Below, one piece after another: positions 1 to 64,000 of a stretch of 64,000 nucleotides of DNA (positions are counted from its first letter, which is position 1; the number at the start of each line of letters is the position of its first letter). The notes beneath the pieces were generated by a model. The model worked only from the letters and a program-made list of their open reading frames with translations, searched no databases and was not told the origin of the DNA. The stretch is taken from contig JAQIBY010000009.1 in NCBI GenBank assembly GCA_027858835.1, forward strand, positions 19,151 through 83,150. Reading direction: 5' to 3'. The DNA is from Bacteroidales bacterium. GTDB lineage: Bacteria > Bacteroidota > Bacteroidia > Bacteroidales > ML635J-15. The position numbers were made by a program, and so were the translations under genes.

Positions 1-2
1 AT

Positions 3-641
3 CCTGACAAGTCAACCAAAAAAGCAATCATTGAAAATGCGGTAAGACTTGACAGTCTGGAGCAAGAGATCTTAATTCGCGATCAGTATCTGACAAACCT
101 CAAACAAGTACTGCTCGGCGAAAAGCCATTCAACCCTGAATTAGAAATTTCTTCACAAATACCTGATACCACAAACAAACACATTCAACTTACTGAAGAT
201 GAAAATGTGAATCTTGTTGAACCACTCTCTAAAATCACCCAAAACCACGAAAAAACTTCTGGAACGACATTGTCGTCCATGATGTTTCCACCAGTGAAAG
301 GAGTTGTAACCAATTCATTTGACCCTGCACGCGGACATTACGGAACTGATATTGTAACCGCAGGAGACGAAATTGTTCGTGCAAGCTTGGATGGGACAAT
401 TATTATTGCAAACTGGACAATTGAAACAGGATACACAATTCAAATTCAACATAAAGAGAATTACATTACCGTATATCGACATCTGAAAAAACTCCTACAC
501 AAAACCGGCGACAGAATAACTGCCGGTGAAAGTATCGGTGTTTACGGTAACACTGGCGAAATAAGTTTCGGTCCGCATTTGCATTTTGAAATATGGCATA
601 ACGGAGTCGCAATTGATCCTGAAAAACACATTACATTTTAA
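3..641 (+). CDS. M23 (LytM) family metallopeptidase; 5' end lies outside the window
   Basis: The frame is open from nt 3 with no stop before the GTG at 207 used by the ORF track. The C-terminal domain has the LytM motifs HYGTD (HxxxD) and PHLHFE (HxH). Confidence 0.85.
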   Translation, partial: PDKSTKKAIIENAVRLDSLEQEILIRDQYLTNLKQVLLGEKPFNPELEISSQIPDTTNKHIQLTEDENVNLVEPLSKITQNHEKTSGTTLSSMMFPPVKGVVTNSFDPARGHYGTDIVTAGDEIVRASLDGTIIIANWTIETGYTIQIQHKENYITVYRHLKKLLHKTGDRITAGESIGVYGNTGEISFGPHLHFEIWHNGVAIDPEKHITF

Positions 642-1811
642 ATGGCTGACAAAAAACATATTGCCATACTTGGCTCAACCGGATCCATTGGCACACAATG
701 CTTGGACGTGATTCGAAATCACAAAGATAAATTTGTGGCCGAAGTCCTTGTTGCCGGAAATAATGAACAACTCTTGATTGAACAAGCACTGGAATTTCAG
801 CCGAATATGGTTGTCATTGCAAATGAAGACAAATATCAAGTTGTTGCCGATGCATTACAGGACAAAGACATAAAAGTATTTGCAGGGGAGTCTTCCATCG
901 ATCATGTGGTGCAAATTTCATCGGTAAATATGGTATTAACTGCCATGGTAGGTTTTGCCGGGCTAAAACCAACTTTAAAAGCCATTGAAGCAGGGAAACC
1001 AATTGCTTTGGCAAATAAAGAAACATTGGTTGTCGCCGGCGATTTAATCATGAAAGCCGTACAAAAATATCGGGTTCCGCTTATTCCCGTCGATTCTGAG
1101 CATTCTGCACTTTTTCAATGCCTAAACGGTGAACCTATGGGAACAATAAAAAAGCTGATATTAACAGCTTCAGGCGGTCCGTTCAGAAATAAAACAGCTG
1201 ATGAACTTAAAGAAGTCAGCCTTGAACAAGCTTTGAATCATCCAAACTGGGACATGGGACCAAAAGTCACCATTGACTCTGCAAGCATGATGAACAAAGG
1301 GCTTGAGGTAATCGAAGCTTATTGGTTATTTGGAATTCCCGCTGACAAAATCGAAGTTGTTATACATCCGCAATCCATTGTACACTCTATGGTGGAATTC
1401 ATCGACGGAAGTATGAAAGCACAACTCGGAAATACGGATATGCGTTTACCGATTCAGTATGCCTTATCTTGGCCAAACCGTATTGAAACCCATGTGGAGC
1501 CAATCAGCTTAACAGAAATCGGCAAGTTAGAATTTGAAGCACCTGACACAACGCGATTCCCAAATTTAAAACTGGCTTTTGAGGCTTTAAAAAAAGGCGG
1601 AAATGCGGCATGTGTACTAAATGCTGCAAATGAAATTGCCGTGCAAGCTTTTCTTGATAAAAAAATCCGATTTACGGATATTGCTTTTGTTAATGAGCAA
1701 GTTATGAATGCCGTTGAATTTCATAAATCTGGCACAATTGAAGATTATATTGAAAGTGATAAAACAGCGCGTGAAAAAGCTGTTGAACAAATAAACACAT
1801 TAAAATTATGA
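642..1811 (+). CDS. dxr: 1-deoxy-D-xylulose-5-phosphate reductoisomerase
   Basis: 389 aa. N-terminal ILGSTGSIGTQ NADPH-binding motif and typical Dxr motifs (LANKE, DSEHSA, NHPNW). Confidence 0.95.
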   Translation: MADKKHIAILGSTGSIGTQCLDVIRNHKDKFVAEVLVAGNNEQLLIEQALEFQPNMVVIANEDKYQVVADALQDKDIKVFAGESSIDHVVQISSVNMVLTAMVGFAGLKPTLKAIEAGKPIALANKETLVVAGDLIMKAVQKYRVPLIPVDSEHSALFQCLNGEPMGTIKKLILTASGGPFRNKTADELKEVSLEQALNHPNWDMGPKVTIDSASMMNKGLEVIEAYWLFGIPADKIEVVIHPQSIVHSMVEFIDGSMKAQLGNTDMRLPIQYALSWPNRIETHVEPISLTEIGKLEFEAPDTTRFPNLKLAFEALKKGGNAACVLNAANEIAVQAFLDKKIRFTDIAFVNEQVMNAVEFHKSGTIEDYIESDKTAREKAVEQINTLKL

Positions 1812-3109
1812 GTGGATTAATTATGGCAGCTCAGCTTTTGCTGGCGCTTTCTTTTTTAGTATTTGTCCATGAATTGGGACATTTTATTGCAGCACGCGCC
1901 TTTGGAATAAAAGTGGAGAAATTCTTCATCTTTTTTGATTGGGGCGGTAAAATTTACAGCAAAAAAATCGGAGATACTGAATATGGTATTGGAATTTTTC
2001 CCTTAGGCGGATATGTGAAAATTGCAGGGATGATTGATGAGTCCATGGATAAAGAGCAAATGAAAAAACCTCCGCAACCATGGGAATTCCGTTCAAAACC
2101 GGCTTGGCAACGCTTAATTGTGATGGTTGCAGGGGTAGTTATGAATGTGATTGTGGGAGTGCTCATTTTCACTTTATCTCATTTGAATTATAGCGAAGCA
2201 TATGTTGATGTTTCTCAAATCGACGAAGGAATCTATGCCTACGAATATGCTGAGCAAATCGGATTTCAAACCGGTGATAAAATCGTTGCAATTGATGGAA
2301 AAGATGTTGTTCGTTTAAACGATGTTATTTCAACCCGTTTGTATTTCGGGTCTAATGTTACAGTTAACAGAAATGGAAATCTTATCGACATTGTTTTGCC
2401 AGATACTTTGTATTCGCACGTTGCTAAAGACGGTGGTCTGCTTTTTGATTACACAAACTTCCCATTTAAAGTTGATTCTGTTTTTGCTGAATCTGCAAAA
2501 AAGGCCGGCTTACAAAAAGGGGATGAAATTATTCGACTTAATGACGCAGAAATCGCTTCCTTTGGAGACATTGTCTCTGTTTTGAGCAAATACAAGGACG
2601 ATACCGTTGAACTGGAAATCATGCGAAACCATGCAAGTAAAACACTAAATGTACTTGTTGACAGCACCGGAAAAATCGGTTTTGCTCCAACACAACATGC
2701 TTATCCCATTGTCGATTACACCTTTTTCACAGCAATGAAATACGGCTGGAAAGATGCCTTTGAATCCATTCGTGCGAATGCAAAAGGGCTGGGAAAAGTG
2801 TTTAGCGGAAAAGAAAAAGCCAGAGACAGCCTGCAAGGACCAATCGGAATTGCCAAAATATTTGGAGGAACATGGAATTGGGTGCGTTTTTGGAGCATTA
2901 CCGGACTCTTATCTATGGTACTTGCCTTTGTCAATATCTTACCAATTCCGGCACTTGACGGAGGACATGTTTTATTTACACTGATTGAGATGGTACTTGG
3001 CAGAAAACTTCCAGACAAATTCATGGAAACGGTTCAAATTATTGGTCTGGTTATTGTTATGGGACTTATGGTATTTGTTATCGGAAACGATATTATCAAT
3101 TTGTTTTGA
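1808..3109 (+). CDS. rseP: RIP zinc metalloprotease RseP (M50 site-2 protease)
   Basis: HELGH zinc motif in the first TM helix, a central PDZ-like region, and a C-terminal NxxPxxxLDGG motif (NILPIPALDGG). 4-nt overlap with dxr, the usual dxr-rseP synteny. Confidence 0.9.
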   Translation: MSGLIMAAQLLLALSFLVFVHELGHFIAARAFGIKVEKFFIFFDWGGKIYSKKIGDTEYGIGIFPLGGYVKIAGMIDESMDKEQMKKPPQPWEFRSKPAWQRLIVMVAGVVMNVIVGVLIFTLSHLNYSEAYVDVSQIDEGIYAYEYAEQIGFQTGDKIVAIDGKDVVRLNDVISTRLYFGSNVTVNRNGNLIDIVLPDTLYSHVAKDGGLLFDYTNFPFKVDSVFAESAKKAGLQKGDEIIRLNDAEIASFGDIVSVLSKYKDDTVELEIMRNHASKTLNVLVDSTGKIGFAPTQHAYPIVDYTFFTAMKYGWKDAFESIRANAKGLGKVFSGKEKARDSLQGPIGIAKIFGGTWNWVRFWSITGLLSMVLAFVNILPIPALDGGHVLFTLIEMVLGRKLPDKFMETVQIIGLVIVMGLMVFVIGNDIINLF

Positions 3110-3138
3110 TAATCTGACCATAAAAAACAAGACAGATC

Positions 3139-3954
3139 ATGAAAAACGTTTTAAAAATACATTTAGTTTGCCTCCTTCTGTTAAGCATGTTCAACGGATA
3201 TGCCCAATTTGATATCGACCTTTCTCCGGAGCGCTCAAAACAACGAATTCTTATTTTGCCATTTGATCCGTCAATTTATGTAAATGATGCCAGTATGATG
3301 TGGGCACAAGCCAATGGGATGTCGCATGAAGAAATTCGTGAAACTTTACGCTTAGAGCTTAATCGTCGTCTTCATATAGCAATGATTGACTCTTGTGAAA
3401 GCGTTGACATACTGACATCCTACACAAAAGAAGCTCGCAACGATTTACTCGGATTATACACTACGGTAAGTTATGAAATGCGGCGCAGCATGGCAGATAA
3501 TCCTGAAGAACCGGAAAAAGAATCAGGGATATTGTCCGGTTTTTTTCATAAAAAAGAAAAAAAATATACCGATACTGTTGTCAAAGCACGACGAGTTGAT
3601 GGCGAAATCCAAGGACGAAAGTATTCCACACATGACAAATATTTGCATGTCATTTATAACAATCCCGACTTTATTCCAGAACTCTGTAAGCGGAGGCGCT
3701 TGGACAAAGTGCTTTTTGTGAATCAACTTGAGATTGTCGGAAACTATGGAGATCCATACATGAGCGGCAGTTCAAAAGCATCCAGAATAATTAAAGTACA
3801 TTATAGCCTTTATGATTTTAACGGACGCTTATTACACGGAGGACATGCGTCCACAGAAATTCCCTTTCATTTGAAAGATATTGAGGAGGTGATGAAAATA
3901 TACTTCCCGCCAATCGTGCGACAAATCATTTTAAATATAGATTTCAGCCAATGA
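3139..3954 (+). CDS. hypothetical secreted protein
   Basis: 271-aa ORF with an N-terminal signal peptide (LLLLSMFNGYAQ). No recognisable catalytic motif. 4-nt overlap with rdgB. Confidence 0.5.
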   Translation: MKNVLKIHLVCLLLLSMFNGYAQFDIDLSPERSKQRILILPFDPSIYVNDASMMWAQANGMSHEEIRETLRLELNRRLHIAMIDSCESVDILTSYTKEARNDLLGLYTTVSYEMRRSMADNPEEPEKESGILSGFFHKKEKKYTDTVVKARRVDGEIQGRKYSTHDKYLHVIYNNPDFIPELCKRRRLDKVLFVNQLEIVGNYGDPYMSGSSKASRIIKVHYSLYDFNGRLLHGGHASTEIPFHLKDIEEVMKIYFPPIVRQIILNIDFSQ

Positions 3955-4547
3955 TCGATATTATTTTTGCCAGTCATAATCAGCATAAAGTTTCTGAAGT
4001 ACAAGCCATTCTTGGTGATTCATTTAATTTACTTTCGTTAAGCGACATTAATTACCATGAAGAAATAATTGAAGATGCAGACAGTCTTGAAGGAAATGCC
4101 CGCATAAAAGCACAAACGATTTGGAAATCAAGCGGGAAAACCTGTTTTGCTGATGATACAGGGCTTGAAGTTGAGGCATTAGACGGCGCACCGGGAGTGC
4201 ATTCAGCACGTTATGCAGGGGTAGCACATGATGATCAGGCAAATTTGCAAAAATTATTACTGGCACTTCAAGAAAAATCAAATCGTAAAGCCCGTTTTCG
4301 CACAGTAATTTGTTTGATTATTGGTGGCAAGGAACAGTTTTTTGAAGGCATAGTAAACGGTCACATTAGCGAAAAACCGTCCGGTAAAAAAGGCTTTGGT
4401 TACGATCCTGTTTTTATTCCTGATGAATACAATATCAGCTTTGCTGAAATGGATGAATCTGAAAAAAATTTAATCTCTCATCGCGGAAGCGCAGTGAAAA
4501 AGTTAACGAATGACTTATTTTTACGCTTTTTAAAAGGAAATAAATAA
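3951..4547 (+). CDS. rdgB: non-canonical purine NTP pyrophosphatase (RdgB/HAM1 family)
   Basis: ASHNQHK near the N-terminus, FADDTGLEV, and FGYDPVF...SHR motifs typical of the Ham1 family. Confidence 0.9.
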   Translation: MIDIIFASHNQHKVSEVQAILGDSFNLLSLSDINYHEEIIEDADSLEGNARIKAQTIWKSSGKTCFADDTGLEVEALDGAPGVHSARYAGVAHDDQANLQKLLLALQEKSNRKARFRTVICLIIGGKEQFFEGIVNGHISEKPSGKKGFGYDPVFIPDEYNISFAEMDESEKNLISHRGSAVKKLTNDLFLRFLKGNK

Positions 4548-4589
4548 TATTTTAGCGATAAATAAGTTTTAAAGTGAAAACATATTAAT

Positions 4590-6956
4590 ATGAATTCAAG
4601 ATATCTTTTATTGTCAAGCCTTATGTTATTTGTCTTTTTTCAACTTGCTTTCACACAAGTTGGAGTTGGACAGTGGCAAGATCACTTACCATACTCAAGC
4701 GCAACATATGTTGCAGAAAATCAAACTCATATTTATACTGCGACTAAAGAAGCCCTATTTTCCTATAATAAATCATCAGGAGAAACTGAGCGACTGAATA
4801 AAGTTACCGGATTATCTGATGTAGGGGTAGAATCACTGGCCTATAGTCAGGAATATGATGTGTTAATTATTGGATATTCAAATGGAAATGTTGATTTGCT
4901 CAAGCAGCGTGAAATCGTTAATATATCTGATATTAAACGAAAAAGTATTTCATCTGAAAAAAGCATTAATCATATTTTGCTAATTGATCAATATGCTTTA
5001 CTTTCTACCGGTTTTGGTGTTGTTGTTTTAGATGTGGATAGACAGGAAATACGCTCTACTTGGTACATAGCTGACATGGGAGCATTTTTGAATGTTTTTG
5101 AAACTGATTTTGATGGACAATACATATATGCAGCAACTGAAGATGGAATCTACAAAGGGGATTACCTTAATGATAATCTTGCTGATTTTAATCAATGGGA
5201 AATTATAACCAATATTCCTTTCGGAAATCCTTACAGTTGGCTTACAGGGCGAAATTATAACACATTAGAATACTTTAACAACAAATTAATTGTTAATAAG
5301 CATGAACCAAATTTACAAAACAGCGATACATTGTATATTTATGAAAATGATAGTTGGACAAGCTTTCCTGACACATCAATTCACGAATGTAATTATTTAA
5401 CCGGTGACGAAGAAACCCTAATTATCAACAGGGATTATAGTCTTTTCCTAATGGATACAGCCCTTGATGATAAAACGAACTTGTATATATATAAATTCAA
5501 TTCCACAGGGGAAACACAAAGCCCAAACCCTTCAATTGCATTTCCCGGAATGGATGATCAATTAATTATTGCCGATTATACATCGGGGCTTATCCGCCAC
5601 AAAGGACCCTGGGACGACCAAACAATTTCTCTAAACGGACCCTTGTCTTCATCTGTATTTGATATATCAAGTGGTGGAGGCAATGTATATGTAGCGGCAG
5701 GCGGATTAACCCTTTCGTGGGGCCCCACCTATACAAGAGGAGAAATCAATTACCTCAAAGACAATACATGGGATTATTTAAATTACAAAAAGGACAGTGC
5801 TTTTAACGATTTTAACGACATTGTAACAATAAAAGTGAACCCCAAGAACCCATCGCAGGTATTTGCCGGCTCATGGATACATGGCCTAATGGAGTTGAAA
5901 AACGACCAAGTCATCAATATATACAATGAGTCAAATTCGACCTTGCAATCTGTGAGTTCTGCTGATTATGTGCGAATCGGAGGAATGGATTTTGATCAAG
6001 ACCAAAATCTTTGGGTTGTAAACTCCGGGAGCGATATCCCAATACACATGCTCTCCCCCGATGGAGAATGGATCGGTTTGGATTATTCGACAGAAATAAA
6101 TGCATTCAATATCGGAGAAATTATTGTAACACAAAATAATCACAAGTGGGTTGTTTTACCACGTGGTGGAGGGCTTTTTGCTTTCGATGACAATGGCACA
6201 CCAGATGATATCAGCGATGACAGATCTAAAAAATTCGGTCTCCGCGATGAATACGGTCAAACCATTTCTAATGAAGTGTTTTCAATTGCTGAAGATTTGG
6301 ACGGAAGTATTTGGGTTGGAACAAACATAGGAGTTGTCGTTTACTATAACCCGGAAGATGTATTTGATGAAAATCTTGTCGGATATCGAGTGCTTATTCC
6401 ACGTAATGATGGGACAGATAATGCAGATATTTTACTCGGTGCTGAAATTGTAACCGATATCGCAGTTGACGGAGCAAATAAAAAATGGTTTGCAACTGAA
6501 AGTGGCGGTGCGTTTAAAACCTCTTCAGATGGAATCGAAGAAATTCATCACTTCAATCAGGACAACAGTCCTTTATTTTCAAATAATGTGCTTTGTTTGA
6601 ACATTAATCAAGAAACCGGAGAAGTTTTCTTTGGTACGAACAAGGGCGTATTATCTTATCGCAGTGAAGCAACGATGGGCGAAGATGATTACAGTAATGT
6701 TTACACATTTCCAAATCCGGTTGAACCCGGATACGAAGGTCCAATTACTGTGCACGGCCTAATTAGTGGCTCCATTGTGAAAATTACGGATATCAGCGGA
6801 AACCTAGTATTTGAAACCCGTTCTGAAGGTGGACAAGCAATCTGGTACGGAAAAAATCTGAATGGCGAGCGTGTTCACACTGGTGTTTATTTAGTGTTTT
6901 CTGCAAATGAAGATGGCACACAATCCAATGTGACAAAAATTTTATTTGTTAATTAA
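4590..6956 (+). CDS. beta-propeller protein with a T9SS C-terminal sorting domain (PorZ-like)
   Basis: 788 aa with a signal peptide and repeated propeller-like segments. The C-terminus has an FPNP...KILFVN type-A T9SS CTD. Size and architecture match PorZ; the exact orthology is unverified. Confidence 0.6.
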   Translation: MNSRYLLLSSLMLFVFFQLAFTQVGVGQWQDHLPYSSATYVAENQTHIYTATKEALFSYNKSSGETERLNKVTGLSDVGVESLAYSQEYDVLIIGYSNGNVDLLKQREIVNISDIKRKSISSEKSINHILLIDQYALLSTGFGVVVLDVDRQEIRSTWYIADMGAFLNVFETDFDGQYIYAATEDGIYKGDYLNDNLADFNQWEIITNIPFGNPYSWLTGRNYNTLEYFNNKLIVNKHEPNLQNSDTLYIYENDSWTSFPDTSIHECNYLTGDEETLIINRDYSLFLMDTALDDKTNLYIYKFNSTGETQSPNPSIAFPGMDDQLIIADYTSGLIRHKGPWDDQTISLNGPLSSSVFDISSGGGNVYVAAGGLTLSWGPTYTRGEINYLKDNTWDYLNYKKDSAFNDFNDIVTIKVNPKNPSQVFAGSWIHGLMELKNDQVINIYNESNSTLQSVSSADYVRIGGMDFDQDQNLWVVNSGSDIPIHMLSPDGEWIGLDYSTEINAFNIGEIIVTQNNHKWVVLPRGGGLFAFDDNGTPDDISDDRSKKFGLRDEYGQTISNEVFSIAEDLDGSIWVGTNIGVVVYYNPEDVFDENLVGYRVLIPRNDGTDNADILLGAEIVTDIAVDGANKKWFATESGGAFKTSSDGIEEIHHFNQDNSPLFSNNVLCLNINQETGEVFFGTNKGVLSYRSEATMGEDDYSNVYTFPNPVEPGYEGPITVHGLISGSIVKITDISGNLVFETRSEGGQAIWYGKNLNGERVHTGVYLVFSANEDGTQSNVTKILFVN

Positions 6957-6958
6957 TC

Positions 6959-7696
6959 ATGTTAATTCGCACAAAAGCCGTTGTTTTGAATCAATTTCGC
7001 TATTCAGACAATAGCACCATCGCACATGTCCTTACTCAATCACATGGCAAGCTTTCCCTTTTTGTCAGGGGAAGCACTAAAGGCAAAACCAATGGAAAAC
7101 AACGCTATTTTCAGCCCTTATTTCTGCTTGATGCCGATTTGGAGTATAAGGAAAAGCGGGAAATTCAAAACATTAAAGAAATCAGAATAAGTGATCCACT
7201 ACAAAATATTTCATCCGATATCAGAAAACAAAGTGTTGCGATATTTCTTGCAGAAGCACTTAGCAAATCAATTCATCCCGAACAACCTGACGATGCCTTG
7301 TTTGATTTTGTGTTTCACAATGTGCTGCTTTTTGAACATTTAAACAAAGGAAGTAACTTGTTTCACCACTATTTTCTTGTGCAGCTTATGAAATATCTCG
7401 GCTTTTCACCCGGAAATAAATTGACAGAATCAATGCCTTTTCTCGATACAGAATCGGGATTATTTGTACCAGCTTCTCAGTTGACCACAGCTTGTTTTAA
7501 CGAAACAGAAAGCAAGCTCTTAGCAGCCTTTACGGATATTAATGCTGATCTGCTACCGAACTTAAATATGACAAGAGAAAAAAAGCAAATCGCGTTAGAA
7601 AGTATTTTGTTTTATTACTCAAAGCATGTTCCCGGTTTTGACAAGCTTAAGTCATACAATATATTGAAGGGTGTATTTTCCGGTAATACCGATTAA
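6959..7696 (+). CDS. recO: DNA repair protein RecO
   Basis: 245 aa. The N-terminal OB-fold segment (TKAVVLNQFRYSDNSTI...LSLFVRG) is typical of RecO. Confidence 0.85.
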   Translation: MLIRTKAVVLNQFRYSDNSTIAHVLTQSHGKLSLFVRGSTKGKTNGKQRYFQPLFLLDADLEYKEKREIQNIKEIRISDPLQNISSDIRKQSVAIFLAEALSKSIHPEQPDDALFDFVFHNVLLFEHLNKGSNLFHHYFLVQLMKYLGFSPGNKLTESMPFLDTESGLFVPASQLTTACFNETESKLLAAFTDINADLLPNLNMTREKKQIALESILFYYSKHVPGFDKLKSYNILKGVFSGNTD

Positions 7697-7702
7697 ACAT
7701 CA

Positions 7703-7720
7703 TTCCGAAAGCTTTCGGAA
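7703..7720. repeat. perfect 18-nt palindrome TTCCGAAAGCTTTCGGAA between convergent recO and nrdJ
   Basis: Read directly from the sequence. A third copy of the arm (CCTTCCGAAA, 7817-7826) is complementary to 7713-7722. It may be a bidirectional terminator hairpin, but no flanking T-run is present. Confidence 0.4.
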
Positions 7721-7849
7721 GGCACATACTTTAATCATAAAAGACCAACAAATTATGTCGATCCTTTAAGATTAATCTGTATGCTTGATTTTAAAGTGGT
7801 ATAATATCGGCATAAACCTTCCGAAATGAATTCAGAATAAGAATTGGTA

Positions 7850-10429
7850 TTATCCGCATTTTGAATATCCACACTCTGTACAAATCACACAACCATCCTG
7901 ATAAATCAGGCTGTCTGTTTCATCACACTCCGGACATTTTGTTCCTTTTTTAGATGCCTGAGTTCCATTTGGGATATAGCGTTTCAATGCACGTTCTACA
8001 CCATTTTTCCAGGTATTAATGCTTTCGCTGTCTAATTTCAAAGATGAAACCAACTCGGTTGCTTTATCAATCGGCATACCATGTCTCAATACTGAAGAAA
8101 TCAGTTTTGCATAATTCCAATATTCTGCATCAAATTGATGTGATAAGCCTTCAAATGTGGTACTGTATCCGTATTTGTTTTTGTATTGAAAATCGTAGCG
8201 ACTGTTTCCGTTTTCGTCGCGATTTTTAATGATTTTCCCTTTTTCAACCGTCGAAGGAACCATCAATACATCCTCTTCCTGACGACCTGTAAATATCTCA
8301 TAAGGCCTGTCATCCATCAATCCGACAAAAGCAATCCATCTTTCTTTATTATTCTGAAAACGCACAATGTCCGCTTCCAGAACTTTCGGACGTTTGTGTG
8401 CGATATGTGGTTCGTCTTTTTTCTTACTGTTAGAGATAAGTACACCGTCACGTGAGCCGTCACGATAAACTGTTACCCCTTTGCATCCTACTTTCCAAGC
8501 TTCACGATAAAGGTCATCTACGAGAGACTCTTCAGTGCTCTCAGGTAAATTGATGGTTACAGAAATTGAATGGTCAACCCATTTTTGGATTTTCCCTTGC
8601 ATACGTACTTTATTTAACCAATCCACATCGTTGGATGAGGCTTTGTAATAAGGTGATTTTGCAACAAGTTTATTCACTTCATTTTCTTCCATATTACGCA
8701 CTTCATCAGGATTATAGCCGTTTACTTTCAGCCAAGTTGCGAATTTCGAATGGAATACCACGTATTCTTCCCACTTATCTCCGATTTCATCAACAAAATC
8801 TACTCTGACATTCGGATCGTTGGGATTGACTTTTCTGCGACGGCGATAAACGGGCATAAAAACCGGCTCAACTCCTGAGGTTGTTTGTGTCATTAAACTG
8901 GTTGTTCCAGTCGGAGCAATTGTCAGCAAACTGATATTTCTTCTGCCCCATTTTTCCATATCTTCAATCATTTCCGGATCTTGTTCTTTCAGACGATTGA
9001 TAAACGGATTGTCTTTCTCGCGAGTTGGGTCGTAAATTTGGAATGCACCACGCTCTTTTGCCATTTTGATAGATGAACGATATGCTTCTATTGCTATATT
9101 TTTGTGAATTTCCTCTGAGAAATTCGTTGCGTCTTCAGTTCCGTACCGTAAGCCCATAGCAGCAAGCATGTCTCCTTCTGCCGTAATGCCAACACCAGTA
9201 CGACGTCCCTGAATGGCTTTCTTTTTGATTTTTTCCCAAAGATTTTTCTCAGTACGTTTTACTTCATAATCTTCAGGGTCACTTGCGATTTTAGCAAGAA
9301 TTCCGTCAATTTTTTCAATTTCTAAATCGATGATATTATCCATAATCCGCTGTGCTGCTTGAACATGGTCTTTGAATTTTTCCATATTAAAACGGGCATT
9401 TTCAGAGAATGGATTTTCAACATAAGAGTAAAGATTTACAGCAAGCAAACGACATGAATCGTAAGGACAAAGTGGAATTTCACCGCAAGGATTTGTTGAA
9501 ACCGTCTCAAAACCAAGGTCTGCATAACAATCCGGCACAGATTCATTTATAATTGTATCCCAAAACAGTACACCAGGTTCAGCAGATTTCCAAGCATTAT
9601 GAATAACTTTTTTCCAAAGATCTTTCGGGTCTATTTCTTTTTGATATCTGGGTTGATTGGAATCAATGGGAAAACGTTGAACATAGGTTTGATTGTTATT
9701 CAATGCTCTCATGAAATCATCATGAATTTTAACAGAGACATTTGCTCCTGTAACTTTCCCGGATTCCATTTTTGCATCAATAAAATCTCCTGCATCCGGA
9801 TGTTTTACGGACACACTTAACATCAAGGCACCTCTGCGTCCATCCTGAGCAACCTCACGGGTTGTATTTGAATAGCGCTCCATAAACGGTACAATTCCTG
9901 TTGAAGTCAGTGCAGAGTTCTTTACAGGGCTTCCCTGGGGGCGAAGATGAGACAAATCATGTCCGACACCACCACGACGTTTCATAAGTTGAACTTGCTC
10001 TTGATCAATTTTCAAAATTCCTCCATAGGAGTCGCTGCGATCTTCATTTCCAATAACAAAGCAATTTGACAATGAAACAATCTGGCGGTCATTTCCGATA
10101 CCGGACATTGGTCCTCCTTGCGGGACAATGTATTTAAAATCTTTCAGGAGCTGATAAATGTGCTCCTCAGCCATGGGGTTGTCATATTTATTTTCAACTC
10201 TGAAAATTTCTTTCGCTAATCGACGATGCATATCATCCGGAGTAAGTTCATATAATTTCCCGTCTGAATCTTTCAGTGCATATTTATTAATCCAAACGCG
10301 AGCTGCCAGGGTGTCGCCTTTGAAATATTCTAAACTGGCATTATAGGCCTCTTCATCAGTATAACTCTTTGTTTTCGAGTCATGCATAGCAGTTTCTTTC
10401 AATATTTTCTCATCAATTAACATAAGCAA
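7850..10429 (-). CDS. nrdJ: class II (adenosylcobalamin-dependent) ribonucleotide reductase
   Basis: 859 aa with RNR large-subunit motifs (NPCGEI, active-site Cys region) and a C-terminal CxxC...CxxC zinc ribbon. The start may instead be the Met at 10387 (MHDSKTKSY...). Confidence 0.9.
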   Translation of the reverse strand: MLMLIDEKILKETAMHDSKTKSYTDEEAYNASLEYFKGDTLAARVWINKYALKDSDGKLYELTPDDMHRRLAKEIFRVENKYDNPMAEEHIYQLLKDFKYIVPQGGPMSGIGNDRQIVSLSNCFVIGNEDRSDSYGGILKIDQEQVQLMKRRGGVGHDLSHLRPQGSPVKNSALTSTGIVPFMERYSNTTREVAQDGRRGALMLSVSVKHPDAGDFIDAKMESGKVTGANVSVKIHDDFMRALNNNQTYVQRFPIDSNQPRYQKEIDPKDLWKKVIHNAWKSAEPGVLFWDTIINESVPDCYADLGFETVSTNPCGEIPLCPYDSCRLLAVNLYSYVENPFSENARFNMEKFKDHVQAAQRIMDNIIDLEIEKIDGILAKIASDPEDYEVKRTEKNLWEKIKKKAIQGRRTGVGITAEGDMLAAMGLRYGTEDATNFSEEIHKNIAIEAYRSSIKMAKERGAFQIYDPTREKDNPFINRLKEQDPEMIEDMEKWGRRNISLLTIAPTGTTSLMTQTTSGVEPVFMPVYRRRRKVNPNDPNVRVDFVDEIGDKWEEYVVFHSKFATWLKVNGYNPDEVRNMEENEVNKLVAKSPYYKASSNDVDWLNKVRMQGKIQKWVDHSISVTINLPESTEESLVDDLYREAWKVGCKGVTVYRDGSRDGVLISNSKKKDEPHIAHKRPKVLEADIVRFQNNKERWIAFVGLMDDRPYEIFTGRQEEDVLMVPSTVEKGKIIKNRDENGNSRYDFQYKNKYGYSTTFEGLSHQFDAEYWNYAKLISSVLRHGMPIDKATELVSSLKLDSESINTWKNGVERALKRYIPNGTQASKKGTKCPECDETDSLIYQDGCVICTECGYSKCG

Positions 10430-10783
10430 TGGATTCTGGTTCTAATTAAACTGGAATTTTGGCAATAAATTCTCTGGATAAAGATAATATTCAAAAGAAA
10501 TATTTCCATCCATATTTATTAACAAGCTTATCAACAAGATTGCAAATTGCTGAATTACTGGTCGTTAATAAATCCCGAATAAAACGAGTAATTATAAATT
10601 AACAGACCTTCTGCACTGAAAATCGAATATTTAGCAAGTATTAAAATTTTATTCACAGCAAATTGTTGAAATATTATGTAGGATTTTAGAAAACTTTACA
10701 AATAATTGTTAATCAGGCGTTAAGTATTTATGTTTAACCAAGAAAAACTTGTTAAGAATATAATGAAATTGCAGATTTTTCTT

Positions 10784-12031
10784 TTATTCTTGTGCGAAAA
10801 CGTCGTTTTTTTTCAATACCTCCATAATTTTTTGTGTTGCCCCCCTTTTCTGTGAAATATAATTCAGTGCAATTTGCCCTACGTCTTTTTGTTTACTTTG
10901 CTGCTGAAAATCTTGCACAGTTTGGATCATTTCCTTCTCACTATTTACAGGGAAAGCAGCCCCAACCGCTATTAAATCACAAGCCTCCTTAAATTTCTCA
11001 TAATTTGGTCCAAAAATCACAGGTAAACCATAACATGCAGCCTCCAAAGTGTTATGAATCCCTTTCCCAAATCCACCACCGATATAAGCAATTTTCCCAT
11101 AGCGATAGAGTTTTGACAATAGTCCAACAGAATCAATTATTAACACGCGGGATTTGTCGATCTCAGTCGTTTCATAATTTGAAAATTTTACGAAAGGAAT
11201 ATCCTTAAAGCTTTGTTCAATTTGCTGTATATGTTGAGAATCCGTTTCGTGAGGTGCTAAAATAAGTTTCAATTCAGAGTGATATTGCATAAGCGCTTTC
11301 AAAATACTTTCATCCTGGGGCCACGTGCTCCCGGCGACAATGCAAAAATCATCTTTCACAAATTGCTCAAAAACTTCCAACTTGCAATCTTCTTTTGTGA
11401 TTTCCCAGACTCTGTCAAATCGGGTATCCCCGGCTATGCTTGCATGTAAAACGCCTATCTGTTTCAAGCGCAATAGTGAAGGCTCATCCTGCACAAAAAT
11501 ATGTTGGTACATGCCAAGCATGTTTCGAAAAAAACCTGCCCAAGCTTTGAAAAAGATTTGATTTTCGCGAAAAATCCCTGAAATCAAAAATGTTGGAATT
11601 GCATGTTTTTGTAGTTGATTCAAATAATGAAACCAAAATTCATATTTAACAAAAAAACTTATTTCAGGTTTCAAAATATCCAAAAATGCATTTGCATTTT
11701 TTGTGGAATCCTTCGGTAAATAAAAGACAATATCCGCTAAGGAATAATTTTTTTGGATTTCATATCCTGAAGGAGAAAAAAATGTCAGACAGATACTGTA
11801 TTGCGGAAATTTTCTCTTTACTTCTTCAATAAAAGGACGCCCTTGCTCAAATTCCCCAAGTGATGCACAATGTATCCAAATGTACTTTGCGTCTGGATTT
11901 CTGAGCGCTTGTAATGAAGTTTTCCAATTTATTCTGCCTCTAATAAATCGCTTTGCCTTATCATTAAACAAAGCGAAACAACGAATAATAAACCAATATA
12001 TATTTACTCCGAGTTGGTAAAAAATGCGCAT
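10784..12031 (-). CDS. waaA: 3-deoxy-D-manno-octulosonic acid (Kdo) transferase
   Basis: 415 aa. WIHCASLGEFEQGRP motif and a GT-B C-terminal half characteristic of KdtA/WaaA. Confidence 0.9.
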   Translation of the reverse strand: MRIFYQLGVNIYWFIIRCFALFNDKAKRFIRGRINWKTSLQALRNPDAKYIWIHCASLGEFEQGRPFIEEVKRKFPQYSICLTFFSPSGYEIQKNYSLADIVFYLPKDSTKNANAFLDILKPEISFFVKYEFWFHYLNQLQKHAIPTFLISGIFRENQIFFKAWAGFFRNMLGMYQHIFVQDEPSLLRLKQIGVLHASIAGDTRFDRVWEITKEDCKLEVFEQFVKDDFCIVAGSTWPQDESILKALMQYHSELKLILAPHETDSQHIQQIEQSFKDIPFVKFSNYETTEIDKSRVLIIDSVGLLSKLYRYGKIAYIGGGFGKGIHNTLEAACYGLPVIFGPNYEKFKEACDLIAVGAAFPVNSEKEMIQTVQDFQQQSKQKDVGQIALNYISQKRGATQKIMEVLKKNDVFAQE

Positions 12032-12034
12032 AAT

Positions 12035-12790
12035 CTAATAGTAATAAAATTCTTGAGGTGCCTTGCTGTAAATCGGAATTATCCATCCCACATTAAATCC
12101 CCACAAAAAATCATTTTTTTGACTCGTATCAGCAACACCGGTATCGTAATTTATACTACGGCGATTATATGTCCAGGCTTGATAAAATTCAAATCCTGCA
12201 AAAAAATTATAATGTCCTTTAGAATCTAAATACTGGTAACCGACAAACTGCCGCAAGGACAATCCATAAGTCAGGCGATCATATCCATCACGATAATCTC
12301 CAAGTACGGCAGGGATATTATTATCTTTATTTTCAATATGGATGTGATGCTGCAGAATTCCGGCACCGAGTTCGAGTTTTATTCCAGAATTAGGATTCGG
12401 AGATAATACCGGTATGATTTTCCCGATGCTTGCTCCTCCATAAAATCCTCGCTGAGTTAAAAGTATTGTCCCGTATTCGCCATATTCGTTGATAATTCCG
12501 CCTTGTCTGTCTTTTAAATGATCAAGAATTGTACTGTCTTTAACAAATCCGCCAAACAGATAATTTGCCTGTAAGCCGAGTGTCCAGTTGTTTTTAAACT
12601 TATTTTCAAGTGACATTCCAATCATATGACTGGGACCAAACCGATTTGCAATATCACCGGAAGGAACATGGAATGAATAGTTTGCACGTATTTGAAAGAT
12701 ATTTATTACACTGTCTTTTATTTGTCCGCTGAGGTTCAGACTAAAAAGACTGAGCAATAACACCTGAACTATTTTTCGACTTGTTGCCAT
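12035..12790 (-). CDS. hypothetical outer-membrane beta-barrel-like protein
   Basis: Signal peptide when started at the Met at 12790 (MATSRKIVQVLLLSLFSLNLSGQ). Alternating aromatic/Gly-rich strands and an aromatic C-terminus (FYYY). The ORF track start is 12820. Confidence 0.5.
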   Translation of the reverse strand: MATSRKIVQVLLLSLFSLNLSGQIKDSVINIFQIRANYSFHVPSGDIANRFGPSHMIGMSLENKFKNNWTLGLQANYLFGGFVKDSTILDHLKDRQGGIINEYGEYGTILLTQRGFYGGASIGKIIPVLSPNPNSGIKLELGAGILQHHIHIENKDNNIPAVLGDYRDGYDRLTYGLSLRQFVGYQYLDSKGHYNFFAGFEFYQAWTYNRRSINYDTGVADTSQKNDFLWGFNVGWIIPIYSKAPQEFYYY

Positions 12791-12865
12791 AGCTGCAAAA
12801 GTAAGATTATTTTTAAACAACGCCTAAGTCAGCTTTTTATTGAAATCCATTATAAAAAATACGAA

Positions 12866-13288
12866 TTATATTTTGCCGGCATGCTTCAAATACTGATTTT
12901 CTTTAACATGCATTTCATTCTTTTCGGATTCAGACTTGTCTTTATATCCGCAAAGGTGCAAAACCCCGTGAATAACAACACGATAAAGTTCCTGAGAAAA
13001 ATTGTCGGCATACTTGTCGGCATTCTCTTTTATCCTGTCAAGAGAAATAAATAAATCGCCGGAAATAATTTTATCCTCAACATAATCAAAGGTGATAATG
13101 TCCGTAAAATAATCATGATTCAGATACGATTTATTCATTTGTAACAAATAACTGTCAGAACAGAAAATGACATTTATGTCACCCGATTGATAGTTTTCAT
13201 TTTGAACGAGAAATGTCAATGCTTTCTCAAGCTGATCTTGATTAAAATCAGGCATTTCCAAATCTTCCACAAAAAATTCAAGTGCCAT
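12866..13288 (-). CDS. ybeY: rRNA maturation RNase YbeY
   Basis: 140 aa with the HGVLHLCGY zinc-binding motif. Confidence 0.92.
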   Translation of the reverse strand: MALEFFVEDLEMPDFNQDQLEKALTFLVQNENYQSGDINVIFCSDSYLLQMNKSYLNHDYFTDIITFDYVEDKIISGDLFISLDRIKENADKYADNFSQELYRVVIHGVLHLCGYKDKSESEKNEMHVKENQYLKHAGKI

Positions 13289-16200
13289 TATTCACTGATA
13301 TTTATTAAATATTCTTGATATTTTTCTTTGTAATAGCGATGCATTTTCAGGTTAGAATACTCTAGCAATTCGTTAAAACGCGCTTGTTTTTTTGTTTTCT
13401 GAAATGCTTTTTCAGGATTTGAAACTTTGTAATCCCTTGCTTCTTGTGATTTTCTTTGTTTATCAATTTCGCGTTCAAATTCGGATTGTTCAGCTTCTAA
13501 CATGCGAGTAACAATTTGCTCTTGCCGTTTAAGCATGTTTGGGGTAATATTCCGATTAATCAAATCGTTTTTGTTTTCCTCCATCATCTGATTAATTTCT
13601 CGCAACATTTTTGCCGCATCGGGGCTAATTGCCTGATCAGACATCATTTCACTCAACATTTGCTGCATGATTTCTTGTTCCGCCAGCATTTTTGCAATTT
13701 GTTTGCTCATTTGTTGCTGTTGCCCCTGTTGTCCACCGGGTTTTTTCCCGTCTTTCATCATCTCAAGCATTTGCTGCAACTGTTGCTTCATAGATTGTTG
13801 CCGCTGCCGCATTTTTCCCATTTTAGGTTTGCCCTGCCCCTGCTGTTTTTGGCATTGTCCGTCAGAATTTGCCATGGAATTCATTTGCTGTTGCATCTGG
13901 TCAAGTGCTTCAGATAAAAGCAAGGCGAGATTATTTGTGTGTGTCATCACAAGTTGCTGCCCGGTGCGTACTTTATGAATGCGGTTATCATTGATATCAT
14001 CCAAAACATCACCCAAATTATTTCGGATGCTTTTTTGCTCTTTTCGGATAAGTCCGCCAACTTGCGGAACACGTGCTCCAAGCGCAGTCAAAGAATCATC
14101 TATCATTTGAAAATGCCCTTCAATTTTTGTCTGCTGACTAACAATTTCGCGAAAACGTGGGTCTCTTGAACTAATGATATTAAAATTGGTTATAAGCTCT
14201 TCCTGATCAAATGAAAATTGCAAGAGGTTTTCAAGCAACTGTCGCATATCATCCATGTTTTCCTGCGCAGATTCTTGCATGTTTTGATCCATCATGCTTT
14301 GCATCGATTCACTAAGCTCCTCCATTTTCTGCGAGCTTTTTTTCTGATTTTCAGATGCTTTACTTTCTTTTTCTTTTTCAAGATTTTCTTGTCCTTCTTG
14401 CATTTCCTGTCGGATTTCTTCAAAACTTTCGTTGAAATCCTCCATATCCATGGGCTCAGACAATTCTTCATTTTTCTCCATGGTTTTTTCATATTCCTCC
14501 TGAATGTCATCTAAAGCTTTTTGATCTTCGCTTTGTTCCTCTTTTAGTGATTCAGTCGGTTTCTCCTTGTTTTTTGTTTCTTCACTTAACTCCTCATGCT
14601 TTTCACTTAGTTCCTTCAATTGGTCAATCTGATTTTGCAATCGTTCCTCAACTTCCATGCGTTTGAGCATTTCTAGATTATTGTCTAATTGTTTTTCCAA
14701 ATCATCATAGGAGAACTCCATGTCTTTCATGAGTTCCTGCATGTCATCGGTTTTGTTTTGTTTCATGAGCTCGTTGAGCTCCTCAATCATTTTTTTCAAT
14801 TCCTCATCCATGAGATTCTCCATCATTTCCTCAACTTGCCTTTGCTTTTCCATGATGTCTTCACGACGATCTCCATAAGATTCCATGAATTGATTTCGCT
14901 CCTGATTTTGTTTGGCTATCTGCTGTGTCAAATCCTCCAGCGCATCTTGTTTTTCCATAATTTGCTGCATGGTTTGCTGACGCTCCCATTGACTCATGTT
15001 TTTATCGATGAGTTTTCGCTGTAGATCCTCCATGTCTTTCCGCAGCTTTCTGCTTAAGTCTTTTGCCTCGTTGATTTTATCTTCCAGCTCAGAATTTGTC
15101 TGGTCGTTCATCTGATTTAATTCATCTTTTGAGGGAAAACGGAATTCACGTGCAATGCTTTTTGTTTTTTTACTGCCTTGAATAGCATCATTGTCACCAA
15201 CTTCAAAATAATATCGAATTGCAGAAGTTTCGGCAGATTCAAATTGTGAAAAATCAAAGGCAAAATAAAATTCCTGCGGGCTTTGATTTGGATTGAAAGG
15301 GACATTAATAAATTGTGATTCTCCTGTTTTGCCATCCGCACTTGCGTAATAGAACCTCAAAGTCTTAAACCCGTAATCATCCCGTATCATTCCATTAAAA
15401 TAAAAGATATTCATGTCCGCACTGTCACGCATTTCCTGAATTTGTATTTCTGGATACAAATCGGGAACGACATGAATTCTGTACTGAATAGGATTTTCGG
15501 ATGCAAAATTTTCGTTTGCCAATAGAATTTGATAGCTCGCAGAACGCGTAAGGTTTGTATCGGCATGATAAAACTGCTCTGATTTTCGTGCTTTGAGCAT
15601 GGTAGAATCAGAAAACAACAAACTGACAGCATTGGTTTCTCTGGTATTAAAAGACCAACTGATTGCTGTTCCGGCAGGCATATTGATATCACCCTGATTG
15701 TTGAGTTTGCTCGGCTTTTCACCGGTATATGCGGGTGGTGTTAGTGAAATTTGATAATTAATGAGGGTCGGAGACGGCAATACTTCAATACGGTATTTTT
15801 CAGATTGTACTTCCCCTGCTTTAAAATATATTTCAATGGAGTTATTGATGTTTTTAAATTGATATTCAAACTGATTCGGTTTATTTTGCTCCATCAATAA
15901 ACGGTTTCCACTGAAATGTACCCAAACTTTATCCGGGATGTTTTCGCCGGTGGTTGTCAAATCCAGTTTTAAGTCAGCACCTTTGCGCACTGTTAAATCT
16001 TCAGTTTTAAGTTGAAATTCAAAAGGAGGAGGAGGAATAAAATCTTGGCGATGTTTTACGATACGTTCTGTCCCTTCGGAAATTGCAGATGGCCAAAACG
16101 AAAGCAGCAACACAAAAACAATCACAGGAGGGACTATATATTTTGCATATTTCAAACTGGACTTTAGCGGTAATGCACTTAAAAATGGAACGGGTTTTAT

Positions 16201-16620
16201 TTCTTCTGTTTTTTGTGAAATTGCCGCTTGAATAAGCTCAGAAGCTTGTGAGTTTTCCCGGTTCATATCAGCAAGCTCAAGGGTGTTTTCTAGTTTATCC
16301 TGCATTTCCGGAAAATAATTTCTCAAAATGCGGGCAGCCTCTTTATGCGAAATTAATTTTCCAATACGAAGAAATCCGAGTAATGGTCGGATAAAAAACC
16401 ATATGCTTATGCCAAGAACAATAACAAGCAGTGAATAAAACATAAAGGTTCTCACTCCGGAGTTAAAATTTCCGACATACTCCAAAAGGCTAACTATAAC
16501 AAAGTATGACAGTCCGATGGCAAGGGTAAGCGTAATGCCACGAATAATCTGATTCAGATAATATCTTCGGATAAACTGATCGAGTCGTTGTAATAATATA
16601 TTAAAATCGGACTTGTCCAT
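13288..16620 (-). CDS. large membrane-anchored protein with a long E/Q/K/M-rich coiled-coil region (DUF4175-like)
   Basis: 1110 aa. N-terminal TM helices, a central beta-rich region, then several hundred residues of low-complexity charged/Gln/Met-rich sequence. The stop overlaps the ybeY start by 1 nt (TAATG). Confidence 0.6.
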   Translation of the reverse strand: MDKSDFNILLQRLDQFIRRYYLNQIIRGITLTLAIGLSYFVIVSLLEYVGNFNSGVRTFMFYSLLVIVLGISIWFFIRPLLGFLRIGKLISHKEAARILRNYFPEMQDKLENTLELADMNRENSQASELIQAAISQKTEEIKPVPFLSALPLKSSLKYAKYIVPPVIVFVLLLSFWPSAISEGTERIVKHRQDFIPPPPFEFQLKTEDLTVRKGADLKLDLTTTGENIPDKVWVHFSGNRLLMEQNKPNQFEYQFKNINNSIEIYFKAGEVQSEKYRIEVLPSPTLINYQISLTPPAYTGEKPSKLNNQGDINMPAGTAISWSFNTRETNAVSLLFSDSTMLKARKSEQFYHADTNLTRSASYQILLANENFASENPIQYRIHVVPDLYPEIQIQEMRDSADMNIFYFNGMIRDDYGFKTLRFYYASADGKTGESQFINVPFNPNQSPQEFYFAFDFSQFESAETSAIRYYFEVGDNDAIQGSKKTKSIAREFRFPSKDELNQMNDQTNSELEDKINEAKDLSRKLRKDMEDLQRKLIDKNMSQWERQQTMQQIMEKQDALEDLTQQIAKQNQERNQFMESYGDRREDIMEKQRQVEEMMENLMDEELKKMIEELNELMKQNKTDDMQELMKDMEFSYDDLEKQLDNNLEMLKRMEVEERLQNQIDQLKELSEKHEELSEETKNKEKPTESLKEEQSEDQKALDDIQEEYEKTMEKNEELSEPMDMEDFNESFEEIRQEMQEGQENLEKEKESKASENQKKSSQKMEELSESMQSMMDQNMQESAQENMDDMRQLLENLLQFSFDQEELITNFNIISSRDPRFREIVSQQTKIEGHFQMIDDSLTALGARVPQVGGLIRKEQKSIRNNLGDVLDDINDNRIHKVRTGQQLVMTHTNNLALLLSEALDQMQQQMNSMANSDGQCQKQQGQGKPKMGKMRQRQQSMKQQLQQMLEMMKDGKKPGGQQGQQQQMSKQIAKMLAEQEIMQQMLSEMMSDQAISPDAAKMLREINQMMEENKNDLINRNITPNMLKRQEQIVTRMLEAEQSEFEREIDKQRKSQEARDYKVSNPEKAFQKTKKQARFNELLEYSNLKMHRYYKEKYQEYLINISE

Positions 16621-16635
16621 AAAGTATGTAACGAA

Positions 16636-17835
16636 TTATTTTGCCAACCATTGTTCAGGATTCAGGACTTTTTGTCCGTACCAAACCTCCATATGAACAA
16701 CTGTCTCCCCTGAATTCACATCAGTGTGGATAGATCCTATGCTTTGTTTGGCGCTGACTTTATCGCCGACAGAAACATAAACAGATTCAAGGTGGGTATA
16801 AGTGCTCAGATAATTTCCGTGTCGGATGATAATAGCATTTTGATATCCCGGCACTTTAAAAACTTTCCTAACCTCTCCATTAAAAATTGAGCGAACAATG
16901 CTGCCTTTTGAAGTAGAAATATCAACTCCGTTATTGTTGATATAAACCCCTCTGAGCACTGGGTGCGCCTGTTTTCCAAATTTCCCTGTAATTACTCCTG
17001 ATGCTACCGGCCAAGGCAGGCGTCCTTTGTTATTGCCGAACTCTTTAGAAATCAATTTTTCTTCGGGCGTCATCGCATATCCTTCTGAACTAGACCGCTT
17101 TGCCTCCTCGGCGATTAGGCGTTCAATTTCACGCTGTAGCTTATCAGCACGCTGTTTTTGTGCTTGCAATTGACTTCTTAATTCTTGCTCTTTGGATTTA
17201 AGGTTTTCAATAATATCATTTTTCTCTATAATTTCTGAATTCAGCTTTTGAGCTTCCTGCTCTTGATCTGTCAGCAGATTTAATTGCTCCTGTTTGGTGC
17301 TGTCAAGTTTTAGATTTTTTGCTATTATCTCTTCTTTTGTATTCACAATTGCCTCCGCCTGCAAACGTCTGAATTTAGCAAGCTCCCTGAGATATGCCAA
17401 TCGTTTATATGCTTGATTAAAATCATCGGCTGAAAGAATAAAAATCAATCTGTCCTGAGAGTTTTTGATGCGATATGCGTGCTGAATCATACGCGCATAG
17501 GCGGCTTTTAACTCATCGAGATCTGATTGCAAGCCGGAAATTGTTTCCTCATTTTCTGATATTTTTTCATCAAGAAAATTTACTTCTTCACTGATTTTCT
17601 GGATTAAAGATTTTCTTGAATCAATTTGTTCATTAAGTAAGAGTAAATTATTGTAGGTTTTTTTTCTGCCCTGTTTCGTTTCATCAAGCAATTTTGATGT
17701 TTTCTGAATTTGTTCATACGTTTTTCGTTTTTGTGCTTCCAAATCTTCTTTAGACTGGGAGAAGCCTTGTGTCCCAAAAAGAAAAACAAAAACTGTCAGG
17801 GACAGCCAAATGAATATGTTTGTTTGTTTTTGCAT
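16636..17835 (-). CDS. EnvC-like murein hydrolase activator (coiled coil plus degenerate LytM domain)
   Basis: Signal peptide and a ~230-aa coiled coil. The C-terminal LytM domain has NNGVD in place of HxxxD and VVH in place of HxH, so metal ligands are missing, as in EnvC-type activators. Confidence 0.75.
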   Translation of the reverse strand: MQKQTNIFIWLSLTVFVFLFGTQGFSQSKEDLEAQKRKTYEQIQKTSKLLDETKQGRKKTYNNLLLLNEQIDSRKSLIQKISEEVNFLDEKISENEETISGLQSDLDELKAAYARMIQHAYRIKNSQDRLIFILSADDFNQAYKRLAYLRELAKFRRLQAEAIVNTKEEIIAKNLKLDSTKQEQLNLLTDQEQEAQKLNSEIIEKNDIIENLKSKEQELRSQLQAQKQRADKLQREIERLIAEEAKRSSSEGYAMTPEEKLISKEFGNNKGRLPWPVASGVITGKFGKQAHPVLRGVYINNNGVDISTSKGSIVRSIFNGEVRKVFKVPGYQNAIIIRHGNYLSTYTHLESVYVSVGDKVSAKQSIGSIHTDVNSGETVVHMEVWYGQKVLNPEQWLAK

Positions 17836-17865
17836 AGTTTCCTAAGTATTTTACGAAAATACAAA

Positions 17866-18699
17866 TTAAAACCTGATTGCTTGATATTTATCCGGGATTT
17901 TAAATGGCGTTTTAAACTCACTCCCGAATGAAATGTTTTTTGTGTCTAATTTGATTTCACTTTCCTGATATCCGGAAATAATAAGACGAATATATTCTGG
18001 AAAAAACGCTGCATCAAAATTCTTGCGCATCCCATAATAAATAGCAACCGTTTCTTTACTGATCATACTTTTAAAAACTTGTCCTGCAAGAAAGAAACTT
18101 TCGGGATAGAACAAATATTTTCGGTTCACATAATCTTTATCAAAAGCTCTAATAATAGTATCATAACGAATTTCATTATTGGGCTCAAATTTCAGACAAT
18201 AAAACAAAGAATCATTACATGGTTTCAATTTATCAAAATCAGATTTTGGAGAATCCATGATTTTACCCAACAAGAGATTTTGCACATCATAAAAATCAAG
18301 TAGCAATGGAGACATTTGTGCCACAAAACTGTAATCACCACGATAATACTTGTTATTAATTCTGTCAATATATTTAACAGAATCGGGTGTAATGACTGCT
18401 CGCATACCTTCAAGGCTCATTGAGCGAACAGAAATCCAAATCAAACTGTCTTGATACATTCTGATGTAGCAATTTGCAGATTGTGCTCCTCCATCCGATA
18501 TGATTTCTGCATTAAAACGAAAAGAGGCGACTGAAGGAAAGCTGTCAGTGTGATGATAGCTTTCTATGATTTGCTCGGGCTTTAAAGCTTTATGTTTTCC
18601 GGTAAGAATCCGACTATTATGACAGGCATTCAATGCAAAAACCATAACAAGGATAACTGCAAACCACAGAAGCTTTTTACTATGTTGGATAATATACAT
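17866..18699 (-). CDS. lipoprotein, DUF4292-like (LolB-fold-like)
   Basis: Lipobox (LNAC). The pattern ...IRMYQDSLIWISV...EGMRAVITPDSVKYIDR... matches my memory of DUF4292, and so does its conserved position between a TPR protein and an M23 protein. Confidence 0.55.
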   Translation of the reverse strand: MYIIQHSKKLLWFAVILVMVFALNACHNSRILTGKHKALKPEQIIESYHHTDSFPSVASFRFNAEIISDGGAQSANCYIRMYQDSLIWISVRSMSLEGMRAVITPDSVKYIDRINNKYYRGDYSFVAQMSPLLLDFYDVQNLLLGKIMDSPKSDFDKLKPCNDSLFYCLKFEPNNEIRYDTIIRAFDKDYVNRKYLFYPESFFLAGQVFKSMISKETVAIYYGMRKNFDAAFFPEYIRLIISGYQESEIKLDTKNISFGSEFKTPFKIPDKYQAIRF

Positions 18700-20421
18700 T
18701 TACAATTTGCCGGTTGAGATTTTTTGTTTTAGTGCTTTATTTGCCTCATCGTACTTCAAGGCTTTTTTCCAATAGGTTTTCGCTTCCTCTGTTCGATTCA
18801 ATTGATAAAGCACATCTCCGTAATGTTCCAAAACCGCTGGTCTATCGCTGCCACCATCTTCTAAGGCTTGTTTAATATATTTCTCGGCACCTTCATAATC
18901 TTTCATCTGATAAAGTACCCATCCGTGAGTATCTAAGTAACTGGGGTTATTTTGGGCCAGACCAATGAGTTTTTTTGACATTTGTTTTGCCTTCTCAAGT
19001 TTTTCACCTCTCAGGGATAAATAATAAGCAAAATTATTGAGTACAAACACATTACTCGGGTCAATTTTTAGAATTTCCGTAAAGGCAGAATCAGATTTTT
19101 CATATTGTTTTTTACGATAATGTGATTCTCCCATGAAAATTAAAAACTCCACTTGTATTTGGGGTTCGTTCTTTGCGTAAAGAAGCCCTGTTTCAGCGCT
19201 ACTAATTGCTTTATCGTTTTTCTCAAGTTGATATGCAGCTATACTGTTAAACAAATATGGAAGTGGTTGAATCGGAAAAAGCTGAATAATGGTATCACTA
19301 TCATGAAGCAAGGTCTCAAAATCTTCAAGATGATTGTTCACATACAGCAGTTGCTCCCAGATAATGTATTTATCCCTGACAGTTTTCAGCACTTCGCGAA
19401 TATTTTCTCTTGCCGTGGCGTAATCTCCTTTTTTAACCAAAAAATCAGAATACACAGTTAATGCTTTTGGTTCAGCCGGATGTGTTTGCAGAAGCACGTC
19501 AAAGATTTCTTGCTGTGTATCCATTTCAACCTGACTGTAGCCGCTGGAAGTAATCATTCCCACCAACATTTCAACTTTAATGTCAAGATCGAGATTTTCA
19601 TCTGCAAATGCATCTTTCAAATAAGTAAATGCCTTATCATAATCTTTCTGGCTGCGATAAAACTCTGACATTGCAAGCAGAATACGTCCATCTTCAATGT
19701 TTTCATCAATGAGTTTGTCATAAATGACCTTTGCGTCATCAAAATCATTTATGGCAATGTACAACTCTGCAAGCAGAACCTGATAACGCAGAACATCAGG
19801 GAAAGCATTGATTAACTTTTTTACTTCTTTGATTGCTTTATCCTCTTTTCCTGCATCCAAATAAATACTTTCTTTTTCAACAATAATCATGTCAATCACA
19901 CCAAATTCTTTTTCTGCTTTATCAAGCGTTGAAATTGCAGCTTTTGAATCTCCGATGGACATATACAAATTGGAAAGCATAAAATAAAACTCGAGTTTTC
20001 TCGGTTCAAGCCGGATAATTTCTTCCATTTCACCTGTCGCTTTTGCAAAGAGACCTGCATTTTGATAAAGCTGAACCAGCAACACATGATACCATACATT
20101 ATCAACATCAAGCCCTACCGCATTTTCTGCATAATGAATTGCTGCTCTGAAGTTTCCGAGCTGTGTATTAACTTCGGCAAGTTGATAATGGAAAACCGGA
20201 TTTTCAGTCTCAATTTCACGTGCTTTTTCAAGATTTTCCAGTGCAGACTCAAGATTCCCGATAGTTTTCAATCGTAAACCCTCAAGAAAATAGGCATCGG
20301 CTAAGAACTCCTCGTCCGACAAGGATTTATTTGTATCAGCTTCAATGTTTTGAGTGCTTTTACATCCTGAAAGCAGCAAAAGTAAAAGAAGAAAACGACC
20401 TGCAATTTTTAAATGTTTCAT
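18700..20421 (-). CDS. tetratricopeptide-repeat lipoprotein
   Basis: 573 aa with a lipobox (LLLSGC) and many TPR-like A/Y/L-patterned repeats. Confidence 0.75.
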   Translation of the reverse strand: MKHLKIAGRFLLLLLLLSGCKSTQNIEADTNKSLSDEEFLADAYFLEGLRLKTIGNLESALENLEKAREIETENPVFHYQLAEVNTQLGNFRAAIHYAENAVGLDVDNVWYHVLLVQLYQNAGLFAKATGEMEEIIRLEPRKLEFYFMLSNLYMSIGDSKAAISTLDKAEKEFGVIDMIIVEKESIYLDAGKEDKAIKEVKKLINAFPDVLRYQVLLAELYIAINDFDDAKVIYDKLIDENIEDGRILLAMSEFYRSQKDYDKAFTYLKDAFADENLDLDIKVEMLVGMITSSGYSQVEMDTQQEIFDVLLQTHPAEPKALTVYSDFLVKKGDYATARENIREVLKTVRDKYIIWEQLLYVNNHLEDFETLLHDSDTIIQLFPIQPLPYLFNSIAAYQLEKNDKAISSAETGLLYAKNEPQIQVEFLIFMGESHYRKKQYEKSDSAFTEILKIDPSNVFVLNNFAYYLSLRGEKLEKAKQMSKKLIGLAQNNPSYLDTHGWVLYQMKDYEGAEKYIKQALEDGGSDRPAVLEHYGDVLYQLNRTEEAKTYWKKALKYDEANKALKQKISTGKL

Positions 20422-20426
20422 TGATA

Positions 20427-21428
20427 TTATCTTATTTTGGTGTAATCGCTCAGGCTGTAATCCTCAGCATTTCCGTTAATATCAGCAAATTGTCCAATCA
20501 TAGAATTGTCAATAATTTTTTGTGAAATTTTCACCTCGTTTTGCAAAATACTATTGGTAATAACGGAATTTTTAATTTGTGAATTGTCTCCAATGGAAAC
20601 AAAGGGTCCTACAACTGCATTTTCAATTTTGACATTTTTCCCGATGTAACATGGCGGAATGATAACGGAATTTTTGGTTTGAATGGTTTCAGAAATCAAA
20701 AACTCGTCTTTCAGGAAATACAACATCCGCTGATTGGTGTGTACTGTTGCATTTTTGTTTCCACAATCTAGCCATTCTTCAACTTGTCCGGGGACAAAAG
20801 TTAGCCCGTTATTTTTCATGTTTTCAAGTGCATCAGTGATTTGATACTCTCCGTTTCCGGTAATTTTATTGTCGAGTAGATACTGTATTGCGTCACGCAG
20901 TTTTTCTCCTTCCTTAAAATAATAAATCCCAATAATTGCCAAATCTGAAACGGGCTCTTTAGGCTTTTCGATAAAGTCGGTAATTAAGCCTTTTTCGTTC
21001 AATTTCACCACTCCGAACGCTTGTGGATTCTCCACTTTTTGAACCCAGATTGTCGCATCGTGAGTTTGGTCGAGTTTGAAATCAGCTTTAAAAAGCGTAT
21101 CTGCAAATGCCACAACAATTTTCCCGCTTAAAGACGCTTTCGCACATTGAATTGCATGTGCAGTTCCAAGCGGTTCTGTCTGGTAATAAATCTTACATTC
21201 TGCATTTAGTTTTCCTGCAATTGCTTTAAGTTGATTTTCAACCTCGATACCGAAATCGCCAATAATATAGGCAATCTCTTCAATTGCTTCATCTGATACT
21301 TTTGCAATGTTTTCAACTAAGTGCTGTACAATGGGTTTCCCGGCAACGGGAATTAAAGGTTTTGGTATTGTGAGAGTATGGGGGCGCATGCGTTTTCCCA
21401 TTCCTGCCATTGGTACTATTATTTTCAT
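20427..21428 (-). CDS. sugar-phosphate nucleotidyltransferase with a C-terminal left-handed beta-helix
   Basis: N-terminal MAGMGKRMRP...PKPLIPVAGKP (the G-x-G-x-R-x nucleotidyltransferase signature) and a hexapeptide-repeat C-terminus. Confidence 0.8.
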   Translation of the reverse strand: MKIIVPMAGMGKRMRPHTLTIPKPLIPVAGKPIVQHLVENIAKVSDEAIEEIAYIIGDFGIEVENQLKAIAGKLNAECKIYYQTEPLGTAHAIQCAKASLSGKIVVAFADTLFKADFKLDQTHDATIWVQKVENPQAFGVVKLNEKGLITDFIEKPKEPVSDLAIIGIYYFKEGEKLRDAIQYLLDNKITGNGEYQITDALENMKNNGLTFVPGQVEEWLDCGNKNATVHTNQRMLYFLKDEFLISETIQTKNSVIIPPCYIGKNVKIENAVVGPFVSIGDNSQIKNSVITNSILQNEVKISQKIIDNSMIGQFADINGNAEDYSLSDYTKIR

Positions 21429-21440
21429 AATGATTGCATT

Positions 21441-21875
21441 TTATTTTGTTCCGGTATGCCCGAATCCTCCGGCACCGCGTTCAGTTTCTTTAAGTATTTC
21501 AACCTGCTTCCATTGGACGGTTTCATGTTTTGCAATGATCATTTGACAAATGCGTTCTCCGGGTTGAATTATATAATTTTCATTTGAAAGGTTTACAAGA
21601 ATAACGCCAATTTCGCCGCGATAATCGGCATCGATGGTTCCCGGTGTGTTGAGAACAGAAATTCCGTGTTTTAAAGCCAGTCCGCTTCGAGGTCTGATTT
21701 GCGCTTCATATGACTTTGGCAGCTCAACAAACAGCCCAGTAGGAATTAGTTTTCGTTCTAAAGGTTTTAGCAATATTTCTGTTTCAATATTTGCCCGCAA
21801 GTCCATTCCGGCAGACATTTCTGTCTTATACTCCGGGAGCTGATTTTTTGATTTATTGACAATTTTAACTTTCAT
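21441..21875 (-). CDS. dut: dUTP diphosphatase
   Basis: 144 aa with conserved dUTPase motifs ([20 protein letters not shown], ERGxGGFGHTG). Confidence 0.93.
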
Positions 21876-21933
21876 AATATATGATTAATTAATTGAACAC
21901 AAAATACATAAATGCTCGGTTAAAAGAAAAACA

Positions 21934-23415
21934 TTACGTGCTCTTTTTACGAATTTGCAATATCAGTCTTTCCTTCCAAATTGCGATGCCGGTAAACGCA
22001 GCGATAAGCGCAGTGTTTAAAAGCAGTTCCAATGTTTGACTCAGCGTGTTTGTATATTGATAAAGGGCAAAAATTACGCCGGCAAAAATAAAATATACTG
22101 CAATTTTCTTCAATTGATATGGTATGGGATGATGTTTTTTTCCGATAAAATAGGAAATCAACATCATCGTAAAATAACAAACTAGAGTTGCAATTGCCGA
22201 GCCCGTATATCCGATTACGGGAATTAATACGACATTTAAAATAATTGTTATTACGGCTCCAATAATAGCGAAATATGCACCAAATCTGGTTTTGTCATTT
22301 AGCTTGTACCATACAGACAGATTGAAATAAATTCCAAGGAATAAATTCGCAATCAGCAAAATCGGTACAATATTTAACCCGTCATGGTAATTTTCCCCGA
22401 TAAAGAACTTCACAATATCAAGGTATCCTGTGATTCCGAGAAAAATCAGCAATCCAAAAATGATAAACCAAGTCATGACATTTGCAAAAAGTTTGTTAGA
22501 ATTCTTATCCTTGGCCGAGGAAAAGAAAAATGGCTCCGCTGCATACCGAAACATCTGTATGAACAAAGTCATTAGGATTGCAAGCTTGTAATTAGCGCCA
22601 TATATCCCGACTTGCGCCATCACAAAAGCATCGCTTCCTGGGAGTAAATATTTTAGTAAAATTCGGTCGATGGTTTCATTTATCATCCCAGCCAAACCTC
22701 CTATTAGCAATGGAAATGAGTACCACAGCATTTTTTTTAACAGTACTCTACTGATTTTTAATTCCACCTCAAAAATATCAGGAAGCAAAAGAAGCAAGGT
22801 GAAACTGCTCGAAATTAAATTTGAAATAAAAATATATCCGATTCCGATGTGCCAACTGTAAAAAAGAAGCAAGGGAGAGTCTGGGTTTGTTTGTGCAATT
22901 CTGGGGCAAATTATGATGAAAAAAACATTCAGTACCACATTCATAACAATTCCGGCAAGTTTAATGGCGGCAAAGCGTTTTGCTTTATTTTGCATCCGGA
23001 GTTTAGCAAAAGGAATCGCAGAAAATGCGTCGAAGGCCAGAATTAGGGCAAACCATCGCACCCATTCAGGATGTAGTGTGTAATTTATGGTATTTGCAAT
23101 CGGCTGAGCAAATAAATTTACGAGCAGCAGAAAACTTGCTGAGGTAATAAAGAGTGAGCTGAGTGCTGTTGAATAGGTTTTTTTATATCCGTGTTCACTT
23201 TGCGAAAACCGAAAAAACCCAGTTTCCATTCCGTAAGTTAAGACAATAATCAGGAAAGTGACATAGGCATAAAACTCGGTAACAATTCCATATTCCTGCG
23301 GTAAAAACACATTGGTGTATAAGGGCACCAGAAAATAGTTCAGCAAGCGCCCGAACATACTGCTTAAGCCGTATATTGCCGTTTGTCCTACAAGTTTTTT
23401 TACCGTATTAGCCAT
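21934..23415 (-). CDS. polysaccharide biosynthesis flippase (Wzx/MOP superfamily)
   Basis: 493 aa, about 12-14 predicted TM helices, MOP-flippase-like N-terminus. Confidence 0.7.
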   Translation of the reverse strand: MANTVKKLVGQTAIYGLSSMFGRLLNYFLVPLYTNVFLPQEYGIVTEFYAYVTFLIIVLTYGMETGFFRFSQSEHGYKKTYSTALSSLFITSASFLLLVNLFAQPIANTINYTLHPEWVRWFALILAFDAFSAIPFAKLRMQNKAKRFAAIKLAGIVMNVVLNVFFIIICPRIAQTNPDSPLLLFYSWHIGIGYIFISNLISSSFTLLLLLPDIFEVELKISRVLLKKMLWYSFPLLIGGLAGMINETIDRILLKYLLPGSDAFVMAQVGIYGANYKLAILMTLFIQMFRYAAEPFFFSSAKDKNSNKLFANVMTWFIIFGLLIFLGITGYLDIVKFFIGENYHDGLNIVPILLIANLFLGIYFNLSVWYKLNDKTRFGAYFAIIGAVITIILNVVLIPVIGYTGSAIATLVCYFTMMLISYFIGKKHHPIPYQLKKIAVYFIFAGVIFALYQYTNTLSQTLELLLNTALIAAFTGIAIWKERLILQIRKKST

Positions 23416-23896
23416 GTTTTTCCCTGTATATCATTTTAATGTGCTCAATTCCTGCATCCGGGAAAGTCTCACCAATAGCATAAAACCCCATTTTTTCATA
23501 AAACCCAATTTGTGCTGTTTGGGCATAAAGGTATCGAGTTTTTCGGAAGCTTTGCGTTTCATCTAAAGCAATTTTCAACAAAGTTTTCCCTAATCCACTA
23601 TCTCGTTTGTTTTTTTTAACGGCAAATCGCTCTAATTTAATTCCGTTATCAGTGGTTCTATAGCGACAAGTAGCTACCGGTTTTTCATTATAATACATAA
23701 GAATATGTGTTGCCAGTGCATCGTCTCCGTCGTATTCAAGCTTTTTGGGAACCGATTGTTCTTTTACAAACACTTTCATACGCAATTTCATGGCAATGTC
23801 GAGATATTGCTTTTTGCTGAAATCGAAAATAATATATTGACAATCAGAACAATGTTTCATTTTCATCAATTTGGCTTTGTTCATACGCTTCATCAA
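23408..23896 (-). CDS. GNAT family N-acetyltransferase
   Basis: GNAT acetyl-CoA motif region (RDSGLGKTLL). The start is uncertain: Mets at 23896, 23866 and 23860 all overlap the 3' end of rnhA. Confidence 0.7.
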   Translation of the reverse strand: MMKRMNKAKLMKMKHCSDCQYIIFDFSKKQYLDIAMKLRMKVFVKEQSVPKKLEYDGDDALATHILMYYNEKPVATCRYRTTDNGIKLERFAVKKNKRDSGLGKTLLKIALDETQSFRKTRYLYAQTAQIGFYEKMGFYAIGETFPDAGIEHIKMIYREKHG

Positions 23897-24332
23897 TTAA
23901 GAGATTGCCGTTTTTATATGCTTGCACGGCCAAAAAGTCTGCGCGTTCATTTCCCGGAATATTTGCATGTCCTTTCACCCATTTGAATACAACCTCATGT
24001 TTTCGATAAACCTGTAGGAATCGCATCCAAAGGTCGGGATTTTTTTTCTTTTTAAACTGTTTCCTCTCCCATTGGAAAACCCATCCTTTGGTAACCGCAT
24101 CTGCTACATATTTGCTATCAGTATAAATTACTACACGACATGTTTTGTTGAGTGCTTCCAGTGCAACAATAACAGCCATTAGCTCCATGCGATTATTGGT
24201 TGTATTCCGATAGCCTGCAGAAATTTCTTTTTTGTGTTTTCCGCTCATGAGAATAAGCCCGTATCCTCCCGGACCGGGGTTTCCACTGGCACCTCCATCG
24301 GTGTAAACAATAACTTCAGGCTTATTCTGCAT
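23844..24332 (-). CDS. rnhA: ribonuclease HI
   Basis: The VYTDGGASGNPGPGGYG start and the conserved DEDD residue context (NNRMEL, TDSKY, GHANIPGNERAD). Confidence 0.92.
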   Translation of the reverse strand: MQNKPEVIVYTDGGASGNPGPGGYGLILMSGKHKKEISAGYRNTTNNRMELMAVIVALEALNKTCRVVIYTDSKYVADAVTKGWVFQWERKQFKKKKNPDLWMRFLQVYRKHEVVFKWVKGHANIPGNERADFLAVQAYKNGNLLIDEAYEQSQIDENETLF

Positions 24333-24421
24333 AAGTAATATTTTCGACTGCGAAAGATAATAATAATTATGCGGTCAATAAAAGCAGAATTAAAATTATC
24401 GTTTAATTCATTGATTTAATT

Positions 24422-24429
24422 ATTTTTGT
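24422..24429 (+). promoter_or_regulatory. candidate Bacteroidota -7 box (TATTTTTG) for efp
   Basis: Exact match to TAnnTTTG, 24 nt upstream of the efp ATG. No clear -33 element was seen. Confidence 0.35.
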
Positions 24430-24452
24430 AAAAATTCAAAAATTACTGTGAT

Positions 24453-25016
24453 ATGATTTCAACATCAGATTTTAAAAATGGATTGTGCCTAGAATTCAAA
24501 GGAGGAATTTACCAAATTGTAGAATTTCAGCATGTTAAACCCGGAAAGGGTTCTGCATTTGTGCGGACAAAATTGAAAAACTTAGAAACCGGACGTGTTA
24601 TTGATAATACATTTAATTCCGGTGTAAAAATGAAAAGTGTACGAATTGAATATCGTCCGTACCAATTTCTTTATAAAGATGACATGGGTTTTAACCTCAT
24701 GCATACAGAAAACTTTGAACAAATCAGTTTGGGCGAAGAACTAATTGAGAATAATGATTTAATGAAAGAAAGTCAGGAAGTACAGGTTATGTTTCATGCA
24801 GAGCAAGAAATGCCGATGGAGTGCATTTTACCTCCATTCGTTACGCTTGAAATTACTTATACCGAGCCGGGAGTAAAAGGCGATACTGCAACTAACACCT
24901 TGAAACCTGCAACATTGGAAACCGGAGCAGAAGTTATGGTTCCGCTTTTTATAAATATTGGAGATAAAATTAAGATTGATACCCGTACGCGTGAGTATAA
25001 TGAGCGGGTAAAATAA
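24453..25016 (+). CDS. efp: elongation factor P
   Basis: 187 aa. The N-terminal [10 protein letters not shown]...[21 protein letters not shown] region is a canonical EF-P sequence. Confidence 0.95.
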
Positions 25017-25038
25017 TTTCAAAACAAGATTTGTGAAA

Positions 25039-26547
25039 TTAAGCTGTTTCGATTTTCGAAGCGGCTTTTTTTTCGTTGGCTAAATCTTTCTCGTGATTTG
25101 CATGAAACAAATCGATTGCCACAATAATTGCAATAAACCCCCAATAAGGAACAGAGGCTTTATCTGTATCGAGAAAATTATTTAAGAATCCATGGACATA
25201 ATAGGTAACCAAACCTGTTAGTGCCATTAGCAAAAGCGTTCGTGTTTGCTTGTCTTTTGTTAATTTGTATCGCCTGAGTGCAACAACCACTACAGTAATA
25301 ATTACCCCAAATAAACTCAACATTCCGAACAATCCGGATTCTGAAAGCGGTCCTAGATATTCACTATGGGCATTTCCCATATCGCCCGCATTTGTGCTAA
25401 TAATTGTCTTTTCATAAGATTTTTGAAAAGGTGCATATTGGAATTGATACGTACCAGGGCCCCATCCAAAAACAGGTTTCTCTTCAAACATTCGAATTGC
25501 GCAGTTCCAGCGATTAATTCGCTCTTTATTTGATGCATCTGTTGCAACATTGGAAATACTTTTCACATGGTCTTTAAAGTCAGACGAGCTGTCGGTTTTG
25601 TTTTGCTCCAGCTCAATCATTATGTCAGTTTTATAAATAAGAAACAATGCAAGCAATATTCCACCCCCCGCTAAAACCCATTTATAATTAATTTTCAACC
25701 GGATAATCAAGTAAACACCAAACGCTCCAATTAGACTTACCCAGGCAGCACGTGTATAAGACAAAACAATCGCGAGTGCAAATAATCCAATCAGCGTATA
25801 AATAACATATTTAAGGTGTGTCTTTTCTTTATGGAGCGACAACATTCCTATTAATATCGGCAAAAACATGGCAAGCGCAGCTCCATACGATGTATGATCA
25901 TTATAAAAAGGAGTCATTACAAAATGGGCAGAGTGTTGATTGAAACCATGTCCGGCATGTTTAATTAATGTAATGATAATCAATGCAGAAAGTGGGATAA
26001 TGTAAGCCCAAAAAAATCGAGAGATTTTCTTGTAATCCTTTAGAATCAGAAGCAGGACAAAATAAAATCCAACGATAAACCAAATTTTTGCGAGTAAGAA
26101 TTTGAATGATACCCAAACCATAGTACTTGTAAGGGAAGTAATGAGAATCCAAAATAAATAGATGTATATAGCAATAGAAACAGGATGTCTTAAAATACGT
26201 TTATCATAAGATTGTTCCATAGCTTGTTTAAAAAGAAAAATCAGAAGTAGTCCAAAAAGTAATGGCTCAGTTGGAAGTGCCATATCAAAGGACAAACTTG
26301 GAAAAATTTCTTTAAGAGGGACAGAAAATGGCGTTAAAAAGACAATTACCATTAAGAGTTTATCCAATGCAAAAAATGCAAAAAGCAGAATAAGCAATAA
26401 AAATGGAATTGCGGAAAGTGCAACGGTTTCAAATTTCAAAATAGCAAGTGCATTCAGCACAACAAAGCCTGCACCCAATAAATAAAACAGCCCTATTTTT
26501 TTTTTAATGCTATTCACCCTTACGCTTTGAAATTCTAGCTTTATCAA
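25039..26547 (-). CDS. O-antigen ligase/polymerase family membrane protein (Wzy_C domain)
   Basis: 502 aa, polytopic. The YTRAAW...periplasmic loop...NAHSEYL pattern is typical of the Wzy_C domain. Confidence 0.7.
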   Translation of the reverse strand: MIKLEFQSVRVNSIKKKIGLFYLLGAGFVVLNALAILKFETVALSAIPFLLLILLFAFFALDKLLMVIVFLTPFSVPLKEIFPSLSFDMALPTEPLLFGLLLIFLFKQAMEQSYDKRILRHPVSIAIYIYLFWILITSLTSTMVWVSFKFLLAKIWFIVGFYFVLLLILKDYKKISRFFWAYIIPLSALIIITLIKHAGHGFNQHSAHFVMTPFYNDHTSYGAALAMFLPILIGMLSLHKEKTHLKYVIYTLIGLFALAIVLSYTRAAWVSLIGAFGVYLIIRLKINYKWVLAGGGILLALFLIYKTDIMIELEQNKTDSSSDFKDHVKSISNVATDASNKERINRWNCAIRMFEEKPVFGWGPGTYQFQYAPFQKSYEKTIISTNAGDMGNAHSEYLGPLSESGLFGMLSLFGVIITVVVVALRRYKLTKDKQTRTLLLMALTGLVTYYVHGFLNNFLDTDKASVPYWGFIAIIVAIDLFHANHEKDLANEKKAASKIETA

Positions 26548-27481
26548 TAAAAATTAAAACCACAATTCCGGCGAACAAAGCTCCCAGAATAGAAAAGAAT
26601 ACAAAAATCCAGCGTGTTGGATATGCCTTTTTATCCGCAGCAAATGGTTCGGCAACCACATGAGCATAAGTAATGGTTTTTGATGTATCACGGATAAATA
26701 CTTCGACCTCTTGTTTGATCTCGTGATAATCGCTCATTGCGTTCCATAGCAAAGAATCAGTAATTATAAAATCACTCCCAAAATCCCTCAAGTTTTGAAG
26801 TGAACTTTTTGTTTCGCCAAAGCTTTTCCCATTTGCAATTGCACGAGTATATTCTTTTGTTTGAATTCCAAAATCAAGGATATTATTTTCTTGCCGGTGT
26901 TTTTTCAGGATATTGCCAAGATTATCAATTTCAGATTGTTTTCTGCTTAAATGATTATTATAAACTCGAACTAATTCTACAGATTTCTCTTTATTCAGGT
27001 TTAATACTTTATGATTATAAAATGCAATGATTGAATCCACCATATCAGAGGCAAACTGTGGGTCTTTATCTAAAACAGTAATCATAACTGCCTCATTTTC
27101 AGTCTTACGAAAGCTAACATTTCCTTCAAAACGTTTATTAAGTTGAGTTAAATAATGTGGGTTATCTTTAGATATTTCATAGTGTGCTCCTAAGTCAAAC
27201 GCATCATAGATGCGAAATCTGATATCCTGAGACTGTATAAGCTCCAGCATTTGTTCTGTTTCAGACTCCTCAGACATTGGAGAAATATTAGCGGGATATA
27301 ATACTGCGTGTGATGTATATTTGGGAGTAATAAAAATATTGGAAGAGAACAAAACTCCCAGTCCACCAGCAACTACGGCTATAATCAACAAATGGACTTT
27401 CCATCTACTAATCAGATCAAACATGCTGCTGTTTCTGAAATAATTTTCCATAGTATCATAGTTTGGTAATTCAATTGTCAA
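26510..27481 (-). CDS. Wzz-like polysaccharide chain-length determinant (no kinase domain)
   Basis: One N-terminal and one C-terminal TM helix flank a coiled-coil periplasmic region. It is a paralog of the next gene. Confidence 0.6.
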   Translation of the reverse strand: MTIELPNYDTMENYFRNSSMFDLISRWKVHLLIIAVVAGGLGVLFSSNIFITPKYTSHAVLYPANISPMSEESETEQMLELIQSQDIRFRIYDAFDLGAHYEISKDNPHYLTQLNKRFEGNVSFRKTENEAVMITVLDKDPQFASDMVDSIIAFYNHKVLNLNKEKSVELVRVYNNHLSRKQSEIDNLGNILKKHRQENNILDFGIQTKEYTRAIANGKSFGETKSSLQNLRDFGSDFIITDSLLWNAMSDYHEIKQEVEVFIRDTSKTITYAHVVAEPFAADKKAYPTRWIFVFFSILGALFAGIVVLIFIDKARISKRKGE

Positions 27482-27513
27482 GCGATTTGCAAAACAATGA
27501 ATTGGCTTAATTT

Positions 27514-28518
27514 TTATTTTTTTTTTAAGTTTTCTAAAATTATTAGAACAATAATTGCTAATAAAAAGCTAGAAATTGTAGAAATCATAACTATTAGCCA
27601 ACGCACAGGATAAGATTTCTTTTCTGCGTTAACCGCCTCGTTGACAACAAATTTATGTGGCAAATTCTGCTCAACATCAATTTTTGCCTCGACATACTTT
27701 GATTCAACTTCTGATAGCTTTTTTATTTCGCTTGTCATTTGTTCATGTAAAGAAACATATAATGGACCGTATTTTGCGAGTGTATCAATTTTCTCCTTTA
27801 AACGAGAAGCTCCTGTATAATTTCCCTGAGCAATTGCAATTGCGTACTGGTCGTTAAACACCTCACTTTGTGACTCATACTCGACAATTCCAATTTCCCC
27901 CAGCATTTCCAAGGTGTCGCGAATGGCCCTGATTTTTTGTTTTTGTTTATTGTATTCAATTTCAACCAATCGAAATGCTTTCAATGCACGATCTTTTTGC
28001 ATATCATTCATTACAGAATCTAACTGGGCTGAAATTTCATTCGCAATTAATGCGGCTGTATCCGGACTATGGTCTAAAACCACAATATCTACCGACATGA
28101 ATTCCGTACGGTTGATTTTTATGTTTTTTTTGTAATTTTCATAAAGAGAGGTCGCCGGATATTTCCCTTTTGGATCAATACCATAATGCTGCATCAATTT
28201 ATACTTCTCAATAACGCGATTTCGAATTGTATTTGATTGCAAAACCTGCATCATTTGCTCGACCTCTTCCTCTTCTCCGAATTTCAAAATTTCTTTTTCA
28301 CCTGAATTTTGCGACATCAAAGCCTGAGAGATACTCGAAGAGCTTACAGGGAAAAGTGTAACTGTTGACTTATATTTAGGCTGTATTGTCAAACTTGCTA
28401 CAGCAGATAAAACAGCAGCGGCGAAAATTATAATCAACAAAGGCATTCTGCGGCGAATTATTAAATCCAACACGTTTTCTGCCTCAAATTGTCGTGAATA
28501 TTTATCTTGTTCCTTCAT
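27514..28518 (-). CDS. Wzz-like polysaccharide chain-length determinant (paralog)
   Basis: Same architecture as 26510-27481, with shared motifs (PKY.S...L.P; KKxYP.RW near the C-terminal TM). Confidence 0.6.
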   Translation of the reverse strand: MKEQDKYSRQFEAENVLDLIIRRRMPLLIIIFAAAVLSAVASLTIQPKYKSTVTLFPVSSSSISQALMSQNSGEKEILKFGEEEEVEQMMQVLQSNTIRNRVIEKYKLMQHYGIDPKGKYPATSLYENYKKNIKINRTEFMSVDIVVLDHSPDTAALIANEISAQLDSVMNDMQKDRALKAFRLVEIEYNKQKQKIRAIRDTLEMLGEIGIVEYESQSEVFNDQYAIAIAQGNYTGASRLKEKIDTLAKYGPLYVSLHEQMTSEIKKLSEVESKYVEAKIDVEQNLPHKFVVNEAVNAEKKSYPVRWLIVMISTISSFLLAIIVLIILENLKKK

Positions 28519-28789
28519 GCAAATCCTCTATAATGTATATCAAACAAGTTTGACAAAAATAGTAAAATATCCCGTATTTATTAAATTACAGATTAAATTT
28601 TAATAAACTTCCTGAAAACCAATAACTCAACAAGGGGTTAAATGCGTAATATTGGTCTCAATATATCATAATTTACAAACTGATATGCGAACGCAATTCA
28701 ACAAAAACCAGCTTCAACACATGCTGTTTACACTTCATTACCAGAACAGTAATTCTAAAAAAATGTAACCGATTATACTTAAAAGTTCT

Positions 28790-28797
28790 TATATTTG
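28790..28797 (+). promoter_or_regulatory. candidate -7 box (TATATTTG) for the Crp/Fnr gene
   Basis: Exact TAnnTTTG match 25 nt upstream of the ATG at 28822. It overlaps an inverted repeat, TTTGT-N8-ACAAA (28794-28811). Confidence 0.35.
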
Positions 28798-28821
28798 TCA
28801 TTGTAAACAAATGGATGTGAT

Positions 28822-29526
28822 ATGAAACGTGCACAGGAAGAACCACTTTGCCATCATTGTGCAAATGTAGTCAGTACAATTTTCACCAAACTTACACCTG
28901 ATGAAGTTGAATACATCAATGATCGCAAACGATGTTCTCGTTATGAGAAAGGGCTTATTATGTACGAAGAAGGCGGGCGCACAAACGGATTCTATTGCAT
29001 TTGCAGCGGAATCGTAAAAGTTTACAAAACCGGTGTTGAAGGAAAAGAACAAATTATCCGCTTTGCCAAAAAAGGCGATATTATTGGATATCGTTCAATC
29101 ATAAGTGGAGAACCGGCTTGTACATCAGCAAAAATTTTAGAAGAAGCTGTGATTTGCTTTATTTATACACCCGATTTATATAATTTACTTAAGAAAAATG
29201 CAGAATTTGGAATTGAGCTTTTGCAACTGGCATGTACAGAATTAGGCGAAGCAAATAATTACATTACGGATATTGCACAAAAATCTGTCCGTGAACGCTT
29301 GGCAGAAGTGCTTGTCAGCTTAAAACAAAATTTTGGGCTAGACGATGATAATATACTGCAAATTTATCTTACACGGGAAGAGCTCGCAAATCTAATTGGC
29401 ACTGCAACAGAATCAGTAATCCGCTTATTATCTGAATTTAAACAGGATAAATTGATTGAATTACAGGGTCGAAAAATTCGTATTGTTGACGAAAAGAAAC
29501 TCACTCGGATTGCAAACATGATGTGA
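28822..29526 (+). CDS. Crp/Fnr family transcriptional regulator (FNR-like N-terminal CxxC)
   Basis: cNMP-binding-like beta-roll and a C-terminal HTH (REELANLIGTATESVIRLLSEF). N-terminal CHHC plus a Cys in EAVICFI. Confidence 0.85.
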   Translation: MKRAQEEPLCHHCANVVSTIFTKLTPDEVEYINDRKRCSRYEKGLIMYEEGGRTNGFYCICSGIVKVYKTGVEGKEQIIRFAKKGDIIGYRSIISGEPACTSAKILEEAVICFIYTPDLYNLLKKNAEFGIELLQLACTELGEANNYITDIAQKSVRERLAEVLVSLKQNFGLDDDNILQIYLTREELANLIGTATESVIRLLSEFKQDKLIELQGRKIRIVDEKKLTRIANMM

Positions 29527-29527
29527 T

Positions 29528-30625
29528 ATGGTTTCTGATGACATACGAAAAAAAATAAACTCAAATATACCTCTTGACAAATTCGAGGCGCTTCAACTTT
29601 GGAAAACTGCGAGTTTTGCAGAGCTGATGCAACTTGCCGATAATGTTAGAAATCGCTTTCATCCAAATAAAAAAGTCAGTTGGTTAATCGACAGAAATGT
29701 TAACTTAACAAATGTCTGCTTTAGTCAGTGCCTGTTTTGCAATTTCTGTGTGAAAAAGCAGAATGAAAACGCCTATATATTGAGCTTAGAGGATTATCGA
29801 GAGAAAATCCGAGTGCTGTTTGAACTCGGTGGCGATCAATTACTATTGCAAGGAGGAATGAATCCTGCGCTGAATTTAGATTATTACATTAACCTGTTTT
29901 CATCGCTTAAACGAGAATTTCCGCAATTAAAACTTCATGCACTTGGTCCTCCTGAAGTCCATTGGTTATCAGTACGTGCAAAATTACCGATTCGTGAAGT
30001 GCTAATACGCCTGGTGGACGCCGGTCTTGACAGTTTACCGGGAGCCGGTGCCGAAATACTATCAGATAGGGTGCGAAAAATAGTATCGCCGGGAAAAGCA
30101 ACAAGTAAACAATGGTTAGATGTTATGCGAGAAGCGCATCAGCTTGGCCTTGTTACTTCTGCAACCATGATGTTTGGTTTCATCGAAAGCATTACCGAAC
30201 GCATTGAGCATTTACTTGAAATTCGAAAGCTACAGGATGAAAAGCCAGACGGCAGTCCAGGTTTTCTGGCATTTATTCCTTGGCCATATCAACGAACTGA
30301 CACGAATCTTTTCGAAAAATATCCGGATATGCCTCGTATTTACGGTATTGAATACATAAAAATGATTGCTTTCAGTCGAATATTACTGAACAACATTACT
30401 AATATCGGTGCCAGTTGGCTTACTGTTGGTCAGGATATTGGAGCCTTAGCCCTTCATGCAGGAGCAAACGATTTGGGATCTGTTATGATAGAGGAAAATG
30501 TGGTTTCAAAAGCGGGAGCAAACTATCAGCTAAGCCCTGATTCCATGCAAAAACTAATTCGAGATGCCGGATTTGAGCCGTTTCAGCGCAACCAAAATTA
30601 TCAAGCATTTACAAGACAAAATTAA
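29528..30625 (+). CDS. radical SAM enzyme of the MqnC/MqnE/CofH family (futalosine-pathway type)
   Basis: CFSQCLFCNF (CxxxCxxC) follows NVNLTNVC, and the length is 365 aa. Which family member it is cannot be resolved by eye. Confidence 0.65.
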   Translation: MVSDDIRKKINSNIPLDKFEALQLWKTASFAELMQLADNVRNRFHPNKKVSWLIDRNVNLTNVCFSQCLFCNFCVKKQNENAYILSLEDYREKIRVLFELGGDQLLLQGGMNPALNLDYYINLFSSLKREFPQLKLHALGPPEVHWLSVRAKLPIREVLIRLVDAGLDSLPGAGAEILSDRVRKIVSPGKATSKQWLDVMREAHQLGLVTSATMMFGFIESITERIEHLLEIRKLQDEKPDGSPGFLAFIPWPYQRTDTNLFEKYPDMPRIYGIEYIKMIAFSRILLNNITNIGASWLTVGQDIGALALHAGANDLGSVMIEENVVSKAGANYQLSPDSMQKLIRDAGFEPFQRNQNYQAFTRQN

Positions 30626-31502
30626 TTCCGGTTTTCATTGTAAAGAAAGAAGAAGCAACAGGGTTTATTTCAGGAAAAACATGAACATTAATACCGGGTT
30701 CCAATTCAACAAACAAATGCAAATGCCTTAAAAGCTCACTTTGCTCTCCAATTCTAAAATCAAAGCCAAAAGGTATAGATGTCGCAAATGAAATATTACT
30801 TTGGGCATCAAAAAACTCCTCTGTTATTGTCAAATCAGATGAGATTGTCCCATAGTTATAAAACGTAAATGGAGAACTTATTAACTCCACTGCATTGTCC
30901 AAATATTGTGTGTGTTTTATTTTACTGTTAATTGAAAACCCTGCTCTGGCACTAACACCAGCATAAAATGCCCAACGTTTTGACGGATCAGTTGTTGCCT
31001 GAAAACTCACATTAAAACTCAATTGTTCCGATAGATAGTTCAGATAATGCAAGTCACTTACCACACTGTCAAGAAAAACCATTTCCGTGGAATTTTCTGA
31101 AGTTAAACTGTCAAACCGGATTCGTTCAACACCATTAAATGCCATGCCAAAGAGATTCGCATTATGATAACCTAGTCCAAACGACCAACGCGAGTGAAAA
31201 TAAAATCTATCATCCTTAGACGGTAGGTTATACTTAATGAAATTTGCCGAAAACGACATGTTATTTTGATAATAATAATGAAAAGATGACCGATAATAAT
31301 CCCCTTGCGGAATTACATTGGCATCAGTAAAATCAGAAGACATGCTAGTAAAATCAGATAATTTACCAGTGGTAAAATCAGAATTAGTTCCCGAACTTAT
31401 TGCAAAACTATACTCGGGGTACGATTCGTTTTTGACGCTATCACTCTGTGCGTCTATTGAAAATACAGCAAACAGGAAAATTAAAAAGCAAAATATCTTC
31501 AT
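30609..31502 (-). CDS. hypothetical outer-membrane beta-barrel-like protein
   Basis: Signal peptide from the Met at 31502 (MKIFCFLIFLFAVFSIDAQ) and alternating aromatic-rich strands. The ORF track start (31529) would overlap the upstream gene. Confidence 0.45.
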   Translation of the reverse strand: MKIFCFLIFLFAVFSIDAQSDSVKNESYPEYSFAISSGTNSDFTTGKLSDFTSMSSDFTDANVIPQGDYYRSSFHYYYQNNMSFSANFIKYNLPSKDDRFYFHSRWSFGLGYHNANLFGMAFNGVERIRFDSLTSENSTEMVFLDSVVSDLHYLNYLSEQLSFNVSFQATTDPSKRWAFYAGVSARAGFSINSKIKHTQYLDNAVELISSPFTFYNYGTISSDLTITEEFFDAQSNISFATSIPFGFDFRIGEQSELLRHLHLFVELEPGINVHVFPEINPVASSFFTMKTGINFVL

Positions 31503-31507
31503 AATTA

Positions 31508-32506
31508 TTATCTTAATTCTATTGTCCACAAAACAGCCTCTAACCTTCTGATTATATCACGTATATCTCCGCGAGGATCATATACAAAGGCTTCAACAGT
31601 AACAAATTCATCTGCATCCTCATCCACCAAGGTGAAACTAATAAAAGAACCACCCATAAAGTCATTTTCCACTTTCCAAAGCCCTTCCATAACCCAGCAT
31701 TCCTGGTTATTTACAATACGACCCGTCAGGATGGGATAATGATATTTTGTTTCGGTTGTCATATAACTACCGGGTCTTGCTCCCGGAACATTTTCTTTCA
31801 AAATCTCATTTCGTTTTTCAACAAGATACTCAAGCGATGGTTTTCCCGTGCTGTCAGCAGGATATCGATAAACTAAAAAACTTTGTGTTGCATGTCTGGT
31901 TTCGTAAGAAAGCCAAGCAAAATCATCCTTTTTCTCATCAAAAGTATAAGATCTGGGAACTGCAAAATAAACTCCGTACTTTTCTGCAATATCGTTTGCA
32001 TATTTTTCAATTTGATGCTTTTTCAAATACGGAATCAATCGTTCCCTATCGGCTTTCTTGAAAATTTCAACAAGCTGTTTTTTATTTGACTCTACGGTAC
32101 TAACAAATTCCGGATAATCAGGTGCTTTAATGTAAATAATGGTTTGCGGTTTGCTAAACACATCTGATTTCATTTTAATTTCACCATACTCAAGTCCGGG
32201 ATCAATTTCAGGAATAATAACATTTCGGTTTTTCTGATTCAAACCATTGAACTCAGATTTTTTTATCTGATACAAATCAAAAACAAACTCTTCCTGCGGC
32301 ACTGTGTATAAATCTTCATGAAATACATCGCGAAGCACCTGTCCTGCATCTCCCTTCCAACTCTCATCAGCCATAACCACCAAAACCTCACCAGCATTCC
32401 CGGTTGCAGCATCTTTTATATTCAAATCTTGTCTGCTTTGCTGACATGAACTAAGGTTCATTAAAAAAAATACAATAAGTACGGGATAGAGCAGTTTAGT
32501 TTTCAT
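31508..32506 (-). CDS. hypothetical lipoprotein (possibly DUF4837-like)
   Basis: Lipobox (NLSSC), 332 aa. The family assignment is from memory only. Confidence 0.45.
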   Translation of the reverse strand: MKTKLLYPVLIVFFLMNLSSCQQSRQDLNIKDAATGNAGEVLVVMADESWKGDAGQVLRDVFHEDLYTVPQEEFVFDLYQIKKSEFNGLNQKNRNVIIPEIDPGLEYGEIKMKSDVFSKPQTIIYIKAPDYPEFVSTVESNKKQLVEIFKKADRERLIPYLKKHQIEKYANDIAEKYGVYFAVPRSYTFDEKKDDFAWLSYETRHATQSFLVYRYPADSTGKPSLEYLVEKRNEILKENVPGARPGSYMTTETKYHYPILTGRIVNNQECWVMEGLWKVENDFMGGSFISFTLVDEDADEFVTVEAFVYDPRGDIRDIIRRLEAVLWTIELR

Positions 32507-32605
32507 ATCTTTGATGTTTTATTGTTTGTAACAAAATTAACTATCTTTATTATATAATGCGAATGAAGTGCATTTTGTTGCAAAAATCATCAAATTTTTG
32601 GAAAA

Positions 32606-32944
32606 ATGTTTACAGAAAGACAAAATAAAGTTTCCCGACTGATACAAAAAGACATCAGTGAAATTTTCACAAATCACGGCAGGGAGTGGTTTAGCGGAGC
32701 AATGGTTACCGTAACCGTGGTGCGAATTTCAAAAGATTTGTCCAACGCTAAAATATACATTTCTGTCTTTCCGTCAGAAAAAGCAGACAGTACAATTGAA
32801 TTTTTGAATACAAATATTTCAAAAGTACGTTACGAGTTAGGAAATCGTGTGCGTCATCAGCTAAAAAAAGTGCCGGAAATAAAGTTTTATTTTGATGATT
32901 CTTTGGATCATATTGACCGGATTAATGAATTATTAAAGGAATAA
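32606..32944 (+). CDS. rbfA: ribosome-binding factor A
   Basis: 112 aa with the typical RbfA pattern (RQNKVSRLIQKDISEI...VTVVRISKDLSNAKIYISV). Confidence 0.9.
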   Translation: MFTERQNKVSRLIQKDISEIFTNHGREWFSGAMVTVTVVRISKDLSNAKIYISVFPSEKADSTIEFLNTNISKVRYELGNRVRHQLKKVPEIKFYFDDSLDHIDRINELLKE

Positions 32945-32947
32945 GCA

Positions 32948-34168
32948 TTGAATTTTCCGTTTTACATAGCCCGTCGATATCTGATTTCTAAAAAGAAACG
33001 AAATGTTATCAATATCATTTCATCTATTTCCGTTGCCGGTGTAGGTGTTATGACAATGGCGCTTATTGTGGTTTTATCGATTTTTAACGGATTTGATGAT
33101 TTGCTTAAAAACCTGTTTTACAGTTTTGATCCCGACTTGCGTATAGAATCAACGCAAGGAAAAAGTTTCATGGAGGATTCTGCAATTTATGATATTTTAG
33201 ATCAGGAGGAAGCAATCCTTACCTACTCACGCATTATTGAAGAAAATGCCCTGCTGCGATATGAAGATCAGCAATTTATTGCAAGACTAAAAGGCGTTGA
33301 CGAACATTTTATTAATGTCAGCGGTGTGGATACCATGATTACAAGCGGCGACTTTATTTTGTGGGATCAAGGGGTGCCAATGGCCGTTGCAGGACAAGGC
33401 GTGGCTTATAAACTTTCGCTGAGTGTCAATCGACATACTCCGATAAAGGCCTTTGTGCCTAAGCGAAATGCAAAAATGACAGGAAGTTTTATGGATGCAA
33501 CCCATGCGCTAAATCAAAAAAATCTGTATCCTTCAGGATTTTTCAGCATTCAACAAGATTTTGACAGCGAATATGTTTTTATCCCGATAGAAATTGCCCA
33601 GGAAATTTTTGATTATTCAGGAGAATTGACCGCTATAGAGGTGAGGCTAACCCAACACGCAGATGCTCAGGAAGTTAAAATTGCCTTACGTGAAAATCTG
33701 GGTGATGATTTTATCATAAAGGACAGATATGAGCAGCATGAATTCTTTTATAAAATCATGAAATCAGAAAAATGGGCTGTCTTTTTTATTTTAAGTTTCA
33801 TTTTGCTCATTGCATCTTTTAATGTCATTGGCTCACTTACCATGCTTATCATTGATAAAAAAGATGACATTCACACTTTGCGAAGCCTCGGAGCAAGTAA
33901 CGCAACCATCAGTCGGATATTTTTACTGGAGGGCTGGCTGATAACCATAGTAGGAGCTTTTGTAGGGCTTTTACTGGGATGGGCATTGTGTTGGGCTCAA
34001 ATGAAATTTGGCATCATCCAACTCAATCAGTCGGGTTCATTTATTATTGATGCATATCCGGTAGCAATGAAAACAGTTGATTTTGCAGCAGTGTTTTTAA
34101 CTGTCATGCTAATTGGATTATTTGCAGCCTGGTATCCGGTGCAACACATCACAAAGAAATATTTGTAA
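32948..34168 (+). CDS. FtsX/LolE-family ABC transporter permease
   Basis: 406 aa with a TTG start. The FPFYIARRYL N-terminus, a large periplasmic loop and a C-terminal FtsX domain are typical of LolC/E-like permeases. Confidence 0.8.
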   Translation: MNFPFYIARRYLISKKKRNVINIISSISVAGVGVMTMALIVVLSIFNGFDDLLKNLFYSFDPDLRIESTQGKSFMEDSAIYDILDQEEAILTYSRIIEENALLRYEDQQFIARLKGVDEHFINVSGVDTMITSGDFILWDQGVPMAVAGQGVAYKLSLSVNRHTPIKAFVPKRNAKMTGSFMDATHALNQKNLYPSGFFSIQQDFDSEYVFIPIEIAQEIFDYSGELTAIEVRLTQHADAQEVKIALRENLGDDFIIKDRYEQHEFFYKIMKSEKWAVFFILSFILLIASFNVIGSLTMLIIDKKDDIHTLRSLGASNATISRIFLLEGWLITIVGAFVGLLLGWALCWAQMKFGIIQLNQSGSFIIDAYPVAMKTVDFAAVFLTVMLIGLFAAWYPVQHITKKYL

Positions 34169-34170
34169 GC

Positions 34171-35229
34171 TTATCCTTTACGGATAAAAGCATTCAAATC
34201 TGATGTCAAAGAAATATGATGTGAAATACCTGCCATATGATATCTGGCAACACCATAGGAGATCATAAATTTCGAGATCTTAATTCCGGCACCCACACTA
34301 AAACCAACCACACCGGGACGATTGCTGAGTGCAAGTTCGGTTCTGCGCTGATAATTATAACCAAAAGCAATAAAAAAGTTATCTGATGGCATAATCTCAA
34401 CACCGAGAACCATATGTCGTAAAAGTTCATCGCCGGCATTTCCCATTTTCTGACCGAAGTTCATACTAGTATCAGCCTCTGTCACAAGTTGCTGAGAAGT
34501 GAGCGGACTATCATAGCGCATATTCCATTTTAATAAATTATTTGCACCAACACTGATTCTGAATGGGGCATGTGGTAATTTATACGTAGCACCAAGCTCT
34601 AAATCCAAGGGAAGAGGTTCCTGATTTCCTTCGGTATATGGTTTAAGCTGAAAACCGAGATTGTTTATTACCGCAGAAGCAGAAAAGTTTGAACCGGGCA
34701 CATGATAATTCACGCCCAAATCTAAAGCTAAAGCAGAGGAATAATAATGATCCAAGGCAGAATATATTGTCTTTAAACTTCCACCGACACGCAAGGAAGA
34801 GTCAGACAAGAAACTTCGTGAATAATAAAGATTAAAAGAATATTCCTGAGCATAAAAATTTCCAAGGATTTCGCCTTCAGTATTAGCGCGAATAAATTCA
34901 CCGTAATTCAAATAGTGAATTCCTGCACCAAAGGTTCCGATATCATCAAAATGATAAGCATAAGATGCATATCCGTAATTAATATCCGAAATGTAATTGG
35001 TGTAATTAATGGCAATATTATGATGCATCTCTTTCCGTAAAAGTGCCGGATTATAATATGCCATGTTCAAATCATTATCGTACAAGGAAATGTTGATTCC
35101 TCCTAGCGCAGCAACTCTTGCAGAGTTTGGCATTTCAAGAAACTCAAACGTATTATCACCACCAATTTGCGTAAAGCCGGTAATTGAAAAGCTAAAAAGG
35201 CCTAAGGCTATTATTAGTCGTCTATACAT
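34171..35229 (-). CDS. outer-membrane beta-barrel protein, T9SS PorQ-like
   Basis: Signal peptide followed by GGDNTFEFLEMPNSARVAALGG, a motif I associate with PorQ. 352 aa. PorP/SprF is not excluded. Confidence 0.5.
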   Translation of the reverse strand: MYRRLIIALGLFSFSITGFTQIGGDNTFEFLEMPNSARVAALGGINISLYDNDLNMAYYNPALLRKEMHHNIAINYTNYISDINYGYASYAYHFDDIGTFGAGIHYLNYGEFIRANTEGEILGNFYAQEYSFNLYYSRSFLSDSSLRVGGSLKTIYSALDHYYSSALALDLGVNYHVPGSNFSASAVINNLGFQLKPYTEGNQEPLPLDLELGATYKLPHAPFRISVGANNLLKWNMRYDSPLTSQQLVTEADTSMNFGQKMGNAGDELLRHMVLGVEIMPSDNFFIAFGYNYQRRTELALSNRPGVVGFSVGAGIKISKFMISYGVARYHMAGISHHISLTSDLNAFIRKG

Positions 35230-35287
35230 AATGTCAATTTAAGGCAAAACTAAAAAATATTGTGGATAGAACGCATTTAATTTGTTT

Positions 35288-35944
35288 TTAGTGTTTGAAA
35301 TCCTGCAAATTCCACTCTTGCAAAAAGTCTCGCAAAAAATTCTCCATCTTTCGATGTCTGTTGTCTGCAATTGCTTTCGCTGTTTTAGTATGCATCCTAT
35401 CTTTCAGTAGTAACAATTTTTCATAAAAATGGTTGATAGTTGGTTGTTTACTATCCTTATATGCTTCAAAATTAGCATGAAGTTCGGGTGAAATATTTGG
35501 ACTGTATAGCAATCGATTATGTTTTCCCCCGAAAGCAAAAGTCCTGGCAATTCCGATTGCTCCAATTGCATCCAAACGGTCAGCATCGCGAACAATATTG
35601 CATTCTAAACTTTGAGGGGTATCAGGTACTTTTGCTCCACGATATGATATTTCGGGAATTTCTTGGATAAGTCTTGCAATGTATTTTTCATCCAGCCCTA
35701 TATTGGTAAGAAAAGCACTTAATTCATTTAAGCTTTTTTGCTCATCCGGCACAAGCTTGTGATCAGCAGATTCATGCAGCAGTGTAAGAACTTCCGTGTA
35801 TTTGACATCAGCATTTTCTTTTTTGGCAATATGCATAGCCATATTTCTTACCCGATAAATGTGCCACCAGTCATGTCCGGTGCTGTCAAGCGAGAGTTGT
35901 TTACGTACGGCATCTTCAATTTGGCGAATTTGTTTTGTGTGCAT
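35288..35944 (-). CDS. HD-domain phosphohydrolase
   Basis: H...HD metal-binding pattern (WWHIYRV...LLHESADHKL...RDADRLDA). Confidence 0.8.
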   Translation of the reverse strand: MHTKQIRQIEDAVRKQLSLDSTGHDWWHIYRVRNMAMHIAKKENADVKYTEVLTLLHESADHKLVPDEQKSLNELSAFLTNIGLDEKYIARLIQEIPEISYRGAKVPDTPQSLECNIVRDADRLDAIGAIGIARTFAFGGKHNRLLYSPNISPELHANFEAYKDSKQPTINHFYEKLLLLKDRMHTKTAKAIADNRHRKMENFLRDFLQEWNLQDFKH

Positions 35945-36002
35945 TTGTCAAAATTAGGAATTTTTATCAATCATGCATTATCGTTCATGAAAAAATACCA
36001 TC

Positions 36003-36034
36003 AAAAAAAGCGCAACCAATTGGCTGCGCTTTTT
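36003..36034 (-). terminator. rho-independent terminator hairpin (bidirectional form) after the 36051-37022 gene
   Basis: AAAAAGCGCA / TGCGCTTTTT arms (10 bp) around a 10-nt loop. On the minus strand the stem is followed by a 7-U run. Confidence 0.6.
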
Positions 36035-36050
36035 GTAATATTATACCTGA

Positions 36051-37022
36051 TTAAAACTCAGGTTCATCAATTGTCATTCCAAGATTTCGCAATTGGTTTT
36101 GAACGTTAATTTGTTCAACAATTCTGTTTTTGCTTTCTGAATTATCACATTTGTCGTAAAACGCTTTTGCTTTGCTGTAATTTCCGAGAATCTCGTAACA
36201 CATACCTATGCATTCGTTCACTTCGGGGCTGTCTTCTTTTTGCTGTATCTCTAAATACATGGTGTACATTTCCTTTAATTTTCCGGCATCGGCCAAATCT
36301 TTCAGGTCACGCTTATATTGACGGAATGCTTTTCTTAAATCTCTCTCTTCAGGTTTTACCTTCGGGAAATCGTATTTATAGGTGGCTTTAACTGCACTAA
36401 AATGATACCTGAATGCCTGTACAAAATAATCAGTAAGCTTGGGAATATAAACATCCGGGCTTTTTACAGAGGCATGTTCCATGATTTTTTTATCTTCATC
36501 AGTAATTGTCTTACTAAACGGAATTTTCACAAGCTCCTTACCGGTTTCCACATCAGTTATCACAACATTTCCTACAACACTTGCTGTGCTTGTTGCAATA
36601 AATTCATAATAAACAAACGGAAGACTATCTGCAGCCTCAGCACCTGATTTTTCTTCATAAGATTTCACATGATTTGTTGTGAAATTATAGTCGCCGGATA
36701 TTATATAAGTTGCTTCATCTTTATTTTCAGTTATACTATAAAGATTTGTTTTCATCCAAGGATTAAAAGACGGCAGATCGTTATCAAAAACAAGACCTTC
36801 TGCCTGCAATCCTTGATTCACTTCATTTCGGAAATCTTCACTAAGGCTGTTGTTTAATTTTTTCTGTGTTAGGTCCGTAAGCGGTAAAACATGAATCGGA
36901 CCACCTTTTTCTAAGATGAGTTCAGGTAATTGGAGTTTATAGGTTTCTAAATCCTGAGCGCTAAGCTTGCCTGTAAACAATACACAGACTGCAATGATTA
37001 TAATATATTTTATCGTTTTCAT
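36051..37022 (-). CDS. hypothetical secreted protein with a C-terminal TPR-like segment
   Basis: Signal peptide (AVCVLFTGKLSAQ), 323 aa, no catalytic motif recognised. Confidence 0.5.
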   Translation of the reverse strand: MKTIKYIIIIAVCVLFTGKLSAQDLETYKLQLPELILEKGGPIHVLPLTDLTQKKLNNSLSEDFRNEVNQGLQAEGLVFDNDLPSFNPWMKTNLYSITENKDEATYIISGDYNFTTNHVKSYEEKSGAEAADSLPFVYYEFIATSTASVVGNVVITDVETGKELVKIPFSKTITDEDKKIMEHASVKSPDVYIPKLTDYFVQAFRYHFSAVKATYKYDFPKVKPEERDLRKAFRQYKRDLKDLADAGKLKEMYTMYLEIQQKEDSPEVNECIGMCYEILGNYSKAKAFYDKCDNSESKNRIVEQINVQNQLRNLGMTIDEPEF

Positions 37023-37037
37023 AATGATCTGATTTAA

Positions 37038-37595
37038 TTATTTAACAAGTACAAGTTTAAAATCTCTGGTATTCCATGTCATTTGAGTTACGACAAGACT
37101 TTTATCGTCTTTATTCGGAATACGCAGCCAAATGTAGGGCCATTCCCTTAATTCGGGTTCAAAATAAAACTTCATTGCTTTCCAAAAATCCTTAAAGGAT
37201 CCTCCTTCTCCTCTTTCTGTTGCTTTATCAAATTCTTCTTTAGATTTCATTGTATTATTACGATGATAATACATACCGGTTTCTGTATTAATAATAGCAA
37301 CATAACGTGTTGTTGTACCATCATGATTTGCTACATCCAACCTTTGGAAACGCCAAGTCGTATATTGATCCATCTTATATGGATCAAAGGCTTCATCATT
37401 CACTTTAAATTCAGTGTTTACAACTCGTTCAGGCTTTTCGAATTTCGGATTTGCTTTTGTGACAAAAACGAATACTTGGTCTCGGCTAATGTCATACACT
37501 TTTGGCGCTAGGTTTAATTGTGCAGATACACTCCCTAACATTAGTACCATCGAAAACAAAGTGATACCGGCTTTAATTAAAAAATTTCTCTTCAT
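37038..37595 (-). CDS. hypothetical secreted protein
   Basis: The internal Met at 37595 gives a clean signal peptide (MKRNFLIKAGITLFSMVLMLGSVSAQ). A TACCTTTG -7 box lies 47 nt upstream of it, inside the longer ORF-track version (start 37691). Confidence 0.5.
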   Translation of the reverse strand: MKRNFLIKAGITLFSMVLMLGSVSAQLNLAPKVYDISRDQVFVFVTKANPKFEKPERVVNTEFKVNDEAFDPYKMDQYTTWRFQRLDVANHDGTTTRYVAIINTETGMYYHRNNTMKSKEEFDKATERGEGGSFKDFWKAMKFYFEPELREWPYIWLRIPNKDDKSLVVTQMTWNTRDFKLVLVK

Positions 37596-37641
37596 AATGT
37601 GATTTGGTTTTAGTTCTTTTCCGTATTTACAATCATTGTTC

Positions 37642-37649
37642 CAAAGGTA
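37642..37649 (-). promoter_or_regulatory. candidate -7 box (TACCTTTG on the minus strand)
   Basis: The plus strand reads CAAAGGTA, the reverse complement of TAnnTTTG. It sits upstream of the Met at 37595. Confidence 0.35.
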
Positions 37650-37886
37650 AACGAATTTTAAATTATAGGCTTTTCTATCGCTCAAGCGCAAATACGTATG
37701 ATGAGATTACGGCTTGTATAAAGACATAAAACATAGTTAAATAAGGCAGAAACAGTATATTAACGTTTTATATGTGTTAAATAACATAGAGCCACAAGGC
37801 GGGTTAGCTCAAAATGGGTTTTGATGCTTAATTAAATTCTACCCGACAAATGAAAACACTGAAAAACAGACTTTCTTTAAAAGACA

Positions 37887-40877
37887 CTAATTGACAATTA
37901 ATTTTCCCTTACCAAATATGGACGTTTCACCAGCAATTTCATAATAATATGTGCCTGATGACAACCCATCTAATTCAAGATTGAATTGTTTGGCATTCAA
38001 GTCATTCAATTGACGAACAAGCCTTCCGTTATTATCAAACAGACTAAGGGAAACAGCATTTGTGCTTTCTTCAGGCATAACAAAACGTACTTTTGTACTT
38101 GCCGGATTAGGAAAAACATTAATCTCAAAAAACGTGGAACTATTTTCCGGTTTGTTCACAAATATTAGCGGTAAATCCCAGACTGTAACATCAGTAAACT
38201 CACTTGTAAAAACAAATTTATTATCAAAAAACGAGGTCGCTTTGTTTCGGATAACTTCTCCATAGTCATTTGCAGGTTTTTGTGCAATAATGAAACTAGC
38301 AAACCCTTTAGATGCTTCTTCATCACTACTTGCCGTTGCCAAATTAATATCGTTAAATCTCCAGGTAATAATTCCTTCTTTACTTAAATGTATTTCGCAA
38401 TCATGACTACTGCCTATGAATTCAACGGTTTTAAAATCAAGAAAGGCAGAAAGGCTATCTCGGATCACCACTTCATTGACAACAAATTCCGTTGGATTTT
38501 GAAAAAATATCGTGTAATTTAGTTTCACATCCTGATCCACAAAATGGTTATTTCCTATTCCTTTAGGACTAACAATCACTTTGCATGCCGTAATTGCTTT
38601 GGTGCCGAATGCCTGCACTTCTCCACACCAAATATCTTCATAAGCATTATAATCATCCAATTGGGTGGATAAAATATAACCAAGTGAGGTTCCATTATAA
38701 TCGCCACAGTTTTCTACTGCAAATTGAGGGTGACTATTGCCCGGGTGTCCGGGACGCTGATCAGCCTCAAGACGAATAGCACGCCCGTTGGTTTCCCAAC
38801 ATATTTCAAGCGTTTCTCCCCCATTAAGTTGAAATACATCCGTAAAAATCAAGGTGTCATTAGCAAAAATTCGATATTCACTAGGTCCTGCCATATCGCC
38901 TTGTCCAGGATCTCCTTCGTTTGTAATCGTAAAACAGGCTTCCGTATCGCCATCACAATAACCTGTAACTTCAATACCGGAATGATCCCACTCTGCGTCT
39001 GCGATTGTATCAGCAGGAATTCCCGGATTTAGAAAAGTACATTGATTATCGGCTGAGATTGTTGCATTTCCACATAATGTTTGTCCTTCCAAATCAATAT
39101 CACAATCAATTTGCACAATTAGCTCAAATAAACCGCTTTCAAATACATTTAAATCTCCCAAGTCAAAAGCATAGGTGTTAACTCCAACCTCTGTATAAGA
39201 AATTTCTGAACTAAGCAAACTAAGGTTTTCATTCAATTCGAGATTAACAACAACATTATCTGCCATCACAGTTCCGTCGTTATTAAAACTAATGACTAGT
39301 GTTGATGTATTACATTCCGTTAAATCTTCTCCGGAAATATCAACATTTAATAATGGACAATCGATATTTGAAATTAATGCAAAATTATTCAAGTCTAATT
39401 CTTGCCCTGTATAATCGACTGTAACATTATGACTACCGCTTGCCGGATTTAAGATATCAAACAGAGGAGGAACAACAGCACTAATATTATACGTTCCCAA
39501 ATTCAATGGCATGGAATAAAAGCCAGTGTTTTCACTTATTGCTACGAGATTATCAATATCTGTTTGCAAAACAATACCGGGCAAAGGAATATCATCTACT
39601 CCAAAAAAGCCATCCTGATTTATATCATAATATACTTTTCCAGTAGCCATACTACCGGTATTGAAACTGCTTCCTTTCAGAAAAACAGCCGAATCATAAG
39701 AACTATCTCCTGCATCCCCGATAGCGAGCTTTATATGATAAGTTTCACCCTGCCATAAAATTGCCTCTGCAATAAGTGGGATGCTCGCACCATCATATTC
39801 CATGTCATTATTATAAGCCTGCCCTAAATCGGGATTATTATCGGTAGAACCAACATAATAACTCGAGTCGTTAAATGTGTTATCTATGGTTACCACATCT
39901 CCATTTGGCAACAAAGCAATGTTTATGGCATTATTTGAATAAGGACCATTAATACCGGGACCGGAAAGAAAAAAGCCAAAGACATCATTAAAACTAGAGT
40001 TTGCAAATTCATGAAATTCTTCCGAAGCGAAAATATAATCAAAAACCATATGATTATCATTAGCCACAAAATCAAATTCAATAATTACTGCATCATTAAC
40101 AGTAAAACCAGGAATAAGGGCTTGTAAATCAGGATCAGAACCACCTGTCGTAGTAGTACTTGTGCTCGCAGACTCATTAGGACCAACTGCCGCAGCGGCA
40201 TGACCTGTGGACATTATAATCCCATTTTCAAATCCAGTATCCACGATACTCCCGGAAAAATAGCCAATGCTAATTGTATCCCCAATAACTTCAACATTAC
40301 TTGTCGCTACACTACTACTTAGCAAGACATCATTAATAAGCGCTTGTTCTGAATAGCCTGTTTGGTCAACAAAGAAATTTTTAGATTTTACTTTGGGGGA
40401 TTTCTCTTTTATCCCGATTTCAACCACGGTGTTTTTAAGATTTTCAGGTAACATTAAGCAAATTATCACCATTTCACCAGCAAGAACCGAGCTTTGTCCA
40501 ATGTTAAATGTTGATTTACTACTTCGCAAATCCTTTTCTTGAAAAGCATGCCAAGCGTTCGCTTCTTCTAAATATGCAAGAATGCGAGCATTTGCCCCTA
40601 CCTCTTCTGCAAGTCGAATATTTACTAGTGCATCTTTATTTTCCGGCATTACAAATTGAAAATAATAATTCTGTCGTGAAATGTTTTGCAATTTTTGCTT
40701 TTTACCTGTTTCAATTTTTGCTTTTGGACTCAGTAAAAACCCTTGAAAAACAATTTCTTGACTTGTCGTTAATATTGTTGCAAATTCAGGATTGGTTGCA
40801 AGCACAGCTGGTTTCTCCTGTGAGATCAGGCGAAGGCTTATCATAATAAGTAGTAAGATTAAGCAAATTCGTTTCAT
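37887..40877 (-). CDS. choice-of-anchor-L domain protein with a T9SS C-terminal sorting domain (secreted or cell-surface cargo)
   Basis: The segment ...NDVFGFFLSGPGINGPY...YDGASIP...IGDAGDSSYDSAVFLKGSSF is typical of choice-of-anchor L. The C-terminal VFPNPAS...GKLIVN is a T9SS CTD. The Met at 40877 gives the signal peptide. Confidence 0.8.
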   Translation of the reverse strand: MKRICLILLLIMISLRLISQEKPAVLATNPEFATILTTSQEIVFQGFLLSPKAKIETGKKQKLQNISRQNYYFQFVMPENKDALVNIRLAEEVGANARILAYLEEANAWHAFQEKDLRSSKSTFNIGQSSVLAGEMVIICLMLPENLKNTVVEIGIKEKSPKVKSKNFFVDQTGYSEQALINDVLLSSSVATSNVEVIGDTISIGYFSGSIVDTGFENGIIMSTGHAAAAVGPNESASTSTTTTGGSDPDLQALIPGFTVNDAVIIEFDFVANDNHMVFDYIFASEEFHEFANSSFNDVFGFFLSGPGINGPYSNNAINIALLPNGDVVTIDNTFNDSSYYVGSTDNNPDLGQAYNNDMEYDGASIPLIAEAILWQGETYHIKLAIGDAGDSSYDSAVFLKGSSFNTGSMATGKVYYDINQDGFFGVDDIPLPGIVLQTDIDNLVAISENTGFYSMPLNLGTYNISAVVPPLFDILNPASGSHNVTVDYTGQELDLNNFALISNIDCPLLNVDISGEDLTECNTSTLVISFNNDGTVMADNVVVNLELNENLSLLSSEISYTEVGVNTYAFDLGDLNVFESGLFELIVQIDCDIDLEGQTLCGNATISADNQCTFLNPGIPADTIADAEWDHSGIEVTGYCDGDTEACFTITNEGDPGQGDMAGPSEYRIFANDTLIFTDVFQLNGGETLEICWETNGRAIRLEADQRPGHPGNSHPQFAVENCGDYNGTSLGYILSTQLDDYNAYEDIWCGEVQAFGTKAITACKVIVSPKGIGNNHFVDQDVKLNYTIFFQNPTEFVVNEVVIRDSLSAFLDFKTVEFIGSSHDCEIHLSKEGIITWRFNDINLATASSDEEASKGFASFIIAQKPANDYGEVIRNKATSFFDNKFVFTSEFTDVTVWDLPLIFVNKPENSSTFFEINVFPNPASTKVRFVMPEESTNAVSLSLFDNNGRLVRQLNDLNAKQFNLELDGLSSGTYYYEIAGETSIFGKGKLIVN

Positions 40878-40983
40878 GGCGTTTAGTTTAAAGGGAAATA
40901 ATATCACAATTTACAACATAAAGCGGAATTATCCAAAATAATTTGATAGTCAATGTTTTATTTGAATAAAAATAAAGTGCCTA

Positions 40984-41487
40984 TTACCCGTATTTTGCCT
41001 CAAGTGCTTTCATGATTTTGTAAACCACTGGGCAAGTTTCTGTGTTTTTCAAGCTTATATTTAAAATCTGCTGGAAATTTACCATATCTGTATGCGGATA
41101 CTCCCGACATGCTTTGGGTCGAGCTTCATAAATCATGCAATAATTATCATCCATTAAAAAGGGACATCGCAAAGTTTGAAAAACAAAATATCCCTTCTCA
41201 TCTTGTTCAAGATAGGTTTCAGTAAATACACCAGGCTTCATTTTAAGACGTTTTGCCATGCGATTAATGTCATGATCTGTAATCATTGGTCCTAATGATT
41301 TGCAACAATTTGCACATTGCAAACAATCTGTATCGGCAAAATATGACTCATGAAGCGAATGAACAAAGGCATCAAGTTCACGCTTATTCAACTTTTTCAA
41401 TTTCTTAATTAAAGATTGAAGCTGTTTTTTATCTCGCTTTACGAGTTCGCTTAAATCGTTTAACGACATTTCGGTGAATATATCCAT
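40984..41487 (-). CDS. YkgJ-family cysteine-cluster protein
   Basis: CLQCANCC motif plus downstream RCPFL...C...CREYP. The start is ambiguous (41541, 41487 or 41469); each option overlaps the 3' end of the EamA gene. Confidence 0.7.
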   Translation of the reverse strand: MDIFTEMSLNDLSELVKRDKKQLQSLIKKLKKLNKRELDAFVHSLHESYFADTDCLQCANCCKSLGPMITDHDINRMAKRLKMKPGVFTETYLEQDEKGYFVFQTLRCPFLMDDNYCMIYEARPKACREYPHTDMVNFQQILNISLKNTETCPVVYKIMKALEAKYG

Positions 41488-42394
41488 AGCGTCCGGTTCG
41501 GTTCGGATTAAATTGTGAAATAAATACGCCGGCGATGACAATCACAATTCCTATAACCTTCCTGTCGGTTATTAACTCGCCGAGATAGAAATAAGAGAAA
41601 ATAATTGTAAAGACCGGAATGATATTCGTAAACACATTAACTTTACTAATATCCATTTTCTTTAATGCAAAAGTGTACATAAAATAGGCAATGGAAGTTG
41701 CAAAGATACTGAGTTTAATAATCGGCACCAGCGCTTCCCACACCAATCCGCTTGCAACAAAATCCTGATAATCTAAAACAAAAAATACAGGGATAAATAA
41801 AACAATCCCAATCATATTTTGGAATAAAACTAAATTTAATACGGAATATCGTGAGCTTACACGCTTAATTAGCACAGAATAAATGACTCCTGCCGTTACT
41901 GAGGAAAATAAAAACATCAGTCCTTTCCAGGATACAGCAAATTCTGAATTTCTGCCCATAACAAGAAACACAATCCCACCAAGGGAAACCACAACTCCGA
42001 TTAAATTATAAACCGAAAGCTTATCTTTTAAAAAGATGGCAGCGGCAAGTGGAGTAAACAACGGCAGGGTGGATATTATTACAGCAGCCACAGCCGGCGA
42101 AACCAAACTAATTCCATAGGTTTCACCCATAAAATAGATAAACGGTTCACAAAAGGCCATGGCAAAAATCAGCAAGCGATCCTGTTTCTGTATTTTTTTT
42201 AGCCTTTTGCTAAAATACAAATATGGCAACAAAAATGCACTGGAAATTAAAAGCCTAAAAAGCACCACTGTCACCGGATTATAAGTTTCAAGTGCTTGCT
42301 TGCTCCATATAAAGCTGATTGCCCAAATCAACATTGCACCAATTAGTGCTACGTAAACAAGGGCAGGATTTTTTTTAATTTCGTTAAAATTCAC
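41429..42394 (-). CDS. DMT-superfamily (EamA) transporter
   Basis: About 10 TM helices arranged as two EamA-like repeats. Confidence 0.85.
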   Translation of the reverse strand: MNFNEIKKNPALVYVALIGAMLIWAISFIWSKQALETYNPVTVVLFRLLISSAFLLPYLYFSKRLKKIQKQDRLLIFAMAFCEPFIYFMGETYGISLVSPAVAAVIISTLPLFTPLAAAIFLKDKLSVYNLIGVVVSLGGIVFLVMGRNSEFAVSWKGLMFLFSSVTAGVIYSVLIKRVSSRYSVLNLVLFQNMIGIVLFIPVFFVLDYQDFVASGLVWEALVPIIKLSIFATSIAYFMYTFALKKMDISKVNVFTNIIPVFTIIFSYFYLGELITDRKVIGIVIVIAGVFISQFNPNRTGRYGYIHRNVVKRFKRTRKAR

Positions 42395-42447
42395 CCTGCG
42401 AAATTGCGGAAATTTATTAACTTGAGCAATGAAAAAATAAACGAAAC

Positions 42448-42966
42448 ATGAGAAAACTAAAATTTAATTTATTGATGCCACTGTTGTTGTTTTATGCGTT
42501 AAACTTGCATGCGCAATGTGAATCACATATTAAATTTGATAGTTTAGTAAACGATAAGATTTTAATTGACACACTTTCTTGGGATTGTTTTGAAAATGCC
42601 GGATTTTCTGAATGGTTTACAGCAAATTATGATGCGTACCCTGTTGATAGCGAAAGCTTGGTAGATTTTCAGAATAACGACACAACAATTAAAATGCTTA
42701 TTTATTTGGCAACTTGGTGCCCGGATACACGAAGGGAATTGCCTCGCATGAAAAAAATCCTTGACAAATTAAATGTCAATTGGGATATTAATTTAATCGG
42801 ATTAAATCGAAAAAAACAATTATCCGATGGGGAATCGCCGGAGAACGGAATTACTCATGTACCTAGTTTTGTAATTTTTCAGAATAATATGGAAATCGGT
42901 AGAATTGTTGAGCGCCCTGAACAAAGTCTTGAAAAGGATTTGAAAAAAATACTTAATGCAAAATAA
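42448..42966 (+). CDS. secreted thioredoxin-fold protein with a single-Cys WCPDT motif
   Basis: Signal peptide. LATWCPDTRRELP sits at the position of the thioredoxin WCxxC motif, and VPSFVIF is the cis-Pro loop region. Confidence 0.6.
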   Translation: MRKLKFNLLMPLLLFYALNLHAQCESHIKFDSLVNDKILIDTLSWDCFENAGFSEWFTANYDAYPVDSESLVDFQNNDTTIKMLIYLATWCPDTRRELPRMKKILDKLNVNWDINLIGLNRKKQLSDGESPENGITHVPSFVIFQNNMEIGRIVERPEQSLEKDLKKILNAK

Positions 42967-42974
42967 AAACATGC

Positions 42975-43150
42975 ACCAAGTTTGGACTGTCATGCCCCAG
43001 CTCCCGCGCCCTGACAAAGGCCGGCAGCCCGTATGCTGCGATGCGTTGCTGTTGCCCCAGCAGCTTAGCGACCAAAGGAAGCTCAAGCACGCCGGTTTTG
43101 CAACAGCCGCAGAGCAGGATACGGCTATAGGCCGTAGGCAGTAACCCGAA
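42975..43150 (+). ncRNA. candidate structured RNA of unknown family (GC-rich island); strand uncertain
   Basis: 103 of 170 nt are G+C (42981-43150, hand count) versus 31 of 100 in the next 100 nt. A near-continuous 22-bp helix pairs 43029-43055 with 43100-43124 and includes the perfect 8-bp GCTGTTGC/GCAACAGC. An apical AGCTT/AAGCT hairpin lies at 43062-43083. The two ORFs crossing this region look non-genic. Confidence 0.35.
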
Positions 43151-43309
43151 TTATTCACCATTATATAATTAAGTTTCACTATGACTGCGAGTTTATCTGT
43201 ACAAAGTGAGTGACATAAATAATTCGTGTTAAGGCGCCCAAAAAAACATAAAAAACAAGCGAGTTTTTTCGATGTATTTCTAAAATATGATAGAATAAAT
43301 AGCGTTTCT

Positions 43310-43345
43310 AAGCATTGGGTTGTCCTTAATGGCTTGTTTTTTTTT
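43310..43345 (+). terminator. candidate intrinsic terminator in the non-coding gap
   Basis: AAGCATT...AATGGCTT stem (7 bp with one bulge), followed by G and a 9-T run (43337-43345). Confidence 0.35.
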
Positions 43346-43476
43346 AACATTATTTAGAAACAGTCAAATTGTGCAGAAAATCCTTCAATCTTTCAACATG
43401 TTACGATCCTAATATAGATTAAATATAAATTACGAATATTCGCAGATTTTTGTTTCTCTAATTAAGAAAGTAAAAT

Positions 43477-43484
43477 TAAGTTTG
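43477..43484 (+). promoter_or_regulatory. candidate -7 box (TAAGTTTG) for the ferredoxin gene
   Basis: Exact TAnnTTTG match 30 nt upstream of the ATG at 43514. Confidence 0.4.
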
Positions 43485-43513
43485 TAGTCAATAGTAACTA
43501 AAAATATAATACT

Positions 43514-43684
43514 ATGGCTTACGTAATTAATGATGATTGTACTGCATGTGGAACATGCCTAGACGAATGTCCGGTAGAAGCGATTTCAGAAGGAGATATT
43601 TATGTAATTGATCCAGACGTTTGCACTGATTGCGGTGCTTGCGCTGATGTTTGCCCGGTAGAAGCAATTCACCCGGAAGACTAG
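43514..43684 (+). CDS. 2x[4Fe-4S] ferredoxin (56 aa; absent from the ORF track)
   Basis: Hand translation gives MAYVINDDCTACGTCLDECPVEAISEGDIYVIDPDVCTDCGACADVCPVEAIHPED*, which contains two CxxCxxCxxxCP motifs. Confidence 0.88.
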   Translation: MAYVINDDCTACGTCLDECPVEAISEGDIYVIDPDVCTDCGACADVCPVEAIHPED

Positions 43685-43704
43685 TACAGTCAATAAAAAA
43701 ATTG

Positions 43705-43738
43705 AAAAGCTGCTTTCCACCGGGAAGTGGCTTTTTTT
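43705..43738 (+). terminator. terminator or attenuator hairpin after the ferredoxin gene
   Basis: AAAAGCTGCTTTCC-ACC-GGGAAGTGGCTTTT forms a ~14-bp stem including 2 G-U pairs, and the T-run continues to 43738. It ends 6 nt before the GT2 ATG. Confidence 0.55.
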
Positions 43739-43743
43739 ATCTT

Positions 43744-44745
43744 ATGCCAAAAATTAGTGTTGTTCTGCCTTTTTTTAATGCACAGAACAGTTTGCAATTA
43801 GCAATTGAAAGTGTTACAAGGCAGAGTTTTAAGGATTTTGAGTGCCTGTTGGTGAATAATAATTCTACAGATAAAAGTGTGGAAATAGCCACTGCTTTTG
43901 TCGGAAGAGACTCCCGTTTCATCCTGCTTAATGAGCACAAACAGGGCGTGAGCTATGCTTCAAATCTTGGAAGCCAACATGCTCGGGGAGTTTTTATCGC
44001 ACGTATGGATGCAGACGATTTGGCAGCTCCCAACCGATTAAAATTACAATATGAATTTTTGATAAAAAATCCGGATTTCGGAGTGGTTGCGGGACATGTT
44101 GATTTCGGAGGAGATAAACAAAATGCTGCCGGTCTTTATCGATATACTGAGTGGGTGAATTCACTCAAAACACCGGAAGCAATTGCTTTGCGACGCTTTG
44201 TTGAAAGTCCTGTAATAAATCCCTCTGCCATGTGGCGAAAATCGATCGAAGATTCTCTGGGAGGATATGAACACGGCGATTTCCCAGAAGATTATGACAT
44301 GTGGTTGCGTTGGATAGATGCAGGTGTGAAAATTGGGAAGATACCCGAAACCTTGCTTCAGTGGAATGATAACTCAACTCGGCTAACCCGAACTGACGAA
44401 CGTTACAGCACGGAAGCGTTTTATCAAACCAAAGCAAAATATTTAGCAAAAAGCCTGGAAAAGATCAATCGACATTATCCGAAAGTTTATGTTTGGGGAG
44501 CAAGTCGGATCATGCGTAATCGTGCCGCATTTTTATTAACACATGATATTGAAATTGAGGCTTATATTGACATTTCTGAAAAACGGAAAATCAAGGAAAA
44601 TTTGCTTTTTTACAAGGATATTCCCTCGCCGGAAAATGCATTTATTCTTGTCTTTGTTCCTCAAACTGAATTAAAACAAGAGATTCTGAATTTCCTTCTG
44701 AAAAAGGGATATGTTGAGGGAATAAATTTTTTGTTTGTTGCGTGA
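43744..44745 (+). CDS. family 2 glycosyltransferase
   Basis: The MPKISVVLPFFNAQNSL start is typical of GT2, and a DADD (DxD) motif is present. The ORF-track start at 43651 would overlap the ferredoxin gene and is rejected. Confidence 0.85.
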   Translation: MPKISVVLPFFNAQNSLQLAIESVTRQSFKDFECLLVNNNSTDKSVEIATAFVGRDSRFILLNEHKQGVSYASNLGSQHARGVFIARMDADDLAAPNRLKLQYEFLIKNPDFGVVAGHVDFGGDKQNAAGLYRYTEWVNSLKTPEAIALRRFVESPVINPSAMWRKSIEDSLGGYEHGDFPEDYDMWLRWIDAGVKIGKIPETLLQWNDNSTRLTRTDERYSTEAFYQTKAKYLAKSLEKINRHYPKVYVWGASRIMRNRAAFLLTHDIEIEAYIDISEKRKIKENLLFYKDIPSPENAFILVFVPQTELKQEILNFLLKKGYVEGINFLFVA

Positions 44746-44746
44746 G

Positions 44747-45094
44747 TTATTTTAAAAATGCTTCCGGATCCCACAAATGCTTTTCAAAATCAATAATGCA
44801 ATCGTTTTTTATCTGAATTCCTTCGCTCATTAATAAATCCTCCATAACGTGCTCGCCGTTGAAGTGATGTTTCCCGCTTAGCATTCCATTGCGATTTACT
44901 ACGCGCTGCGCCGGCACATAGTTTTCCTGATAGTGGGATTTATTCATTGCCCATCCAACCATGCGTGCAGCTTGTGGCGACCCCAAATGTTTTGCAATAA
45001 GGCCGTAAGTTGTTACTTTTCCATAAGGAATTTGTCTAACAACATCATAAACTTTTTCAAAAAAATCAATTTGTGAATCCTTCTCGTTCCTCAT
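44747..45094 (-). CDS. alkyltransferase-like (ATL) / MGMT-family DNA-binding protein lacking the acceptor cysteine
   Basis: An MGMT C-terminal domain pattern (YGKVTTYG...AARMVGWAM) with VPAQRVV where MGMT has PCHRV. Confidence 0.8.
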   Translation of the reverse strand: MRNEKDSQIDFFEKVYDVVRQIPYGKVTTYGLIAKHLGSPQAARMVGWAMNKSHYQENYVPAQRVVNRNGMLSGKHHFNGEHVMEDLLMSEGIQIKNDCIIDFEKHLWDPEAFLK

Positions 45095-45794
45095 TGATTG
45101 GTGGTTCTATCAACTGTATTTGTTTTGGTAATTCGAAACAAAGATAACGGATTGTGCGACCTTCTTCAAGCCACATTTTTTCGTAAAAAGTTTGAATCGG
45201 CGGGACAATGTGGGAATAATCATTTTCATAAATATCCGCAATATCGTGATGTGATTTCAGCTTATTATGTTTAATTACATCCTGTGTATATGCGTACAGC
45301 ACAGGATCGTCGGTTTTTAAGTGAACCAAGCCTTTATCTTTTAATATCTGTTGATATTTTGAAAGAAAGCTTGAAGATGTTAATCGCTTTTTTATGTTTT
45401 TACGATGTCCGAGGTGGGGATCTGAGAAAGTACACCAGATTTCGGAAACTTCGTTTTCCTCAAAACAAAAATCAATAAAATCAACACGGGTTCTGAGAAA
45501 AGCGACATGATCCATTTTTGCTTCGAAAACCGTTTTTGCACCTCGCCATAATCTTGCTCCTTTAATATCTACCCCGATGTAATTATTTTCAGGATGAGTT
45601 TCGGCCAAACCAACCGTATATTCGCCCTTTCCACAGCCCAATTCGAGAATAATCGGATTGCTGCTTTTAAAAAAATCGGAATTCCACTGTCCTTTGAGCC
45701 GGAAGGTGTTTTGTTTTAAATCAATAAATTTTGGCTCAATAACATGAGGAAACTGTTCGTTTTCTTTGAACCGTTTTAATTTTTTCTTTGCCAC
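45066..45794 (-). CDS. trmB: tRNA (guanine46-N7)-methyltransferase
   Basis: GTG start. The LELGCGKGEY SAM motif and the FSDPH motif are typical of TrmB. Confidence 0.9.
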   Translation of the reverse strand: MAKKKLKRFKENEQFPHVIEPKFIDLKQNTFRLKGQWNSDFFKSSNPIILELGCGKGEYTVGLAETHPENNYIGVDIKGARLWRGAKTVFEAKMDHVAFLRTRVDFIDFCFEENEVSEIWCTFSDPHLGHRKNIKKRLTSSSFLSKYQQILKDKGLVHLKTDDPVLYAYTQDVIKHNKLKSHHDIADIYENDYSHIVPPIQTFYEKMWLEEGRTIRYLCFELPKQIQLIEPPINEEREGFTN

Positions 45795-45805
45795 GCTAAA
45801 AAATC

Positions 45806-46303
45806 TTATTCCTGTAATTTAATATTTAATCCAACATCCATAATGCCCGGAACGATATCATTACGCATACCATGTTCAATTTCATACAGGTACTTTCCGG
45901 CTTGTGGAAATTTGTAATTTAAACGCCATGGAATTTCGTTATCCCAAAGGTCGCCCATGCCGTCACCTAGCCATTTGCCATTTCTATCTGCCAGAACACA
46001 TTCTAAAGTATCTGTTTTTACCGAGCCGTCCGGCCTTGTTTGATGAATAAACAGCCATAGGTTTCGGTAGGGATATAAACTTGCATTACGAACCATTACA
46101 TCAACTTCCAATAACTGTGTGGTATCTTCTATTTCAAATTCAAAACTTGTGCGATATGATTTTCCCCAAACACCGCTGGGAATTTCTTCATATTTTTTAT
46201 AAACCGTGTTTCGCCCGCAACTTACAATGATGAACATCCCAATCAAAAAAATTGTCAGTTTGGCAATTTTACTTTTTGTTATTGTTTTCATTTTTTTGTT
46301 CAT
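45806..46303 (-). CDS. gldH: gliding motility lipoprotein GldH
   Basis: Lipobox (IIVSCG). The pattern W.K...F.F...R....YPYRNLWLF...PDG...DTLE..LAD..G.W.G matches the GldH family as I remember it. Confidence 0.7.
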   Translation of the reverse strand: MNKKMKTITKSKIAKLTIFLIGMFIIVSCGRNTVYKKYEEIPSGVWGKSYRTSFEFEIEDTTQLLEVDVMVRNASLYPYRNLWLFIHQTRPDGSVKTDTLECVLADRNGKWLGDGMGDLWDNEIPWRLNYKFPQAGKYLYEIEHGMRNDIVPGIMDVGLNIKLQE

Positions 46304-47465
46304 TATTTTGTTTGCCCTGATGTTTCGGATTTCTATTTTTTCGTTTTTTATTGCGTGATTTTCGTTTTTTCTTGTTTTGTCCTTCGAAACGGTTTAAGCT
46401 GTCTTCATTCAAATCACTGGCATAATCATCTTTTTTATCGATGACAGCAATATCTTCATCACGTAAAAGTTTATCCGGGATATCACCTTTTTTATTCAGA
46501 CTCATAATTTCCTTAACACGCTCAATCGGAACAGCTGTCATAATTGATGTATGTTCCCCTCTGAGTTCGTAATACATGATGTGTTTAAGGATGTCATTTT
46601 TCACATGACGGGCTTTTCCTTGTTTTGTTTCTAAATCTGCATTTTGCGCCGGGAATTTTTTGCGTTCATGCACATAAGTCGGCAATTCGTAATTAATACA
46701 GCATTTCAGTTTTCCGCATTGTCCGGCAAGCTTTTGTGGATTTGGAGATAATTCCTGCGCTCGTGCTGCATGTGTGGTTGTGGAACGGAAATTTGCCAAC
46801 CAGGTTGTGCAACAAAGCTCTCTTCCGCAAGGGCCGATGCCTCCCAATCTCCCGGCTTCTTGTCTAGCCCCGATTTGTTTCATTTCCACACGAATACGGA
46901 ACTCTTCGGCCATGATTTTAATTAATTCGCGAAAATCTACGCGTTCATCAGCGATATAATAAAAAATTGCCTTCGTTTTATCGCCTTGAAACTCCACATC
47001 ACCGAGTTTCATGTTTAAACTCAGATTCCGAATCATTTCGCGGGTGCGAAGCATGGTTGATAATTCAAGCTCAACTGCCGCTTTCCATTTCTGAATATCA
47101 GATTGTTTCGCTTTGCGATAAACTTTTTTGAATTCTCCTTCGAGTGATTCTCCGTTTTTGCTGAGTTGATTTTTTACCAGTTCTCCGGTCAGGGAAACAA
47201 TCCCGATATCGTGTCCGGGTGAAGATTCCACTGCCACAATATCACCTACACGTAAAGGCAGGCCGTTGATATTTTCATAAAACCCTTTACGGGTATTTTT
47301 AAATCGAACTTCAACAATGTGAAATGTTCGGGGTGGTTGCGGGATATCTTTTAACCAATCGTAAACATCAAGTTTAAAACAACCTTGTGGTATATTGAAT
47401 TCACTGGTACTTTCATCAATCTCGCAAACCCTGCAACCTCGTTCTAATTCTCTACTTTTCGTCAT
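46269..47465 (-). CDS. PSP1 (RicT/YaaT-like) domain protein with a Lys/Asn-rich C-terminal tail
   Basis: PSP1 C-terminal domain pattern including the CGRELCC / GKLKCC cysteines. The tail KKKRKSRNKKRKNRNPKHQGKQNNEQKNENNNKK is low complexity. Confidence 0.8.
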   Translation of the reverse strand: MTKSRELERGCRVCEIDESTSEFNIPQGCFKLDVYDWLKDIPQPPRTFHIVEVRFKNTRKGFYENINGLPLRVGDIVAVESSPGHDIGIVSLTGELVKNQLSKNGESLEGEFKKVYRKAKQSDIQKWKAAVELELSTMLRTREMIRNLSLNMKLGDVEFQGDKTKAIFYYIADERVDFRELIKIMAEEFRIRVEMKQIGARQEAGRLGGIGPCGRELCCTTWLANFRSTTTHAARAQELSPNPQKLAGQCGKLKCCINYELPTYVHERKKFPAQNADLETKQGKARHVKNDILKHIMYYELRGEHTSIMTAVPIERVKEIMSLNKKGDIPDKLLRDEDIAVIDKKDDYASDLNEDSLNRFEGQNKKKRKSRNKKRKNRNPKHQGKQNNEQKNENNNKK

Positions 47466-47510
47466 TTGATATTCGTTTTAGGCTTTGCAAATAGGATGTA
47501 AAGTTAATAC

Positions 47511-48632
47511 TTATTTTTGTATCAACCGAATGAGTTTGAAACTCAAATCCAAAAGGATGATTTTCCCCATTCCGTTTCGTTCAATATGATAATACGCAGA
47601 CTCGATTTCATCATTAATCTGTTGGATATATTTTAGATTAATTGCCTTTGCAACTTTCTCAATAAATGCTTTTTCTGACTCAAGAACATAATTTAATTGC
47701 GGTTTTTTTGTGCGATACATTAATGACTCACGGAAAAAATGTAGTGCAAATGTCAAAAATGATTTTTGTCGCTCTCTGCCTTTGCTTGACATTTCATCTG
47801 ACCAATCCAGACAGGCACGGATATCTTTTTTAACTAAGGCAATCATCCAATTATTGAGAATTTCTAGATTTTCACTACGGGTTCGACTGGTTTGGAAATG
47901 ATTGCGTGCTTCTGCCAGATTCCCCCGGCTTAACCGACTGACAACAAGTGCATCACCCGCCTGAGCGTTATAGGTTTCGACAAGGTATTTACTCATGTCT
48001 TCTTCCCCAATCGGCGGAATACGAACCGGTGAAGTTCTGGACATGATGGTGGGTAACACGGTACCGCGGTTTTCAGATACCAGAATAAATACGGTTTTTG
48101 GCGGCGGTTCTTCAATCATCTTAAGCAATTTATTTGCCGCAGTAATATTCATTTTTTCCGGCAGCCAGATAATCATGACTTTAAACTCGGATTCATAGGT
48201 TTTTAAGGATAATTTTCGAATAATTTCCTGTGCTTCATCCCGGTAAATACTGGCTTGCTTATTCTCACTCGTGATTTTATCAAGCCATTGACTGAATGTA
48301 AAATATGGGGTTTCCAGATTAATTTCGCGCCATTTTTCAATAAAATGATCACTTACCGGCTTATTGTTTTTATCCTTGAAAACAGGAAAAACAAAATGCA
48401 GGTCGGGATGAATTAATTTTTGATATTTTTTGCATGAAGGACAGGTTCCGCAACTGTCGGTTTCACTGCGGTTTTGGCAGCTGATATATTGCGCATAAGC
48501 AATGGCAAGAGGCAGTTTGCCACTGCCCGGAGGACCGTAAAACATTTGCGCATGATTAATCCGCTCATCCTTTACGGTTTGGATTAATCGTGCCTTAATT
48601 GATTCTTGTCCAACGATATCTTTAAATTGCAT
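47511..48632 (-). CDS. holB: DNA polymerase III subunit delta'
   Basis: The start MQFKDIVGQESIK, the Walker-A-like GPPGSGK, and a CxxCxxC zinc module (CGTCPSCKK). The longer ORF-track start (48704) would leave only 30 bp to the divergent gene. Confidence 0.8.
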   Translation of the reverse strand: MQFKDIVGQESIKARLIQTVKDERINHAQMFYGPPGSGKLPLAIAYAQYISCQNRSETDSCGTCPSCKKYQKLIHPDLHFVFPVFKDKNNKPVSDHFIEKWREINLETPYFTFSQWLDKITSENKQASIYRDEAQEIIRKLSLKTYESEFKVMIIWLPEKMNITAANKLLKMIEEPPPKTVFILVSENRGTVLPTIMSRTSPVRIPPIGEEDMSKYLVETYNAQAGDALVVSRLSRGNLAEARNHFQTSRTRSENLEILNNWMIALVKKDIRACLDWSDEMSSKGRERQKSFLTFALHFFRESLMYRTKKPQLNYVLESEKAFIEKVAKAINLKYIQQINDEIESAYYHIERNGMGKIILLDLSFKLIRLIQK

Positions 48633-48734
48633 GAATTCTTTTTTTTCAAAATTACGAATTTGTGTGGAAATACAAGCAGTCGAAAAAAAATCTTTAGTGA
48701 ACAAGAGTTTCGAGAGATTCCGTAAATTAGCAAG

Positions 48735-49721
48735 ATGAAATTCAGAACAGAAATTGATTTAAAATCATCGGATTTGCGCATTAATCATTCGCAAAACCTG
48801 TGTCTTTTCGGGTCTTGCTTTACGGATAATATTGGCGGCATGTTAAAAACTCATGGATTTAAGAGCGTGAATAATCCGTTTGGAGTTTTGTACAATCCGG
48901 CATCCATAGAAAAACAACTTTTGGCACTTTTAAACCAAGATGCACCAACTGAATCCGAATTATTTCAGCATCAAGGATTGTACTCACATTTTGATTTTCA
49001 CAGCAAGTTTTCGCATCCCGACAAGGAAAAAGCGCTCAGTTCCATGCAAAATGCATTTTACTCAGTAAAACTTGAACAGCTTGACCTGCTGTTTATTACT
49101 TGGGGGACATCGCGCATTTATCGACTTAAATCAAATGATTCCGTTGTGGCAAACTGTCATAAATTGCCAGCCAATCACTTTCTCAGAAGCCAATTGTCAG
49201 TGGATGACATTCTTAAATCCTATAATAAGCTAATTGAAAAGTTATTAAGTGTAAATCCAAAATTACAAATTGTCCTGACGGTTTCTCCGGTTCGGCATTT
49301 AAAGGACGGGTTTATTGAAAATCAACGCAGCAAAGCACGACTGATTCTTGCCGCAGAAGCGCTGGAACAAAGCCATTCTGCCGTGCATTATTTTCCTGCC
49401 TATGAAATAATGACGGACGATTTACGAGATTACCGTTATTACGCCGAGGATATGTTGCATCCAAATACAATTGCCACAGATTATATTTGGGATAAATTTT
49501 CTGATTTTTTCTTTTCGCAAACAACTCGGGATTTGAATCGTGAACTCTTAAAACTTCATAAAGCCAGACATCACACATTGTTTTTCCCCGAAACCGATGA
49601 AGCAAAACAGTTTGCAAATGCACACTTAAACCGATGCCGTGAAATCATGAAAACCCATCCGGAAATTAATTTGGATGAATATGTTGAGTATTTTGGATTA
49701 ATTGGGACAAAATCATTTTAG
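48735..49721 (+). CDS. GSCFA-family protein
   Basis: The N-terminus contains the eponymous GSCF motif (LFGSCFTDNIG). 328 aa. Confidence 0.8.
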   Translation: MKFRTEIDLKSSDLRINHSQNLCLFGSCFTDNIGGMLKTHGFKSVNNPFGVLYNPASIEKQLLALLNQDAPTESELFQHQGLYSHFDFHSKFSHPDKEKALSSMQNAFYSVKLEQLDLLFITWGTSRIYRLKSNDSVVANCHKLPANHFLRSQLSVDDILKSYNKLIEKLLSVNPKLQIVLTVSPVRHLKDGFIENQRSKARLILAAEALEQSHSAVHYFPAYEIMTDDLRDYRYYAEDMLHPNTIATDYIWDKFSDFFFSQTTRDLNRELLKLHKARHHTLFFPETDEAKQFANAHLNRCREIMKTHPEINLDEYVEYFGLIGTKSF

Positions 49722-49785
49722 CAAAAAGCATAACGGGTAAGCATGATATCATCAATTTCTTTTTTTGCTCCTGAGCCAATATCCA

Positions 49786-49811
49786 CCATTTTCCCGACGT
49801 CGGCAAAATGG
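49786..49811. repeat. 26-nt near-perfect palindrome CCATTTTCCCGAC|GTCGGCAAAATGG
   Basis: 12 of 13 arm positions are complementary. It lies 65 nt after the GSCFA stop. It could be a terminator hairpin or a protein-binding site. Confidence 0.45.
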
Positions 49812-49905
49812 TCTTAAATATCATTTCCGCTTAATTACCATGTGGTTTTTCCTTTTGTCAATACCACAGAATGTTTATCTTGTCAAAAATTTAAAATAAT
49901 AAATT

Positions 49906-50538
49906 ATGAAAACAATCTTGATTCCTTTTATTGCAATGCTTGCTTTAGTTTCTTGCCAAGGGCAAACAGAAACACAAGCCGAACAAGCAGCTGAAACAGA
50001 AACAACTAAAGATGTGGAAGAAAAATCTGATAAATCCTTTGAATTAACGACATGGGAAGCCTTAGATTTTAATACGGTTGAGTTGTTTGGCACCGACTGG
50101 GCGCTTGTTGCAGCCGGCAATATGGATGATTATAATATGATGACCATCTCTTGGGGTTCCTGGGGTTGGCTTTGGGGAAAACCGGTCAGTAATGTTTATG
50201 TCAGACCACAGCGACATACACACAATTACACCGAGCGTGAAGAATATTTCACCATCTGTTTTTTTAATGATGAAGACAAAGAAGCCCTGAAAAAAATGGG
50301 AAGCGTTTCAGGTCGCGATTTTGATAAGATGAATTATGATAAACTCACCGCTTTCGAAACTAAAAACGGCTCAATTGGGTTTGAAGAAGCCTACCTTGTC
50401 GTTGAGTGCCGAAAAATTTATGCCACGGTATTGCAAGAAGCAGATTTTGTGGATGGTTCACTCGGCGAAAATGTCTATCCCGAAAAGGATTTTCACACGC
50501 ATTATGTCGGTGAGATCACGAATGTTTACTTGAAATAA
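49906..50538 (+). CDS. lipoprotein with a flavin-reductase-like (split-barrel) domain
   Basis: Lipobox (ALVSCQ), then an acidic linker, then a segment (NMMTISWGSWGWLWGKP...YVRPQRHT) resembling the flavin reductase family. Confidence 0.55.
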   Translation: MKTILIPFIAMLALVSCQGQTETQAEQAAETETTKDVEEKSDKSFELTTWEALDFNTVELFGTDWALVAAGNMDDYNMMTISWGSWGWLWGKPVSNVYVRPQRHTHNYTEREEYFTICFFNDEDKEALKKMGSVSGRDFDKMNYDKLTAFETKNGSIGFEEAYLVVECRKIYATVLQEADFVDGSLGENVYPEKDFHTHYVGEITNVYLK

Positions 50539-50740
50539 TTAGTCTCATACATTTTGTTTGTGGAGGTTTTGCCAGAATTTATCCTTTTCACCATGTTTTC
50601 CAATTAATCTCGCATTACAGTTTAATATTAAAGTGTGTACGGGATTAAAACGGGATATTATTTATGGTGTTTTAACCATGAAAGCTTGCACGCCAATTTA
50701 TTAATTAAAAATAGCAGCCTTCCAAAAATAAGCTACCAGT

Positions 50741-50759
50741 AGCCTTCTGAAAGAAGGCT
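50741..50759. other. hairpin AGCCTTC-TGAAA-GAAGGCT
   Basis: 7-bp perfect stem with a 5-nt loop, inside the convergent gap. Confidence 0.4.
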
Positions 50760-50807
50760 TTGTGGGTGGGATTGGCAGACCGCAAGCCAGCGTTGGCTGT
50801 GAATGGT

Positions 50808-50876
50808 GGATTTTTTTGTAAAATCCAGCAGATGCTTTAGACACGTTCTTATTAGATTTTACAAAAATCCAGCAGA
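50808..50876. repeat. two A/T hairpins, each followed by AGCAGA; 13-nt exact direct repeat AAAATCCAGCAGA (50820-50832 and 50864-50876)
   Basis: Hairpin A is GGATTTT-TTTGT-AAAATCC (50808-50826). Hairpin B is GATTTT-ACA-AAAATC (50855-50869). Both were read directly. Confidence 0.6.
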
Positions 50877-50912
50877 GTGGGTATGACTGTCGGTGCTGCC
50901 TTGTCTTTTTTG

Positions 50913-50943
50913 CTTCCTTTTTTTGACTAAGAAAAAAAGGAAG
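50913..50943. terminator. 12-bp perfect hairpin CTTCCTTTTTTT-GACTAAG-AAAAAAAGGAAG downstream of the phosphatase gene
   Basis: It lies 44 nt past the stop of the minus-strand alkaline phosphatase gene. There is no separate trailing U-run, so terminator function is uncertain. Confidence 0.45.
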
Positions 50944-50986
50944 AGAAAATAAAATGCGCTATTCGGGATAAGGAAAAAAGTAAAGA

Positions 50987-52378
50987 CTAATAATCAAACC
51001 CACATGCTTCCATAATTTTTTTTGGGATATCTGTATTGTCGTAACTCCCTGAAAAAAGCATTTGACTGTTCCCGATTGCATAAACGGGGACAGGTTCTGC
51101 CGTATGATCCCAATTTGTAAAACCAACCCCGCTGCGTAAATTCAAAATTTTGTTGCAGGTTTTCAAATATGGATGATATGCTCCGTAATCCATGTGATAA
51201 TCCGGATTATCTTGAGGGTGTTTTGCCAATGCTAACATGGACAATTCCCAATCACTTAAATCATCTATCCCATAAATATCCTCAATCATAGATTTGTCAA
51301 AAGATTTATCAATACTGATTTTTCTGCTGCGATAATAAGACATGCGTTGTTTTTTAAGCATCGCAAAGTCTGTATCATATCCACCGGAAGCATTTCCAAG
51401 GCTTAATCCTCCGGTTTCATGATCTGATGTTACAATAATCAGACATTCATCGGGATGCTCAAGATAAAAATTTAGGGCTTGCTGAACCGCCAAGTCGAAA
51501 TCTGTCATTTCATGAACAATGGTTGCCGCGTCGTTTTCATGACTTGCCCAGTCAATTTTTCCGCCTTCAACCATCATGAAAAATCCCTGGTCATTCATTA
51601 ATTGCTGAATTCCCGCTTTTGTGATATCAGCAAGTGAATATCCGCCCTCATGTGCTCTGTCAATGGCATAAGGCATTTCTGCATCCGAACCTAATATCGG
51701 ATTAACCAACATGACTTTTTCCCCAACATTCAGCGTATCCGGATTAATTGTTTCTCGATAAATTTGATATCCTGCTTTTTCTGCAAGTGCATAAAGATTT
51801 TTATCTGCAAGGCTGTCCGCTTTATGAAAGCCGCCACCGCCGAAAAAATCAAAATCACTATCAATTAAATCCAATCCGATGCTGTAATAATATTTCCGAC
51901 TGTCTTGATTTGCATAAAAGGCTGCGGGGGTTGCATGATTGATGCTTACTGAAGAAACAATTCCGATTTTATATCCTTGATCCTGAAATTTGTAAGCAAT
52001 GCTTTCATATTTTTCTGTTTTATCGGGTGATTTCCCAATGCGACCTATGTTAGTTTTATATCCCGTTGAAATTGCAGTTCCGGCAGCTGCTGAACCTGTA
52101 ATTAGTCGGTTGTTTGCATGAGTTGTTGATATCCCAGTAATGGGTAAAGTATCAAAACTTAGTGCTTCAAATCCCGGCTTGTCTTGTGTTAAACTATGCA
52201 AATAGGCTTCTGTGAGTTTCACATGAGAAATGCCCATGCCATCACCAATAAACAGAAAAACATATTTCGGCGCTTGGGTATCGTTCTCCGTGATTTTTTT
52301 CGTGTTTGTATCTTGACAAGACATGAAAATCAAAGATACAATGCCTATTCCCGAAAAAAGTTTTATAAAATTCGTCAT
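50987..52378 (-). CDS. alkaline phosphatase (PhoA family)
   Basis: Signal peptide, the FIGDGMG active-site region, and the later SDHETGG motif. Confidence 0.9.
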   Translation of the reverse strand: MTNFIKLFSGIGIVSLIFMSCQDTNTKKITENDTQAPKYVFLFIGDGMGISHVKLTEAYLHSLTQDKPGFEALSFDTLPITGISTTHANNRLITGSAAAGTAISTGYKTNIGRIGKSPDKTEKYESIAYKFQDQGYKIGIVSSVSINHATPAAFYANQDSRKYYYSIGLDLIDSDFDFFGGGGFHKADSLADKNLYALAEKAGYQIYRETINPDTLNVGEKVMLVNPILGSDAEMPYAIDRAHEGGYSLADITKAGIQQLMNDQGFFMMVEGGKIDWASHENDAATIVHEMTDFDLAVQQALNFYLEHPDECLIIVTSDHETGGLSLGNASGGYDTDFAMLKKQRMSYYRSRKISIDKSFDKSMIEDIYGIDDLSDWELSMLALAKHPQDNPDYHMDYGAYHPYLKTCNKILNLRSGVGFTNWDHTAEPVPVYAIGNSQMLFSGSYDNTDIPKKIMEACGFDY

Positions 52379-52485
52379 AACTTGCGCTTAAGTATTAAAT
52401 TTGTCAAACAATTAAGATGTAAAATTAATTGTTTTAAGCGAAATTGATTCAATTACAGGATTATTAAATGATTAAATATTGATTT

Positions 52486-53955
52486 ATGAGTCTGAAAATT
52501 TACAATACCTTGTCTCGTAAGAAAGAAGATTTCCAACCGATAAACCCACCTTTTGTTGGGCTCTATGTTTGTGGACCAACCGTTTACGGAGATGCGCACT
52601 TAGGACATGCACGCCCTGGTATTACCTTTGATGTGTTGTATCGCTTTTTAAAATTTTCAGAGTATAAAGTAAGATATGTGCGAAACATCACCGATGTCGG
52701 GCATTTAGAAAATGATGCAGATGAAGGGGAGGATAAGATTGCAAAAAAAGCGCGTCTCGAGGAATTAGAGCCGATGGAAGTTGTGTTTTATTACATGAGA
52801 CGCTATCATAAAAACATGGATCAATTGAATGTATTGCGTCCTGATATTGAACCGCAAGCATCAGCCCATATTCTTGAGCAAATTGAAATGGTGCAACAAA
52901 TTTTGGACAGTGGATATGCTTATGAATCTGATGGTTCTGTTTATTTTGACGTGAAAAAATATGCAAAGGATTATGATTACGGAAAACTTAGCGGCCGAAA
53001 AATTGACGACTTGTTGAGCACAACACGTGTACTCGACGGACAAAGTGAGAAACGCAATAGTGCTGATTTTGCGTTGTGGAAAAAAGCAGCTCCGAGTCAT
53101 ATTATGCGCTGGAATTCTCCCTGGGGCGAAGGCTTTCCTGGTTGGCACATGGAATGCTCCGTGATGAGCACCAAATATCTCGGCGAAACCTTTGACATTC
53201 ACGGTGGCGGAATTGATTTATTGTTTCCGCATCATGAATGTGAGATTGCACAATCAACTGCTGCCCAAGGAAAAGAATCCGTTAAATATTGGATTCATAA
53301 TAACCTGATTACCATTAACGGACAGAAAATGGGAAAATCGCTGGGAAATTTCATTACCCTCGATGAATTGTTTGCCGGAACACATAAAGCATTGGAGCAG
53401 GCTTATCATCCGATGACGGTTCGCTTTTTTATTTTGCAAGCACACTATCGCGGAACGCTTGATTTCTCAAATGAAGCCTTACAGGCTGCCGAAAAAGGAT
53501 TTAAACGTTTAATGCGTGCTTATCAGCAGATTGACAAGCTTCAAGCTTCCGACCAAAGCAGCATTTCCGTTGAAGGTATTCGTAAAAAATGCATGGATGC
53601 ACTGAATGATGATTTGAACACACCGATACTGATTTCGCATTTATTTGATGCCGTAAAACTCATCGGTAATATTGAAACCGGCAGTGAAAGCATCAACGAA
53701 ACGGATAAATCAGCCTTGAAAAAGCTTTTTCAAGACTTTGCAATTGAAATTTTAGGATTAATTCCCGAAGAAGAGGCTGCTGGAGAAAGCTCAGGAGACA
53801 GACTTAAATCTGTTGTCGATTTATTGTTAGATGTACGCTTGAATAGTAAAAACAATAAAGATTGGGCAACCTCAGATTTAATCCGCGATAAGCTCAAAGA
53901 AGCAGGAATTATTGTAAGAGATAAAAAAGACGGTTACGATTGGGAACTGGAATAA
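52486..53955 (+). CDS. cysS: cysteine--tRNA ligase
   Basis: Class I motifs HLGHAR (HIGH) and KMGKS (KMSKS), with the typical CysRS N-terminus ([11 protein letters not shown]). Confidence 0.95.
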
Positions 53956-53971
53956 GTATAAGTCAACTATT

Positions 53972-54295
53972 ATGAAAAACTCTGATTACAAATTAAATCA
54001 CAAAGTGGTTTCTTTACTTGTTATAGGACATATAGTGTTTATGTTACTCGGAATTTTTGCTCAAATTTATGAAATGGATAGTGCACATTTTTTTCTGTCA
54101 GCTGCAATCACTTTCTTTTTTTCAAGTTGGCTTATCATCTTAAGTGATTTGGTGAAACAAAAGGTATTCAACAAATCATTTTGGATTTTGGCAATGTTTA
54201 TAACACCATCAATTGCTATGGTTTCTTACATTTTCATGCGAAATCGTGTAATAAGGCTTGGAGAAAAAATAAATAAAGCACAGAATCTTATTTAA
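53972..54295 (+). CDS. small three-TM membrane protein (PLDc_N-like C-terminal helix)
   Basis: 107 aa with three hydrophobic helices. No further assignment. Confidence 0.5.
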   Translation: MKNSDYKLNHKVVSLLVIGHIVFMLLGIFAQIYEMDSAHFFLSAAITFFFSSWLIILSDLVKQKVFNKSFWILAMFITPSIAMVSYIFMRNRVIRLGEKINKAQNLI

Positions 54296-54407
54296 TTTAG
54301 TTAAACAAATTTTCGGATAATCTGTTTTACTTGTACTTGGTCTTTGGATTAAAATCACTTATTTATTATTGAACTATTAACATCCTGAAAGGGAGAATTT
54401 TACTATT

Positions 54408-54623
54408 ATGAAAATTACAAAAGATATTACCATTGAAGATTTAGTGGAAAGCTTGCCGGATTCTATCGGCTACCTTGCTGATGAAGGAATTCGTTGTTTA
54501 CGTTGTGGCGAACCAATTTGGGGAACACTTGAAGAAGCTGCAAGAGAAAAGGGTTTTGATGAAGATAAAATTCAAAGCTTTGTTAAAGACTTACAGGTAA
54601 TGGCTGATAAAGCCGGGAAGTAA
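54408..54623 (+). CDS. DUF1858-domain protein
   Basis: 71 aa. The pattern ITKDITIEDLVESLP...L...G..CLRCGEP.WGTLEEAA matches DUF1858 (ScdA_N-like) as I remember it. Confidence 0.65.
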   Translation: MKITKDITIEDLVESLPDSIGYLADEGIRCLRCGEPIWGTLEEAAREKGFDEDKIQSFVKDLQVMADKAGK

Positions 54624-54708
54624 ATTTTATAGGCTTATTACTTAAATTGAACATCAAGACTTGAAAAACAATTTCAATAAGTTTCTGAAATTTATTTTAG
54701 TGACTGAA

Positions 54709-55788
54709 TTATCTATTCGTAAGAATGTTAAATAGTGGTTCGTTAATGTAATAATTACCGACACCAAGCTTTTTTTTTGTTAATAATCCATCATCTGCTA
54801 ATTTGTTCAAATAGTTAGCTGCGGTTATTCTTGATACATTCAAATCATTAACAAGAAATTCAATTTTAGTATAAGGATGTTTAAATAAGTTGTTTAATAA
54901 ATCTTGACTGTAAAATTTATAATTTTCACGTATCTTATGTTTGTAATCCATCATAAGGTTACTAATCAATTTAATTAAGTCAATTGTTTCCCTAGAAGTT
55001 TGCTCTATTCCTGTTATTATAAACAGTAGCCATTCTTCCCAAGAATCTGTTTCCCTAACGTCTTGGAGTAATCGATAATAATCCGGTTTATTTTTTATTA
55101 TATAACTGCTTAAGTAAAGGATTGGCAAATTTTGTAGTTTTTCTATTATCAAATACAAAATGTTAATAATTCTTCCAGTTCGACCATTTCCATCGTAAAA
55201 TGGATGAATGCTTTCAAATTGATAATGAATAATCGCCATTTTAATTAATGGGTCTAATTCATATTTATCTTGGCTATTAATGAATTCTTCTAAATTACTC
55301 ATTAATCGGTTAACCTCTTTATAATCTTGTGGTGGAGTATAAACAACTTCACCTGTCTCGGCTTTTTTCAATTCAGTTCCAGGAAGTCTTCTAAATCCAG
55401 CATTATTTCCTTCTAACTCTTTTTGTATTTTTATTATGATATTATTGGTAATAAAGCCGTTTTGTGAGACTAATTCAAATCCTTTTTTTATTGCGGTCAC
55501 ATAATTTTGAACCTCCTTAGCATTTAAAGATAAAAAAGAGTCGAAATTCAACTCCGATTTGTATAAATCATCATGTGTAGTAATAATATTTTCAATCGCT
55601 GAACTATCCTTTGCTTCTTGCATTCCAAGCGTATTAATTAAAATGCTTTGGTTGGGTATATTAGATGCTATTCCTTTCAGCTCTGCAAGCGCTGCATGAG
55701 CAGAAGCTAATTTTTTTAGCACCTTTTTGGTTTCAACATCCTTATTTAGCGGCAATTCTTTTAAAGCCCAATTATTATCCAAGCTCAT
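54709..55788 (-). CDS. Fic-family protein (class II; probable AMPylase) with a C-terminal winged-helix-like domain
   Basis: Fic motif HPFYDGNGRTGR. N-terminal inhibitory-helix motif SSAIEN ((S/T)xxxE(G/N)). The C-terminal LNVSRITAANYLNKL is HTH-like. Confidence 0.9.
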   Translation of the reverse strand: MSLDNNWALKELPLNKDVETKKVLKKLASAHAALAELKGIASNIPNQSILINTLGMQEAKDSSAIENIITTHDDLYKSELNFDSFLSLNAKEVQNYVTAIKKGFELVSQNGFITNNIIIKIQKELEGNNAGFRRLPGTELKKAETGEVVYTPPQDYKEVNRLMSNLEEFINSQDKYELDPLIKMAIIHYQFESIHPFYDGNGRTGRIINILYLIIEKLQNLPILYLSSYIIKNKPDYYRLLQDVRETDSWEEWLLFIITGIEQTSRETIDLIKLISNLMMDYKHKIRENYKFYSQDLLNNLFKHPYTKIEFLVNDLNVSRITAANYLNKLADDGLLTKKKLGVGNYYINEPLFNILTNR

Positions 55789-55790
55789 AG

Positions 55791-55899
55791 TGTAAGGTTT
55801 TTTTGATTTTCTTTACAAAGATAGCTCATTATGTAAAGAAAACCTAATTTTCTTTACATAAGCCATGGTTAATGTAAAGTTTTTTTGATTTTCTTTACA
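55791..55899 (-). promoter_or_regulatory. three phased 27-bp palindromic operators, TGTAA(A/G)G-N13-CTTTACA, upstream of fic
   Basis: P1 55791-55817 (1 mismatch), P2 55842-55868 (perfect), P3 55873-55899 (perfect). The 29-mers containing P1 and P3 match at 28 of 29 positions. Centres are spaced 51 and 31 bp apart. Confidence 0.6.
55816..55823 (-). promoter_or_regulatory. candidate -7 box (TATCTTTG on the minus strand) for fic
   Basis: The plus strand reads CAAAGATA. It overlaps the right half-site of palindrome P1 and lies 28 nt upstream of the fic ATG. Confidence 0.4.
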
Positions 55900-56024
55900 A
55901 ATTACACATTATGTATCGCTCTTTATGTCCCTCATGAATATTGCGGGTTAGTATATTAAAAAAGAAGCAAAGATGAAATTTTGTCGATTTTTGCCTAATG
56001 TTTCGCTTTCTCCGCTTGCTTCAC

Positions 56025-56032
56025 TAAATTTG
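56025..56032 (+). promoter_or_regulatory. candidate -7 box (TAAATTTG) for hemW
   Basis: Exact TAnnTTTG match ending 4 nt before the ATG at 56037. Confidence 0.3.
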
Positions 56033-56036
56033 TCCC

Positions 56037-57149
56037 ATGGCAGGAGTCTATTTACATATTCCATTTTGCAGACGGAAATGCGCATATTGCGATTTTTACT
56101 CCGTTGCAAGACCGGCATTAATGGAGCCTTTTATTGAGGCATTGAAGCAGGAAATCCGACAAACGCAAATCCAAGAAACGGTTAATACAATTTATTTTGG
56201 TGGCGGAACCCCCTCAATGCTACCTGAAAATGCAATAGTAGCCATTTTGAAATTAATTTCAGAGCAATTTGAGCTTTCTGAAAATGCAGAAATTACACTT
56301 GAAGTAAACCCTGAAGATGTCATAGCTAATCGTCTTAAAATGTGGCGCGAATCAGGGGTTAATCGATTAAGTATCGGACTTCAATCTTTGGATGATAATC
56401 AGCTGAAGCAATTAAAACGGAATCATTCAGCAAAAGAAGCGCTAAAAAGCATTGAATTATCACTTCAATCAGGTTTTGTAAATATCTCTGCAGATTTAAT
56501 TTACGGACTTCCAAATTTAGAATTATCACATTGGGAACAAAGCATTCGTACGGTATTAAACAGCGGCATTACACATTTATCTGCTTACCACTTGAGTTTA
56601 GAGCCAAATACCCTGATGTTTAAACAAGTGAAGAAAAATCAAATTCACTTACCAGAAGAAGAAGAAAGTGAAAATCAATTTAATGCATTGTTTCAGATTA
56701 CTGAGTCTAGGGGCTTTCCATGGTATGAAATTAGTAATTTTGCAAAGCCGGGTTTTGAAAGCAAACACAATTCAGCTTATTGGGACGGAACTCAGTATTA
56801 TGGGTTTGGACCGTCTGCACATTCATTTGATGGAAATTCAATTCGCCGATGGAATCATTCCGACATTAAGGCATACATTGATAATCCTGGGAAAGTTATA
56901 TCACAGGAACGACTCAGTCAAAATGACAAAATCAATGATTATTTGATAACCTCAATTCGTACACGTAAAGGAATAGACATAAATGATTTTTATAGCCGTT
57001 TTCCAAGGACCGATACAGACTATCTTGCTGGGAAATTTAACACACTCATAAACAGGGGTTTGATGCAAAATGTTGACATGGTGTATAGACTTAAACCATC
57101 AGGATTATTCCTTTCGGATGCAATCTTGAAAGATATTCTATATATTTAA
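56037..57149 (+). CDS. hemW: radical SAM heme chaperone HemW (HemN-like)
   Basis: N-terminal YLHIPFCRRKCAYCDF (CxxxCxxC) and ~370 aa, typical of HemW. Confidence 0.9.
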   Translation: MAGVYLHIPFCRRKCAYCDFYSVARPALMEPFIEALKQEIRQTQIQETVNTIYFGGGTPSMLPENAIVAILKLISEQFELSENAEITLEVNPEDVIANRLKMWRESGVNRLSIGLQSLDDNQLKQLKRNHSAKEALKSIELSLQSGFVNISADLIYGLPNLELSHWEQSIRTVLNSGITHLSAYHLSLEPNTLMFKQVKKNQIHLPEEEESENQFNALFQITESRGFPWYEISNFAKPGFESKHNSAYWDGTQYYGFGPSAHSFDGNSIRRWNHSDIKAYIDNPGKVISQERLSQNDKINDYLITSIRTRKGIDINDFYSRFPRTDTDYLAGKFNTLINRGLMQNVDMVYRLKPSGLFLSDAILKDILYI

Positions 57150-57171
57150 CGAAAATTAAACGAATTTTCTC

Positions 57172-58347
57172 ATGATGAACTTAAGAAAGAAAAACAGCTG
57201 GTTTGCCTCTGTCCCTGTATTCTTGGCATTTTTGTGTATGGGTTTTGGCGATGTCGCTGGAACATTGACAGATTTGGTGAAAGATGAGTATGAATTGAGT
57301 AATTTCATGGCAGGATTTATTCCCTTTTCAGGGTTTATAATGTTTGGAGTTTTATCGGTTCCTTTTGCCCTAATTATGGCAAGGAATTCTAAAAATCTCA
57401 TTCTAAGCATCGGATTGTTTATCGCATTTCTCGGATTAATTATCCCGACGGTTTTTGGATTTTCACTTTTTGTCGTGATTTTACTTTCAATATTATTACT
57501 GGGAGCAGGTGCTGCTTTGTTGCAAGTTGCCGGAAATCCAATCATGAAAGATGTGTCGCCTGAAGGGAAATATTCACGGAATTTGTCTTTCGGACAATTT
57601 GTGAAAGCCATCGGATCGCTTTCCGGAGCCCTGATTCCTGCCGCTGCTGCCATGTGGTGGGGAATGGATTGGAAAATTTTGTTTCCGATTTATAGTGTTG
57701 CTTTAGCTGTCGCTTTTATATTGCTGATATTTAGCAAAATAAATGAAGAAAAAACGATTGGTAATCTGCCGAGTTTTACATCTTGTTTTAAATTGTTGGG
57801 ACAAAATAAAAACATTGCCCTGATTGTTTTGGGGATTTTCGTTTACGTCGGAGCTGAGGTCAGTATGGCATCAAAATTACCCAGTTACTTAGAATTAAAT
57901 TTTGGTTTGAAAATCGAAGAGCTCGGAGTTGCCAGTGTCGGCTTGTTTTTTCTTAGTATCATGACAGGTCGTTTTTTGGGTGGACTTATTTTGAATTGGA
58001 TTCAAGCTCGAACATTTCTTGTTATTTCAGCCTTACTTTCGCTTGTTGGAATCGCAGGTTTATTTATCGGCATTCAGTCGGTTGCAATCGTTTCAATTGT
58101 TATCATTGGCTTAGGTTTTGCAAATGTTTTTCCCTTGGTATTTTCCATTACGGTTGAAAAATATCCGGGGAAAACCAATGAACTTTCCGGACTTATGGTT
58201 ACAGCCATTGTCGGTGGTGCTGTTATCCCTGTCATCACAGGGTTTGTTGCCGATCAAATCAGCATAACAATGAGTTTTATCGTTCCTGCGATTGCCTTGA
58301 TTTATGTACTGTATTTGGGATTAACACAATTAAAACCAAGTGTCTAA
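57172..58347 (+). CDS. MFS sugar transporter (FucP / glucose-galactose type)
   Basis: 391 aa, about 12 TM helices, FucP-like N-terminus. Confidence 0.8.
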   Translation: MMNLRKKNSWFASVPVFLAFLCMGFGDVAGTLTDLVKDEYELSNFMAGFIPFSGFIMFGVLSVPFALIMARNSKNLILSIGLFIAFLGLIIPTVFGFSLFVVILLSILLLGAGAALLQVAGNPIMKDVSPEGKYSRNLSFGQFVKAIGSLSGALIPAAAAMWWGMDWKILFPIYSVALAVAFILLIFSKINEEKTIGNLPSFTSCFKLLGQNKNIALIVLGIFVYVGAEVSMASKLPSYLELNFGLKIEELGVASVGLFFLSIMTGRFLGGLILNWIQARTFLVISALLSLVGIAGLFIGIQSVAIVSIVIIGLGFANVFPLVFSITVEKYPGKTNELSGLMVTAIVGGAVIPVITGFVADQISITMSFIVPAIALIYVLYLGLTQLKPSV

Positions 58348-59447
58348 TGGAAAAGTCAGAATTTTGTATTTTAAGTTTAGATGCAGGAGGAACTAATTTT
58401 GTTTTTTCTGCACTAAAAAACGAGAACCAAATCGGTGAGAATATTATAACTCCTTCTTATGGGGATAATTTGGATCAAAGTCTGAAATCCATTATTTCAG
58501 GATTTGAGCAATTAGCGTTTCAGGTTGAAAATAAATTTCATGCCATCAGCTTTGCATTTCCGGGACCTAGTGACTATGAACATGGCATTATCGGAGATTT
58601 AGGAAATCTACCGGCATATCGTGGTGGAGTTGCTTTAGGACCTATGCTGGAAAAACATTTTAAAGTGCCTGTTTTTATTAATAATGATGGGGATTTATTC
58701 ACCTTCGGAGAAGCATTTGCAGGAGCCTTGCCCGAAATTAACAAACGGGTAAAAACACTCGACAGTAAAAAGCAATATAAAAACCTTATCGGGATAACGC
58801 TGGGAACCGGCTTTGGATTAGGTGTTGTTAATGACGGGAAAATGCTTCGTGGCGATAACTCCATGCCGGCGGAAGTCTGGTTGTTGAGAAACTATCCCGA
58901 CAACACTTACAATATCGAAGAATCTATCAGCATACGTGGGATTGTACGCAATTATAATCAGGAAATTCAGTCGAATGAAAGCATAAATCCCTTGGGAATT
59001 TACAAAATAGCAATCGGAGAAATGCAAGGAAATAAGCTCGCTGCAATTAAAGCTTTTGAAAGTTTTGGAGAAAGTCTCGGAGATACTATGGCAAGTTTAA
59101 TCAGCATTTTTGATGCGAATTTAGTGATTGGCGGCGGACTTGCAGGAGCCTGGGATTTGTTTATGCCCTCAGCTATGAAAGCAATGAAATCTGAATTTAT
59201 CACCCCCGAAGCACAAAAGATTCCACGCTTGACACATCAAGTGTTTAATCTTGAGAATGATAAGGAATTTGTAAAATTTGCCGCAGGAGAACAAACCGAA
59301 ATTAGTATCCCTTTCTCAAATGAGCGCATGAATTATGATAAAATGTCCCGTGTTGGAGTCATAAAATCTCGCTTAGGAACATCAAATGCCGTTTCCTTGG
59401 GAGCATATCACTTTGCCATCTCAAAGCTTTTGTCTGATAAAGCATAA
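58347..59447 (+). CDS. ROK-family sugar kinase
   Basis: LDAGGTN ATP-binding motif and FINNDGD. The start overlaps the stop of the MFS gene, suggesting an operon. Confidence 0.8.
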   Translation: MEKSEFCILSLDAGGTNFVFSALKNENQIGENIITPSYGDNLDQSLKSIISGFEQLAFQVENKFHAISFAFPGPSDYEHGIIGDLGNLPAYRGGVALGPMLEKHFKVPVFINNDGDLFTFGEAFAGALPEINKRVKTLDSKKQYKNLIGITLGTGFGLGVVNDGKMLRGDNSMPAEVWLLRNYPDNTYNIEESISIRGIVRNYNQEIQSNESINPLGIYKIAIGEMQGNKLAAIKAFESFGESLGDTMASLISIFDANLVIGGGLAGAWDLFMPSAMKAMKSEFITPEAQKIPRLTHQVFNLENDKEFVKFAAGEQTEISIPFSNERMNYDKMSRVGVIKSRLGTSNAVSLGAYHFAISKLLSDKA

Positions 59448-59519
59448 AATCCAAGATTAAAAGGAATTGGAAAGCTGAATGAGTTTATGTAAATTTACCG
59501 TGTAAAAAATGTACATAAC

Positions 59520-60674
59520 ATGACAAAAATACTGGTCATTGACGATGAAAAAAGCATTCGAAATGTGCTTTCAGACGTTCTGCCTTACGACGTGGATTTG
59601 GCAGAGAATGGGAAAGAAGGACTAGAAGCCTTTAAAAAAGGAAGTTATGATGCTGTCCTTTGTGATATCAAAATGCCGGAGATGGACGGAGAAGAAGTGC
59701 TTGAAAAAGCAATGGAATTTAATCCGGAAGTCCCTTTTATTATGATTTCAGGACATGCAGACATTGACACAGCCGTTGAATGCATAAAAAAAGGTGCTTT
59801 TGATTTTATTGAAAAACCACCGGATTTAAAGCGTTTACAGATTACTATAAAAAATGCAATCGAGAAAAAAGACTTGGTTTCCGAAACCAAAATACTGAAA
59901 AAGAAAGTCAGCAAGCGATTTGAAATGATTGGGGATTCGGAGCCAATGCAAAAAATCCGGGAAATGATTGACCGCGTTGCTCCAACGGATGCTCGTGTGC
60001 TTATTACCGGATCAAATGGAACTGGGAAAGAACTGGTGGCACATCATCTGCATGAAAAAAGCAGCCGTGCCGGCGCTCCTTTTGTTGAAGTAAATTGTGC
60101 CGCCATTCCGTCAGAATTAATAGAAAGTGAGTTATTTGGGCATGAGAAAGGCGCTTTTACATCTGCACATAAACAACGGAAAGGGAAATTTGAACAAGCT
60201 AATGGCGGAACCATCTTTTTGGATGAAATCGGAGACATGAGTTTATCTGCGCAAGCTAAGGTTTTAAGGGCATTGCAGGAAAATAAAATTTCACGTGTCG
60301 GTAGCGATAAAGACATTAAAGTTGATGTACGGGTTTTGGCTGCAACCAATAAAAATCTGAGAGATGAAATTGAGAATAACAACTTCAGAGAAGATTTATA
60401 TCATCGCCTCAGCGTGATTATTATTGATGTACCTTCACTGAATGAACGCAAGGATGACATTACATTGTTGGCAGATTATTTTTTGGAAGTTATTTGTCAG
60501 GAGCATGGAACTCCGAAAAAGGTACTCACTGAGGGTGCCTTAAAAGCATTGCAAAATTACAACTATACCGGAAATATTCGGGAATTCCGAAATTTGATAG
60601 AACGTTTGATTATTCTGTCACCTGAAAAAATCACAGAAAAAGAAATTCAATCTTTTGCTTATCCATTTGATTAA
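59520..60674 (+). CDS. sigma-54-dependent response regulator (REC + AAA+) with no C-terminal DNA-binding domain
   Basis: REC domain (DDE...D...KMPEMDG). AAA+ domain with GSNGTGKE, GAFTSA and FLDEIG. The protein ends 21 aa after the NLIERLIIL helix, so there is no room for a Fis-type HTH. Confidence 0.85.
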   Translation: MTKILVIDDEKSIRNVLSDVLPYDVDLAENGKEGLEAFKKGSYDAVLCDIKMPEMDGEEVLEKAMEFNPEVPFIMISGHADIDTAVECIKKGAFDFIEKPPDLKRLQITIKNAIEKKDLVSETKILKKKVSKRFEMIGDSEPMQKIREMIDRVAPTDARVLITGSNGTGKELVAHHLHEKSSRAGAPFVEVNCAAIPSELIESELFGHEKGAFTSAHKQRKGKFEQANGGTIFLDEIGDMSLSAQAKVLRALQENKISRVGSDKDIKVDVRVLAATNKNLRDEIENNNFREDLYHRLSVIIIDVPSLNERKDDITLLADYFLEVICQEHGTPKKVLTEGALKALQNYNYTGNIREFRNLIERLIILSPEKITEKEIQSFAYPFD

Positions 60675-62125
60675 TGCCTATGCGAAAAGAAACAGATTTT
60701 ATCGGAGAATTGGAAATTCCTGAATCTGCATTGTATGGGATACAATCCATGCGGGCAAAGGAAAATTTCCCTTATGCTTCAGCTTTTCATCCGAAATGGT
60801 ATCAGGCAATGGGAACGGTAAAACTTGCAATGTTTCAGTGTATTGAGAAATTTCAGCATGATGCTCAAAAAAAGTACGGAAAAATTGAAAGTTTAAACGT
60901 GATTTCTCAGGACATTCTGTCTGCAATGTCACAAGCTGCTGCTGAAATTAGTGAATCGGCACATTATGAGCATTTCATTGTGCCTGCAGTACAAGGTGGA
61001 GCCGGGACAAGCATCAACATGAATGTCAATGAAATTATTGCAAATCGAGCCTTGGAAATTTTGCAAAAATCGCCCGGGGATTATCATACAATTCACCCGA
61101 TAGAGTATGCAAATCGCTATCAGTCAACCAATGATGTTGTCCCAACCGCTTTGCGAGTAGCTGTCATGCAAATGCTTAATGAACTTGAGGATAAAATCAA
61201 TCAATTGCGTTTTGGTCTTGAAACGAAAGAGAAAGCATATCGCGACAGTTTAAGAACAGCATATACACAAATGCAGGAAGCCGTGCCGTCAACTTTCGGG
61301 AAATTATTCAGTGCATATAACGATGCGCTTTCGAGAGATTGGTGGAGAGTTTCTAAGTGCTTTGAACGGATTAAACTAGTCAATCTCGGTGGCTCAGCTA
61401 CCGGAACCGGCTTAACTGTTCCTCGTTATATCATTATGGAAGCTGTTCGCGAATTGCAGAAAATCACAAAACTCCCAGTCACGCGCAGTGAAAATTTGGG
61501 TGATGCAACGGCTAATTTAGATGCCTGGGTTGAAATTCACGGCATTTTAAAAGCACATGCCGTTAATTTGGAAAAGATTAGCAGCGATTTGCGTTTGCTT
61601 GCAGCCGATATCAATAAAGATAAAAGCCTGAAAATTCCTCAGAAACAAATCGGAAGTTCAATTATGCCCGGAAAAGTGAATCCGGTGATATCCGAATATC
61701 TGATTACCATTGCACATAAAGTGTATGCAAATGATCAATTAATTTCTGGATTAAGTGGGCAAGGCGTGTTGGATTTGAATCCATATTTGCCGGAAATCGG
61801 TGATGCCATGCTTGAAAGCCTCAGCCTTTTACTTGCCGGAAATGAATCGCTGTTAAAGCACCTTATTTCAGGAATGCAGGTTAATTCTGAAAACTCAAAA
61901 CAGCAACTGTATCTAAGTGCCAGTATTGCAACAGCACTTATTCCGCTTGTCGGATATACAAAGGCAGGAGAATTGGCTCAGCACATGCGAGAATATAAAA
62001 TTGATATTTTTGCAGCCAATGCAGAGTTGAAACTTGTCGATGTAAAGAAACTTAACAAGGCATTGCAAGCAGAAAATTTAATGAAACTGGGATTTACCAT
62101 AGGCGATTTGTTGTTGTCTGAATAA
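60674..62125 (+). CDS. aspartate ammonia-lyase-like enzyme (fumarase/aspartase superfamily)
   Basis: Signature GSSIMPGKVNP. GGAGTSINMN and QSTND favour aspartase over fumarase. The start overlaps the upstream stop (TAATG). Confidence 0.75.
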   Translation: MPMRKETDFIGELEIPESALYGIQSMRAKENFPYASAFHPKWYQAMGTVKLAMFQCIEKFQHDAQKKYGKIESLNVISQDILSAMSQAAAEISESAHYEHFIVPAVQGGAGTSINMNVNEIIANRALEILQKSPGDYHTIHPIEYANRYQSTNDVVPTALRVAVMQMLNELEDKINQLRFGLETKEKAYRDSLRTAYTQMQEAVPSTFGKLFSAYNDALSRDWWRVSKCFERIKLVNLGGSATGTGLTVPRYIIMEAVRELQKITKLPVTRSENLGDATANLDAWVEIHGILKAHAVNLEKISSDLRLLAADINKDKSLKIPQKQIGSSIMPGKVNPVISEYLITIAHKVYANDQLISGLSGQGVLDLNPYLPEIGDAMLESLSLLLAGNESLLKHLISGMQVNSENSKQQLYLSASIATALIPLVGYTKAGELAQHMREYKIDIFAANAELKLVDVKKLNKALQAENLMKLGFTIGDLLLSE

Positions 62126-62185
62126 TCCGCTCGGAAATTTTTTTAGTGAGATTTAATCAATAATTTTGCCGATAATAATTTGCTT

Positions 62186-62773
62186 ATGAATAAAGAGATA
62201 AAATATTACGCCCATGAAACAGCAGTTGTCGATGCAGATTGTCAAATTGGTGAAGGCACAAAAATCTGGCATTTTTCTCATGTAATGAGTCATTCCGTAA
62301 TCGGGAAAAATTGCAATCTCGGACAAAATGTGCTTGTTTCTCCCGATGTGGTGCTCGGGGACAATGTAAAAGTACAGAATAATGTGTCAATTTACACCGG
62401 CGTTGTTTGTGAAGACGATGTGTTTTTAGGACCATCTATGGTATTTACCAATGTAACAAATCCACGCTCAGGAGTAAACCGCCGAGGTCAATATGAAAAA
62501 ACATTGGTGAAAAAGGGAGCAACAATTGGTGCGAATGCAACCATTGTTTGTGGTCATGATATTGGCGAATTTGCATTTATCGGAGCCGGAGCCGTGATCA
62601 CAAAAACCGTAAAAGCTTACGCATTAATGGTCGGTAATCCTGCCAAACAACTCGGCTGGATGAGCGAATACGGACATCGCTTGCATTTTAACGATGAGGG
62701 AATTGCAATTTGCCCCGAAAGCAAAGCAACATATCAATTAAATGATGATGAAGTCAAAAAAAATACAGAATAA
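62186..62773 (+). CDS. wbpD: hexapeptide-repeat N-acetyltransferase, WbpD-like (UDP-2-acetamido-3-amino-2,3-dideoxy-glucuronate N-acetyltransferase)
   Basis: LbH repeats and the block VWHF.H..........GQNV......V.IQNNVS.Y..V..E..VF.GPSMVFTNV.NPRS are shared with WbpD/WlbB as I remember them. I prefer the ATG at 62186 over the TTG at 62180. Confidence 0.7.
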   Translation: MNKEIKYYAHETAVVDADCQIGEGTKIWHFSHVMSHSVIGKNCNLGQNVLVSPDVVLGDNVKVQNNVSIYTGVVCEDDVFLGPSMVFTNVTNPRSGVNRRGQYEKTLVKKGATIGANATIVCGHDIGEFAFIGAGAVITKTVKAYALMVGNPAKQLGWMSEYGHRLHFNDEGIAICPESKATYQLNDDEVKKNTE

Positions 62774-63723
62774 TGGAACAAAATAATCCCACAAATTTCG
62801 GACTGATTGGTGTCGCAGGATATATTGCAATTCGCCATATCAAAGCAATTAAGGAAACTGGAAATGAACTTTTAGCCTGTCTTGATCCTTTCGATTCAGT
62901 CGGCTTCATTGATTCATATTTCCCCAATGCTGATTTTTTTAAAGAATTCGAACGTTTTGACAGGCATCTTGATAAACTCAGACATCAGGATCAAAAAATT
63001 GATTATGTCAGCATTTGCTCACCAAACTATTTGCACGATTCACACATCCGCTTTGCACTAAAACAGGGAGCCCATGCAATTTGTGAAAAACCATTGGTCT
63101 TAAACCCATGGAATCTTGATGGACTAAAGGAGGTTGAAAAAGAAACCGGCAAAAAAATCAATAATATTTTGCAGTTACGCTTACATCCATCAATTATCGC
63201 GTTGAAGGAGAAGATTGATAATGGTCCGAAAGACAAAGTTTATGACGTGGATTTGGCTTATCTGACAAGTCGCGGAAACTGGTATCATTACAGTTGGAAA
63301 GGTGATGTGAATAAATCCGGAGGGATTTCAACAAATATTGGCGTGCATTTTTATGATATGCTGACTTGGATATTTGGTGATGTTAAGGAAAGCATTGTTC
63401 ACGAGCATGGTACACACAGAGCAGCTGGATTTTTACAGTTAGAAAAGGCACGCGTTCGCTGGGTGTTAAGTGTGGACGAGAATGATCTACCCAAAGAAGT
63501 AAAAGCAAAAGGACAACGAACATACCGATCGATTACCGTTGAAGGTGAAGAAATTGAATTTTCACAAGGTTTCACGGATCTGCACACATTAAGTTATCGT
63601 GAAATTTTAAAAGGCAACGGTTTTGGATTAGAAGCCGCCAGAAAAAGTATTGAAGTCGTTTATAGCATAAGAAATTCCCAGCCCGTTGGATTGAAGGGTG
63701 ATTATCATCCATTATGCAAATAA
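62773..63723 (+). CDS. wbpB: Gfo/Idh/MocA oxidoreductase, WbpB-like (UDP-GlcNAcA 3-dehydrogenase)
   Basis: Strong resemblance to WbpB (GVAGYIA.RH..AIK.TGN...; YVSICSPNYLH; ITSRGNWY..SWKGD; NIGVHFYDML; YRSITV.GEE.EFS.GFTDLHT.SY.EIL). Confidence 0.8.
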   Translation: MEQNNPTNFGLIGVAGYIAIRHIKAIKETGNELLACLDPFDSVGFIDSYFPNADFFKEFERFDRHLDKLRHQDQKIDYVSICSPNYLHDSHIRFALKQGAHAICEKPLVLNPWNLDGLKEVEKETGKKINNILQLRLHPSIIALKEKIDNGPKDKVYDVDLAYLTSRGNWYHYSWKGDVNKSGGISTNIGVHFYDMLTWIFGDVKESIVHEHGTHRAAGFLQLEKARVRWVLSVDENDLPKEVKAKGQRTYRSITVEGEEIEFSQGFTDLHTLSYREILKGNGFGLEAARKSIEVVYSIRNSQPVGLKGDYHPLCK

Positions 63724-63783
63724 ATGTCATTTTTTACTTTTGAAAAAAGATCTATTTTTACAACAAATTTAATTTGAGAATCC

Positions 63784-64000
63784 ATGTACAACGCTATTGT
63801 TAAGAAAGAAAAGAAAATTGCAGTGATTGGTTTAGGGTATGTAGGTTTACCGATTGCCCTTGAATATGCAAAACATGTCCAAGTCATTGGGTTTGACATT
63901 AAACCTGAGCGGGTAGAGTTAATGAAAAAAGGAATTGATCCCAGTAATGAACTGGAAGCTGCCGATTTTGAAAATCGTGATATCCTGTTTACTGCGAATG
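63784..64000 (+). CDS. nucleotide-sugar dehydrogenase (WbpA/UDP-GlcNAc 6-dehydrogenase-like); 3' end lies outside the window
   Basis: Hand translation gives MYNAIVKKEKKIAVIGLGYVGLPIALEYAKHVQVIGFDIKPERVELMKKGIDPSNE..., which carries the Rossmann GxGYVG motif. The frame is open to the window edge and the ORF is absent from the ORF track. Confidence 0.8.
   Translation, partial: MYNAIVKKEKKIAVIGLGYVGLPIALEYAKHVQVIGFDIKPERVELMKKGIDPSNELEAADFENRDILFTAN

Follow-up and report, generated by a model that had tools for sequence, protein, structure and literature searches.

A GC-rich, self-complementary element of 174 nt (42979-43152, plus strand) lies directly behind a thioredoxin-family gene in the window, the 64,000-nt stretch of DNA from an uncultured Bacteroidales MAG (protein MDA3909871.1) that was analysed here. 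The element is strongly structured, carries no coding signal and matches no Rfam family. At the corresponding site of L004 (JGI 3300040801), the one relative in which thioredoxin and ferredoxin genes were found to adjoin in the same way, it is absent. With a confidence somewhat short of even, we read it as a lineage-specific insertion: mobile foldback DNA, foreign or non-autonomous (MITE-like), that would sit in the 3' untranslated region (UTR) of the thioredoxin-like gene.

The base composition of the element differs sharply from that of its surroundings. The GC-rich segment at 42981-43150 contained 103 G+C in 170 nt, compared with 32 in the preceding 100 nt and 31 in the following 100 nt. 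This recount was identical to the figures given in an earlier note on this DNA (103/170, and 31/100 for the next 100 nt). The element 42979-43152 is 60-63% G+C compared to 37% for the genome, a difference that is hard to derive locally and speaks for an insertion. When the 174 nt were folded as plus-strand RNA, the MFE was -75.4 kcal/mol compared to -57.8 +/- 4.1 kcal/mol for dinucleotide shuffles (z = -4.24, 0/200 shuffles). Among 2201 segments of 174 nt across the 64 kb, the element ranked first both for lowest plus-strand MFE and for highest G+C (+4.9 SD), and its GC-corrected MFE residual of -4.15 SD was the largest of all. The element is thus a genuine and exceptional feature of the 64-kb window. 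The second-largest residual in the window belonged to a hairpin-packed intergenic region of 449 nt between convergent genes (50538-50987). Its hairpins include two GGATTTT..AAAATCC copies, each followed by AGCAG, as well as AGCCTTCTGAAAGAAGGCT and a 12-bp CTTCCTTTTTTT/AAAAAAAGGAAG stem. Its RNA fold gave z = -5.17 on the minus and -2.23 on the plus strand, with no Rfam match.

The predicted fold of the element has 62 pairs and the shape of a Y, in which a closing stem carries one hairpin on the 5' side and a long one on the 3' side. The 5' strand of the outer closing stem (42979-42996) forms 18 pairs with 43130-43152, of which four are G-U, and the stem is bulged. The 5' hairpin (43000-43028, 29 nt) has nine G-C-rich pairs, bulges of a single C and a loop of 8 nt, CUGACAAA, and on its own folds at -12.7 kcal/mol (z = -1.7). 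The irregular 96-nt hairpin (43029-43124) has about 33 Watson-Crick pairs and no G-U pair, and is interrupted by a 1x1 G/G mismatch, a 2x2 tandem GA/GA loop and a UU bulge. Most of this hairpin had been described in the earlier note. All four of its helices were at the exact coordinates and were present in the ViennaRNA MFE fold: CCGTAT 43029-34 with ATACGG 43119-24, CTGC 43036-39 with GCAG 43114-17, TGCG 43042-45 with CGCA 43108-11, and GCTGTTGC 43048-55 with GCAACAGC 43100-07. The GA/GA loop (43040-41 and 43112-13) and the TT bulge (43046-47) were likewise where they had been placed. An apical AGCTT/AAGCT hairpin had also been proposed; the MFE fold has an apical hairpin, in a slightly different register, with the apex GCUUAGC-GA-CC-AAA-GG-AA-GCUcAAGC. 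To the helices already described, the MFE fold adds the outer closing stem and the 5' hairpin.

The arms of the Y meet in a three-way junction which, from the pair list, is strongly asymmetric: the 5' side is 32 nt long and itself folded into a hairpin, and the 3' side is 5 nt long. Two competing pairings that had been pointed out before were confirmed. The local hairpin TACGGC-TATAG-GCCGTA (43120-43136, plus strand; -9.8 kcal/mol, z = -2.7) competes with the base of the 96-nt hairpin, and GCAGC at 43024-28 can pair with GCTGC at 43035-39. When the larger region 42960-43350 was folded, 43146-55 paired with 43218-27 and ousted the outermost seven pairs of the closing stem, with the core 42986-43142 unaltered.

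The indication of a strand is weak: the long hairpin is as significant on one strand as on the other, and no -7 box of the Bacteroidetes type lies within 100 nt on either. Taken alone, the 96-nt hairpin folds at -48.4 kcal/mol, with z values of -5.71 (plus) and -5.84 (minus). For the whole element the z values were -4.2 (plus) and -1.5 (minus), with a raw minus-strand MFE that was equally low. Part of this plus-strand advantage reflects composition, since shuffles of the minus strand, with its higher G and U content, fold well. A plus-strand RNA is favoured because the closing stem needs its four G-U pairs and because the mismatches in the long helix are all purine-purine (G/G and tandem GA/GA). 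The plus strand is therefore likely.

These same features bear on the main rival explanation, a lineage-specific plus-strand structured small RNA, or a cis-acting 3'-UTR element, that was recently acquired or evolved. Such an RNA would work through an exposed C-rich junction and exposed loops, and the competing pairings at 43024-39 and 43119-36 would permit two conformations. The better plus-strand z, the four G-U pairs, the non-random tandem G-A and G-G mismatches and the alternative hairpins confirmed by folding all fit this explanation. GC-rich islands in AT-rich genomes are, moreover, typically RNA genes. Against it, the long hairpin and the raw MFE do not separate the strands, no homologue was found and hence there is no covariation to examine, the element is missing from the syntenic site in its closest relative, and neither a recognisable promoter nor a U-tract terminator after 43152 was seen. 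On balance we regard a small RNA as possible, if doubtful.

No protein-coding content was detected. Four of the six frames are open across the element, as is expected in GC-rich DNA, and Pfam found no domain in the ORFs of the element. The two ORFs singled out in the earlier note as non-genic, of 176 aa on the minus strand and 62 aa on the plus strand, do exist, and neither has a Pfam domain or a protein relative: the former matched itself alone among 5.8 billion proteins and the latter had no match in an exhaustive scan of 1.84 billion representatives. A six-frame concatenated protein query also gave no match, in a search whose 8000-candidate list may have been saturated by the poly-G linkers. 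A conserved or decayed protein-coding fragment was rejected, since no frame has protein similarity (with the six-frame search limited by its linkers). The NCBI, JGI and Logan records annotate the 176-aa minus-strand ORF (42820-43350) as a 'hypothetical protein' over the element. No relative of this annotated protein was found, and it is almost certainly artefactual, because the GC-rich insert is poor in stop codons.

Nor did the element correspond to a known RNA. In gathering mode, Rfam 15 returned no match in the entire 64-kb window, including for 6S, 6S-Flavo, Bacteroidales-1, Flavo-1, SRP, RNase P, tmRNA, cobalamin and ribozyme families, and ARAGORN found no tRNA or tmRNA. The earlier judgement by eye that the element is not RNase P, tmRNA, SRP RNA or a cobalamin riboswitch is consistent with these results. 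At E <= 10, with queries of 751 nt and 211 nt, the element was overlapped only by mir-33 (16 bits, threshold 50) and IRES_Bip, a eukaryotic IRES (8-12 bits, threshold 40), and both matches are noise. Three further resemblances were considered. A GGAAGC motif near the apical loop recalls SRP RNA, which was rejected as there is no GNRA tetraloop, no symmetric loop and no covariance-model match. The core sites of attC are absent by eye. A resemblance to ssoA rests on TAGCGA (CS-6), and a 6-mer match could easily arise by chance.

A highly divergent housekeeping RNA, of which a 6S-like RNA is the most plausible, was also considered. The element resembles 6S RNA (RF00013, and RF01685 for 6S-Flavo) in its size of 174 nt (~175 nt), its closing stem, its long internal stem and its junction-competing pairings, and the mutually exclusive 3' hairpin recalls the 6S rearrangement. 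Unlike the 6S rod with its large two-sided central bubble, the element has an asymmetric centre (32 nt versus 5 nt) whose 5' side is hairpinned. It matched neither RF00013, RF01685 nor any other family by covariance model, even at E <= 10 on 211 nt, and no promoter is evident. Its absence from the same locus of a relative with 80-85% nucleotide identity is also unlike the conservation of a housekeeping RNA. We therefore consider a 6S-like RNA very unlikely.

The sequence around the element indicates how it might be expressed. No Bacteroidetes-type -7 box (TAnnTTTG) was present on either strand within 100 nt of the element. As the element has no visible promoter of its own, it is probably co-transcribed within the 3' UTR of the thioredoxin-like gene. 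A terminator scan found no intrinsic terminator at the end of the element and no T-run follows 43152; the element is thus not an intrinsic terminator, because no U-tract stands behind the hairpin. The nearest T9 run is at 43337-45, preceded by a weak plus-strand hairpin (43309-43345; -6.9 kcal/mol, z = -0.2). In L004 the run of T's is conserved and the preceding hairpin is not clearly so; together they may be the true 3' end of the thioredoxin transcript. If it is transcribed in this way, the very stable Y-shaped fold in the 3' UTR could block 3'-to-5' exonucleases, or it could be neutral and simply tolerated.

The genes around the element are housekeeping genes, in the order CxxCxxCC-domain gene, EamA transporter, Thioredoxin_9, element, ferredoxin and GT2 glycosyltransferase. 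The thioredoxin-family gene (Thioredoxin_9; 42448-42966, plus strand) has its stop codon 12 nt before the element, and a plus-strand gene for a 56-aa 2x[4Fe-4S] ferredoxin follows at 43514-43684. The same species is represented by at least four independent assemblies (the NCBI MAG, Logan SRR22875241, JGI 3300051640 and JGI 3300051638). Three same-species assemblies (L001, L003 and L008) have the element with 100% identity and differ from one another at a few positions in the thioredoxin gene; this identity fits a recent, fixed event. In one of these differences, the thioredoxin gene of L008 from JGI 3300051638 is 60 nt short at its 5' end (235-294, corresponding to about 42436-42495 in the window), which gives 166 versus 172 aa. 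Elsewhere in these assemblies, the class II-type ribonucleotide reductase (L020 17209-19782 versus L021, window 7850-10429) is called as two ORFs (373 + 479 aa) in JGI 3300051640, and JGI 3300051639 and the window each have it as one ORF (857-859 aa). The split reflects a frameshift variant or else an error of assembly.

A riboswitch or leader of the ferredoxin gene was rejected as the identity of the element. Seven loci (L002, L004, L005, L006, L009, L010 and L011) have the identical 56-aa ferredoxin without the element. The end of the element lies 360 nt upstream of the ferredoxin start codon and ahead of the ferredoxin's own -7 box, TAAGTTTG at 43477-84. The earlier view that this is not a simple ferredoxin leader, which had pointed to that box, thus holds.

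The comparison with L004 provides evidence for an insertion. L004 has the gene order CxxCxxCC, EamA, Thioredoxin_9, ferredoxin, GT2, and by BLAST it is 80.2% identical to the window at the nucleotide level up to 42966, the stop codon, and 85.0% identical from 43240 on. Between these points, 273 nt of the window (42967-43239) are replaced in L004 by 45 unrelated nt. The L004 45-mer was not significantly similar to the GC-rich core, nor to the AT-rich tail at 43156-43239 (p = 0.15), and the window-specific segment is therefore between ~177 and 273 nt long and includes the whole predicted structure. The minimal window-specific core is ~42979-43155. That the gap in L004 spans the predicted closed structure (42979-43152) counts for insertion, and the presence/absence pattern together with the composition favours an insertion over a conserved RNA gene. 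An insertion here is the more probable direction; with a single empty site and no usable outgroup, the difference may instead be a deletion in L004. On this reading, a piece of compositionally foreign, self-complementary DNA of ~175 bp, possibly up to 273 bp, would have entered one Bacteroidales species 12 nt past the stop codon of the thioredoxin-family gene. Most likely, this DNA would be a mobile element of the foldback or MITE-like kind, non-autonomous, or else a fragment captured from one.

More distant relatives differ in their arrangement at this locus. Behind the thioredoxin orthologues with 72%, 65% and 51% amino-acid identity, the next gene, in convergent orientation, comes after 31-87 nt. 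These loci have no element, and they do not show whether it was ancestrally present or absent. In L002, L005 and L009-L011 the ferredoxin is identical and the nearby sequence (window 43277-43383) is 85-95% identical, with a peptidase M1/T9SS-tail gene standing upstream where the window has the thioredoxin gene. The spacer between thioredoxin and ferredoxin is therefore a synteny breakpoint in the clade. L004 also carries a HigB-toxin/HTH-antitoxin pair between the GT2 and MGMT-like genes (L004 4341-5134) that is absent from the window; the pair is a further lineage-specific indel a few kb from the element site.

Repeats within and beside the element are relevant to how it may have arisen. The 3'-terminal 14-mer TAACCCGAATTATT (43142-43155) recurs 62 nt downstream as an inverted copy, AATAATTCGTGTTA (43218-43231), with 13 of 14 positions matching, and the downstream arm is followed by GGCGCCC, which like that arm is absent from L004. 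None of 300 shuffles of the downstream 200 nt reproduced such an inverted repeat. The motif occurs in element-carrying loci only, and both arms lie within the sequence missing from L004. The inverted copy has the appearance of a surplus transposon end or of a junction left by template switching. Within the element, TGCCCCAGC at 42993-43001 is repeated directly and exactly over 9 nt at 43053-43061, a repeat that is marginal (4% of shuffles contain an exact 9-mer repeat). CACCA occurs at 42974-78 and at 43156-60 in the manner of a target duplication and is not significant as one: a shared 5-mer in the boundary zones arises by chance in 21% of shuffles. Separately, GCGCCCTGAACAAAG at the 3' end of the thioredoxin coding sequence (42912-42926) has a near copy, GCGCCCTGACAAAG, around the loop of the 5' hairpin (43006-43019), with a third, partial copy, GCGCCCAAAAAAA, at 43234-46.

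The repeats could also belong to a DNA-level site, such as a cruciform or hairpin recognised by a recombinase, relaxase or replication protein, or to a template-switch by-product with inverted duplications. The 96-nt hairpin is a near-perfect DNA palindrome that is significant on both strands, which together with the inverted 14-mer copy and the short internal direct repeats would suit such a site. As single-stranded DNA, however, the element folds only modestly (z = -2.3 plus, -2.0 minus), no transposase, recombinase, relaxase or replication gene was present in its neighbourhood, and template switching leaves the source of a 60% G+C sequence unexplained. We consider an origin of this kind improbable.

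Searches for relatives and further copies returned only the element itself. No second copy was found in the 64-kb window by blastn-short, and a covariance model of the element (R1) detected only itself in ~190 kb comprising the window, ~16 kb more of the same species and the loci of relatives. In plasmids and phages, blastn in distant mode gave chance matches of 25-30 nt alone. Degenerate patterns from the 62-aa ORF had no match in GTDB species genomes or JGI metagenomes, a weak result as the metagenome set lacked even the identical JGI contig. Hybrid plain/purine-pyrimidine DNA patterns gave 0 matches in IMG/VR viral contigs (five scans) and 0 in metagenomes (one scan), and the thioredoxin protein had no match among GTDB genomes. 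The pattern scans of these collections require exact pattern matches, so that their negatives are weak for non-coding DNA. With that qualification, no homologue was found in the collections searched, a result that the earlier note had itself named as speaking against its proposal of a structured RNA of unknown family. The part of that proposal that stands is that the element is real, non-coding, strongly structured and outside Rfam, including 6S-Flavo, Bacteroidales-1 and Flavo-1, to which it had been thought worth comparing. Its membership of an RNA family does not follow, given the lack of homologues and the absence of the element from the L004 site.

Several observations also weigh against the favoured MITE-like insertion. 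The element is present in a single copy in the sequence searched, its terminal repeats and target duplication are unconvincing, and no relatives were found in the collections searched. Its internal architecture combines tandem GA, exclusively purine-purine mismatches and a three-way junction, which exceeds what a MITE requires. A further reading is a self-contained, horizontally transferred RNA module without a protein, whose foldback ends would close the RNA and at the same time mark the limits of the insertion. We regard such a module as a slim possibility. If it were true, the element could be the earliest example seen of a class of GC-rich mobile RNA genes that has so far gone unsampled in AT-rich Bacteroidales. 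If the element is instead a foldback or MITE-like insertion, it represents ordinary genome flux in a poorly sampled Bacteroidales lineage, and it illustrates that an orphan insertion can satisfy the rule by which a GC-rich, highly structured island in an AT-rich genome is taken for an RNA gene. Should it prove to have both expression and a function, it would offer a rare case: a structured RNA, newly acquired, with two sequenced relatives bracketing its arrival.

Among known systems, the retron msr-msd RNA shares the topology of the element. The 18-pair closing stem formed by the ends, the short 29-nt 5' hairpin and the long irregular 96-nt hairpin match the a1/a2 stem, the short msr hairpin and the long msd hairpin of a retron RNA, and the element could in principle be a relic of a retron-type ncRNA. 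Unlike in retrons, no reverse transcriptase or effector gene was found within 64 kb, and the element did not match a known retron RNA family. The sole [YF]xDD motif in ORFs of at least 150 aa sits in a Ham1-like pyrophosphatase, the Pfam annotation of the identical contigs contains no RVT domain and the neighbours are housekeeping genes. A working retron is effectively refuted by the absence of a reverse transcriptase in 64 kb, and we consider even a relic scarcely plausible.

The GC clusters of AT-rich organelle genomes offer a second comparison. In yeast mitochondria, GC clusters are palindromic mobile elements of 30-60 bp that are highly repeated. The element is similar to them as a GC-rich self-complementary insertion that differs between close relatives, and is unlike them in being 175 bp long, single-copy and bacterial.

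The closest parallels are the MITEs and other small foldback repeats of bacteria. Bacterial MITEs are 70-300 bp long and non-coding, and form robust RNA structures that affect neighbouring mRNAs (PMC3733652). The element departs from this pattern in several respects. It is single-copy in the window, in the ~16 kb more of the same species and in the loci of relatives, and has no known parent insertion sequence. MITE terminal inverted repeats are about 15-30 bp long, whereas the 18-pair outer stem of the element contains four G-U pairs, which are mismatches in DNA, as well as bulges. Its G+C content is far above that of the host, it has a three-way junction and RNA-like non-canonical pairs, and it lacks a significant target-site duplication. 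In size (174-273 bp) and absence of coding capacity, on the other hand, the element is similar to MITEs and small foldback repeats such as Correia/NEMIS, RUP, ERIC, REP/BIME and the IS200/IS605-derived PATEs. Like MITEs, it is intergenic, lies just after a gene and would form a robust hairpin if transcribed. It also shows presence and absence at an orthologous site (the window versus L004) and has an extra inverted terminal 14-mer nearby. Collectively, these comparisons suggest classing the element as an orphan foldback insertion, an oddity that is ordinary in kind.

Follow-up and report, generated by a model that had tools for sequence, protein, structure and literature searches.

Fic proteins of the SoFic type are AMPylators with a wide distribution, and the family is recognised as one of anti-phage defence. 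Another enzyme of the Fic/Doc fold, the toxin of the phd/doc system, is expressed from a promoter with palindromic operators that ensure tight negative feedback, the antitoxin being the DNA binder. In Yersinia pseudotuberculosis, the Fic protein CccR, which has a C-terminal helix-turn-helix (HTH), is an autorepressor acting through a footprinted operator over the -35 and -10 elements (AGATAATCAT-N26-ATGATAATCT, 36 bp centre to centre); its DNA binding needs the dimer, in whose apo form the HTH helices lie 70.2 Å apart, and its regulatory and enzymatic activities are separable (PMC9755527). SoFic of S. oneidensis (SO_4266) binds, as a dimer, the 100-bp stretch that precedes its own start codon while a monomeric mutant does not, and fragment F1 of its own upstream DNA is bound best in a qualitative assay run with 25 µM protein (bioRxiv 10.64898/2026.07.09.737422). 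The published work on SoFic reports promoter binding with an operator that is not defined (bioRxiv 10.64898/2026.07.09.737422; PMC12249575). Even leaky expression of the wild-type Sofic protein is toxic (PMC12249575). Finally, CbFic2 of Coxiella burnetii binds random DNA with high affinity, and this binding stimulates its (de)AMPylation activity (PMC10628234).

We describe here three palindromes located upstream of a fic gene in a 64-kb stretch of DNA, the whole of which is referred to as the window. Their sequence, position and conservation make it probable that they form an operator array through which the SoFic-type Fic encoded immediately downstream represses its own gene.

Three palindromes on a 41-bp register

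The pattern TGTAAAG-N13-CTTTACA has three matches with at most one mismatch in the 64-kb window and none elsewhere in it, for an expected count of 0.00 in dinucleotide-preserving shuffles of the window; when the tolerance is raised to three mismatches, the extra matches in the window are only weak and scattered. The three candidate operators (O1 to O3, corresponding to palindromes P1 to P3) are described on the minus strand, as is fic. O1 (55791..55817; TGTAAAGAAAATCAAAAAAACCTTACA on the sense strand) starts at -29 from the fic ATG and carries one mismatch, in a half-site that reads CCTTACA on the sense strand. O2 (55829..55861, with its core at 55832-55858 and its start at -70) is a 33-bp near-perfect palindrome, TTATGTAAAGAAAA-N5-TTTTCTTTACATAA, whose 14-nt arms (55829-55842 and 55848-55861) surround a 5-nt centre and are 100% complementary (repeat I3 of the inverted-repeat search). 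O3 (55873..55899, start at -111) has perfect half-sites and an interior identical to that of O1; unlike in O2, the symmetry of O1 and O3 is confined to the outer 7-mers. These two match at 30/32 positions (55788-55819 against 55870-55901).

The palindrome centres fall at 55804, 55845 and 55886, giving a spacing of 41/41 bp, and the steps between consecutive half-site centres are 20, 21, 20, 21 and 20 bp, with alternating orientation. As each step represents about two helical turns, the six half-sites would lie roughly on one face of the helix. Tandem Repeats Finder reported no repeat on the array, since similarity between the units drops to ~66% once the half-sites are set aside, and the 41-bp register was recovered by a separate repeat search. 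The original prediction had located the two outer palindromes correctly and had the middle one at 55842-55868, with centres 51 and 31 bp apart, values that pattern and repeat searches replace with the core position and the even spacing given above; the helical phasing that it proposed is consequently more regular than had been claimed. Its observation that P1 and P3 are nearly identical holds (28/29 positions, counted from the TGTAA start), as does the placement of P1 next to the fic start codon, 2 nt lying between the end of P1 and the ATG (A at 55788).

A Fic protein with its own DNA-binding domain

The fic gene (54709-55788, minus strand) encodes a 359-aa protein assigned by sequence to the class II SoFic-type protein adenylyltransferases. 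Its catalytic motif HxFx(D/E)GNGRxxR is intact (HPFYDGNGRTGR, residues 195-206; Pfam Fic, E=6e-18), and the class II inhibitory motif (S/T)xxxE(G/N) is N-terminal and intramolecular (SSAIEN, residues 62-67), with S62, S63 and E66 invariant in alignment A1. A Fic_N domain (PF13784, E=2e-28) and a SoFic-like C-terminal winged helix (PF21248, E=7e-20) are also recognised, the latter covering residues 278-352 and encoded by 54733..54957 (minus strand). The predicted recognition helix (residues 320-332, RITAANYLNKLAD) is the third helix of this domain in the AF2 model and is immediately preceded by S319; residues 319-330 (SRITAANYLNKL) are encoded by ~54799-54834 (minus strand), and S319, R320, T322 and A323 are invariant across phyla in the alignment. 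The AF2 monomer is poor overall (pLDDT 46, with a shallow alignment of close homologues) and only its confident C-terminal secondary structure was used, i.e. an H-β-H-H-wing topology with a pLDDT of 70-85 over the last 50 residues.

The PADLOC SoFic defence model matches the protein over 348/361 positions (E=2.6e-118), and SoFic structures in the PDB match it over its full length (E ~1e-76 to 1e-79; best 9vjc, 5e-79), similarity to PDB entries of distant Fic proteins being limited to the Fic core (E ~1e-11). These profile scores place it within the SoFic family, though outside the equivalogs of SoFic itself: it reaches 374.7 bits with NCBIfam equivalog NF046030, for which the cut-off is 550 bits. 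An identical protein is on record from a Bacteroidales MAG.

No co-oriented small ORF that could represent an adjacent antitoxin or AS1-like gene flanks fic in the window, and the 85 nt downstream of fic lead into a convergent DUF1858 gene. Alignment of the 3' boundary across loci gave no column-wise conservation downstream of fic and nothing kept beyond ~25 nt; a short GCGGTAACA-like motif, variable in offset, follows the stop codon in ~40% of loci and is absent from the window. Other regulators are encoded elsewhere in the window, for example a sigma-54-type response regulator (59520-60674).

Predicted promoter elements interlocked with the array

Promoters read by the primary sigma factor of Bacteroidota consist of a -7 box (TAnnTTTG) and, 19-21 nt further upstream, a -33 element (TTTG). 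In the window, a -7 box, TATCTTTG (TAnnTTTG; 55816..55823, minus strand), is fused to the left half-site of O1 with a 2-nt overlap. As the original prediction had noted, this box (read from 55823 to 55816) is the sole exact minus-strand TAnnTTTG of the fic-hemW intergenic region, the single plus-strand occurrence being at 56025-56032, just before hemW. The latter gene was considered as a target of the array and is an unlikely one: over 100 bp separate the third palindrome from the -7 box of hemW, and hemW-fic linkage is absent in every other lineage compared.

The putative -33 element is a TTAG located in the O2 spacer (55844..55847, minus strand), 20 nt upstream of the -7 box; an exact TTTG occurs at the matching offset of the O2 centre in 23/60 unique orthologous loci, where the window has TTAG. 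These TTAG/TTTG sequences may be assigned as -33 elements by reference to the consensus established for Bacteroides promoters. Transcription is predicted to start at ~55811, a position deduced from its customary distance to a -7 box, and to produce a 23-nt leader. With promoter elements predicted in this way, O1 overlaps the -7 box and spans the predicted transcription start and 5' UTR, and O2 straddles the -33 position. The fusion between -7 box and O1 is found in 48/60 unique orthologous loci, its consensus over 55 non-redundant upstream regions being TATcTTTGTA.AG, and the conserved position of the -7 box is -35..-28 relative to the ATG.

Could the inverted repeats act in the RNA instead, as hairpins of the 5' UTR or as an attenuator that controls translation or stability? 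The sense-strand RNA folds better than shuffled sequences (z = -4.1) and O1 adjoins the start codon. However, such a z-score follows trivially from the presence of palindromes, a -7 box at -35..-28 implies that only part of O1 would be transcribed, and the potential stems would have 7 bp for loops of 13 nt. Moreover, it is the half-site sequence itself that is conserved and not mere complementarity, and a period of 40-42 bp with a 20-bp alternation fits the helical phasing of DNA. A role in RNA is therefore very improbable.

Conservation on an ATG-anchored lattice

In all, 80 metagenomic loci encoding orthologues with 72-86% aa identity were compared, 79 of which entered the positional counts; sites with at most two mismatches were recorded over 400 bp upstream, after start-codon assignment. 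The presence of palindromes upstream of orthologous fic genes, which the original prediction had made a point on which it could fail, was observed at fixed positions in nearly all of the 80 loci. Every site of the census falls on a lattice anchored to the ATG (-29/-28, -70/-69, -111/-110, -152 and -193), occupied in 58/79, 64/79 and 23/79 loci at its first three positions, in two loci at -152 and in one at -193. The three palindromes of the window sit exactly at -29, -70 and -111. The 41-bp period is respected in 81/82 site-to-site intervals, and arrays comprise two sites in 39 loci, three in 18, four in one and five in one.

Over the 55 non-redundant upstream regions, information content is highest in the half-sites and high in the -7 box fused to O1, with little in the 13-nt interiors and none beyond ~-125. 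At the -111 site of orthologues, the distal half is usually decayed and the proximal half kept, a pattern with which a dimer may span an everted (N14) as well as an inverted (N13) pair of half-sites. A closer relative (L281, 97% identical) has the same neighbours as the window and three palindromes in which all half-sites are kept, substitutions being confined to interiors and flanks; its P3 is perfect and has an interior unlike that of the window P3. For this reason, the identity between P1 and P3 interiors in the window appears recent, and represents a local copy or conversion rather than the origin of the third site.

Near-identical copies (P1 and P3) in an AT-rich region are also what chance or a neutral local duplication without function might leave behind. 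This possibility is negligible: 0.00 sites are expected, position and half-site sequence are kept over 79 loci in which the flanks are randomised, and the relative at 97% identity retains all half-sites while the interiors diverge.

Linkage to fic and breadth across taxa

In 390 kb of fic-anchored DNA, 150/153 sites are confined to the 260 bp that precede fic. The genes of the window vicinity (hemW, an MFS transporter, DUF1858 and cysS) are shared by none of the other 79 loci, among which the upstream genes are all different. Since no neighbour gene is common to the window and these loci, fic is the sole constant partner of the array.

A motif-driven scan of reference genomes, with one genome per species and TGTAAAGAAA-N10-CTTTACA as the query, gave at least 120 loci. 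At least 54 of those listed hold a fic homologue, with the site mostly just upstream, and among the matches listed no protein family but Fic (41 loci) is conserved next to the sites. The same matches include carriers outside Bacteroidota, from isolates and MAGs (Akkermansia, Mobiluncus, Cryobacterium, Hyphomonas and Sulfurovum), whose Fic proteins are only 37-57% identical to that of the window. Altogether, the array layout recurs in hundreds of relatives.

Half-site words and recognition helices

A second sample was built blind to the motif, with 80 loci from viral and mobile contigs whose Fic proteins are 27-57% identical to that of the window. TGTAWAG palindromes were found in none of these 80 loci. 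Their upstream regions nevertheless contain direct 7-mer repeats at 40-42 bp in 23 loci, versus three loci in coding and six in far-upstream control DNA, and are also enriched in direct repeats at 30-31 and 50-52 bp and in inverted 7-mers at 14-29 bp. The alternating layout with steps of ~20 bp is found there with other words: TGTCGAT (L203, L206), TAAAGGT (L202, L205), TGTCAAA (L207), TTGGAAT in exact 20-bp steps (L278), and GTAAAGG in steps of 22/19/22 (L220, L228).

These words go with different recognition helices: SR.TA..(Y/W) with TGTAAAG, AK[SN]QTAS with TAAAGGT, and AKRQTAA or AQRQSAS with TGTCGAT. Among the motif matches listed, 46/50 motif-linked Fic proteins have the SR.TA helix, down to 37% identity, whereas the 74 motif-blind relatives, which include nine with 40-57% identity, have neither this helix nor the motif. 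The half-site word thus seems to track the recognition helix of the winged HTH (wHTH), in an association that is partly confounded by shared ancestry.

How does this correspondence apply to SoFic itself? An N13 TGTAWAG palindrome had been expected in the fragment that SoFic binds best, and TGTCGAT repeats occur there instead. The SoFic helix is AKRQTASVYL and fragment F1 carries ATGTCGAT repeats (TGTCGAT), so that the helix and half-site table agrees with the SoFic binding experiment. Similarly, in the 170 bp that precede E. coli Sofic (helix AKRQTASAYL), exact TGTCGAT/ATCGACA half-sites occur five times, for a shuffle mean of 0.03. S. oneidensis also harbors two perfect TGTATAG-N13-CTATACA palindromes, 40 bp apart and ~215-255 bp upstream of sofic; both are outside F1, and the F3/F2 border runs through the second one, suggesting that the fragment design of that study may have split a palindrome.

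Arrays that depart from the promoter position

The array is not always a promoter operator, since some copies have no fic nearby and others lie downstream of the gene or on both of its flanks. Among the matches listed, 26/73 fic-less motif sites have a lattice partner at ±40-42 bp, compared with 0.5% at random; by this spacing such sites are considered real arrays, of which there are ~20 in the sample. They occupy varied intergenic positions, several of them beside defence-type genes, and annotation of their flanking genes revealed no common family. A tblastn search of these loci with parts of the protein, looking for a hidden fic, retrieved only two tiny C-terminal fragments (L173, L126). The original prediction would have been undermined by a common genomic repeat unrelated to fic: this reading of the motif is largely refuted, Fic being the sole conserved adjacent family among the matches listed, with an exception for the minority of real arrays that lack the gene. 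Some distant members have their array downstream of fic (L091, L150, L195, L137). Two others (L113, L138) have arrays on both fic flanks, as direct repeats that are 94-95% identical, and in L150 a 163-bp host duplication (99% identical) brackets the fic module. Fic-less and displaced arrays hint that, in addition to simple autorepression, there are roles of a trans-acting or structural kind. The reading of the window is left intact, its array being at the canonical promoter-proximal position.

Arrays without an adjacent fic imply that their binder can act in trans, and the palindromes might accordingly be operators of a different regulator encoded elsewhere, of which the window offers examples such as the sigma-54-type response regulator at 59520-60674. 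This is improbable, as the motif follows fic through unrelated contexts and across phyla, no other adjacent family is conserved among the matches listed, and the type of half-site tracks the Fic recognition helix; besides, a host-specific regulator is not expected to be conserved from Bacteroidota to Actinomycetota.

Slightly less probable still is that the array would mainly serve a mobile fic cassette as its attC-like site of recombination or as its boundary, its regulatory appearance being secondary. In favour of this view, the fic and array module is in a new context at every locus, L113 and L138 have flanking copies and L150 a bracketing duplication, fic-less arrays could be scars, and a conserved GCGGTAACA-like motif follows the stop codon in ~40% of loci. 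On the other hand, an array just downstream of fic occurs in 0/79 fic-anchored loci, the upstream array is fixed to the ATG at the nucleotide level and interlocked with the -7 and -33 elements, and neither the 79 loci nor the motif matches listed have a linked or conserved recombinase nearby. Flanking direct repeats are found only in a few distant members, and half-sites that match the wHTH helix in each subfamily point to recognition by Fic.

Proposed mechanism and significance

Negative autoregulation by the window Fic would operate as follows. The protein is expected to dimerise via its N-terminal helix, each dimer presenting its two C-terminal winged helices to two TGTAAAG half-sites located ~20 bp (~68 Å) apart on one DNA face. 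Occupancy of O1 would cover the edge of the -7 box together with the predicted start of transcription and the short leader, that of O2 would straddle the -33 element, and that of O3 would extend the lattice. An occupied array would exclude RNA polymerase and keep expression low and self-limiting, so that an enzyme whose leaky production is already toxic would be under negative feedback. The original prediction had likewise proposed cooperative repression by a dimeric DNA-binding protein, with the HTH-like C-terminal domain of Fic as the candidate; the comparative data support this interpretation, and binding by Fic gains indirect support from the tracking of half-site and helix and from the precedents of CccR and SoFic. 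The analysis shows the sites, their lattice and conservation, their linkage to fic and the covariation of half-site and recognition helix, from which the physical binding by the window Fic, repression as the direction of control, the position of the transcription start and any cooperation between neighbouring dimers are to be distinguished as inferences.

More speculatively, and with a rather low likelihood, repression may be only part of what the array does. Half-sites every 20-21 bp could build a one-face lattice on which two to five Fic dimers would sit side by side, coupling DNA occupancy to the state of the enzyme, as for CbFic2. The same arrays without fic beside restriction, McrB-like, Schlafen-like and other defence genes would then make SoFic-type proteins transcription factors of defence islands, and arrays might perhaps also be points at which recombination mobilises the fic module.

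That a wHTH-Fic can repress its own promoter is already published in principle, for one distant relative, CccR. New here are the identity of the operator, the rigid lattice on which its several sites are placed, its retention from one phylum to another and the pairing of half-site words with recognition helices; a search of the literature by motif words found no relevant description of TGTAAAG-N13-CTTTACA. How is a SoFic-type Fic kept silent until it is needed? For a large clade, this question is addressed by the proposed operator (TGTAAAG-N13-CTTTACA on a 41-bp lattice), in a layout that appears family-wide with a half-site varying with the recognition helix. The resulting recognition table (SR.TA with TGTAAAG, AKRQTA with TGTCGAT, AK[SN]QTA with TAAAGGT) is testable, and the TGTAAAG lattice provides a sequence signature for locating SoFic-controlled genes. 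These results make SoFic regulation directly testable and do not overturn expectations.

Comparison with known Fic systems

As in phd/doc, a gene for a Fic/Doc-fold toxin is preceded by palindromes in its promoter; unlike phd/doc, the window lacks a gene for an antitoxin, and both the inhibitory helix and the DNA-binding domain are part of the enzyme itself. The same difference applies to the Sofic-AS1 pair, in which an AS1-like small gene is present, whereas none is found downstream of the window fic. With SoFic and E. coli Sofic, the window Fic shares full-length homology, domain order and repeated half-sites upstream of the gene, but its recognition helix is SRITAA instead of AKRQTAS and its predicted half-site TGTAAAG instead of TGTCGAT.

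The likeness to CccR lies in a C-terminal HTH and in a widely spaced inverted repeat over the core promoter, which is predicted in the case of the window. CccR has one operator of the 10-N26-10 type, with half-site centres 36 bp apart, whereas arrays of the window type comprise two to five palindromes of the 7-N13-7 type on a rigid 41-bp lattice, with half-site centres 20 bp apart. This 20-bp distance (~68 Å) may be compared with the 70.2 Å that separate the HTH helices of CccR. CccR is moreover a T6SS effector, whereas the surroundings of the window fic show no sign of secretion. CbFic2 resembles the window protein in being a class II Fic with an N-terminal dimer helix and a C-terminal wHTH, which in CbFic2 binds DNA (PMC10628234). 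Whereas CbFic2 has no known specific operator, the sites of the window are specific in sequence and embedded in a promoter.

Spacing of the repeats in distant relatives

Upstream of fic in the distant wHTH-Fic relatives (L201-L280, 80 loci collected irrespective of the motif), the distances between direct 7-mer repeats peak at 30-31, 40-42 and 50-52 bp, that is, at three, four and five helical turns, which suggests that helical phasing, rather than a single fixed period, is the constraint acting on the whole family.

On the hemW side in the window, the only plus-strand TAnnTTTG box (TAAATTTG, 56025-56032) ends 4 nt short of the hemW ATG (56037), implying either that the hemW mRNA is leaderless or nearly so, or that the start codon is mis-called.

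Palindrome arrays without fic

Genuine palindrome arrays, with perfect pairs at 41-42 bp, were also found in 8-kb loci of the motif-driven scan of reference genomes that contain no fic (L111:2607-2675, L114:3154-3221, L145:2716-2783, L156:4968-5035, L196:6128-6195, L186:5926 and 6551, L130:2221, and L123:996). These arrays are intergenic and their neighbouring genes are heterogeneous, among them several defence-type ones (HsdR, a possibly McrB-like AAA_5 ATPase, Schlafen/AlbA_2, DUF4143 ATPases, and a phage terminase). They could represent a trans regulon, or relics.

Possible borders and mobility of the fic module

Among the metagenomic loci carrying fic orthologues (L001-L080), a short conserved motif, about GCACAGGCGGTAACA, lies at a variable offset within the first 45 nt past the fic stop codon (e.g., L013, L021, L033), and 28 of 66 loci have GTAACA in this interval, compared with an expectation of 0.1. 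Possibly this motif delimits the fic module on its 3' side; it is absent from the corresponding interval in the window (54664-54708).

In Akkermansia and Mobiluncus, array-containing direct repeats, 94-95% identical, stand on both sides of fic (L113:5186-5281 vs 6535-6630; L138:4765-4830 vs 6031-6096), and in another scanned locus a 163-bp duplication of the start of a host gene, 99% identical (L150:1-163 vs 1555-1717), encloses a degraded fic together with a downstream array. Such bracketing repeats hint at recombination that duplicated or inserted the fic module. In E. coli S10 (L282), another, shorter Fic-family gene comes after the SoFic-type gene, which is frameshifted in this strain, and the two genes seem to reside in an integrative mobile element. 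The stretch L282:1277-3577 adjoins a MobH relaxase gene.

Two putative operator types side by side

Far upstream of S. oneidensis sofic (sequence from Table S2 of the preprint bioRxiv 10.64898/2026.07.09.737422), there are two TGTATAG-N13-CTATACA palindromes, both perfect and spaced by 40 bp (about -256 and -216 relative to the start codon), and the F3/F2 fragment border of the binding assay reported there cuts through the second one. Judging from its helix type, SoFic itself would be predicted to recognize TGTCGAT half-sites, not TGTATAG; one possible binder of these palindromes is a second paralogue, of the SR.TA type. In the scanned locus L091 (6663-6917), 3' of the fic gene and 5' of a DUF7149/DUF7814 gene, two CATGTCGAAAAA-N-TTTTTCGACATG palindromes with a 40-bp period are directly followed by four TGTWAAG palindromes with a 41-bp period; this locus, like Shewanella, has two operator types side by side.
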